NCBI RefSeq assembly: GCF_009914755.1
Contig: NC_060931.1
DNA: 64,000 bases
Reading direction: 5' to 3' (one strand)
Source: the human T2T-CHM13v2.0 reference genome, Homo sapiens
The notes below the pieces were generated by a model. That model made no database searches, was not told the origin of the DNA, and worked only from the letters and a program-made list of their open reading frames with translations. This document shows positions 1-64,000 of this stretch, in pieces. Both the position numbers and the translations under genes were made by a program. Position 1 is the stretch's first letter. Every line of letters starts with the position of its first letter.

Positions 1-206
1 TGGCCACAGACTGAAGGCTGCACTGTTGACTTCTCTACTTTTGAGGTTTTGGGACTGGGACTGGCTTCCTTGCTCCTCAGCTTACAGATGGCCTATTGTG
101 GGACTTCACCTTGTGATTGTCTGGGTCAATTCTCCTTAATAAGCTCCCCTTCATATATACATCTATCCTATTAGTTCTGTCCGTCTAGAAAACCCCAACA
201 CATACA
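1..206 (+). mobile_element. MLT2A-type ERVL LTR, 3' end
   Basis: Matches the recalled MLT2A 3' consensus (ggccacagactgaaggctgcac...ctattagttctgtc...taca). Confidence 0.8.
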
Positions 207-499
207 CTAGCTTATCAGCAAGTTCTATGGTCTTCACCTTTGAAATAGCCCAGTCCTGGCACCTTCTCATTGTCCCATCATCACTTCTCTCTAACTGGTC
301 TCCATTCCCCAACTTCTCCCTCTTTGGGTTATCTTCTACCAAGAAGCCACAATGTTGATATAAACATGCAAATTGGATCACAGTTGTCCTTTGCTCAAAA
401 TGTTTCCAAGGCATTGATTCACGCTCCGATTAGAGCTCAACAGCCTTACCTAGGGTAAGGCTCTGCAAGGCTATCCCGGGCTCTCCATGATTTGACCTT

Positions 500-1285
500 T
501 GTATCAGGGTCCCAGTGCTGCTATTCCAAATTACCATACACTTAGTGGCTTACAACACAAATTTATTCTTTTATAGCTTTGGAGGCCATAGCTGAGCACA
601 GTGGCTCATGCCTGTAATCCCAGCACTTTGGGAGACGTAGGTGGGAGGATTGCTTGAGGCCAGGAGTTTGAGGTCAGCCTAAGCAATGTAGCAATACCCT
701 ATATTTACAAAAAAAAAAAAAATTAGCCACATGTGGTGGTATATGCCTGTAGTCCCAGCTACTTGGGAGGCTGGGATAGGAGGATCACTTGAGCCCAGGA
801 GTTAGAGGCTACAGTGAGCTGATTGTGCTACTGGACTCCAGCCTGACAGAGTCAGACCCTGTCTCTTAAAAAAAAAATTGGAGGTTAGAAGTATAAAATC
901 AAGGCATCAGCAGGATCACGTTCCTTCTGGAAGCTCTAAGGCAGAATCCATTTCCTCGCTTCTTTCAGCATCTTGAGGCTGCCTGCATCCCTTGGCTCAT
1001 GGGCCCATCCCTCTATCTTCAAAGCCAGCAGTGTTGCATCTCCTGTTCTCTCTGACCTCTGCTTTTGTTCTCACGTCTTCTCTCTATCTACCTGGCCCTC
1101 CTGCCTTCCTCTTATGAAGACCCTTGTGATTACACTGGGGCCACTTTGGTAATCCAGAAGAATCTCTCCTTCTCAAGGCCTTTAATCACATCGGCAAATT
1201 TCCTCTACTGTGTAAGACAGCATAGTCTCAGGTCCAGGGGTTACGACATGGACATCTTGGAAGGGCCATGATTCAGCCCACCACA
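500..1285 (-). mobile_element. MLT1-type MaLR LTR interrupted by an Alu
   Basis: MLT1 motifs (cttagtggcttacaacacaaatttatt; ggctgcctgcatcccttggctcatgg) lie on both sides of the Alu at 590-878. Confidence 0.65.
590..878 (+). mobile_element. Alu (AluJ-like)
   Basis: Dimeric Alu with A-rich linker and tail, diverged. Confidence 0.9.
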
Positions 1286-1489
1286 CCTGCTTAAATTAGC
1301 TCTAACCTTGTCTCTGAATACCTGCGTTAGCACTGTGGCTTTAGCCACACTAGCCATCTTGCAAATCCTGGATACATGAAGTTTGTTCTAGATAACTGCT
1401 ATCCTCTCAGAGAGGCCTTCCCCTTTGCATCCAATTTAGAATAGTCTTCCCCCAATACTTTATTCCCTTGTCCTACTTAAAAAAAAAAA

Positions 1490-1647
1490 CAACTTTTTAA
1501 GAGATGGGGTCTTGCTATGTTGCCCAGGCTGGAGTACAATGGCACAATCATAGCTCACTTCAGCCTCCAACTCCTGGGCTCAAGTGATCCTCCTGCCTCA
1601 GCCTCTGGAGTAGCTGGGACTATGGGCATGCCACCATGCCCATCTAA

Positions 1648-1691
<44 letters not shown>

Positions 1692-1809
1692 TAAAGACAG
1701 TGTCTCATTATGTTGCCCAGGCTGGTCTCAAACTACTGGCTTCAAGCAATCCCTCCACCTCCACCTCCAAAGTTTCCAGGATTACAGGCATGAGCCGCCA
1801 CACCCAGCC
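1490..1809 (-). mobile_element. Alu (AluJ-like) with (TG)n in the linker
   Basis: Both arms present; (TG)n at about 1650-1688 sits at the central linker. Confidence 0.9.
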
Positions 1810-2281
1810 TCATCTTACTTTACCTTTGATAGCACTTATTATTGACCTACTATATATTTATTTGTGCATTTTCCCTCTATCACATGAAATACTATGAGGA
1901 TAGTGATATATATATCTATAGCTCTATATCTATATAAATCTATCCATCTATACACATATACACACATGCACACACACACATTTTGTTTGTTCACTGTTGT
2001 GTCATCAGTATCCAGAAGAGTTTGTGGCACAAAATAAGTACTCAGAAGTATTTGGTGCTGTATGAATAACTGAATGAACAATTATTCATTATTCTAGGTT
2101 TGGAAGGCCTAGATGGGAGGATCGCTTGAAGCCAGGGGTTTGAGACCAGCATAAACAACATAATGAGATCCCATCTTTACAAAAACCAAAAATGGTGGGG
2201 GATGTCTTCAGAGCCTCAGAACTCAGTAGCATTTTAAGCTCCTAAGCTGTAAGTCACTCCGTTTCTCTTCTTCCCACTTCT

Positions 2282-3087
<806 letters not shown>

Positions 3088-3378
3088 TACGCCTTAAGCA
3101 ACTTCCACATGCAGTCCTGGAGGAGGTCCAGAATCTTGGGGGGTGTAAGCTGCCTGTTTCCCTTCCTTCCATCAAAACACTGGACAGGGCGGACACATCA
3201 TCCTATCTGAATACTGTGAAAATCAATGGAATACGAAACCCAACAGAAGCCACAGACCCTGAGGCTGGGGGCGATGATCACTGAACCATGAGGTCACCAT
3301 ATTCCAGCTTGGGCCAGATCGATCTCTCGGTGGTGGTGATGGTTTACACTGGGAACAGTCACCTTTTAAAAATAATAC

Positions 3379-4432
<1,054 letters not shown>

Positions 4433-5272
4433 ATATTGTCTTTCTTTTGGGAGTGAGTTCTGTTGGGACAGAATGAGCAAACAGAATTGCTGAGGTTAGC
4501 ACATAAACTACAAACCAAACAAATAAACAAGAGTGAGACGCGCTGACCACGAGCAGACAGATTTGCCAAATGTTTCTGACTATTATACATCCCCAGCTCT
4601 CTCTTCCTGTGGTTCTATTTTCATCCTTTCCCCTCTTTGGGGAGAAATTCACAGGAGTCTTGCAAACCTTGCTGTACAGCCTGCAAATCAGGAAGGAACC
4701 ACAAAAGTAACAAATTCATTTCCGTAGTAACAGGCTCAGGACCATCCTGGCTGCCAGTACAATGAGCCGATTTAATTCCTTCCCAACAAACATATCCACC
4801 ATTTTAACATGTGAATGGCAGAAGAAAGTTAATCTGAGGGGTCTAGAGAAGATAGCTGGCTGAAAAATTCAGGGTGGGTTCCAAGTCCCAGCGAAGAATC
4901 CAGCACACTGTTAACACAAATCCAAAAGACAGTTGTAAGTTTTCTCTGCTTTGAAAGGAGTGATTCATCATTTCACAGTGACATACAAAGCCCTTGCCCC
5001 ACCGCCGCAAGGCGAACATCTCCTTTGAAAGCTTCATTGTTAAATCCAGCAGGGTCCTTAGGACAGCTCAAAGTCACAGCAGCCCAAGTTGGAATAGGCT
5101 GGCCTGAAGTGCCCTGGAAGGGATTTTCGGCAGATCCTGCCTTTCCCTTCAGTGTCCAATGCTTCAGCCACTGCCACGCCCCCTTAGCATGTCACTCACG
5201 TCTTTCTGTTGAAAGGAATCAGGATAAAGCTTCATGTGCTCTTTCATTCATGCAAGAGTCTGCGGTCAATTA

Positions 5273-5604
<332 letters not shown>

Positions 5605-6097
5605 TTATGGGGTAGCATTCTGCAATGAGGATCCAAGCTGAGAAATGGTGTTCGCTGCTGAAGAATTCACATTCTACTGGGGCACAGAGACATGCCCTGA
5701 AACCATAAAAATGGGGGCATAGCAAAATAGGATTAGGTACAAAGTGCTGTGAGAACTTAGGGGAGAGAGTGCCTACCTTAGTTGAAGGAACCATGAGCTG
5801 CATCGTAGAGGGTGAGTGAGATTTTGCTAAGGGAAAATTCTGAACGGAGGAAAGTCTAAATAATGTTGCAAATGTGTGAAGGTGTAAGGAGGATGGCACG
5901 GTTGGGGAGCGCCGAGGGATTTTGTGCGGTAGGGGTGGGGGTGTCAGGAGGAGATCTGTGAGGTTGGCAAGACGGATACAGTTCTGCTCATCAGGATCTT
6001 GAAACTCATACTCAAGTGTTTGGGCTTGATCTGTAAAGTCAAGTGCACCAGGCACACACCACGGATGGTTTTAGCTGGCAAGTCCATAATTATGCTT

Positions 6098-6393
<296 letters not shown>

Positions 6394-7059
6394 ATGATTA
6401 TGTTTATAGTTTTGGAAAAGAGCTCTGGTAGCAAACATAGGGGGAGGGAGATTAGAGCGGGGGTCTCTGCAAAAGTCAAAGCAAGAGGTCATCAAGGTGT
6501 GAATTGAGGCAGCCACAGTGCAGGAGAGAGGAGGCAATGCAAGTAAAACATGCTCAGGGATGTAGAGTTAGCAGAGTCTGGCAAAGGCTGGAGATGGAGG
6601 GTGAGAAGGAGGAGAGCAGGTGGACAAGGCTTACTTTGAATTACACAGTGAATGCTGCTACCGAGAATGTGTGTGCAAAATGTGTTGCAATAAATGATGG
6701 CGGCTTGGGTGTTGCGGGCTTGGAGGGCATGATTCGTTCAACCTGGGACCCGCGGAGTTTGACATGTCTGTAGGGCAACTGGTGCATATGTGCATTAAAC
6801 TTGCAACCATGGCACTAAAGTTTTGAAATGAGTCTGGGCGTAGAAAGAGAGCTGCGAGGATCATAGGGAAGTCTGGGATAAAAGCATAGGATGGAATAAG
6901 ACCTCCCAGAGTTTGGGGGCAATGTAATATAAGAAGAGGGCTAAGGAGTAGGGTCTGGGGAACAAAAATGCTTAAGATGCTGGAAGAAGAAGAGAAGGCT
7001 GAGAAAGAACAGTCAAACAATTTTGGCTAACTGGGAACAAAAAGCATCTGAAAAACCAA

Positions 7060-7310
7060 CGGGCTGCTAATGGGCGTGGGTTTATTTTGGGGGGAGATGA
7101 AAATGTTCTAAAATCGACTGTAGGGATGACTGCAGAACTCTATGAATATACTGAAAACCGCTGACTTGTGCACTAAAAGTGGGCGATTGTATGGTTTGTG
7201 GATTGTATCTCCATGAAGCCATTATCGAGAGAGAGAGAGAAAGACATTTTTTCTTAAAAAAAAAAAAAAAAGCAAAAAAACAAAAAAACAAAACAAAACA
7301 AAAAAGCAAT
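7060..7310 (+). mobile_element. Old L1M 3' end with (GA)n/A-rich tail
   Basis: gatgaaaatgttctaaaa...tgaatatactgaaaacc resembles the L1MB-type 3'UTR. Confidence 0.6.
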
Positions 7311-7902
7311 GAATACCTATGTCCAATACAGCCAAAGGTCAATAAAGAAACGGCTAAAAAGTAGTCTTTGATGTTGCTAATTAGGACAGTAGCGTTGATC
7401 TCAGGGAAGGAGGCATCAATAAAGTGAAGGGAACAGAAAGCATATGGCAATAGGTTGGGTGAGAAGGGAGTTAGTCGTTTCTAGGGTAGGTCGGTGGTTA
7501 ACAATCACAGGCAGAGTTCGGAGCTGGTAGTGAGGAAGTGGAAAGGAGGTGGTGGCAAGAGGGGTGACGTGATGGGGCCCATTCCTAGAGGAGAAAGGGG
7601 AGGAGGGCAGGGGACCCAGAGCTTGGGGTGGGGTGCTTTGGGCAGAAGGAGACACCATGATGCCACTGAGTTTGGCAAATGAGGCAAAAGAATGAACAAT
7701 GTTCACCTTCGATGTTCCCTTTTGTTCACAATGTAGGAATCCAGGCCACCGCTGAGGAGGGAAGCCGCAGTGTGGTGAGGAGATCAGGAAAGGTAGGAAC
7801 AACTTGGGGTACCAGCTACACAGAACAGAAAATGTACAGGCTGGGGACAGGTGCAGGAACTGCACCCCAGTGCCCAGGACCCAGGTGCGATGTGAGATCA
7901 GG

Positions 7903-8835
<933 letters not shown>

Positions 8836-8886
8836 TTATTTGAGTTGAATCCCCTTCCATTCCCTGAATGAGAGCAATGAGAATGA

Positions 8887-9061
<175 letters not shown>

Positions 9062-9539
9062 GAGAACAGAATTTTTAGGAACAGAACCCAAGACGGGCAC
9101 ATCAGCCATGACAAATGGTGCCTTGGAAGTTGCTATGCTCTGGAGCCATTACTTGTTTATAAGGTGTGGGACTAGTCCATGTTCTCCAACCAGACTGTGA
9201 CATAAAACACTCATCTTCCCTTCCCTCCTTTCCAAACAGTTCCTGGGCTTCTGATTCCCTCTTTCTCTCTCCATACTGTGTTCCTCCTTTATTCTAGCAA
9301 TACTTTGTTAAAGTCTTTAAAGACCTTTCATTACAGTAGCAACACATGCTCATATAAAATAGAAAAAATTATTAAGAAGAAAAAAAATTATCCATAATAT
9401 TTTATCTAGACATAACTACTGATAGTATTTGGTATATCTCTTTCCAATATCTTTCCATGCACCTATACCTATATACCTATACCTACATGCACCTATGTTT
9501 TAACATTGTTAAGGTCAAATGTGCAATTTTGTTTTCTAG

Positions 9540-9840
9540 CTTTTTTTTTTTTTTTTTGAGATGGTGTCTTACTCTGTTGCCCAGACTGGAGTGCAGTGGT
9601 GCAGTTATGGCTCACTGCAGCCGGAAACTCCCCAGGTTCAGATGATCCTCCCACTTCAGCCTCCTGAGTAGCTGAGACTACAGGCATGCACCACCACGCC
9701 CAGCTCATTTTTGTATGTTTGGTAGAGACAGGGCTTTGCTATTTTGTTCAGCCTAGTTGCGAACTCCTGGGCTCAAGCAATCCACCCACCTCAGCCTCCC
9801 AAAGTGCTGGGATTACAGATGTGAGCCACCATGCCTGGCC
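9540..9840 (-). mobile_element. Alu (AluJ-like)
   Basis: Full-length antisense Alu. Confidence 0.9.
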
Positions 9841-10436
9841 TTGTTTCCTAACTTTCAACCTAAATGTCTACCCTTTAAAAACCTTCTCCTAGTTATTAAA
9901 TCTAATTGTAAACACAATTTTCATGGCTGTATAATATTCGACATACAGATATACCATAACATAGGAACATTCTTGTGTTCTTAGTTTGTTTCGATTTTTA
10001 TTGTATTAAAAATGCGACAAAAGCAAAGGAACTCTAATTTTTGTCCACAGCTCTTGCTTCCTAGAAATCGAACTATTAGTTCAAGTCACCATGAATATTT
10101 TAAAGATTCTGGATACCTGCTTCCCAATTGCTTTTCAGAAGGCTCATTATTCTTCTGGACTTACTCGACACAAGTCATGTTCAAGGGAGCCTTGTTCCAA
10201 CTTCCATGGTGCTTTCTCCAGAAGCTGCCTATCAAACTGGTTAAGAGCAGGGACTCTGGAGCAGAATTATTTATCCTAGACTCCCACCTCTGCCACGGCT
10301 GTTGTCTTTCGGGAAGCTACTTAGCTTTTTGGTGCCTCCATTTTCCCATCAATAAAATGGGAGGATAATGACAGTGCCTATTACATAGGGTTCTTGAGAG
10401 AACTAAAAGTATCAGAATTTGTAAAGTGCTTTCCTA

Positions 10437-10835
<399 letters not shown>

Positions 10836-11148
10836 TCATGCCTGTCTCGGTATTCAGAGCTCCCAGCTTGGTGACTGGCACACAGGTACTCAATAAATAA
10901 ATGTTTATTGAAGTGCACAGAACCTTGGCCACATTGAATATTTTCATCACTATTTAATATTTGCTGATTTGATAGTCTGACATTGTATCTTGTGCTAATT
11001 TATATTTCTTTTACCATGAATGAAGTTTGATAGATTTTTAAAAAATGATTATTGGCCATCTATTTTTCTGCTTTCATTCATCTGTTCCTGCTTTTTGCTT
11101 ACCTAACTATTGAGATTCTAGTATTTTTCTCATAAAATAAAGATCCAG

Positions 11149-11427
11149 GGCCAGGCGCAGTGGCTCACGCCTGTAATCCCAGCACTTTGGGAGGCCGAGG
11201 TGGGCGGATTACTTGAGGCCAGGAGTTCGAGACCAGCCTTGGGCAACAAGGCGAAAGCCCGTCTCTACTAAAAATGCAAAAATTAGCCAGGAATGGTGGT
11301 GCCCACCTGTAATCCCCGCTACTCAGGAGAATCGCTTGAGCCTGGGAGGCAGAGGTTTCAGTGAGCCGAGATCATGCTATTGCAATCCTGGATGACAGAG
11401 TGAAACTCCATTTCCCCCCAAAAAAAA
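11149..11427 (+). mobile_element. Alu (AluS), short internal deletion
   Basis: Both arms; right arm lacks ggaggctgagg. Confidence 0.9.
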
Positions 11428-11921
11428 TCCAAATTATTTTCAATAATTATTATAGATATTTTTCCTGGTTTCTTGTGTGACTTTCAATTTCATGTATGCT
11501 GGGCTTTGAGAGCAGAGTAAACAGAGGGGCTTACAAAGCCCTCCTCATTCACAGGCTTGAGAAATATCTACTTCTGTCTCCTTTCACATTTTGTATGTTC
11601 TGAGTTTTGTATGTTTCTAATAGTTAAATAATTAACAAAACAGCTAACTCTCTACCTAATAAATGACGTGAGAACCACGTCATTTTTTTTTTGGAGACAA
11701 ACTTATTTTTGTCTGCATGTCCTAGCTTTTAGGAAGCTTAAAATGATCATTGAGGTGTGATGTGTCCAAGTAAATTACAACTTGCAAGGCTTTGAAATTG
11801 ACTCTGAAAAGCCAATAAAAAGGTTCTGTTTAATAACTCCTTTCTTTCATTTTCTTTTCCTTGTTCATTACGTTAGATACCACTGTTAACAGCCCACATT
11901 TTCTTGATAAGCTATCTTATC

Positions 11922-12534
<613 letters not shown>

Positions 12535-13105
12535 CTATTCTCGGGATGTCAAGAAGAAAATGCCGTGAGATGAACCATTAAGGTTTCCTCTGAGCCTCTT
12601 TAGTTCTGCCCATTGCAAGATTTGGGCCTCTCTGGGAATAGAGGAGCTGACATGAAGGCTAAGGAAATAATATTGGTCCAAAGATCATCTCTTAGAGATC
12701 TGTGTATGTTTTCTCTGTGAATCAGGCTTGTACTCCTTCCCATGATGCTGCCCACCTAGACATCACACAACTTGATAAAATCTCCCAGGATTTAAAAAGC
12801 TTGGCAAGACTCGTTTTTTATATTCTGTCACGTTCTTCAGGACTCAAACTCCTATAGCTACTGAAACTGGGTTCTGATGCCTTGTGCCTGATGTCCTAGC
12901 ACAGCCAGAGCCCTACTTGTGGAGTAACCCTTAGTGATTTTTAGTGCTTCCTTTGTCCCATCTGATGTCTTTATTTATAAACGGGTTTAATTCTGGACCT
13001 ATTATACTGTTGATTTCACTGATTTAAATACTATAACTTTATACTGTGTTTTAATATCCCATTGGCCAAGTCTCACTTATTCCTTCTATCCCCACTCAAC
13101 CAGAA

Positions 13106-13364
13106 AGACAGGATCTTGCTCTGTTGCCTAGGCTGGAGTGCAGTGGCATGATCACGCCAACCAGGCTGTCACCTCAGCCTTCTGAATTGCTGGGACTACA
13201 GGCACACGCTACTATGCCTGGCTAATTTTTAAATTTTTTTTGTAGAGACGGAGTCTCGTTATGTTGCCCAGGTTGTTCTCAAACTCCTGGCCTCACTCAG
13301 GTGATCCTCCCACCTCGACCTCCCAGAGTGGTGGGATTACAGGCATGAGCCACCATACCCAGCT
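13106..13364 (-). mobile_element. Alu (AluJ-like), internally deleted
   Basis: Alu arms with part of the right arm missing. Confidence 0.8.
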
Positions 13365-13758
13365 CAATCAATTATTTTCTTCAAGGTCTTAAGTTTTTAT
13401 TCTGTATTCCAGATGAGATTAGAATATATCTGCCATTTCAATAAAAGTTCCATTGGAATTTTGATTCAGAGCACAATGATCTATGCATTAATCTGAAGGA
13501 AATAAAAGAAAAACCCGTAGTGTTATTTATTTTGCTTTCTGAGAGCATGATATGTTTTTTCACTTAAATCAACTCTTAGTTTAGTTTTCAGTAGTTTAAT
13601 TTGTATCAATTCTGTATATTTCTTATTAAGGTTATTCCTGTGTGCTTTATATTTTTGTTGTTACTAGAAATGAAGTTTCCATATTTCTGACTGGTTATTG
13701 ATAAGAAAAACAGACTGCAATGTTTGTGTTGCATTCAGCTACCTTGAATTTCATTTTC

Positions 13759-14048
13759 TTTTTTTGGAGACAGGGTCTTGCTCTGTTGCCCAGTCTGGAG
13801 TGCAGTGATGCAGTCTTGGCTCACAGCAACCTCTGCCTCCTGGGCTCAAGCGAGCCTCTCATCTCAGCCTCCCCAGTAGCTGAGACCACAAGGGTACATC
13901 ACCACGTCCAGCTAATATTTGTATTTTTTGTACAGACGAGGTTTTCCTATGTTGCCCAGGCTGGTCTCAAACTCCTGGGCCCAAGCAATCCACCTTCCTT
14001 GACCTCCCAAAATGTTGGGATTACATACATGAACCATTGTGCCCGGCC
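13759..14048 (-). mobile_element. Alu (AluJ-like)
   Basis: TSD ttgaatttcattttc 13744-13758 / 14049-14063. Confidence 0.9.
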
Positions 14049-14609
14049 TTGAATTTCATTTTCAATTTGTGTGTAATTTTAAGTGATTCTCTTGACAATT
14101 TTCTCTCTTTTCTTTTTTTTTGAGACAGAGTCTCGCTCTGTTGCTCAGGCTGGAGTGCAGTGGCGTGATAACTTTATCTCATTTTAATTGTTCCTCTTGT
14201 TTTGATTTCATAGAATTGTCTACAACTTTCAGAAAATGTTAAATAAGATGATCGTAGTTCTCATTCATTCGACAAGAGTGACATGACTCATTTTGTTTCT
14301 GCTTTTGGTAGAAGCACCTCTCATGTATCACCTTTGGCTGGGCTGACTTTCCCCACTCCCTGGTGAAATTTCCAATTCTCTTTTATGGGGTCTAAATTCT
14401 GATATAAATATTACATTCATGCCAGGTGCCCAACAAAATTCTCTGTAAGAGTTATGACAGAATGACAAGGTAATATACAGAAGAACAAAAATGACCGTTT
14501 AAGGAAGAAATCTGAGAAGAAAAATGACTCCTGCTAGAGATGTACCTACTAAGGCATGGATTCCTTCCAGTCATTCATTAGAGTTCGTGCTTGACTCTAG
14601 CTGAGAATG

Positions 14610-14672
14610 AAAGTAATGTGGAACTATCACTTTTAATGGCAAAAACAGCAGTGACTTTTACACCAATCTAAT
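14610..14672. mobile_element. Partial MADE1 (Hsmar1-derived MITE)
   Basis: acttttaatggcaaaaacagcagtgacttttacaccaatctaa matches the MADE1 right half. Confidence 0.7.
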
Positions 14673-15153
14673 GGTTCCATCCCATCATTACCTTAGATTC
14701 TAAACTAATAGGAGGGAGGCTCCAAATGTCAATTGTTAATAAACTTGGAACCACACTGGCCACAGAAGTATCTTAATGTGCTTATTTCCTGAGAATAATG
14801 ATCTCAGTAGGCTCCCTAAAATAGGAGTGGGCTGCCCTGTATAGTGCCTGCTGTGCCCAGAAGCCAACTGAATTCTACAAAGGGCACCAATTATTCTGAA
14901 AATGACACTCACAATACCTTTCCATTTTAATAATATACGCTTTAATGTTTTTTAACCGTCCATTCATTTGCAGTTGTTGCCCAGATGAGGAGGGACGTGA
15001 TTTGATTGGTAATGTCACATTTCTTTGCAGGGCACCAAGCCTCATACATAATACAAATATCTGACTATCTGTGACTACATAAACTCGACAATTGAGGGCT
15101 GATTTGTCACCAAATATCATCTCTCTTTACTAATTCAGTGTGTCTCTAGAGAA

Positions 15154-16189
15154 CTTCTTTCTTTCTTACAAGCTCAGCACTTCCTCATGTTTAATAAAAG
15201 ATTAGGTTTCCCAAAAAATAGCTGAGCAGGTTAAAATGGAATCATGCTTACAAGGCCTGATGCAACAGTTCCCAGTTTCTCACTAAAATACTTGCGAAAG
15301 AACAAAAAACAATAAACACCGAAATTAGATGAGAATCTTATGGGAATTCACAATGAAAGGCCTGTGATGCTGGATTCACAGACAGGATAGGAGGGCCTTG
15401 TGTAGGTCCATCAAGCTTCCTGCTCTTGAGTATGAAAGGAAGGAGGACCAGGCTTTGAGAAACTCTCAGTGTGTGTCCATCTCACATAGGCCCTGAGAGC
15501 CTCAGACTGAACCAACAGCAAAGCTGGGCACACGTCTTTGTTCTGAGGCAGCCAGAGAGCTCTTAGCTCCTCTCCACCTCCACTCTCATTTTAACTTCCT
15601 TCTCTGTCCATACAGAGCTGCAGTTCCCTGATAGCATTCTGCTCCCAAACAGAGGAGAATGGCGAGATTCCTGGGAGGAGGGTTCTCTTCTGCAGAGCAT
15701 TGCATGTTTGCCAAGGAGGAAAAAGAAACGCGCTGTGGCAGAGGTTTTCCCTATATTCTACATTTTTGTGTTTCAATGAGCCAGGAAATAAGGCTATGAG
15801 AAGACCCCCATCTCAGTCTAGCAGAAACTTATTGGAGGGTCATTTGCTAAAAACAAAGCAAAACAAAAATCCCTGGAAACTTGCAGGCAGCCCTGGAAAT
15901 GTGTTCATCCACCAACACAAGAGAAAGCTTTATGGACCTACAAAAGGCCTCCTGTAATATCTGTGAGTCCAGCATCACAGGCCTTTCGTTGTGAATTCCT
16001 GTAAGATTCGCATTTAATTTTGGTGTTTATTGTTTTTTGTTATTTCAGAAGTATTTTAGTGAGAATTTGGGAACTGTTGCACCGGGACTTGTAAGCATAA
16101 TTTCATTTTAACCTGCTCAGCTATTTCTTGGAAATGTAATCTTTTATTAAACATAATATTAAGTGCTGAGCTTGTAAGAGAGAAAGAAG
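15154..16189. repeat. Long inverted repeat: arms 15154-15428 and 15918-16189, ~490-bp spacer
   Basis: The reverse complement of the right arm aligns to the left arm over ~275 bp at about 87% identity (manual alignment). Confidence 0.95.
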
Positions 16190-16750
16190 GGGGATTCTAC
16201 AAAAGGGCCGGTTGGAAGAACCAAGCACTTGCTATTCTGTTGGTAAACACCAGCTCAGCACACATTTCTTCCTGTCCAAGGATAAAAGAACAGAAAACAA
16301 AAATTTCACCTTGAGCCTCTGGAAACACAAGGTAAAGGGAAGATAATTGTGACTGCTCAGATTAAATATGCCATCTTTGAAATTTATTTTCTAATGAAAA
16401 GGAAGGAAATTGAGCATTTCCTTCTTCTTCTTAACAGGATGCAGAAAGATCCTGCAATGGGAAATGAGGAGAGGGGCTGGGGGGAAGATAATATCAACCC
16501 AGGCCTCAAAATATTTCTGTTAGTGTTCAAATCTAGTATCCCACAAATAATAAAAAATAGTGTGGCCTATGAAGAGACAACACATTATGAACCCAAACCA
16601 GCAAAAACAGCAGAGAACAGAAACAGACTTGGAGGGAATTCCAATATTGAGGCTATCAGACACAGACTGTAAAGCAATGTGGTTTACAATGTTCATGGAA
16701 GAAAAAACCAAGCTTGAGAATGTTGTCAATCTAGCCAAGGAGTAGTGTTG

Positions 16751-16765
16751 GAAAAAAACAAAAAA

Positions 16766-16796
<31 letters not shown>

Positions 16797-16833
16797 GGGA
16801 GGGAGGGGGGGGGAGAGAGAGAGAGAGAGAGAG
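16751..16833. repeat. Poly-A plus (GA)n/G-rich simple repeat
   Basis: Directly visible. Confidence 0.9.
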
Positions 16834-16898
16834 AATGTTGGCAATCAATTGGAAACTATCAGAAAGAACACAGACATTGCAAATAAAGAAAAATAGTT

Positions 16899-17158
<260 letters not shown>

Positions 17159-17855
17159 TTAAAACTCAATAGTTGGGTGTAACAGCAGATTGGACATGGC
17201 TGATAAAAGGATTTAGGAACTGAAATGTAGGTCAAAATGAATACTCCTGAATGATACCGGTAGAGGACAGAGAATACAAGAGACATAAAGCATACTGTGA
17301 GAAGATCTGACATAAGGTTTATTCCAGAGTTTCACAAGGAGAGGAGATAGAGAATGAGGCAGAAGCAATATGTGGGGGCTTAAAGGCTAAAATATACAAG
17401 CCATGGTTTGAAGAAGCCCAACAAAGCCCAAGGAAGACACATAAAATGAAATCCACAACTGGACACGTCATAGTAAAACTTGAAAAATGCAAAGACATAG
17501 CAAAAACCTCCAAAGAGGCCACAGAAAAAATAAGAAGTTACTCTTAAAGAAGCAATAGAGAGACTGATGGCTGACAGATTGCCCTCAAGAAATAGCATCC
17601 AGATAGAGAAGACTCATCTCAACAACAATGGATACAAGAAGACACTGGAATAATATAATCTCATTTGAATGAGAAAGTGACTGCTTGCTTAGAAATTTAT
17701 TCCAGAAATAAGGGGCATAACTTAGAAATTAGAAGACAAAATTACAGTTATTGAACTGTATAGAATCATATATCCATAGAAGCTAAGAGACTAAGGTTCA
17801 ATAGGGTGAATAAAATTCAGCAAAACCCAATGACTTCTGTAAGCCAAAATACTAA

Positions 17856-18250
<395 letters not shown>

Positions 18251-19347
18251 TAAAATGCCAAGAAATGCTAACAAGAAATTTATGGGATGCTTATGAAAAA
18301 CAGTAAGCATCACCACTGAAATTTATAAAGGAAAAATAAATATTTAGACAGGGATTTCATGTTCCTGAATGGCAAAAGCCTATATCTTAAAGGTCCTTAA
18401 AGTAATTTAATAAACATCTTGATGATATTTATTTTGGAATTAGAAAAAAAATCACTCTAAAGTTCATATGAACAAATAAACAGGAAAGAATAATGTGAGA
18501 GGGCCAGGTCTCCAGGTATTAAAGCATATAACATACTTCAGAATAACTGATACCATGTCGTAACAACAAAATGTCACCATATGGATGCATGGCATAGAAT
18601 ATGTCCGTACGTATATTAGGCACATTAAGACGTTTGATTCTCTGGAAAAAAAATGAGGTGAAATTCTCATCACATAAATAAATGTAAGCTCTAGAAGGAC
18701 TGAAGAATTTAATGTTACTAAATCAAACTATAAGCCATAAAATTTAGGCAACTATTTAACTCATCACTATAAGGGCAAAACCTTTTAAATCATAAAACCC
18801 ACGGAGTAAATAAAATAAAAACTTGCTAGACTTGTCTACTTTAAATTTTTTAAACTTTATCATGTCAAAAATAGGAGAACGAAGATGAAAATACAAAGGA
18901 AAACTTGCAAAATAGCTTCCATAATTGTGACAGACAAATTTTTAACATCCTGAATATTACGGCTTTTATAGATCAATAAGAAAAGCAGTTAAGGTCATAG
19001 AAAAAGAAAATGCAAATAACTATGGTTATTTTTTTAAATGGCTAATTTAAGACAAAGATGTCCATTTTCACCACTCCTATTCAAGAGGGTACTGGAAGTC
19101 TTAGCCAGAGCTATCTATCAAGAGAAAGAAAGACACTCAAATTGGAAAAGACAAAGTCAAATTATCTCTGTTTGCTGATGATATGATCTTATACCTAGAA
19201 AACCCTAAAGACTCTGCCAAAAGACTCCTAGATTTGATAAATGAATTCAGTAAGGTTTCAGGATACAAAGTCAATGTAGAAGAATTAGTAGCAGTTCTAT
19301 ACACCACTAACAATCAAGCTGAGAACCAAATCAAGAAGTTATTCCAT

Positions 19348-19955
19348 TAAGGCAGGCAGTTAGTGAAGGAATGGGGCACAATTACTTGCAGGTGGCTAAG
19401 AGCAACACAAATGGGGCCAAACAGGTTAGCACAAGGACCCCAGTCAGTAACAGATGTTCCAGAAGGGGGCTAGGGCAGATGTCTGTGGTCACCTGTGGTT
19501 GGCAACTTCCTTGCTGAAGGAGGAATGACTGTTGGAGGGAAAGTCCCAAAGGCTGAGCAGGCATACTGGCAAAGGACTGTGTCGTTATGCTGAACTTTGC
19601 TCATTTTAATAGTAAAAAACACACCACTGGGTGGAGATTTAAAATGCTAATGAGACATCCGACATATGTAGTAGCATGTACAGTAACTGTGCACGTGGGC
19701 CCAAGAGACCATCCACAACATGCTGAGCAACAATGCCCATTCCAGCCCTTTCATGAATAATCATGTAAGACTCACATAAAAGGAGTTTCCCCAATGCCAG
19801 TCAGCACTGTCTCATTCTTGAGCAGCCCACCGGACCCAGCTATCCGAGTGTACTTTTGCTTTGCGATAAACTTCTTTGCCTACTCTTACTTTGGACTTGC
19901 TCTCAAATTATTTTGGGTGGTGAAGTCAAGACCCTGAACCAGTCCTCTGAAAACA
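19348..19955 (+). mobile_element. ERV1-type solo LTR (LTR9-like) inside L1
   Basis: Non-L1 block with LTR motifs (catgaataatcatgtaagact; ...aaaca); L1 continues on both sides; flanks ccat/ctat. Confidence 0.6.
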
Positions 19956-20891
19956 CTATAATTACCAAAATAATAACAATAAAATACCTAGAAATGCATT
20001 TAACAAAGGACATGGAAGATCCTTACAAGAAAAACACTAATAAAAGAAATTTTAGATAACATGAACAAATAGAAAAATATTCCATGCTCATGGATCAAAA
20101 GAATCTGTATCATTGGAATGCTGCCCAAAGCAATCCACAGATTCAATACAATCCCTATCAAAGTACTAATATCATTTTTCACAGAATTAATAAAAAACAA
20201 TCCTATAATTCATATGGAACCAAAAAAAAAAAAAAAATAGAGCCAGAATAGCCAAAGCAATTCTAAGTAAAAGGAACAAAGCTGGAGGCATCAACATTAC
20301 CTAACTTCAAATTATACTACAAGGCTGCAGTAACCAAAACAGAATGGTACTAGTATAAAAATAGATACACAGACCAATGGAACAGAATAGAGAACCTGGA
20401 AATAAAGTAACATACCTAAAGCCAACTGATTTTTGACAAAGTCAACAAAAACATATACTGGGGAAGGGACACCCTATTCAATAAATGGTTCTGGAAAAAC
20501 TGGAGAGCCATATGCAGAAAAATGAAATGACCCTCTCTCTCACCATATACAAAAGTTAACTCAAGATCGATTAAAGACTTAAATATAAGACCCAAAACTA
20601 TTTAAATACTAGAAGAAAACCTTCAAAAACCTCATCTGGATGTTGACTTTGGCAAAGAATTCATGACTAAGACCTCAAATGCAACAAAAACAAAAACCAA
20701 CAAACGGGACAATGGGACTTAATTATTACTAAAGAGCTTTTACACAGCAAAAGAAATAATTAACAGAGTGAACAGGCAGCCTGAAGAATGGGAGAAAATA
20801 TCTACAAACTCTGCATCCAACAAAGGCCTGATATCCAGAATCTACAGGGAACTCAAACAATTCAACAAGAAGATAACAAGTAACCCCATTA

Positions 20892-21075
<184 letters not shown>

Positions 21076-22064
21076 ACATATAAATGGCCAAAACTCTTAT
21101 GGAAAAAATGTTCAACATCACTAATCATCAGAGAAATGCAAATTATAACTACAATGAGATACTATCTTACACCAGTCAGAGTAACTATTATTAGTAATAA
21201 ATAACAGTAAAAAATAACAGGTATTGGAGAGGATGTGAAGAAAAGCAAATAGATGGATAGACCAATGGAACAGAATAGAGAACCCAAAAATAAAGCAACA
21301 TACCTAAAGTCAACTGAGCTTTGACTGTTGGTGGGAATCTAAATTCATACAACTTTTATGGAAAACAGTATGGAGATTTATCAAATAACTAAAAATAGAA
21401 CTACCATTCAATCCAGCAATCCTACTACTGGGTATCTACCCGAAGGAAAATAAATCATTATACCAAACTATATGTATAAGTTATATTCTTGTATGTTTAT
21501 TGCAGCACTATTCACAATAGCAAAGATGTGCAATTCATAAAGAAGTATTGCATAAGGAAAATGTGCTGTATATATATTACGGAATACTACTCAGCCATAT
21601 AAAAGAATGAAATAATGTCTTTGACAGCCATATGGGTGGAACTGGAGGCCATTATCCTAAGTGAAATAACTCAGAAAGTCAAATACTACATGTTCTAATT
21701 TATAAGAGCTAAACAGTGTATACACATGGACATAGAGAGTAGAATAGTAGACATTGGAAGCTTGGAAGGGTAGGAGGGTGAGAGGAAGGTGAGGGATGAA
21801 AAATTACTTAAAAATTTTTTAAGTAAAAATTTAAAAAAAATTTTTACTTTTTTTTAAAAAAAGTAAAAAAATTACTTAACGGGTACAATATACTCTCTTC
21901 AGATTGCTACATTAAAAAGCTCAGACTTCACCACTATACAATAAAACTGCACTTTTACCCTCTAGATCTATAATAAAATATTTAAAAAGGGCTAACTTAA
22001 ATGAGAAACCATTTTTTGAAATCACCCAATTGGCAAGATTTAAAATAAATTCTAGTGTTTAAAG

Positions 22065-23640
22065 TTGCAGGCATCACATTACCTAACTTCAAAAAAATAC
22101 TATGAAGCTATAGTAAACAAAGCAGTATGTTATTGGCATAAAAATAGACACATAGACCCAAGGAACAGAATAAAAAGCCCAGAAATAAATCCACATATTT
22201 ACAGCCAACTGATTTTTGACAAGGGTGCCAAGAACACACAATGGGGAAAGAATAGTCTCTTCAATGAATGGTGTTGGGAAAACTGGATATCTAAATGCAG
22301 AAGACCGAAATTAGAACTTTATCTCACATCTTATACAAAAATCAACTCAAAATGGATTAGAGACTTAAATGTAAGACCCAAAACTATGAATTTACTATAT
22401 GAAAACATAAATGAAAAGCTTCATGACATTGGTCTGGGCAAAGACTCTTTTGGGTAAGACCTCAAAAGCACAGGCAGCAAAAGCAAAAACAGACAAATAG
22501 GATTATATCAAACTAAAAAGTTTTATACAGGAAAGGAAACAACAGAGTGACAAGACAACCTACAGAATGGAGGAAAATATTTGCAAACTATGCATCTGAT
22601 AAGGGGTTAATATCCCAAAACATATAAGGAATTTAACTCCATTGGAAGAAAACAAAAAACTGGATTCAAAAATAGGCAAAAGACCTGAATAGATGATTTT
22701 TTCAAAATAAGACATATGAATAGCCAATAGGTATATGAAAAAATGCTCAACATCCCTTATCATCAGGGACATGCAAATCAAAACTGTAATGAGATATCAT
22801 CTCACCCCAGTTAGAATGGCTATGATCAAAAGGACAAAAGATAACAAATGTTTGGAAGATGGGGAAAAAAAGGAAACCCTTATAAACTGTTTGTGGGAAT
22901 GTACATTAGTGCAGCCATTATGGCAAACATTATGGAGGTTCCTCAAAAAACTAAAAATACATCTGCCCTAAGACCCAGCAATCCCACTACTGGGTACATG
23001 TCCAGAGGAAATGAAATCAGTACACTGAAGAGAATCTGCACTCCCTTGTTTGTTACAGCAGTATTCACAATTGCCAAAATATGGAATTAATCTGTCTATC
23101 AAAGGATGAATGGGTAAAGAAAATGTAGTATATATTCCCAATGGAATACTATTCAGCCATGAAAAAGAATAAAATCTTGTTATTTGCAACAACATGGATG
23201 GAACTAGAGGACATTGTTAAGGGAAATAAGCCAGGCATAGAAAGACAAATACCAAATAATCTCACTTACATGTGAAATCTAAAAATGTTTATCTCATAGA
23301 AGTTGAGAATAGAATGGTGGTTATCAGAGACTGGGGTGGGTAGTGGGGAGAAGGAGATGGGGAGATACTGGTGAAAGAACACATAATTACAGTTTGAAAG
23401 GAGAAATAAACTCAAGAGCTCTATCGTACAGCAAGCTGACTATAGTCAGTGACGATAGTATTCTAAAAAAATGCTGAGTGGACAAATGCATTCTCCACAA
23501 AAATGATAACTATTTGAGGTCACGCATTTGCTAATTAGCTACATTTAATTTATCCCACAATGTACGTATACTTCAAAACATTATGTTGCACATGGTAAAT
23601 ACATACAATGTTACCTGTCACTTTTTTTTAAATGTAAAAA
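22065..23640 (+). mobile_element. Second L1 (L1MA-type) ORF2 C-terminus and 3'UTR
   Basis: ORFs 22065-22457 and 22735-22971 translate to L1 ORF2p-like peptides ([32 protein letters not shown]). Confidence 0.9.
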
Positions 23641-23700
23641 TGAGAAGAGTTCATATTTCTGTGGAATGTGTAACAATATACATTTATGGTTTTGGCTTAG

Positions 23701-24033
<333 letters not shown>

Positions 24034-24044
24034 TATTTATTTAT

Positions 24045-24243
24045 TTTTTAAAATTATATTTCAATAGCTTTTGGGGTACAAGTGGCTTTTTGTTATATGG
24101 ATGAATTATACAGTGGTGAATTCTGAGACTTCAGTGTACCCATCACCTGAGTAGTGTACATTGTACCTAATGTGTAGTTTTTTTTTTTTTTATCTCTATC
24201 CCCCCTCCTACCCTCTAAAGTCTCTAAAGTCCATTATATCACT
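24045..24243 (-). mobile_element. L1 3' end fragment
   Basis: ttttggggtacaagtgg...cccatcacctgagtagtgtaca is an antisense L1PB/MA 3'UTR. Confidence 0.75.
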
Positions 24244-24535
24244 CAACTCAGGATTATATTAACTTTTCTGCCTTCTGTCATAATGTAGTCCAAAAAGATC
24301 AGGGCTTTTTGGACATCCTACGGAACATCTCATTGATCCTCTACATCAGTAGCATGCTAAGCTTACTGAGCTGGATAAGCAAGAAATGGATTAGTCCTCT
24401 GGAGACCTTGGCAAGACATACGCACTCCATAGAGTGGGAGATAAACTCTATAAAGATTCTAGGGCCTGACATGTCAGTAAAATGTTTAGGAATCCAGTCA
24501 CCAGAGGTACCTGGAATATGTCCTCTAAAGTGAAA
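24244..24535 (+). mobile_element. Decayed ERVL pol (reverse transcriptase) fragment
   Basis: Translates across frameshifts to QDYINFSAFCHN..., LYISSML, LARHTHSIEWEINSIKILGPDMSVKCLGIQ, comparable to ERVL LPQGYINSPALCHN / YIDD / GWEINPTKIQGP.TSVKFLG. Confidence 0.75.
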
Positions 24536-24579
24536 AATGCATCATTATAAAAAAAATCTAGGGTTTAACACTGTGAAAT

Positions 24580-24948
24580 TGTATTAGTCTGTTCTCACAC
24601 TGCCATAAAGATACTACCCAAGACTGGGTAATTTATAAAGGAAAGAGGTTTAATTGACTCACAGTTCCACATGGCTGAGGAGGCCTCAGGAAACTTACAA
24701 TTATGGAAGAAGGTGAAGAAGCAAGCACCTTCTTCACATGGTGGCAGGAGAGAGAAGAGGAAGCAAAAGAGGAACTTGCCAAACACTTATAAAACCATTC
24801 AATCTCATGAGAATGAACTCACTACCACAAGAACAGCATGGGGGAAACTGACCCCATGATTGAGTCACCTCCCACCAAGTTCCTCCCTCAATATCTGGGG
24901 ATTACAATTCAAGATGAGATTTGGGTAGGGACACAAGCCTAACCATAT
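24580..24948 (-). mobile_element. THE1/MST MaLR LTR
   Basis: tgtattagtctgttctcac...gatgagatttgggt...accata. Confidence 0.9.
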
Positions 24949-26032
24949 AATAAATGGACACTCCCTATCATTGCTGGAAGCAGTGTGCTTGGTGCCATCT
25001 TTCTGGCACGCTCTGGTGATCATTCCTATAAATGTGAGACATTGTGGAATCTGGCAGCAGCCGGGCGGAACTTTCCATTTTCCAGGCTTTGGGAAGTGCA
25101 ATTTAGAGGTAGACCACGTATTTCCCGGGCCATGAGCCAGCAGGCAGTGAGGAGGAGCTTAGATATTGATCCAGAGACTCCGAATGGGTGGGGAGATGCA
25201 GATGGAATTCATAATTTAGGGAGAAATATAGTAGTCACTAGAGTTGCAAAATCCAGGGCAATAGGGACAGGTAAAAGTCAGGTCAGAAACCTTGGTTAGG
25301 AGCCAGGCAGAAAGCTTGGACGGGCTCATTCATTGACAAAAATGGAGCAGGCATGACAGACCAGGCACTGGGTATCACCGATGGTGGTACCACTTGTTAC
25401 TGATGGTGACAAGCTTGATGTAGTCAAGCACCAACAAGCTTACACTGTAGCGGGGCAAATTGGACAACCAGATTTTAAAAACCAAGCAAATGAGCAAACT
25501 TCAAAATAATGCAAGTTTTCATGAGAATGATGAAGGAAATAGATCTGGCATCCAGACAGAGTTAGGGCAGGGACCCTCATTTCCAGAACAAAACAGAAAG
25601 CGAGGAGTAAGACTGGCAGCAGCCAAGGGTTTTGCAGTTGGGTTGCCCAGGTGGCAAATAGGTTCACGATGTCTGTTTTTGCAAAATCAAAAACAAAAAG
25701 GCTGCATGTAATGTTCAGGTCTGCAGCTCTGTTTTACGCATCTGGGCATCTAGATGAGGAGGTTTCCCCACCCGGTTCAGGTGACAGAGGCAGGGGGCAG
25801 GGCCTGGTGCCATCCTGCCTTTTTGCAGCTTGCTTGCATCCACCCTGGGCCAGGTAAAGCTGACTGAACATGGAGGAGCCATTCTCTGCATGTGGTTTGT
25901 GTGTGCTTCCTCTGGCCTTTTCAGCTTTGGATAATTGAACATTTAAGTGATTGTTCCACTTCATAAAGTATGGTCCAGGGAGGCACTGTGCAAATTGCTA
26001 AATCAATTTACTTTTAAACAGAAATGAGGTTT

Positions 26033-26034
<2 letters not shown>

Positions 26035-26062
<28 letters not shown>
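26035..26062. repeat. (CA)n microsatellite
   Basis: Directly visible. Confidence 0.95.
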
Positions 26063-26064
<2 letters not shown>

Positions 26065-27673
26065 CTTAAGGAAGGCTTGATGTGTTCCATCGCAAGCGTC
26101 TCCAGAATGCTGCACTGCTCTCCCTGTGAAGTCAATATTACAGATTCCTGGGCTGCAAACCAGAAGGACAAATTGGGGGCCATGTGCACAGCCGCATTAT
26201 TTTTCTCGTTTGCAAAGGTCAGTGATTCTCCATGCATCAACTATGAAGCACACCACACAGCACCTCAGCATCAGCAGAATAAAGCTGTGAGTCAGAACCG
26301 GGTTTGGAGCTAGAAAAAGACCTGGATTCCAATTTCAGTCCTTCCCCTATGTGATTTTGGAGCAAACTATTTAACTTCTGGGCCCTGAAGTCTCTTCATG
26401 GTTTAAAAGCGATAATACCTACTTTGCTAGGTCTTGCTGAGAATTAAATGACTTTATAATAACGATAGTTGCCAACCTGTATGCAGCACTTATTATGTTC
26501 CAGGAACAATGCATAGTGCCCTATCTGTGAATTCTCAGATGTAGATATCCTTAGGAGATGAAAACAATTCAATTCCCATTACGCAGCTGGTATTTGTAAT
26601 GTGCAGAGCACACACTTCTAGTTCTTCCATTGGTCTACAAAATGACTTGTCATGCGCTTATTTTGTATTCAAAGGTGTTAGATTTGATGATATCCTGTCC
26701 CCAGGGACAAAGGATTAATAAAAAATGTGTATGCATATGCGTGTGTGCGCGTGGACATGGGGGCAACGTTGAAACAACTGCTCTTTTGAATCAGAAATGT
26801 TTCCTATACCAGATTATTGTGGATTTTAGGTCTAGCTTTCGGGTTATTGCTCCAATCATTTTTACTTGGTTCTGTTACCCTTCAGACAAATGATTTTCTT
26901 CTAGGCTTCTCACTTCACACCTCCAGTGAGCTCAGATCAAATCCTCTTTTCTCTGTCTGACCTCCTGAACCCTTTGGTGGCCCCCTTTGTTGCAGGCCTC
27001 CACCCAAAGTCAACCAATTTTTGGTCCTCATCTCCCAAAAATCTGAACTCCTGGTATTGCAAAACTTGAATTTTCCCCTATGCTTACACTATATAATTCT
27101 TTTTAAAATCATGGGCTTTAAAAAAAATTTGGAATTATTTTTCTTCCAATTTAGGCTCAATTGCAAAACCTGGAGTTTGGTCAAGGAAAGCTACTTTCAA
27201 TGCGAAGTGAAGACAGAACATAAATCACAAAGTTAACGTCGAAAGGTTTCTGAGAAGCCTGGAGAAAGATCAAACCTAAAGGTGACCCTGGAAGTCTGGC
27301 TGGGAATAGAAGATAAAAATTCCTTTCTTTAATTTCCAAAGTTCACTGATTCACGAGAAAAGTAGATATCTTAAAAGGACACGGAAATGCACCAAAAAAA
27401 ATAAACACAACGATGCATAACTAGCTGTTTTAATTCAACACCCTCTCTCCTGTGCCTGACATGGTATCTCTACCATATCCTCCAAAAAGTAAGGACAGGC
27501 AAGGACTGAAGTGTCCTCCTTATTGTGAAAGGGAACTGAGGTAGAGCCTCCTACAGTGGTCAACTCACTAACAGCTTAAGCTGGACAAAGCCAAGTCAAT
27601 GTGTCCACCCCCAGTTCCAATGAGTCAACTTGGTCCATTGATTCAGGGCAAATCAGGGTGTTCTTAATCTTCT

Positions 27674-27723
27674 ATCCAGGGATGTCCTTTCAGGGATCCA
27701 GGGACGTCCTTTCAGGGATCCAG
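27674..27723. repeat. 22-bp tandem duplication
   Basis: atccaggga(t/c)gtcctttcaggg twice, plus a partial third copy. Confidence 0.9.
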
Positions 27724-27799
27724 CAACGTCTTATTGAGCACTTCAATGTTTGTTCATGTTTCATGTCTGGAAATATAACCTTAATGACTTCTCCGTGAC

Positions 27800-28083
27800 A
27801 TTTTATTGATTGATTGATTGACTGACGGGCAGACAAGGTCTTGCTCTGTTGCCCAGGCTGGAGTGCAGTGGTGCAGTCATAGCTGACTGCAGCCTCAACC
27901 TCCTAGGCTCAAGCGATCTTCCCACCTCAGCCTCCTGAGTAGCTGGGACAATAGGCAGGCACCAACACGCCCAGCTGATTTTTATTTTTTAGAGATAGGG
28001 TCTTGCTGTGTTGCCCAGGTTGGCCTTGAACTTCTGGCCTCTGGAAGTGCTGGTATTACAGGCGTGAGCCACTGTGCCCAGCC
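27800..28083 (-). mobile_element. Alu (AluJ-like) with (ATTG)n tail
   Basis: Both arms, with a small deletion in the left arm. Confidence 0.85.
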
Positions 28084-28643
28084 TGTATGATGTTTAATTT
28101 TGAGTTTCTCATTGCGGCAAGCCATCTTTATTTGTCGAATGTATTTCCTTGCGATAAAATCAGGTATGCAAGGATTCACATATGTTTCTCATGCAAGCAC
28201 ACCATTTATTCCTCCTTATACAAACACTTACTGGTTAAAAAAAAAAAGCAGACTGCTAATAAAGGCTTTCTGTACTTCACATGGATTCCAATGGATTGGA
28301 AGCCAATGAGCCTTGGAATATTAGATTGTTATTATCCAATAATAATATTCTAAGTCTGGGCATCTCAGATTGAGAGAATGAAATTAGGCAGACACTCATC
28401 TGAACAGGTCTGGTGTACAATGACAGGCTTCCATACCTTTTTGTCATATTTGTGGTGTTTCAAGTTGCAAGGCAGATTTCTCCCCAAGTTACACAGGGGA
28501 CGTTTGGTATCACTTGGTTTCCATTCTCTGAATACTCTATAGAACACTGTCCAAAGGGGATGCATTTGTCAGGACTGTTGAGTTATGCCATTGGTTCTAA
28601 CTACCCTGAAGTCTCAGGTGATGATAACCCCTTAGAGACCCAG

Positions 28644-28980
28644 TGTATTAGTCAGTTCTCACATTGCTGCAAAGATACTACCTAAGACTGGGTAATTTAT
28701 AAAGAAAAGAAGTTTAATGGACTCACAGTTCAGCATGGCTGGGGAGGCCTCCCAATCATGGTGTAAGGTAAAGGAGAAGCAAAGGCACATCTTACAAGGC
28801 AGCAGGCAAGAGAGCTTTGCAAGGGAACTTCCATTTATAAAACCATCAGATCTCAAGAGACTTATTCACTATCACAATAACAGTATGAGTCAGTTATCTC
28901 CAGCTGGCCCCACCCTTGACACATGGGAATTACTACAATTCAAGGTGAGATTTGGATGGGGACACAGCCAAACTGTATCA
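28644..28980 (-). mobile_element. THE1 MaLR LTR nested in an older MLT1-like LTR
   Basis: TG...CA ends, 5-bp TSD cccag (28639-28643 / 28981-28985). Confidence 0.9.
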
Positions 28981-31900
28981 CCCAGGAAGACAGAGATTCT
29001 ATCATCTTATGATGCTGCCATATCAACGCCAGACCTGAGAGTTTGCCATGGTGGGGAAAGATATGGAGAACCACACAGCAGCTCTTAAAGGCTTCCATCC
29101 CCAAACCAACCCACATCACTTCTGCCCAAGTTTCATTAGCCAAATCAAGCCATACATCCACATCTAACTTCCAAGGGTTGGGGAGGACATTCCTCTTACG
29201 TGCCAGAAGGCGAGGAGATCAGGAAATATTGGTGAACACCAGTAATGTCCGTGCACCAAACGTTTGTTTGTTCTGGCTGTCCTGCATCCACACCTAACAG
29301 ACAGATGAACCAAGTTGGGCCAACTGCACCCTCTCTCCAGGGTATCAAATCCACTGAAGCCATGTTCATTTACCTGCAATACCAAGAAACTCACTGAGTC
29401 TAGAGATGAAAGTCTCTCTAGAGACTTTTGTTCTTGAGTAGAGTTATGTAAGAACAGAGAAAAAAAGGGCTTACTCATTCTAGCAGATTCTAGCAGCCTC
29501 ATCTTGCTAATCCTGTCAGTTAATTTCCTCTTGTCCAGTCCCCCTGAAGCTACCCTTGTTTCCTGCACCGTTTTTTTCTCAGCTTGTTTCTCGAACTGTC
29601 CTATGAACCTGGGCACTACCAATACCCTCCCAATGTATTGCTTTTGTGCTTAGTATTAAGACTCAGTTTCTGTTATTTGTGCCAAACAGTTTCCCAAACA
29701 GAAAGCAAAAGCCAAAAAGAAAATAAACGCCCAACAGAAGCAATTTGCTAGGTGCTCTGAGATATACACACAGGTATGAACTTGTAGGGGGAGGTAGGAA
29801 AATTGGGTTCCTGTCTCAGGTCTGTCACCTGTCTTGCTGTGTGAACTTCAACAAACCCCCAAATTCATCAGTAAAATCAAAGTCTGGGACTAGTTAATCT
29901 TCAAAGTCCTTACTGGCGCCAGCAGACAATGACTGTGCCATTTTGGGATTGCTGAAACAAGCACAAACCCTGTATTTTGGTAGCTGATTGAAACCCAAAC
30001 CAGGCCCCACACTTTGACAAATAACCTGCCAAGTCTCCACATTTGCTGAGAATCACATTAGCCTAGGAAATCACGGATTGCTTATATTTTACATTTCAAA
30101 TGTGTAGAGATCTTGGCATTGATCTGAGGGTATGCCATCACCCTGGGGATTCGTCTCAGCAGCAGGGCTGGTATTCACTGCAAGGAACCACGCTCGGTAC
30201 TCATTGGATGCCTATATACTGTGTAGTATGTCCTTTAGTTTGTTTGAGACCAGTTGGGGTCCTTTATTTGCCCGTCAGCTTAGTACTCGAGAGGCAGAAG
30301 GACCTGACATTTCTAGAACATTGTGATGTACTAATATCAATAAAAGTAAATTATTATTATAAAACCTCAGCTCTCCATCTCTGATTAGAACTTCAGGAGC
30401 TGGGCAGAGAGAAAAATCCTAAGTATGTCTGTGCAGGTGGGTGTACAGATGAAAAATGAGATGACTTTCCCTGTGAATAAGTTTCACCTCTGATTAAAAT
30501 TCTGCCTAGAATGAAAGGGCGATGTGCTAAGATATGAATGACTCACTAAATCAGAAGGGCCTCTCTGTACACATTATTCTTCCTGCCTTTGGCTGCAATA
30601 AACTCTCTCTCATTCTTACATTGATAAAAATGGAGGTTTTCAGGATATCCTGCCCCGATAAAGTAACGACGAAGATGAGTTTCCATCAGGAGCATGGGTG
30701 ATCCTTGTCTTTCATACACATGAAGGGGCTTCACCAAATCCCAGAACACCACGGTGAGAGGAATTTCAGGGGTCACTGATTCCATAGGCTATGGTCAGGG
30801 GGCAGTCTCTGCTTGTGGATAATTTTTTCCTCTCTGCAAAGCTAACTGGGTGAAACGGGCTCAATCCTAAGATCTGGACCTCTTCAATCCAGGACTAACT
30901 AAGTAGGACTTGCACTTTAAAGCGGACCTCAGTGAACGTTAGTCTTCTGTGTGGGATGAGAAGAGAAAGGCTTAAGTGGCCGGCCAAACAGAACGGAGGT
31001 CCAGCTGCCTAGTGATTTCAGAAGATCCTGACAAGCTATGTCTTATGGAACCTGAGACTTTCTGCTGTGCCAGAGCCCTTGTTCAGTTCCTCAGCAAATT
31101 CTCAGTGGTCCCAGTTGATGATAACAGACAGTGCCCTGCCAAACCAAAGTTCCTGGCAACTGGAAGGTGTAGTTGCTCTAGGATGGATCTCAAGTGTTTC
31201 CAATGCAGTTTTCCTGTTGAACACAGTTACAAATGTGATACCTTGCAGCAACTTAAAAACACAGAAACCGGCCACACACACAATTCGTGCATGTTTGTGT
31301 TTAGTACCAGAAATGTGGCTTGTAACTTTTCTGTCTTTAATACAAGGTAGGGAATTTTTAAAACAATCCACTGCTTCCAGCTTTGGCTCTTTCTCAGGTA
31401 GGACTCACCCAGTAGATATAACTGAGTTCCCGCTGAACTTGGCAGTAGAGAGCGAACCCAGGAATTTGGCAGGAAGTAAGTTATGACTGCACAACCTGAG
31501 AAGCTACACGTCTGACTCAGGATGCCATGGGTTTGGGGGTTGGGATTATTCTCCAGATCCCAAGAATCCATGTCCAATGATTCCCTTATGGCCTAAACTA
31601 TTGATCTGGCAGTACTGAGTTTGGTTTTCAGTATTCAGTTCCAGGGCATCCACTTGTAAAAACAATCCATAAATGAGATTCTCAGACTCAGCAGTTTCTG
31701 CCACTACCGACTTGACGGACTAAGCCAGGGCTGTGATTGAGCCAGAATTCCTTGGAGGAGAAGCCTGGGGTGCTAAGCTGATTGTGAAGCAGCACCCATC
31801 AAGTGGAGGCTGAGGAGAGCATCCAGGATAAGCACTTGCAGGTGATGAGCTGCGAGTGTTTATCTACTTCGTCAACTTTAATAGGAAAAGAACAAGACCA

Positions 31901-32354
31901 GGATGTGCATGATCCACTCAGGGTTACCTCGTCCCATCTGGTTGCAGCTGATGACTTTCACCAGAAAGAGGAAAAGTGAAAAGTAAAGAGAAACGAGGAG
32001 CTGGCCAGGCCAGGGCATGGAAGATGGCCTTCATCAATTTCCAAATTCTAGCAGTAAGTCACTTCTACTGTGCATTAGGTGAGTTCTCTGCACTTTGCCA
32101 CAGAAAGCCTTATAGCCACTGTTAGGATTCTATGAGCTGGCTTCTGAAACCTCCTTTAGTGGCAAATTCTTCAAAAGATCAGAGGGGCAGCAACCCCTGA
32201 GGATAATATTTCAGCCGAGGAGATGAACAGTGCTCATTGTAGGTACTAACTATAGAATTCAGGGCCAGGCTTCTCTCTATGTATAAGAAAGAAGGATGTT
32301 GGTGGCAAAAGCCTTCCCACTCCCATAGTACAATACAAGTTGCAAAAGGTTTTA

Positions 32355-32531
32355 TTGTTTTTTAAAATGTACTTAATGTTTTAGAGACAGGCTCTCCCTC
32401 TGTTACCCAGGCTGGAATGCAGAGGTGCAATCCTAGCTCACTGCAGCCTCAAACTCCTGGGCTCAAGTGATCCTCCTGCCTCAGCCTCCTGAGTAGCTTG
32501 GACTACAGGCATGCACCATCACACCTAGCTA
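32355..32531 (-). mobile_element. Alu right monomer fused to a 5S rRNA copy
   Basis: Right arm from ttagctaggtgtg to a decayed A tail; no left arm. Confidence 0.85.
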
Positions 32532-32651
32532 AGAGATACAGCACCTGGTATTCACAGGTGGTCTCCCATCCATGCACTAACCAGGTCTGACCCTGCTTAA
32601 CTTCTGAGATCAGAAAAGATCAGTCATGTTCACAGTGGTACATCTGCAGAT
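32532..32651 (-). pseudogene. 5S rRNA pseudogene (RNA5SP-type), near full length
   Basis: Plus strand tacagcacctggtattcacaggtggtctcccatcc...accctgcttaacttctgagatcaga...gtggta is the reverse complement of 5S rRNA with many substitutions. Confidence 0.93.
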
Positions 32652-32844
32652 GCTACAAAAGGTTTTAATACACATTATCCATTCGAGCTTCATCACAAGC
32701 CTGTACAAGGAGTGAGTTAGGAATCATTGTCCCTGGCTTATGGATGACAGAAATGATTGACTGAGGTGAAATAGCCAGTCCAAGTTTATGAGCTAGTAAG
32801 CAGCAGAACTGAAATTCTTTCACACCATTTCTCCAAAAGCAAAG

Positions 32845-33752
32845 GTTTTGTTTTTTAACTTTTAAATTCCGGGGTAAAAGTGCAGGTTTGTTACATAGGT
32901 AAGCTTGTGTCATGGGGGTCTGTTGTACAGATTATTTCATCACCTAGATATTAAGCCTAGTATACATTAATTATTTTTCCTGATCCTCTCCCTCCTCTTA
33001 ACCTCCACCCTCCAAAAGGCCCCAGTGTGTATTGTTCTCCACTGTGTGTCCACGTGTTCTCATCATTTACCTCCCACTTATAAGTAAGAACATGCAGTAT
33101 TTGGTTTTCTGTTCCTGCGTTAGTTTGCTAAGGATAATGACCTCCAGCTCCATCCTTGTCCTTGCGAAGGACATGATCTCATCCTTTTCATGGCTGCATA
33201 GTATTCCATGGTGTAGATGTACCACATTTTCTTTATCCAGTCACTGATGAACATTTAGATTGAGTCTGTGTCTTGGCTATTGTGAATAGTGCTGCAGTGA
33301 ACATATTCGTGCATGTGTCTTTATAACAGAATGATTTATATTCCTTTGGTATATACCCAGTAATGGGATTGCTGGGTCAAATGATATTTCTGTCTTTAGG
33401 TCTTTGAGGAATCACCACACTGTCTCCCACAATGATTGAACTAATTTATACTCCCACCAAGAGTATAAGTATCCCTTTTACTACACAAACTTGCCAGCAT
33501 CTGTTATCTTCTGACTTTTTAGTAATAGCCATTCTGACTGGTGTGAGATGGTGTCTCATTGTAGTTTTGATCTGCATTTCTCTAATGATCAGTGATGTTG
33601 AGCTTCTTTTTCCTATGATTGTTGGCCGCATGTATGCCTTCTCTTGAAAAGTGTCTGTTCATGTCGTTTGCCCACTTTTTTATTATGCATCCAACAAAAG
33701 TCTAATATCCAGTATATATAAGGAACTTAAACAAGTTTACAAGAAAAAAAAT
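32845..33752 (-). mobile_element. L1PA/PB 3' end with inverted 5' segment (~33684-33752)
   Basis: Antisense L1 to ~33680, then the adjacent upstream L1 segment in the opposite orientation. Confidence 0.85.
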
Positions 33753-34246
33753 AAAGTTTGCAAAATGGTTTTAACTCTTACTGAAGGATATATACCCTAC
33801 AACTAAACAATGGTGGCAACAGGACGCTGGTACACAAACACTTCCTGTGTTTTGTTTAAGGCAACATCACAAAGGGATTAGTCTCTCCACTGCCCTGGGT
33901 CTCTCCAGGTCAACGTTCAAGAAGCCTAAATTTTCTCCTTTTGCAACCTGAATTCTCTATTATAGGCCTAATCTCACCCCCTTAGGGGGCCAAGGTCTCC
34001 AGTGCAACAAAAGCCCAAGAGAGGATTAACTCTCAACCACACTTGCAATGACTGCCTTAGAAATGAGAAAAGCAATGAGGTCATCTCAGTGGGACTTTCT
34101 TTCGAAAAGAGGTGAACCAATTAAGTTTTTGACAACCCCTTTCTTCTTTCTCACTTCTTCCTCACATCAGGCTCTGAAACCAAATGTCTAGGAATGAAGA
34201 CATGGCCTGCTGATGTCAAGCAACTATGTATTAAAATACCAATCTG

Positions 34247-34601
<355 letters not shown>

Positions 34602-35235
34602 CTACCTTTAGTGGACCCAGTTTACAATTTCTTGAGAAAGAAAACCCATCCCTCCAACCCATCCTCCCAACTCCCAGGATTAGAGGCACCACTGTCGCTG
34701 CAAATCTGCAGCAACATGTGTCTAGCAGCTAAAATGTCACAACCCAAGCCCCACCGTTTCTGGAAATGACTTAGAGCAACAGGGCAATAAGACAATAGCA
34801 TTCTTCCTCCCTGTCCTGTCCCTCCACTTCCACCTCCAATCCAGCAAATCTTAAAATAGTGAATTTCCCTAGACATCAATGGTAAGGATTATTTGTTTTT
34901 AATGTGGGATGTGACACTTGAGCGAAGATTGGAGGTGGGTTCTAGAAACACAAAGGGATGTTCCCATCAAGGTTGCCTAGGATAGTAGTATAAGAAAGAG
35001 GATCTGAGTATATACTAGCGATATAAACATATCTGTTAGTCAATCAAACATTCTTAGTCCAGGAAGAGAGAGAAGACTTGGGAGGTAAAATGTAGACTCC
35101 TTCCTCAGAGAAGATGGTGAATCAATCGCCTGAAACCAAGCAGAGGACAGGTTTGATACAAATGTGATTTTTTTTAATCAAGAGAAGAGTCAGGCAAAGA
35201 GTGGGCAGAGGAGAAGAAAGGCATCAATGATTTTC

Positions 35236-35623
35236 TGGATAAAGAAAATGTGGTACACATACACCATAGAATACTATGCAACCATAAAAAGGAATGAGAT
35301 CATGTCCTTGCCAGGAACATGGATGGAGCTGGAGGCCATTATCCTCAGCAAACTAATGCAGGAACAGAAAACCAAATACCACATGTTCCCACTTATAAGT
35401 GGGAGCTGAATAATAAGAACACTTGGACACAGGGAGGGGAACAACACACACTGGGCACCTGTGCTGGGGGAGGAGGAAAAACATCAGGAAGAATAGCTAA
35501 TGGATGCTGGGATGATCTGTGCAGCAAACCACCATGGCAGATGTTTACCTGTGTAACAAACTGCACATCCTGCACATGTACCCTGGAACTTAAAATAAAA
35601 GTTGAAGAAGCAAGAAAAAAAAA
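35236..35623 (+). mobile_element. L1PA/PB 3' end
   Basis: Peptide WIKKMWYTYTIEYY...WMELEAIILS followed by 3'UTR and A tail. Confidence 0.9.
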
Positions 35624-36280
35624 ATTCTTGCGATGTAAGTAGCATAGGTTCTGAACATCCACTGAGTTTCTTTCCCTGGGCCACAGACAGTCTTCTGACG
35701 TGGTACCATCATGTTGTCTGAGGACAGCTGGGGTTTTTATCAGACTGTGAGGGCATTCCACAGGGAGTTAGGAACAAAAGGTCCCATTTTCCACCTTATA
35801 GCTCACAGAGAAGACAAACACCAACATATTTCCTCTAAAGATAATGGATTTAACAGCCTAAGAAATGGTAATGAGCTAGTTGAGAAGGTGCTTTTCTGAG
35901 ATGTGGAAACCTTGAGCTCAGAGCAGCAAAAGCACAGTGCTGCTTCTTCCAGGAGATTTCACTGGAATTGTCTCATGGCCCATTGATACATTTGGAAATG
36001 CCATCAAAGGCTGAGGAACTTTCAGAAACAACAGGATGAGGCAGGTTGCCAGAGGTCAAAGGGTGGTAGAAATGGGGAGACAGATGTTGGTCAAAAGGTA
36101 CAAATGTTCAGTTGGAAGATGAGTATGTTCTAGAGGTCTAATATACAGAATGGCGATTATTGTTAATACCACTATTATATAATTGAAACTTGATGAGAGC
36201 AGATTGTTAAGTATCCTCGCCCTACATGCATACGAAATGGTAACTATAAATGGTGATGAATATGCTAATTAATTGATTGC

Positions 36281-36627
36281 TGTATTAGTCCATTCTCACA
36301 CTGCTATAAAGAAATACCTGAGACTGGGTAATTTATAAATAAAAGAGGTTTAATTGACTCACAGTTCTGCATGGCTGGGGAGGCCTCAGGAAACTTACAA
36401 TCATGGCGGAAGGCACCTCTCCATGGGGCAGCAGGAGAGAATGAGTGCAAGTGGGGGGAGGAAATGCCAGATGCTTAAAAAACCATCAGATCATGAGACT
36501 CACTCATTTTTATGAGAACAGCATGGGGATGATTCAATTACCTCCACCTGGTCCCACCCTTGACGTGTGGGGATTATTAAAATTCAAGGTAAGATTTAGG
36601 TGGGGGACACAGAGCCAAACCGTTACA
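36281..36627 (-). mobile_element. THE1/MST MaLR LTR inserted in an L1M 3' end
   Basis: TG...CA ends; flanks attgc/attgt; L1M 3'UTR on both sides. Confidence 0.88.
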
Positions 36628-39122
36628 ATTGTGATTATCTTACACAAAGTATGCATATATCAATCATCACGTTGTACACATTGAATATGCACAATTTTTA
36701 TTTGTTAACTATGTCTCAGTGAAACTGGAAAAAGAAAGAAACCTCAGATATGAAAATCCAGAGTCACGACCAAATGTGTTTAGGGTCGATGGCATGCATT
36801 ATAAAATGATTCTCTTCAATTTCTTATTTTCCTCCAGTTTCCTCATCTATAAAATTTGGATAATAACCCCTGACTTGCCTAGAAGATAGGAATTGCATAA
36901 GGATCAAATTAAATCATGCACAACTGAGTGCTATGTAAAACACACAGCTATACTTGCTTATCACCATTCTTAGGAACATTAAAACACTGTACACACACAT
37001 GTGTGCTGCCTGGCTGAATTACTTTCATGAGGACCTGAGAACAAAGTGTCTCTTGCCATTTTTATCCACCTGAAGACTCTCGAAGAGTCGTGAGGCAGGT
37101 TACTGACAAAATTGCTTCCTTTGAAACAATGCATCTGTGTGAATCAGGATTTCTCAATAATGAGCTGATCTAAGACTGAAATTCAGCAAAAATGCTAACA
37201 GCTCTGGGCCTCAACTTATTCCAACTGTAAAATGGGAACAATAACTCAGCCCTTGTAGGGTTTCTGATGATTTAGGAGGTGGGGTATGTAGACTGCTTTC
37301 CTACTGGGAGAACTGAGGCATGCCAAGGTTTTTGCTTGTTTGTTTTTGCCTGCAAGCACAAGAATGAGAAAATCTGGAGGGAGAAAATGTTGGCACTAGG
37401 CCTGAAATTCTTGAAGACAGTGTGGGAAGCAAAGACCCCCTTCATCTTCTCAGGCACAAAATGCACGTTCCCAGAAGGAAGAAGGTCAACCTAAAGCAGC
37501 CTAGACCAAGGACATTTGCTGAGAGTCACTAGGGAAAGGTCATTCCTACTGTCCACCAAATGCTTAATCCAGCCCCCAGCTCCTTGGAATTCTATCCATC
37601 TCTTAAAGCCATGTTCAAGTCTTCCTTCCTTTGTGAGACACTCCCAGACCTCCTCATTTGGAATTTCCATTGTTTTCCTAGTTCTACTTTCTTTGGTTGC
37701 ATTATATAACATGCTTTATGGTTTGCCATATTTTATTATTTGTGGGCATCTTAATCTTTTTAAGAGACTTTGGAGAGCAAGGAGCATGTATTTTTCATCT
37801 TTATGTCCCTTATACTGCTCCATAATGATGTCTGCTTTTGAATGAAATGTGTTTGAAATGCTCACCTCATCATTCATTTAAAGCCAATTCTATAAATAAG
37901 CAATGAGGGCTGTCTTTGCCATCACCACCTAATGCCCGATGCTGCCACGCTTCTTAACAGGCATCTTGTCTTCAGACTGGCCTCCCAGATTCATCATCTT
38001 TAAATGCCATTTTAAAACTCCTTATTCAAATTTCCCACTCAAAATCTTTTAAAGGCTTCACAATGCCTACATGATAAGGTACAAACGTCAAAGCCTTGAA
38101 TGTAAGACTGTCCACCAGCTGGCTCCAATCCAGCTATTTAAACTCATTTAACCCACATATTCCCAAAGCAGTGGGCTGACTTCATTCATTCATTGATTCG
38201 TGCATTTCATTCAGCATGGATTGAATGTCCCAGTCATTTTCATAGTCATTGTGTTAGGTGGTAGAGATATCTATAGGAAAAGACATAGTCCCTGATCTCA
38301 ATGCAGTTATCATCCACTGAGTTGGCGGGAAGTAAAGAGAATATTACAATTTTAAGTGATAGTAGCTATAACAGAACAATGTACAAGAGACACTGTGAGT
38401 ATGGAAAAGCTGGGGCCCAAACTGGCCTAAGGGAGTCAGGGGAGTGTTAGTAAAAGAAGAACAAAAGGAAGACTGGTTTTCCAGGAAGACACTATGGTGG
38501 AGTAAAGAGAGTGCATTTGAAACAGAGAGAAAATAATATGCCCCCTACACATACACACACACACAAAAACCCTACAATGATGCTACAAGAATCTGGTATA
38601 AAGTTACCAGTGGTCCGCGAGGACCTAGTTGAAGCTGAACTCAAACTAAAAGGGATTTCTTGTGTCTGTAAGTGGTATTTATTATCTAATGACAGTATTT
38701 CCCGATGTGTTCCTGAGCCTGGTTCTGAGAGGCACAGTAAGTAGCTCACCATGACGGAAAGAAAAAAATATCATTCTGTGGTCATAAAATGTCTGCAGAG
38801 TAAACACATGCTTTTCTCCTTCTTGGGAAGGTACAATGTTCAAAAGCATATGAAAGCTTCTGCTAAGTCTTGCAATAAAACAAGCTGTTTAAAGGATTGC
38901 AGACATGTTTATCTATAGAGTATCATGCCACTATGTACTTCCTGCAGAATGAGATCCAAGGAAGAGTTTTGGAAACACCGGTCTGTATCTGTAACCTGCT
39001 CTTTAGATGCACCTGTACTGGCCTGTAAATAGTTTATGAAGGCACAGGCTTCAAGGACAAACACACTTGATTTTAAAGCTTGTCTGCATCACTTAGTTAC
39101 TGTTTGACCTTGGACAAATTAG

Positions 39123-39429
<307 letters not shown>

Positions 39430-39599
39430 GACAAATTAGTTTTTTTATGGACAGTTTCCTCAGTTGTAAAATGGGCATAATATGTACTTTCTCCATGTGT
39501 AGTTTTATTGAGCACATATGCCTGACACATACCTGATTAAACATTTTCTTTTCATTATTAGTGGCAAACATATAAGCTGAACTAGGTATAAGAACCTTG

Positions 39600-40162
39600 C
39601 GGCAATTTCTCAAGGATCTATAACTAGAAATACCATTTGACCCAGCAATCCCATTACCCAAAAGATTATAAATCATTCTACAATAAATACACATGCATAC
39701 GTATGTTTATTGTGGCACTGTTCACAACAGCAAAGACTTGGAACCAATCCAAATGCCTATCAGTGATAGACTGGATAAAGAAAATGTGGCACATATACAC
39801 CATGGAATACTATGCAGCCATAAAAAAGGATGCGTTCATGTCCTTTGCAGGGATATGGATGAAGCTGGAAACCATCGTTCTAGCAAACCAACACAAGAAC
39901 AGAAGACCAAACACCACATACTCTCACTCATAAATGGGAGTTGAACAATGAGAACATATGGACAGAGGGAGAGATACATCACACACACACACCGCAGCCT
40001 CTCAGGGAGTGGGGGTCTAGGGAAGGGAGAGCATTAGGAGAAATACCTAATGTAGATGACAGGTTGATGGGTGCAGCAAACCACCATGGCATGTGTATAC
40101 CTATGTAACAAACCTGCATGTTCTGCACATGTACCCCAAGACTTAAAGTATAATAATAAAAA
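39600..40162 (+). mobile_element. 5'-truncated L1PA
   Basis: ORF2 C-terminus and 3'UTR; TSD aagaaccttg 39590-39599 / 40163-40172. Confidence 0.92.
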
Positions 40163-41227
40163 AAGAACCTTGTAAGTAAGTTATATAGATTTGTTCCTCT
40201 TTTAGCATTCTAGCAGAATTTCTTTCCAATGGCTCACCAGTGATTCTTATTTACTGATACTTAAACCTTGGCACAAAAGGATTCCCTGAAATATTGCAAT
40301 TATATAAATGAGAAGAGAAAGAAGAAGACAAAAAACCACCTTAATACATATATTATCAGGATGGACTGATTTTCCTAAGTGAGGTGCCATAATATTCAGA
40401 ATAACCCCAATGTCCCTTACTGGCTGAAAAATAAACTATGTAAAAAAGAAATATCTACCACGTTAGGATTAAAATTATGGCATTTAGTGTGGAAGAAATC
40501 TGAATCTGCAGATTTTTAAAAGTAGGTGAGGAAGTGCTCTCTTCCATGTCTAGCCTGGGACACATAATCTGTCCTTGGTCCTTGGCTTTGAAAACCCTTT
40601 CTCACTGTACCTCTGCACCATCCCCCCCGCCGCCATCCTACCCCCTTCCCAGACACATCCTGGCCAACTCAACTCATCCATTATTTTCTTCAAAAAGTTG
40701 TCCTTGACTCCCCAGGTTGAGGCAGGTAACAACCTTTGGTTCCCATAGCCTCCTGTGCACACATTTCCATTAGGCAACAATGAGTGCGTTCTTACTGAGT
40801 GGCCGTTATGGCCAGGGAGCTGGAGATGCAATTGTTGGCCAAACAGAGGTGAGCCTGCCCTCAGGGAGCTTACTGTCTGATGCAGGCAGCACATACCAAA
40901 CAGGTAAACAGGTGAGTCAGGTATGGTCACAAATGGAGACAAGCACTATGAGCAAATAAAAGAGACGTTATAATTGAAAGTAAAATGGATTCTCTTTTAA
41001 TTACTTATCTTGTCTCTTTGGCACGCTATGAAGGATTTGAGTGTAATATCTGGTTCACATTTGCATAACTTGGCATGGCAATGTGCCTGTATACATTGAG
41101 CAAGAATTAACTGCCTCATGAATAAACGAAAGAATGAATGAATTCAACGACAAAGCTGAGACCTATAGGACTAGCCTACAGTGACAACTAGTTAGTGACA
41201 ATTTAAAGTCCCCTTCATTTAAAGTGA

Positions 41228-41845
41228 GTATATATAATTATATTTATTTATATTTACATATAAATATGAATATATATTAATATAATATATAATATATAAA
41301 TACACAATATATAACACACAGAATATATTATATATAAATATATAACACACAGATTATATATAAATATATAACACACAGAATGTATTATATATAAATATAT
41401 AACACACAGAATATATTATATATAAATATATAACAGAATATATTATATATAAATATATAACATACAGAATATATTATATATAAATATATAACATACAGAA
41501 TATATTATATAAATATATAACATACAGAATATATTATATATAAATATATAACATACCGAATATATTATATATAAATATATAACAGACCGAATATATTATA
41601 TATAAATATATAATATACAGAATATATATAAATATATAATATATAATATACACAATGTATATTAATATATAAACATATATATTAATATATATGTATATAT
41701 TTGTATATAAGCATATACAATGTGTGCTTATAGATATATGATATGTACATATATAGATCTATGTATCCATCTATCTCTATGTATCTATCTAACTACACTA
41801 TACTATACTATACTATACTATTCTATACTATACTATACTATACAG
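41228..41845. repeat. AT-rich minisatellite (~30-bp unit) with (TA)n and (CTATA)n flanks
   Basis: About 10 copies of acagaatatattatatataaatatataaca(c/t) at ~41305-41640. Confidence 0.92.
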
Positions 41846-42704
41846 CCAGCACATCCAAACAACCTCTTAATTTCCAGGCCTAAGAAATGGGTAATTTTGG
41901 GTACTCAAAATTTATTTTTGGCCCAGCCCTGGCTGCTGTTCTTTGTTGGTAAACAAGTGAGTAGCTTCAAAGTGGACTTTACACCACGCAATGTAGAGAA
42001 GGCACCCTTTATGCTCATTTGTTCTTTCTGACAGAAAAAGCCTACAGCCAACCTCAGAATGATTACTTCTGTGCTCTGTTGATGCTTGCTTTCATTTGGC
42101 TGTTTGGTTCTGCCAGGCCCTATAAAAACACAGATATAATCAACGGCTTCAAAGGAGAACTAGCTAGCTTGAAGGAAGAATGCATTTTATTTGGGAAATG
42201 GTGGCTCCCCTATGCACTTGTGATTAAAGGGGGAAGAAAACATTTGTGATTCATCCAATTAACCTCAATAGTATGTCATTCAAGCAAGGTCCAGACAGGA
42301 GTCTCACTCTATTATTCCAAATCTTTCATTAAACCAATTCCATCTGCAGCCAGCACTTTCCTGTTTTCCCGGTGCATTCTTGTGATTACCTAATTTAAAT
42401 AAAGAGCTAGTTTATTGTTTTTCCTGGGTGCCAGGAAGATTTAGAGCAATGACCTGGAGCAGGGATAACATTCTCATGTAATTTTCAGAATTTACAAAAA
42501 GTCAGAAAGTGCCCTCCTAAGGATGCTCATATCCTTCCTGGAGACAGCTAGACACAGATGCACTTTTTTAGAGCACCACAATAGACCACAGTGTTCCCCT
42601 CCCTGTGGCCCCCACTAACATTTGATTTTTAAAATGTCACCCATGTTAGCATGGCCTTTGAAGGCTCTGCAACCAGAAGTTTGCAGTCCAAGATTAGGAT
42701 TTCA

Positions 42705-43008
<304 letters not shown>

Positions 43009-43014
43009 GATTAG

Positions 43015-43092
43015 GATTAGGATTTCAGATCTTTTTAAAAAAGATTAGGATTTCAGATCTTTTTAAAAAAGATTAGGATTTCAGATCTTTTT
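43015..43092. repeat. 28-bp tandem repeat (~2.8 copies) containing the Alu 3' TSD
   Basis: gattaggatttcagatctttttaaaaaa at 43015, 43043 and 43071. Confidence 0.92.
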
Positions 43093-43724
43093 GCAGTGAC
43101 TGGTGGAACCCACCTCTGCACTTCAGACCAGCCTTTCCAGATATAGAATATATTTCCTTGGCGAGAGGTATAAAATTAACCTTTACATTTTTAATATAAT
43201 ACTTAATATATACAAAAGAATGTTTATATATTACTTTCAAGGCAATGATCATAATAAATAAAACACCTATGAAATTCTTATCCATCTGAAGAACCAGAAC
43301 ACACCCAATACGCTTGAAGTTATAGATGGGGTCTTTCCAATCCATGCTATCTCAGATAAAACAATATCTGAGGTTTGTGTTCCTAATTCCTTGTTTTTAA
43401 ATAGCTGTACCTTAATCTGTTTTTCTCTGTATTTTTTTTTTACTCTATCTGCCTTCATGATATCTGTTTACCTTTGGTTTTCAGTGGTTTGACTATGATG
43501 TCTATCTTCAAATAATACAATGCTCATTACACATAAGAGCCTGAAAACAGTATTCTCCTGATTTTTTTCTCTCCAATCTTTTGTTCTATTGTTGTCAATC
43601 ATTTAACTTTGACATGTGCTACAAATACATTATGTCTTAAAACTATTAATTGCTTTAAATAATTGCTTTAAAGGATCAATTATTTTTAGGGTGAATCAAT
43701 AGAAATTGATTTAAAATAAAATCA

Positions 43725-44110
<386 letters not shown>

Positions 44111-44569
44111 AGATTGATTTATATTGATTTGCCTTTCAACTATTCCTAGAAATTCTTATTCTTTATGAAGATGTTAAGTTTCTCCCATTATCATAATTGT
44201 TCTGCTTTAAGAATGTCCTTCACTATTTTTTATAGTAAAGGTCTGCTGCTAATGTGTTCTCAAAACCCCCCTCCTATTTTTTGGGTTTTTTTGGTTTTTT
44301 TTTTTGGTTGTTGTTTGGTCTGGAAAGTCATTATTTGTCTTTAGTTTTAAAAAATATTTTCCTTTAATTTTAAAAATAATTCATTTTTAAAATATTTTCC
44401 TTTAATTTTAAAAATATAGACTTCTGGGTTGACAGATTGGGTTTGCATCAGTTATCCATTTATTGCCTCTCAGCTCTGAATGCATCTTCCAATACAGGCA
44501 ATACAATAAAGTGTGAGAAGCAATGGAATCCCTTTGAGCATTTCTCCTTTAAAGTCAGCAGGATGTTGA

Positions 44570-45235
<666 letters not shown>

Positions 45236-45329
45236 TAGGCCTATTGGAGAGCAAACCCTATCCATGCTTGTTCTGCTGATTAGACCCATTCTGTTACAGG
45301 GTTCTCTGAGCATCTTGGATCTGTGATTT

Positions 45330-45900
45330 GATGTCTTATATTATTTGTAGATAGTGTTCTGCTATTATCTCTTCAAGTAGGTTGTCTGTCCCTATCTCTT
45401 TCTAATCCTTCTGGCATTCCAATTGTACAAATTTCAGACTATCTGATATTAGCCCGTTGATCTTGGATGCTCTATATTTTTTAAAATTTATTCTTTTTAC
45501 CTCTTTGTGTTTCATTTGGTCAATTTCTATTGATTCACCTTTAAGTTCATAAATTTTTTCTTTGGCTGTGTTAAGTCCAGTGATAAGTCCATCAAAGTCA
45601 TTTTTCATCTCTGTTATTGTATTTTTTATTTCTAAGATTTTCTTTAGACTCTTTCTTATAACTTCTGTTGAAATTCTCCACCATGCATATTGCCTACTTT
45701 TTCCATAAGAGCCTTTAATATATTAATCGTAGGTATTTTAAATTTCCCGAGAGTTCAAACGTCTTTGTCATCTTTGAGTCTGGTTCTGTTGATTACTTTG
45801 ACTCTTGACAGTGAGTTGTTCTGTCTTGCATTTTTATTTGTCTTGTAACTTTTTATTGCACATGAACACTGTGAGGTATGATAGTAGAGAATAAAGTAAA
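45330..45900 (-). mobile_element. Old L1M ORF1 remnant
   Basis: ORF 45402-45608 (MKNDFDGLITGLNTAKEKIYELKGESIEI) resembles the L1 ORF1p coiled coil. Confidence 0.65.
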
Positions 45901-45950
45901 CAGTACTTTTGCTTGGTCTGCCAACATAAAGAAGAGTCTACTGGAATTGA

Positions 45951-46325
<375 letters not shown>

Positions 46326-47229
46326 TAATCTAGTTCTTTGGATGGGGTATGTGTTGCATGTAAGCTGTTTCTAATATTCCTGTTTATCCCTTAGCTTTTG
46401 TCTTTCTCTGTGTGTCTGTACCTCAGAGAAGGTCCCTTTTTTATGCTCTTCCTCTTCTCTCAGTGATAGATTGCTACTGTTACTTGATGCCTGCTGGTCT
46501 AGTAGTGGTGTATAGGAGAAGACAGGTCTCTGTTTTCCTAGTCCAGCCTTGGTCTTAGGAAGGCCCTGTGTCCCTAAGTCTTGCAGATCAGGTTTTCTCT
46601 GTAATTCTGATCCTCCTCTCTGTAGCAGCCAAATGATGTCTTGAATCTTTGGTGGCCCTTGTGAACGGGAGAGTTTCTTGCTCTTCCCCCAGTGGTAGGA
46701 GATCTTTAATGGCCTGGGTCAAACACCCAGGAATGGAAGACTTTTCCCTTTTCTTTCTGCTTCCTTGCTGCAATGGTCTTTACCTGTGTCCTAGTGACCA
46801 CAAGGTTTGCTCCCCTTCTCCAGCATCCTAAGGCTTTTGATCCTTAGAGGACTGACCTTGGTGAGAATCTGTGCTTTGCCACAGAAGTGACACTCATCTC
46901 CTCTCTGTCTTCAATATGGAGGAGGGCTTTCTCTCACCTCCTGCCCCATCACCAATCTTTCTTGTGAGTGCACAACGGAGGTCCATGGAGAATACCCTGT
47001 AAGTGGGCGCAAGCCTATATTCTCATGCAAGTCCACCCCACGACTTCAGAAATTTGTTTAAAAATTTCACTGAATGATTCTCTCCCACTGTATGGCACCT
47101 GGCATCTCTACCTCCTTGGTTTCCCATAGATGACTCAATGGTTGTGTCCAATCTCTCCTTGGGAATGCCTATCTTTCCATTGATTTCAGGCCACCCAATT
47201 GCCCTGGGGCTTCAATTCTCTGAGAGGTT

Positions 47230-47409
47230 TGCCATTACTTTTAATGGCAAAAAAAAAAAAAAAAGGTCTGTCCGTGTTTTGTACAGACACAATTTTACCC
47301 CGAATATTTTTGATCCACGGTTATTTGAATCCATGGATGCAGAACCCGTGGATACAGAATGCCATTACTTTTAATGTCAAAAAATGCAATTACTTTTGCA
47401 CCAATGTAA
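47230..47409. mobile_element. Composite: partial MADE1 / MER2 terminal fragment / partial MADE1
   Basis: tgccattacttttaatg at 47230-47246 and 47360-47376 brackets ~100 bp of MER2 end sequence. Confidence 0.8.
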
Positions 47410-47548
47410 TAGTTCACATACCATATCTTTCGCTTAAAGTATACAAGTCAATGGTTTTTTGTAGAGTCACAGAGTTATGCCATCATCACAACAACAGATT
47501 CTACAACTGATCTTAGAACACTTTTATCGCCGCAAAAAGAAATATTCT

Positions 47549-47690
47549 AGGCCTGGCGCAGTGGCTCATGCCTATAATATCACCATTTTGGGAGGCTGAG
47601 GTGGGCAGATCACTTGAGGTCAGGAGCTCCAGACCAGCCAACGTGGCGAAACCCCGCCTCTACTAAAAATACAAAAATACAAAAAAAAAA
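47549..47690 (+). mobile_element. Alu left monomer only, TSD-flanked
   Basis: 15-bp TSD aaaaagaaatattct 47534-47548 / 47686-47700. Confidence 0.85.
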
Positions 47691-47909
47691 GAAATATTCT
47701 TGATTTTCACCTACCCCCCACCCCCAAACCCGCCAGCAACCCCTGCTGCTCTCCTACCAGGGACCCACTTCCCTGCTTTCTGATTCAATGGATTCACCGA
47801 TTTTTGATGTGTCATGTAAATGGAATTATATGATATGTGACCTTTTGGGTCTGGCTACTTCCACTTAGCATAATGTTTTATTCACATTGTAGCATGTAAC
47901 AGAATTTCA

Positions 47910-48378
47910 TTTTTTTAATATTTATTTTTCCAACTTTTAAGTTCAAGGGTACATGTGCAGGATGTGCAGGTTTGTTACATAGTTAAACACGTGCCATGGT
48001 GGTTTACCTCAGATCATCCCATCACCTAGATATTCAGCCCAGAATCCATTAGCTATTCTTCCTGATGCCCTCCCTCCTCCCACTCCCCACCCTCTGACAG
48101 GCCCCAGTGTGTGTTGCTCCCCTTGATGTTTCCATGTGTTCTCATCATTCAGCTCCCACTTACAAGTGAGAACATGCAGTACTGGTATTTGGTTTTCTGT
48201 TCTTGCATTAGTTTGCTGAGGATAATGGCTTCCAGCTTCATCCATGCCTCTGCAAAGGACATGATCTCATTCCTTTTTATGGTTGCATTGTATTCCATGG
48301 TGTATATGTACCACATTTTCTTTATCCAGTCTACCATTGATGGGCATGTAGGTTGATTCCACGTCCTTGCTATTGTGA
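47910..48378 (-). mobile_element. L1PA/PB 3' end nested in an older L1M
   Basis: Minus-strand ORF DWIKKMWYIYTMEY...; 3'UTR. Confidence 0.88.
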
Positions 48379-48692
48379 ATCATTTCTTTTTATTGATAAA
48401 TAATATTCCATTGTATGGATATGCCACTTTTGTTTATTCATCAGCTGAAGGACATTTGGGTTATGTCCACTTTTTGGCTATTGTGAACAATGCAGCTATG
48501 AATATTCTTGTATATGGTTTTTGTGGATGTATGTTTTTATTTCTCAGTATTACCCAGGAGTGAAATTGATGGAGTATATGGTAATTGTTCAGCCGTTTGA
48601 GGGATGCCAGACTGTCTTCCCAATTGGCTGCACAATTTGCATTCACAACAGCAATGGATGAGGGTTCCAATTTTTCCACATCCTTTTTAGTA

Positions 48693-49030
48693 CAGCTGTC
48701 CCTCGGTATCTGTGGGAATTGGTTTCAGGACATCTCATGGATACCAAAATCCACGGCTGCTCAAGCATCTTATATAAAATGATGTCGTATTTGCATATAA
48801 CCTACGCACATGTTCCTGTATACTTTAAATCACCTCTAGATTACTTACAATACCGAATGCAATGTAAATGTTATGTAAATAGTTGTTATATTGTATGGTT
48901 TAGGGAATAGTGACTAAAGAAAAAAATCTGTACATGTTTTGGACAGACACAATTTTTTTCCCAGACTATTTTTGACCTATAGTTATTTGAATCCACAGAT
49001 GCAGAACCCACGGATACAGAGTGCCAACTG
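48693..49030 (+). mobile_element. MER2 (Tigger-family MITE)
   Basis: TA-flanked; ends cagctgtccctcggtatc / gatacagagtgccaactg; MER2 body. Confidence 0.9.
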
Positions 49031-49760
49031 TACTTACTGGTATCTGTCTTTTTCAATATAGCCATCCTAGCAGGATGGTGTGGTGACTCATTATGGCTTT
49101 GATTTGCGTTTCCTTAAAGACATAATGTCGAACACCTTTTCATGTGATTACTGGCCTTTTGTGTATCTTCTTAGGAAAACTGTATTTTTTAGATCGTTTG
49201 TCCATCCTTTCTGTATGTTGTCTTTCTATCATTGAAAGAGTTCTTTATACATTCTAGACACAAGCCCTTTATAAAGCTATATGATTTGCAAATATATGCA
49301 CCCCATGGTGTGAGTTGTCTTTTTAGCTTCTTGATAGTGTCTTTTTAAATTTTTAATACACTTTTTAATTTTGATGAAGTCCAATTTGCCTATTTTATCT
49401 TTGGTCCCTTGTGCTTTATGAACATTTGCTCCTATATTTACTTCTAAGAGTTTTATCGTTTCAGATCTGGAATTTAGGTCTTTGATCCATTTTGAGTTAA
49501 TTGTTGTGTTTGGTGTAATGAAGCAGTCCAACTTCATTCTCTCGCGTGTGTGTATTCTGGTGTCCCAGTTCCAGAAACTCTTCTGCGCTTCTCACATGCT
49601 GTTTTCTGGGTCTCGAAACTCCTTCCCTTCTCTTCTCCATCTTTAAAATGCTTAATTGCTTTTCAAGTGCAGCATAACCCATGCCAAAGTCTTCTCTGAC
49701 TTCTTTGTCTAATTTAGATGTCCCTTTTGGTACTTTTATAACACCGTACATGTTTCTAGA

Positions 49761-50448
<688 letters not shown>

Positions 50449-50989
50449 GTAGGTCAGTAGTTCTAACCCTTTCTTTCAAAGCCGTTGCTACTGAGGGATA
50501 CAGTGCAATCCCAGTCATAACTGTGGATAGTTAGACAGGGATTCTCTTTGAGGAGGGTGATGATGGGAGGCTTACGGTGGCAGGAATTACAGATTATCTT
50601 AATCAATAATCATTCTTCTGATTTGTCTTCCCAAAGTGTAGAGGAGCCCAAAACTCATTTCTTAGACTTCTTTGCAGCAAGGGGTCTGCCAGCCTAGCAC
50701 ACTTTACATCAAACCTTGATTTGGAAGTGAGACACATGAGCAGAGAATCAGGGCAGTTGGCATGCAGTTTGCCAGTGTGAATGATGACACTGCTGGTGTG
50801 ATTCTGGAACTGGCAATTAAGGTGGTAGCTTCTGGATTCAGCAAACGGCTCACTGAATCACCAGCTTTTCTGTTGTGCCACTGGAGGTAGCCGCCTTGGA
50901 GTCCCAGGTTGTCAGTGTGCTTTGGAGAGTGGTTCTGGGAAACTAAGACCTTCCAACAATGCTGTGACCCAAGACCCCTAATAAATGTT

Positions 50990-51264
50990 TTATTTATTTA
51001 TTTATGTCATTTCTCTGTCACCCAGGCTGGAGTACAGTGATCATAGCTCACTGCAACCCCCAACTCTTGCGCTGAAGCGATCTTCCCACCTTAACCTCCT
51101 GAGTAGCTGGGACTACAGGCACACACCACCATGCCCAGCTATTTTTCATAGAGATGAGGTCTCACTATGTTGTCTAGGCTGGTCTTGAACTCCTGGTCTG
51201 AAGTGATCCTCCTGCCTCGGCCTCCCAAAGTGCTGTGGTTACAAGCATGAGCTATCGTGCCTGG
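50990..51264 (-). mobile_element. Alu (AluJ-like)
   Basis: Diverged, partially deleted. Confidence 0.85.
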
Positions 51265-51332
51265 TGGTAAAATGGTTTAAACTATATTAACTTGAATCTT
51301 TTGTCTACAACTTGACTATAAGAAGTATATGT

Positions 51333-51644
<312 letters not shown>

Positions 51645-51743
51645 TTAGAATCTAGGGGGGTATGGGAAGATTTTTATTCTGATACGCTTCTCCCCATTCA
51701 TAATCACTACTTTTGACAATTCCAGATAGGGCGCATGTCACAT

Positions 51744-52360
51744 TGATGTAGGAGTTAAGAAGAAACTACTTAGGCAGATAGTGAGGGTACAGGAGTCCTT
51801 GGTAAGGTCTCCCTTTTTAACGAAAAGCAGCCCCCAAATCATATTCTAACAAAGAGCAGCCTGCAAAATCGAGCTACAGACATAGACATGCAAGCTAGAA
51901 GCTTGCATGGGTGAATGCCATCAAGAAAAAAGCTACCTGGGACTAGGCATGTCCAAAATGGTGGCCCCATCTTCCCTCCTCTTTGCCAGCCGTATGTACA
52001 GTAAGAAGACAAGATGGCGCCAGTTAAGTGGGAAACCCATTTGCATAATAAGAGTAGGGTGAGGTGGCCAGGCTTCCCTGCGTGGTACGTAAATGTCACA
52101 CCTGATGGAACCAATCTGTGGGTCCTACATAAAGAAGACACTGCCTCCTCAAGCCTGCTTATAAAATCTGGTGAACGCCGCCGCCGGCTGGTCTTTCCTT
52201 TCGGAAGCCCCTCTCACTAGAGAGGGAGCTGTTCTCCTTTCTCTTTCTTTTGCCTATTAAACCTCCGCTCCTAAACTCCTCATGTGTGTCCATGTCCTAA
52301 ATTTTCTTGGCGCAAGATGATGAGCCCTGGGTATTTACCCTAGACAACCACACCGCTTCA
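51744..52360 (+). mobile_element. ERV1 solo LTR (MER61/LTR43-like)
   Basis: TG...CA ends, 4-bp TSD acat; tataaaa and attaaa motifs; start tgatgtaggagttaagaagaaa. Confidence 0.8.
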
Positions 52361-53140
52361 ACATCGTAAAAGAAATGGTTGCTTTGCTTAACACTCATCA
52401 AGTCACAATTTTGTGTGGGCAGGCACTTTGTCTTACTCACCTCTGAATCCTTGGTGCCAGGCAGTCAGTAGAAGCTTAACGAAATGTGCATTTCTAGGTT
52501 TTTATGTTCTAGAATTAATTCTCTATATAAATCTTAGCTTATCTCCCAGTGAGAATGTAAGTTATTTTATGCGGAGAGACTTTAACATAAGGTATCATAA
52601 GTCACACGGTCCTGCTGTGCTAGGTTCGGAGCAGTATTGATAATTATTGGCCTTAGCAGGGTCAAGGGATTATCAACACCAGGGCCAGGCAGGTGACGTG
52701 AGTGAGTGACATGGGATGACTGCAACACAAAAGGGGTGGCAAAGATCAAGGAAACCTCAAATGTATGTACGTGCAAAGGAAGCAGCTTCAGTCGGGGGCT
52801 GCCATATGGGAATGTAGGTTCACTCTTTACAGAACAGCCAATCTGAGTTTTTGCATTGAAGCTCCCTATTTGAAAATGCTGATATCAAATTTTTTTAAAT
52901 GTGACTTATATTTGCCAGACAAAAGAGGGCTGCAGGCTGGAACTGGCTCATGCAACTTCTAGCTAAAATAGTTCTCCCGACACCTCAAAAGATTGTGAAT
53001 TCTCAAAGAAAGATAATATTCAATGAGAATTGTTCTTTCTTAGATCCCATATCTGAAGGTGTTCTGTTAAGTGGAATAGAGAAAACTGTGGAAGATTGTT
53101 AGTACTTATGGGATGTGTGAAGTCACTGGTATAGTCACTG

Positions 53141-53923
53141 ATTATCTTAGTCTATTTTGCATTGTATAAGGAATACCTGAGGCTGGGTAATTTATAAAGA
53201 AAAGAGGTTTACTTGGCTCATGGTTCTGCAGGATGTACAAGCATGGTGCCTGTATCTACTTGGCTTCTGGTGAGACCTCAGGAAGCTTTTACTCATGGTA
53301 GAAGGCAAAGGGGGAACAGGTGTGCCACGTGACAAGAAAGGGAGCAAGAGAGATGCCAGGCTCTTTTTAAGCAACCAGCTCTTGAATGAACTAACAGAAC
53401 GAGAACTCACTCATTACCATGGGGAGGGCACCAAGCCATTCATGAGGGATCTGTCCCTATGACCCAAACACCTCCCACCAGGCCCCACCTCCAACACTGA
53501 GGGTTGTATTAGTCTGTTCTCATGTTGCTAATAAAGACATACCCAAGGCTGGGTAATTTATAAAGAAAAAGAGGTTTAATGGACTCCCAGTTCCACATGG
53601 CTGGGGAGACCTCGCAATCATGGTGGAAGGCAAGGAGGAGCAAGTCACATATTACATGGTGGCAGAGAAGAGAGAGAACTTGTGCAGGAGAACTCCTGTT
53701 TATAAAACCATCAGATCTTGTAGCACTTATTCACTAATACGAGAACAGCACAGTAAAGACCCACCCCCATGATTCAATTACCTCCCACCAGGTCCCTCCA
53801 ACAACACATGGAAATTATGGGAGCTATAATTCAAGATGAGATTTGGGTGGGCAAACAGCCAAACCATATCAGGGTCACCTTTCCATATGAGATTTGGAGG
53901 GGACACATATCCAAACTGTAGCA
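53141..53923 (-). mobile_element. MST-type LTR with a nested THE1 LTR (53505-53871)
   Basis: Two MaLR LTRs; the inner one is flanked by gggt and the outer resumes after it. Confidence 0.85.
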
Positions 53924-54248
53924 CTGGTGTAGATGTTGTTGTCTAAGGATCTAGAGTAGATGAAAAAGCTTGAGGGGTCCAGGCCAAGGCAATGATGAGG
54001 CTTTACTGAAGACGAACTAGACAGAAGGCTGCTAACATTGGTGTGAATCTGGCAAAGGAGTTGTTTCAGCTCTTCCCAGAGCAGACAGCAAGCAGGGTGC
54101 AGGATAGCAGTGGGTTAAACAAGTGAAAGAAGGAAAAAGTGCTTCTGGCCCTAGGAAGGAAAAAATGGGAGGTCTTTCTGCCAGGAATGAGACTGTCTGC
54201 AGAGTGAATTAGCAGTGGTAGATGGATTCATTAAAAGGCATCCCTCTA

Positions 54249-54547
54249 GGCCAGGTGCGGTGTTTCAATCCCAGCAGTTTGGGAGGCCGAGGCGGGCGGA
54301 TCACCTGAGGTCAGGAGTTCGAGACCAGGCTGGCCAACATGGTGAAACCCTGTCTCTACTAAAAATACCAAATTAGCTAGGCGTGGTTGGCGCATGCCTG
54401 TAATTCCAGCTATTCTGGAGGCTGAGGAAGGAGAATCGCTTGAACCCGGGAGGAGAAGTTGCGGTGAGCGGAGATCGCACCCTTGCACTCCGCCTGGGCA
54501 ACAAGAGAGAAACTCCGTCTCAAAAAACAGAAACAAAAAACAAAAAA
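54249..54547 (+). mobile_element. Alu (AluSq-like)
   Basis: Near full-length; catccctc on both flanks. Confidence 0.9.
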
Positions 54548-55016
54548 CATCCCTCCTCCTGTACTGCCAGGGCACTGCTTTTCATTTTCCATCTTTCAGC
54601 TGTGAGTGAAATGAAGACACCCATCTGCCCAATGGTAGTCTTGAGGTTGCGGGATGCTTGACCACAAAATGCAATCTACAGGTTACATGTACCTTCTGCA
54701 GCTTTTGCTTTTAGCTAAAGCTTTTTCTGTAACCTCATTTTGGCAGTGCAGGCAAGGAGGGAGTGTTGACCTGTCAGTGTAGTAGAGACTCCCAGGTGTC
54801 CTGGGTGAAGTTGTGCAGAGCATTTGGGATGTTCTTAAAATAATACCCTGGAAGTTCTTCTCTGCATGACCAGAAGCCATGTCAGAACTCTAATGGCATC
54901 ACCTGCTGAGTTAGAAAAAAGTTTCCAGAAACCACAAGTTTGATTTCATAATAAACAGCTTCTCAGGGCCTCTTCGGCATGGCTACATAAATCTACTGCT
55001 TAAAAATAGATGAGTG

Positions 55017-55220
55017 GACTGGGCGCGGTGGCTCACGCCTGCAATCCCAGCACTTTGGGAGGCTGAGACGGGTGGATCACGAGGTCAGGAGATTGAGACC
55101 ATGCTGGCTAACAAGGTGAAACCCCATCTCTACTAAAAATACAAAAAATTAGCTGGGTGTAGTGGCAGGCGCCTGGGCGACTGAGCGAGACTCAGTCTCA
55201 AAAAAAAAAAAAAAAAAAAA
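55017..55220 (+). mobile_element. AluY-like, most of right arm deleted
   Basis: Jumps from ggcgcctg to ggcgactgagcgagactc through a shared gcctg. Confidence 0.88.
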
Positions 55221-55523
55221 GATGAGCGTAGAGCCTTGCTTCACTCCTCTGGCACTGTACACCAAGCTGGAAGGGCCACTGATGATACTGGAACCATCTT
55301 CTAGGCCCCTGGGAAATTCTGGGGGAGGTCAACATGGACACTGAGCTCTAGGGCGTGAAGATTCCATTTGTCTGGTATGGGGCTGCAGCAAAGGCTGGAA
55401 GGTGGGTATTTGGGTCTCATCTGCTGAACTGCCCTTGTTTCTAAGGTATTCTTCCCCAACCCCTGTTATCTACTCTCCTGAAAGCTTTTTTCAATTTGAT
55501 CCCCACTTCCAAACTCCATTAGT

Positions 55524-55877
55524 CATATGGTCTGGCTCTGTGTCCCCACCCAAATCTCATCTTGAATTGTAGCTCCCATAATTCCCATGTGTTATCGGAG
55601 AGCCTGGAGGGAGACAATTTGAACCATGGAGGCAGTTTCCCCCATACTGTTCTCGTGGTAGTGAGTAAGTCTCATGAGATCTGATGGTTTTATCAGGAGT
55701 TTCTGCTTTTGTATCTCCCTCATTTTCTCTTGCTGCCACCATATAAGAAGTGCCTTTCATCTCCAGCCATGATTCTGAGGCCTCCCCAGCCATGTGGAAC
55801 TGTAAGTCCAATTAAACCTCTTTTTCTTCCCAGTCTCAGGTATGTCTGTATCCACAGCATGAAAATGGACTAATACA
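55524..55877 (+). mobile_element. THE1 MaLR LTR
   Basis: catatggtctggctctgtgtcccc...ggactaataca. Confidence 0.9.
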
Positions 55878-55914
55878 ATTAGGCAGCTCTTTAAATATCT
55901 ATCTTTCTAATCTA

Positions 55915-56573
<659 letters not shown>

Positions 56574-57310
56574 AACTCTTTAAATATTTGAAGGCTGTAG
56601 CCATACCTTCTTCCTACCTGGTCTGTTTAAGGAAAAATAAAAAAAGCAATCTATGTTCCATCACGCAGCACCCAAGTGAAATGCAGCCTGTGCTTTCACC
56701 AATCTGACTGCCCTTTTCCAGAACCACATCATTTTTATCTCTGTCACTATTTATTCAACACAGATATTTATGCAGCACTCAGGGAGGTCCCTTGGGAGGG
56801 TTAGGGAAAGACTGACGTTTTACGCAACATCTGGGTTGGGGCTTGTAGAAAGAGAAAGAGTTTACCAAAGAATGGGCAAGTTCCCAAGAGTATCAGAGAG
56901 ATTGGCACAGAGATAATCAGGAAATATCATACAGATGGGGGCTGCATTCTTCCCTGGGGTGGAAATTTCATTCCATAGCCATCATTTCCAGATAGGGACA
57001 CATAGCTGTGCCTACCCTGCCCAGAAAGACAGTGAGAAAGTTGTGATACAATGACGACAGACTTTTTTTTGCTTATTTGGTGCTCTATCCCCAGTGACTG
57101 AAATCATACCTGGAACACAGAAGGTGCTCAAAAAACATTGGGTAAATAAATCAACAAATGAATAAAGTGAAGTCAGTAGGAAGATCAGGGAAAGGTCAGT
57201 TAATGGGGCTTCCAAGAGATTCCCATAAAGGACATTATAGCCATAATGTGTGTCTGAGAGTGGGGCGGGGGAAAGAAGAACTGAGAGGAGCATTATAAAA
57301 ACGTACACAG

Positions 57311-57610
57311 GGCCGGGCACGGTGGCTCATGCCTGTAATCCCAGCATTTTGGGAGGCTGAGGTGGGCAGATCACGAGGTCAGGAGTTCGAGACCAGCCTG
57401 GCCAACATGGTGAAACCCCGTCTCTACTAAAAATACAAAAATTAGCTGGGCGTGGTGGCAGGCACCTATAGTCACAGCTACTCGGGAGCCTGAGGCAGGA
57501 GAATCACTTGAAACTGGAAGGCAGAGGTTGCAGTGAGCCGAGATGGCGCCACTCCAGCCTGGGCGATAGAACGAAACTCTGTCTGAAAAAACAAACAAAT
57601 GAACAAAAAA
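57311..57610 (+). mobile_element. Alu (AluSg-like)
   Basis: Full-length. Confidence 0.92.
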
Positions 57611-58013
57611 ACCACACACAGACCCCACAGACTCACTGAGAACAGAGAGCGCCATGGTGGGATAGCAGGAGGGGGCCATGAGGCTTGAAAGAGCAGGAGA
57701 CGGACAAACATCTGCACTAAATCAATGCTTGTCAATGCCTTCATCATCAATTCAATGCATTCAGTCATCAGGATGATTGAATGATTGAATGAATGAATGA
57801 ATGAATCCAAAATGGAGTGCTGGAAGAAAACAAGACACAAGGTAACCAAAGCTTTTCAGCAATGTTCTAATAAAAGAATAAGAGGGCAGACTAAAGACAG
57901 CATGCATTTTAAGCTTCTTGCAACACAATGATAGGCAAGGGAAAATCAGGTCAGGAATTAGGAATACTAGGTCATATCTTTTGCGATACTGGATACTACT
58001 TATTCCGTGTTTA

Positions 58014-58385
<372 letters not shown>

Positions 58386-59394
58386 GTTTACGGATGGTAG
58401 TTATGATCATCCTCTCCACCCCACATTCCCTAGACAGGAAAATGAGGCAAGAAACAAAGGTAATTTGCCTAAATACACTGCTTGGAAGTGGTGGAGCTGG
58501 GATTGGGATTCACACTGTGATCTGAGACACCTCTTTATATCAACTAAGACAGACCCTAACATTAAGGACACAGAGGATACCTAGGGGTAGAGGTCAGGGC
58601 CTGGCTGGCATGGTGCATTTCTAAATTCCTCAGGCTACTAGGAAATCCATACTCTTGCCGAACTCCCTAACAATGGGAGCTACCAGGGAAGTTACCAGCT
58701 GATTTACAACCCAGACCATGTCAACTCCAATGGACAGAGGATACGCCTTACAAACAACATAAGCAACTGCGGACCTTAAGCCAGTTTCAGCCAGCTTATA
58801 GAGGCTGCACAAAAACTGTGTGTCCGCCTAAACCTTTGTTATTGTTGTTGTTTTGCAGTTTTCCCTCTCTTCAAAGGTATATCCCTTCAAGGGTTCTCAA
58901 CTGGAAACCTGGAAGTTTACCAGGGTTCCTCCCTTTTTCCAGGCTCTGATCTCCACTTTTTTTCTCCTCAGCACTGTGAGACTGACAAAAATCTGATTAA
59001 TTTTTTATGCTTTGAGCACCTAGAAACAAAGATGTATTGAACTTGTATTTTACAGTTTATGAGTTGGTGAATGCCTTGAGGTGAAATTCCATGCAATCTG
59101 TTCTTCTGGGATGGAGCCCTTCAAGTTCAGGCTGACTTACTAGCCATTAACTCCAATCCTGTAGACTCATCCCAGTGAGTACCACGATCTCAATGCCACT
59201 GCTTTCTCTTCCACCTTTATACTTGTTACAGCAAATTTCCTGAGAGTAAAATGCTGTGGAAAATATCAGGCTTATGTCAATGCACTCTTCTCTCTGACTT
59301 TTTGGACCCTCAAGTCTTAGTTGTCTTGTTTACTTTCCAATACCATGAAACAGCTGTTCTGTTGTTTGCTATTCAGTTTTTATAGTTCTTCTTC

Positions 59395-59710
59395 TGTTTT
59401 TTGTTTGTTTGTTTTTTCAGAGGGGGCCTCAATCTGTCACCCAGGCCGGGTTGGTGTAGTGGCATGATCTCAGCTCATTGCAACCTCCACCTCCAGGGCT
59501 CAAGCGATCCTGCGATCCTCCCACCTCAGCCTCCCGAGTAGCTGAAACCACAGACACGGACCACCACGTCCAGATAATTTTTTGTAATTTTGGTAGAGAC
59601 AGGATTTTGCCATGGTGCCCAGGCTGATCTCAAACTCCTGAGCTAGGCAATCCACCCGCTTCAGCCTCCCAAGGTGCTGAGATTACAGGCGTGAGCCACT
59701 GCACCCAGCC
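59395..59710 (-). mobile_element. Alu (AluJ-like)
   Basis: Full-length; TSD tatagttctt. Confidence 0.9.
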
Positions 59711-59784
59711 TATAGTTCTTTGTTATAGAAGCTTAGTTTTATACAAATTACTCCACTATATCCAGTCGATGTCTAAGGAAATTA

Positions 59785-60164
<380 letters not shown>

Positions 60165-60716
60165 GAATTTCTGTTCAATAAGGACACCATAAATGAAGTT
60201 AACTGACGGGGGGAAGACTGAGAAGGCAATATTTGAAGCCTCTAAAATTGATGGTACCTAGATAACAAGACAGCAGACCCAGTATCAAAAATGAACAAAA
60301 TATATGAATAAGAAATTCACAGAAAGGTAAACCCAACAGCCTCCAAGTTTATGAAGAGAGGTTCAATTTCATTCATGCTTAGAGAAATGCAAATGAAAAG
60401 CAACAATGGTATACACTTGACAACCATCAAATTGGTAAAAATTATAAAGTCAGATAAATGTTCATGAGAAATTAGAGAAAAAAGAATCTTTTGTGCTGCT
60501 GGGAAGAGGGTTAGTTAGCATCATCATGCCAGAAATCAATCTAACAGGCAGTGTGTACTTTATATGCCAGCAATCCCATTCCAAATGATATATTCTAGAG
60601 AAATTCACACAGGTATGTAAGGGGCCATGAGTGAGAACGTTTATTAGAATGTTTGGGGATTAGGGATTGGGAGACATTCTGACTGCCCCTCATTAGGGAC
60701 ATAAAAAAGTCAACTG

Positions 60717-61020
60717 GGCTGGGCCCGGTAGCTCACGCCTGTAATCCCAGCACTTTGGGAGGCTGAGGTAGGCAGATCATCTGAGGTCAGGAGTTCCAGA
60801 CCAGCCTGGCCAACATAGTGAAACCCTGTCTCTACTAAAAATACAAAAAGTAGCCGGGCGTGGTGGTGCACACCTGTAGTCCCAGCTACTCGGAGGCTGA
60901 GGCAGAAGAATTGCTTGAACCCAGGAGGCCAAGGTTGCAGTGAGCCCAGATCACATCATTGCACTCCAGCCTGGGAGACAGAGCAAGTCTCTGTCTCAAA
61001 AACGAAAAACAAAAAACAGA
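60717..61020 (+). mobile_element. Alu (AluS) directly upstream of the RPS28 retrocopy
   Basis: Full-length, TSD agtcaactg. Confidence 0.93.
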
Positions 61021-61031
61021 ACAGTCAACTG

Positions 61032-61420
61032 ACTCTGCCAGACCGCCACGCCGCCGTCATGGACACCAGCCACGTGCAGCCTATCAAGCTGGCCAGGGTC
61101 ACCGAGGTCCTGGGCAGGACCGGCTCTCAGGGACACTGCACGCAGGTGCGCGTGGAATTTATGGACAACACGAGCCGCTCCAGCATCCGCAGTGTAAAAG
61201 GCCCCGTGTGTGAGGGGGACGTGCTCACCCTGTTGGAGTCAGAGCGAGAGGCCTGGAAGTTGCGCTGAACTTGGCTGCTCACTGGGTCTTGGATGTGGGG
61301 TTTGACCACTTGGCTGGTGGGAATGGTGTGCCACGATCTGCTCCTTTATTTTATTTTTTGCCCGCCACACGGGAATTGAGATGCGCCTTTAAAGCATTTG
61401 TGCTTCAAATTAAAAAGAAA
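61032..61420 (+). pseudogene. RPS28: Processed RPS28 (40S ribosomal protein eS28) pseudogene; open frame 61059-61268
   Basis: Intronless 69-aa frame [25 protein letters not shown]...[10 protein letters not shown] with 9 substitutions versus recalled human RPS28; 5'UTR, 3'UTR and A-rich tail present. Confidence 0.96.
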
Positions 61421-61554
61421 GAGTAAGCTGAGATGGATGGATGTGATGGAATGCTCTGTGGCGATCCATCAACTAGTGATATCTTTAGCAGGTGATTAGA
61501 TCTTAAAAGCATAATGTAGAATGAAGAAGGTATGATATAGAAGGGTATCTGTAG

Positions 61555-62016
61555 TACGAAAGGAAAATATCTTGGGCCACTAATATCACTAAGGAAACCT
61601 AAAGCCGGGAACTGCTTAGGGCAAACCTGCCTCCCATTCTATTCAAAGTCACCCCTCTCTGCCCACTGAGATAGACGCATATCTGATTTGCCTCCTTTGG
61701 AAGGGCTAATCAGAAACTCAAAAGAATGTAACCGTTTGTGTATCACTTGTCTGTGACCTGGAAGTCCCTTCCCCCGTTCCAATCTTCCGCCTTTGATTCA
61801 AGTTGTCTCACCTTTCCAGACCGAACCAATGTACTTCTTACATAAATTGATTGGTGTCTCATGTCTCCCTAAATGGATAAAAGCAAGCTATGCCCCAACC
61901 ACCTCGGGCACATGTCGCCAGGACCTCCTGAGGCTGTGTCACGGGTGCATCCTCAACCTTGGCAAAATAAACTTTCTAAATTAACTGAGACCTGTCTCAC
62001 ATTTTCTGGTTTCACA
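61555..62016 (+). mobile_element. MER4A-type ERV1 solo LTR
   Basis: gaaaggaaaatatcttggg...ggcaaaataaactttctaaattaactgagacc...caca; 4-bp TSD gtag. Confidence 0.85.
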
Positions 62017-62168
62017 GTAGTTGCACAATAACATTCAAATACATTTTAAAACACACACGCGAAACAACACAGTATATTTTAAAATATAGAGTAGATACAG
62101 TACTGCAGAGTGCTAGAGCTCAGGTTTTATGTAGCCTGGATTCGAGTCCTCACGCTGCCATATGCTAA

Positions 62169-62541
<373 letters not shown>

Positions 62542-62963
62542 AAAACAATGTTTCTCATAGTGCTGTTGGGAGGATGAAAGAAGAGAATGTGTATAAAAGT
62601 GCTTGGAACAGGACCTTGGAAAATTAAATTGGAGTCGGCAATAATATTTATTTTCAAAGACATCTATGTATAGGCAGGATGAAAATGGGGAGTGAGCATG
62701 GAGATAAAGAAAAAATAATAAAATAACCCAACAAGGTGTCTTTCATGGGCTTATGGTAAGGGTGTGCCCTGAATTGACAGGAATAATGAACTCAAGTTTT
62801 GGAACCTGACATTCCCCAAATCTGCAAGAGTTAAGCCTAAAACAAACAGACCAAAGCCCCAGGTTATGAATCTAGTCACTGTTGAGCAGTGAGCTTTCGC
62901 CATCTTCCTTCTGAGAAGGAGCTCAGTGGTTATATGGTTTTTGTAGTGTTAAACAATGCTGCT

Positions 62964-63437
<474 letters not shown>

Positions 63438-63733
63438 TTATGTAATAATTTACCTATTGTGTCTAAGCTGTTCTTTAAAAAACTAATTGCTATCAAAATG
63501 CTTAATGAGTCAATTACTAATTATAAATCAGTGAATTAATACATCCGAAGTCAAGAATCTGTTATGTTTACAAACAATTGCTACCCTCTGTCTAATCTTT
63601 GAATTTGTGCTCATGAAGAAATTGGCTACCAATGTGGTACCAGTCTCCCAGCATCCTTGAAGAAGAGTTAGGAGGCAGGAGAAAACACATGTACGTCTTT
63701 CCCTAGAGGTGACTACACTGAAATCTAGCTAAG

Positions 63734-64000
63734 TGATATAGTTTGGATGTTTGTACCCTCCAAATCTCATTTTGAAATGTGATCCCCAATACTGGAAGTG
63801 GGGTCTGGTGGGAGGGGCATGGGTCATAGGGGCGGATCCCTCATGAATGTCTTGAGGCCCTCCCCACAGTAATAAGTAGGTTCTCACTCTATTAGCTCAA
63901 AGGAGAGCTGGCTGTTTAAAAGAGCATGGCATCTCTTGCTTTCTCTCTCACCATGTGATGTACCTGCTCCCCCTTCCCTTCCACCATGAATAAAAGCTTC
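63734..64000 (+). mobile_element. MST-type MaLR LTR (runs off the window)
   Basis: tgatatagtttggatgtttgt...ggatccctcatgaatg. Confidence 0.85.

What the first reader, a model, noticed from the sequence alone, without database searches (positions are those of the whole stretch)
15154..16189. ~275-bp inverted repeat in non-repeat sequence able to form a long dsRNA stem
Seen: the arms 15154-15428 and 15918-16189 are reverse complements, with about 28 substitutions plus a few small indels by manual count (~87%), around a ~490-bp unique spacer. I do not recognise the arms as Alu, L1, LTR or a MITE, and I see no TSD. Of about 18 transition mismatches, about 12 would be G-U pairs in a + strand RNA and about 6 in a - strand RNA, a weak skew that is not significant. 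Established: long intramolecular dsRNA is a substrate for ADAR and Dicer, can trigger MDA5/PKR, and flanking inverted repeats can promote exon skipping or back-splicing. Inference: this is a local inverted duplication, possibly kept as a hairpin-RNA locus or homogenised by arm-to-arm conversion.
Basis: partly seen in the sequence, partly recalled or inferred. Interest (0 to 1): 0.8.

Follow-up and report, generated by a model that had tools for sequence, protein, structure and literature searches.

The report
Old local inverted duplication in CALN1 intron
A real 278-base inverted repeat of otherwise single-copy DNA sits deep in a CALN1 intron; it looks like an old, passively decaying local inverted duplication and not a mobile element or a maintained hairpin-RNA gene.

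Summary
Arm 15154-15431 and arm 15915-16189 are reverse complements: 242 of 280 aligned columns match, with 31 substitutions and 5 indel events, around a 483-bp spacer.

In the whole T2T genome each arm matches only itself and its partner, and the spacer matches only itself. The full span 14700-16470 is also single-copy. The same search found 18 matches of a pseudogene family, down to 74% identity.

- There is no target-site duplication beyond chance.
- Rfam and Pfam give no match inside the repeat.
- Two independent repeat copies are excluded, and transposon terminal repeats are very unlikely.

The best reading is a local inverted duplication made by template switching or fold-back repair.

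The divergence looks neutral. K2P is 0.124, with 19 transitions (4 at CpG) and 12 transversions. Differences are evenly spread, with no conversion tract. G:U-compatible mismatches do not favour the CALN1 sense strand, which forms the weaker stem. Per-arm divergence equals that of the youngest Alus nearby, suggesting a primate-lineage origin roughly 25-60 Myr ago.

It is 1 of 74 close inverted pairs in this window; 71 are Alu pairs. No orthologue, RNA or editing data could be examined. Interest is low.

The parts
15154..15431 (.). Left arm of the inverted repeat (278 bp, 39.6% GC, 2 CpG)
   Evidence: Searches give the alignment to the reverse complement of the right arm (242 of 280 columns identical). 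Searches show that the only genome matches are itself and the right arm.
15432..15914 (.). Unduplicated spacer (483 bp, 47.6% GC), not palindromic. It would be the loop of the hairpin.
   Evidence: In one search the only genome match is itself. In one search its self reverse-complement signal is E = 0.92, and there are only two marginal nhmmer matches elsewhere in the window (E 0.025 and 0.04). In one search, 0 Pfam families were found for 5 stop-to-stop frames.
15915..16189 (.). Right arm of the inverted repeat (275 bp, 34.9% GC, 3 CpG)
   Evidence: Supported. In one search it is found as the single non-self match of the left arm (87%, E = 4e-85).

Best explanation
This is a relic of one local inverted duplication. 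About 278 bp of single-copy intronic DNA was copied in reverse-complement orientation about 480 bp from its source. The likely cause is a template switch during replication or a fold-back of a resected broken end; this mechanism is inferred, not shown.

The event is dated by divergence to the primate lineage, roughly 25-60 Myr ago. Since then the two copies have drifted apart neutrally to 86-87% identity.

CALN1 is transcribed from the - strand, so the two arms lie in one intron. In the pre-mRNA they can pair into an imperfect duplex of about 250 bp with a 483-nt loop. The expected consequence, inferred from established ADAR biology, is ordinary nuclear A-to-I editing of an intronic duplex that is degraded with the intron. 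No dedicated function is expected.
For: 1. The repeat is real and far beyond chance.

2. It is made of unique DNA. In the whole genome the arm query gave 2 of 2 candidates, itself and its partner. The spacer gave 1 of 1, itself. The 1771-bp span 14700-16470 gave 1 candidate locus. The partner arm at 87% is an internal positive control, and the RPS28P6 control returned 18 matches down to 74% identity. A 23-mer shared by both arms, allowing up to 2 mismatches, hit only one further place, on contig 4. That match reaches at most 30 bases (83% identity) and does not extend along the arm. nhmmer and blastn found no further copy of the arms in the window.

3. There are no transposon hallmarks. The best TSD candidate is 7 of 9 bases, null P = 0.2. 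Pfam gave 0 families for 5 frames. Rfam gave 0 of 5 hits inside the repeat.

4. The structure is source - unduplicated spacer - inverted copy. This is the layout described for fold-back and template-switch inverted duplications (passages read in PMC3907307, and PMC5453318).

5. The decay looks neutral. There are 19 transitions (4 at CpG) and 12 transversions, with 5 indel events. Identity is 0.82-0.90 in every 40-column block. The longest perfect run is 23, against a mean of 27.9 under random placement.

6. Per-arm non-CpG divergence is 0.053. That equals the youngest Alus in this window: 2 of 27 are at or below 0.053, and about 7 of 351 Alu pairs (fraction 0.0199) are at or below the arm-arm value of 0.107.
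Against: - No orthologous sequence from any other species could be examined. The duplication event, its polarity (which arm is the copy) and its date are therefore inferred, not observed.
- No Dfam or RepeatMasker library was available. An origin from a very old or very low-copy element is excluded only down to about 74% identity.
- The junctions show no clear inverted microhomology, although after about 12% divergence this test has little power.
- The + strand stem is somewhat more stable than the - strand stem (-383 vs -365 kcal/mol). There are 12 vs 7 G:U-compatible mismatches, which is not significant. If real, this would hint at a + strand RNA that is not annotated.
- Arm1 keeps G/C where arm2 has A/T at 18 sites against 9 the other way. 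This is my count from the list, two-sided binomial about 0.12, and it is unexplained.
Confidence: 0.72

Rival explanations
1. It is a single insertion of a non-autonomous DNA transposon with about 278-bp terminal inverted repeats (a Mutator-like or Tc2-like layout). The spacer would be its internal region.
For: The layout is a long terminal inverted repeat around a short unique core, total 1036 bp. There is a 7-of-9 direct repeat, TCTAGAGAA / TCTACAAAA, at the left edge and 6 bp beyond the right edge.
Against: The genome holds no other copy of the arms or the core, although the search sees 74-87% relatives. Copies from the same burst should be about as similar to an arm as the arms are to each other. 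The TSD candidate is within chance (P = 0.2) and is offset by 6 bp. No transposase remnant was found, which is weak evidence for a non-autonomous element. From my recall of Repbase families, the ends (CTTCTTTC...) do not look like hAT, Tc1/mariner, piggyBac or MuDR termini; this was not tested against a library.
Confidence: 0.1
2. It is a maintained hairpin-RNA locus: an hpRNA/endo-siRNA source, an ADAR-substrate regulatory structure, or an element shaping CALN1 splicing. Pairing would be preserved by selection or by arm-to-arm gene conversion.
For: Either strand can form a duplex of about 250 bp. It is the most identical of the 74 close inverted pairs in the window and the only one made of unique DNA. 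Long hairpins are processed to siRNAs in other organisms (LIRBase introduction, passages read).
Against: The arms differ at 38 of 280 columns, including 12 transversions and 5 indel events that break pairing on both strands. The differences are evenly spread and there is no conversion tract. There is no significant G:U preference (12 vs 7, p = 0.36), and the CALN1 sense strand has the weaker stem and a longest helix of only 31 bp. Rfam gives no family match. The RefSeq table supplied with the finding lists no exon of the one transcript shown, no RNA gene and no functional element at this place. The intron already carries 71 Alu-type inverted pairs in this window. Two literature searches on CALN1 returned nothing relevant.
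Confidence: 0.08
3. It is two independent insertions of the same interspersed repeat family in opposite orientation, like the Alu pairs around it.
For: This is the origin of nearly all other inverted pairs here. In 71 of 74 pairs the arms have 17-37 further copies in the window.
Against: The arms have no further copy in the window or in the genome. Independent copies as alike as 87% would imply many equally similar relatives.
Confidence: 0.02

Closest known systems
Template-switch inverted repeats (four-point model; Loytynoja & Goldman 2017, PMC5453318; Walker et al. 2021, PMC7954356; Monttinen et al. 2023, listing abstract only)
   Same: One event copies a nearby fragment in reverse complement and creates a new inverted repeat able to fold as an RNA hairpin (passages read). 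The repeat is made of local unique sequence and has no TSD.
   Different: The catalogued short-range events lie within about +/-100 nt of the mutation cluster. Here the copy is about 278 bp and lies about 480 bp away, so it is larger than that class. The event itself is inferred, because no ancestral state was seen.
Fold-back inverted duplications with an unduplicated spacer (Hermetz et al. 2014, PMC3907307)
   Same: The architecture is duplicated segment - single-copy spacer - inverted copy. Reported spacers are 766-70,466 bp, so 483 bp is just below that range.
   Different: Those duplications span megabases (about 4.6-41.7 Mb in the table rows read) and come with terminal deletions or translocations and 2-8 bp of inverted microhomology at the junction. 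This one is 278 bp and interstitial, and no microhomology is recognisable.
Inverted Alu pairs (IRAlus) in introns, the main ADAR substrates
   Same: They share similar arm length (about 280-300 bp), spacing and imperfect pairing, and an intronic position. There are 71 such pairs within 5 kb of each other in this same window. The expected fate is the same: nuclear editing and decay with the intron (recalled knowledge, and Barak et al. discussion).
   Different: The arms are not Alu and not any multi-copy repeat. The pair arose by one duplication and not by two insertions, and it is more identical (87%) than any of the Alu pairs here.
Long, nearly perfect endogenous dsRNAs under purifying selection / MDA5-relevant class (Barak et al. 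2020, PMC7006430)
   Same: It is an inverted duplicated sequence within one pre-mRNA.
   Different: That class is defined as longer than 300 bp and above 96% identity. This stem is 278 bp at 86-87% and intronic, so it falls outside the class on both counts.
LIRBase long inverted repeats / hpRNA loci (PMC8728187)
   Same: It is an inverted repeat able to give a long hairpin RNA.
   Different: LIRBase keeps only arms longer than 400 nt, so this locus would not be listed. No small-RNA evidence is available here.

Membership tests
DNA transposon / MITE with terminal inverted repeats | Several related copies elsewhere in the genome | tested here: not met
   The arm gave itself plus its partner only. 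The core gave itself only. The 14700-16470 span gave 1 candidate locus. The 23-mer with up to 2 mismatches gave 1 extra hit that does not extend. The control family was found down to 74% identity.
DNA transposon / MITE with terminal inverted repeats | Target-site duplication directly flanking the inverted termini | tested here: not met
   The best candidate is 7 of 9 bases with a 6-bp offset, reached by 20% of 500 random-flank controls.
DNA transposon / MITE with terminal inverted repeats | Terminal inverted repeats | tested here: met
   The arms are 278 and 275 bp and 86-87% complementary.
DNA transposon / MITE with terminal inverted repeats | Match to a curated repeat consensus (Dfam/Repbase) | not testable with these tools
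Inverted Alu pair | Each arm is an Alu element (7SL-derived, many copies) | tested here: not met
   The Rfam SRP and Alu-derived miRNA matches lie at 14010-14052 and 16896-17125, and none lies in the arms. The arms have 1 other copy in the window, against 17-37 for Alu arms.
Template-switch / fold-back local inverted duplication | Reverse-complement copy of nearby, otherwise unique sequence with an unduplicated spacer | tested here: met
Template-switch / fold-back local inverted duplication | Microhomology at the switch or fold-back junctions | tested here: inconclusive
   By eye on the sequence, no inverted microhomology sits exactly at the spacer ends. The arm ends are blurred by divergence: identity is 0.82 in the last 40 columns.
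Template-switch / fold-back local inverted duplication | An ancestral state lacking one arm in outgroup species | not testable with these tools
   No other mammalian genome is held. The genome tool states that this assembly has no relatives here.
hpRNA / endo-siRNA locus | Long hairpin-forming inverted repeat | tested here: met
   Cofolding gives 250 (+ strand) and 247 (- strand) inter-arm base pairs.
hpRNA / endo-siRNA locus | Transcription and Dicer-sized small RNAs from the arms | not testable with these tools
   No expression or small-RNA data are available.
hpRNA / endo-siRNA locus | Pairing preserved beyond neutral expectation (strand-specific G:U tolerance, few pair-breaking changes) | tested here: not met
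   G:U-compatible mismatches are 12 versus 7, p = 0.36. There are 12 transversions and 5 indel events. This is a weak test without orthologues.
Immunogenic long near-perfect dsRNA (Barak et al. class) | Stem longer than 300 bp and above 96% identity | tested here: not met
   The stem is 278 bp at 86.4-87.0% identity. The thresholds come from passages read in PMC7006430.

The most novel reading that the evidence does not exclude
It is a primate-specific hairpin RNA born in one step from unique intronic DNA. It would be transcribed in neurons with CALN1, or from an unannotated + strand unit for which the stem is slightly more stable. It would act as a dedicated ADAR/Dicer substrate, or loop out the 483-nt spacer to control a cryptic exon. 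This would be an example of de novo structured-RNA origin by a template switch much larger than those catalogued so far.
Probability: 0.05. Interest if true: 0.55.

Novelty: new member of a known kind. Interest (0 to 1): 0.18.

Why it matters
The locus matters mainly as a clean example of its kind. It is an inverted repeat of intermediate size (about 280-bp arms, about 480-bp spacer) made from unique DNA. That places it between the tens-of-bp template-switch events catalogued in great apes and the megabase-scale fold-back duplications seen in patients. Primate orthologues could show the ancestral state and the breakpoints. It would then be a dated natural case of how a long RNA hairpin can arise in a single mutation.

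For CALN1 biology it probably adds little. The same intron already holds dozens of Alu-based duplexes of similar size. The stem is also below the length and identity thresholds linked to innate-immune sensing.

Tried and rejected
- Rfam scan of 14000-17500 at E <= 1 gave 5 matches, all Alu-derived and all outside the repeat.
- Pfam scan of 5 stop-to-stop frames of the spacer gave 0 families. The ORF listing showed nothing gene-like.
- Tandem repeats: only short A-rich runs lie inside the arms.
- I built a sequence-only model of the two arms for a more sensitive genome search. The genome tool does not accept models for this assembly, so sensitivity below about 74% identity remains untested.
- The contig 4 match to a shared 23-mer was fetched and compared. 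Similarity reaches at most 30 bases, so I rejected it as chance.
- nhmmer of arms, spacer, flanks and an arm profile against the window gave no arm relatives. There were two marginal spacer matches, at 44467-44591 (E 0.025) and 31041-31168 (E 0.04), possibly an ancient repeat fragment. I did not pursue them.
- The spacer is not a hidden continuation of the palindrome. Its self reverse-complement signal has E = 0.92 and a different centre.
- The gene-conversion tract test was negative.
- The TSD scan was negative.
- Assembly artefact is rejected, because artefactual fold-backs would be near-identical and these arms differ by 13%.
- Literature: 'CALN1' + 'inverted repeat' gave 3 papers, and 'CALN1' + 'RNA editing' + 'dsRNA' gave 1 paper. 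Judged from the listing alone, none concerns this locus.
- Warburton et al. 2004 is not held.
- window.fa carries no soft-masking, so NCBI's masking status of the arms is unknown. The hub lists only the 20 longest masked stretches.

Full report
**Observation**

The repeat finder reports a 192-nt core (15208-15399 / 15943-16134, 87% complementary) with three collinear flanking pieces. A gapped local alignment joins them into arm1 15154-15431 and arm2 15915-16189. It has 280 columns, 242 identical (86.4%), 31 substitutions and 7 gap columns in 5 events. The spacer is 483 bp, at 15432-15914.

Of the 31 substitutions, 19 are transitions and 12 are transversions. Twelve transitions would be G:U pairs in a + strand RNA and 7 in a - strand RNA (binomial p = 0.36).

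The match cannot be chance:
- The partner arm scores E = 4e-85 against the whole 3.1-Gb genome.
- The arms cofold at -383 kcal/mol (+) and -365 kcal/mol (-), against -135.7 +/- 5.4 for 20 shuffles of one arm.
- The 1151-nt region folds with the arms as one long stem.

**What the arms are made of**

The window is chr7:73098001-73162000 of T2T-CHM13, inside CALN1 (- strand), according to the table supplied with the finding. That assembly could be searched.

- The left arm finds only itself and the right arm: 2 candidates, 2 scored, even at E <= 10.
- The spacer finds only itself.
- The whole 1771-bp span 14700-16470 gives a single candidate locus.

The search is sensitive enough for this question. 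It recovers the partner arm at 87%, and as a control it recovers 18 matches of the RPS28 pseudogene family down to 74% identity.

A wider query, 14300-16740, picked up repeats only outside the element. One is a piece of about 50 bp at 14619-14680 with dozens of copies. The other is a 71% match for 16481-16729.

A 23-mer conserved in both arms, allowing up to 2 mismatches, hits one other place, on contig 4. The similarity there reaches at most 30 bases (83% identity) and does not extend along the arm.

Within the window, blastn with 7-base words and nhmmer with each arm and with an arm profile find no other copy. Rfam gives nothing inside the element; its 5 hits at E <= 1 are all Alu-derived and lie outside. 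Five stop-to-stop frames of the spacer give 0 Pfam families.

I could not run Dfam or RepeatMasker. A profile search of the genome was not accepted. Derivation from a very old repeat, below about 74% identity, therefore remains possible. That would not change how the inverted repeat itself arose.

**Transposon or duplication**

Two independent insertions of one repeat family are excluded. Copies 87% alike would have many equally similar relatives, and there are none.

A single insertion of a long-TIR element is very unlikely for the same reason. In addition, the best flanking direct repeat is 7 of 9 bases, displaced by 6 bp, and 20% of 500 random-flank controls do as well.

What remains is a local inverted duplication: source, unduplicated spacer, inverted copy. 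This layout is described for fold-back inverted duplications, whose spacers are 766-70,466 bp with 2-8 bp of inverted microhomology (PMC3907307, passages). It is also described for template-switch mutations that create new inverted repeats in one event (PMC5453318, passages).

Catalogued short-range events lie within about +/-100 nt (PMC7954356, passages). This event is larger than those and far smaller than the patient rearrangements.

I see no microhomology exactly at the junctions (by eye). After 12% divergence, and with the inner arm ends at 82% identity, this test has little power.

**Age**

K2P distance between the arms is 0.124, or 0.107 without the 4 CpG-context transitions. Per arm that is 0.062 and 0.053.

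As a local clock I aligned 27 Alu copies of at least 220 bp from this window. Their non-CpG divergence from the window's majority consensus ranges from 0.052 to 0.249, with a median of 0.109.
- Only 2 of 27 are at or below 0.053.
- Only about 7 of 351 Alu pairs (fraction 0.0199) are at or below the arm-arm distance.

The duplication is therefore about as old as the youngest Alus here. With recalled neutral rates of 1.0-2.2e-9 per site per year, this gives about 25-60 Myr, that is, a primate-lineage origin. The rates and the Alu ages are recalled and do not come from a call. The window consensus also overstates Alu divergence somewhat. Gene conversion early in its history would make the true age greater.

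**Is the pairing maintained?**

Nothing suggests that it is.
- Identity is 0.82-0.90 in each 40-column block.
- The longest perfect run is 23 columns, against a mean maximum of 27.9 under random placement (P = 0.77, 20000 permutations). There is no sign of a conversion tract.
- Twelve transversions and 5 indel events break pairing on either strand.
- The G:U skew is not significant and favours the + strand, while CALN1 is read from the - strand.
- The - strand stem is weaker (-365 vs -383 kcal/mol) and its longest uninterrupted helix is 31 bp, against 50 bp on the + strand.

Arm1 retains G/C where arm2 has A/T at 18 sites, against 9 the other way. This is my count from the list (p about 0.12). 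It may mean that arm2 changed faster, but it is not significant.

**Context**

The window holds 74 inverted pairs with arms of at least 100 bp and spacers of at most 5 kb.
- In 71 of them the left arm has 17-37 further copies in the window (Alu).
- In 2 of them the left arm has 3-4 further copies.
- This pair is the only one made of unique DNA, and it is the most identical of the 74.

The CALN1 pre-mRNA therefore already carries many duplexes of similar size.

The class of endogenous dsRNA under strong purifying selection and relevant to MDA5 is defined as longer than 300 bp and above 96% identity (PMC7006430, passages). This stem, at 278 bp and 86-87%, is outside it. LIRBase lists only arms longer than 400 nt (PMC8728187, passages), so the locus would not be listed there.

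Two literature searches on CALN1 returned nothing about this locus, judged from the listing only. The first combined CALN1 with 'inverted repeat'. The second combined it with 'RNA editing' and 'dsRNA'.

**How it most likely works**

Shown:
- The repeat is real.
- It is made of unique DNA.
- It can form a duplex of about 250 bp on either strand.

Inferred:
- It arose by one local inverted duplication in a primate ancestor.
- It decays neutrally.
- In neurons that express CALN1, the intronic stem is edited by ADAR like the neighbouring Alu pairs and is degraded with the intron.

Not examined, because the tools hold no such data: orthologues, transcription, editing, small RNAs, circRNAs and population variants. 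Any of these could raise the small probability, about 5-8%, that the hairpin has a role of its own.

**Verdict**

It is an ordinary member of a known kind and of low interest. Its main value is as a clean, datable example of an intermediate-sized inverted duplication.

Noticed in passing
window 14619-14680: A piece of about 50 bp recurs in dozens of places across the genome at 83-95% identity. It also matches window 47364-47443 at 76%. It is probably a fragment of an interspersed repeat that I could not name without a repeat library.
   Followed up: no
window 16481-16834: The stretch 16481-16729 has one 71% match on contig 1. It is followed by a 35-base A run (16752-16786) and an (AG)n run (16786-16834). 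It looks like an old retroposed element with its tail, just left of an Alu at 16890-17150.
   Followed up: no
window 32853-33240 / 35235-35600 and 53504-53869 / 55525-55878: These are two further inverted pairs whose arms are not Alu-like, with only 3-4 other copies in the window. They have arms of about 380 bp at about 75% identity and spacers of about 2.0 and 1.7 kb. They are probably pairs of a lower-copy repeat such as L1 or an LTR.
   Followed up: no
whole window: The window has a very high density of Alu inverted pairs. 71 of the 74 inverted pairs with arms of at least 100 bp and spacers of at most 5 kb are Alu-like. 27 Alu copies of at least 220 bp were aligned, with non-CpG divergence of 0.05-0.25 from their consensus.
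   Followed up: partly
window 15596-15615 (+ strand): A pyrimidine-rich run ends in CAG (ttccttctctgtccatacag) in the spacer, and GTAAGA/GTAAGC motifs lie in the right arm. On the + strand these resemble splice signals. No + strand gene is annotated here and the resemblance was judged by eye only.
   Followed up: no
window 15576-15687 and 15771-15888 (spacer): There are marginal nhmmer similarities to window 44467-44591 (E 0.025) and 31041-31168 (E 0.04). They may be traces of an ancient repeat inside the spacer.
   Followed up: no
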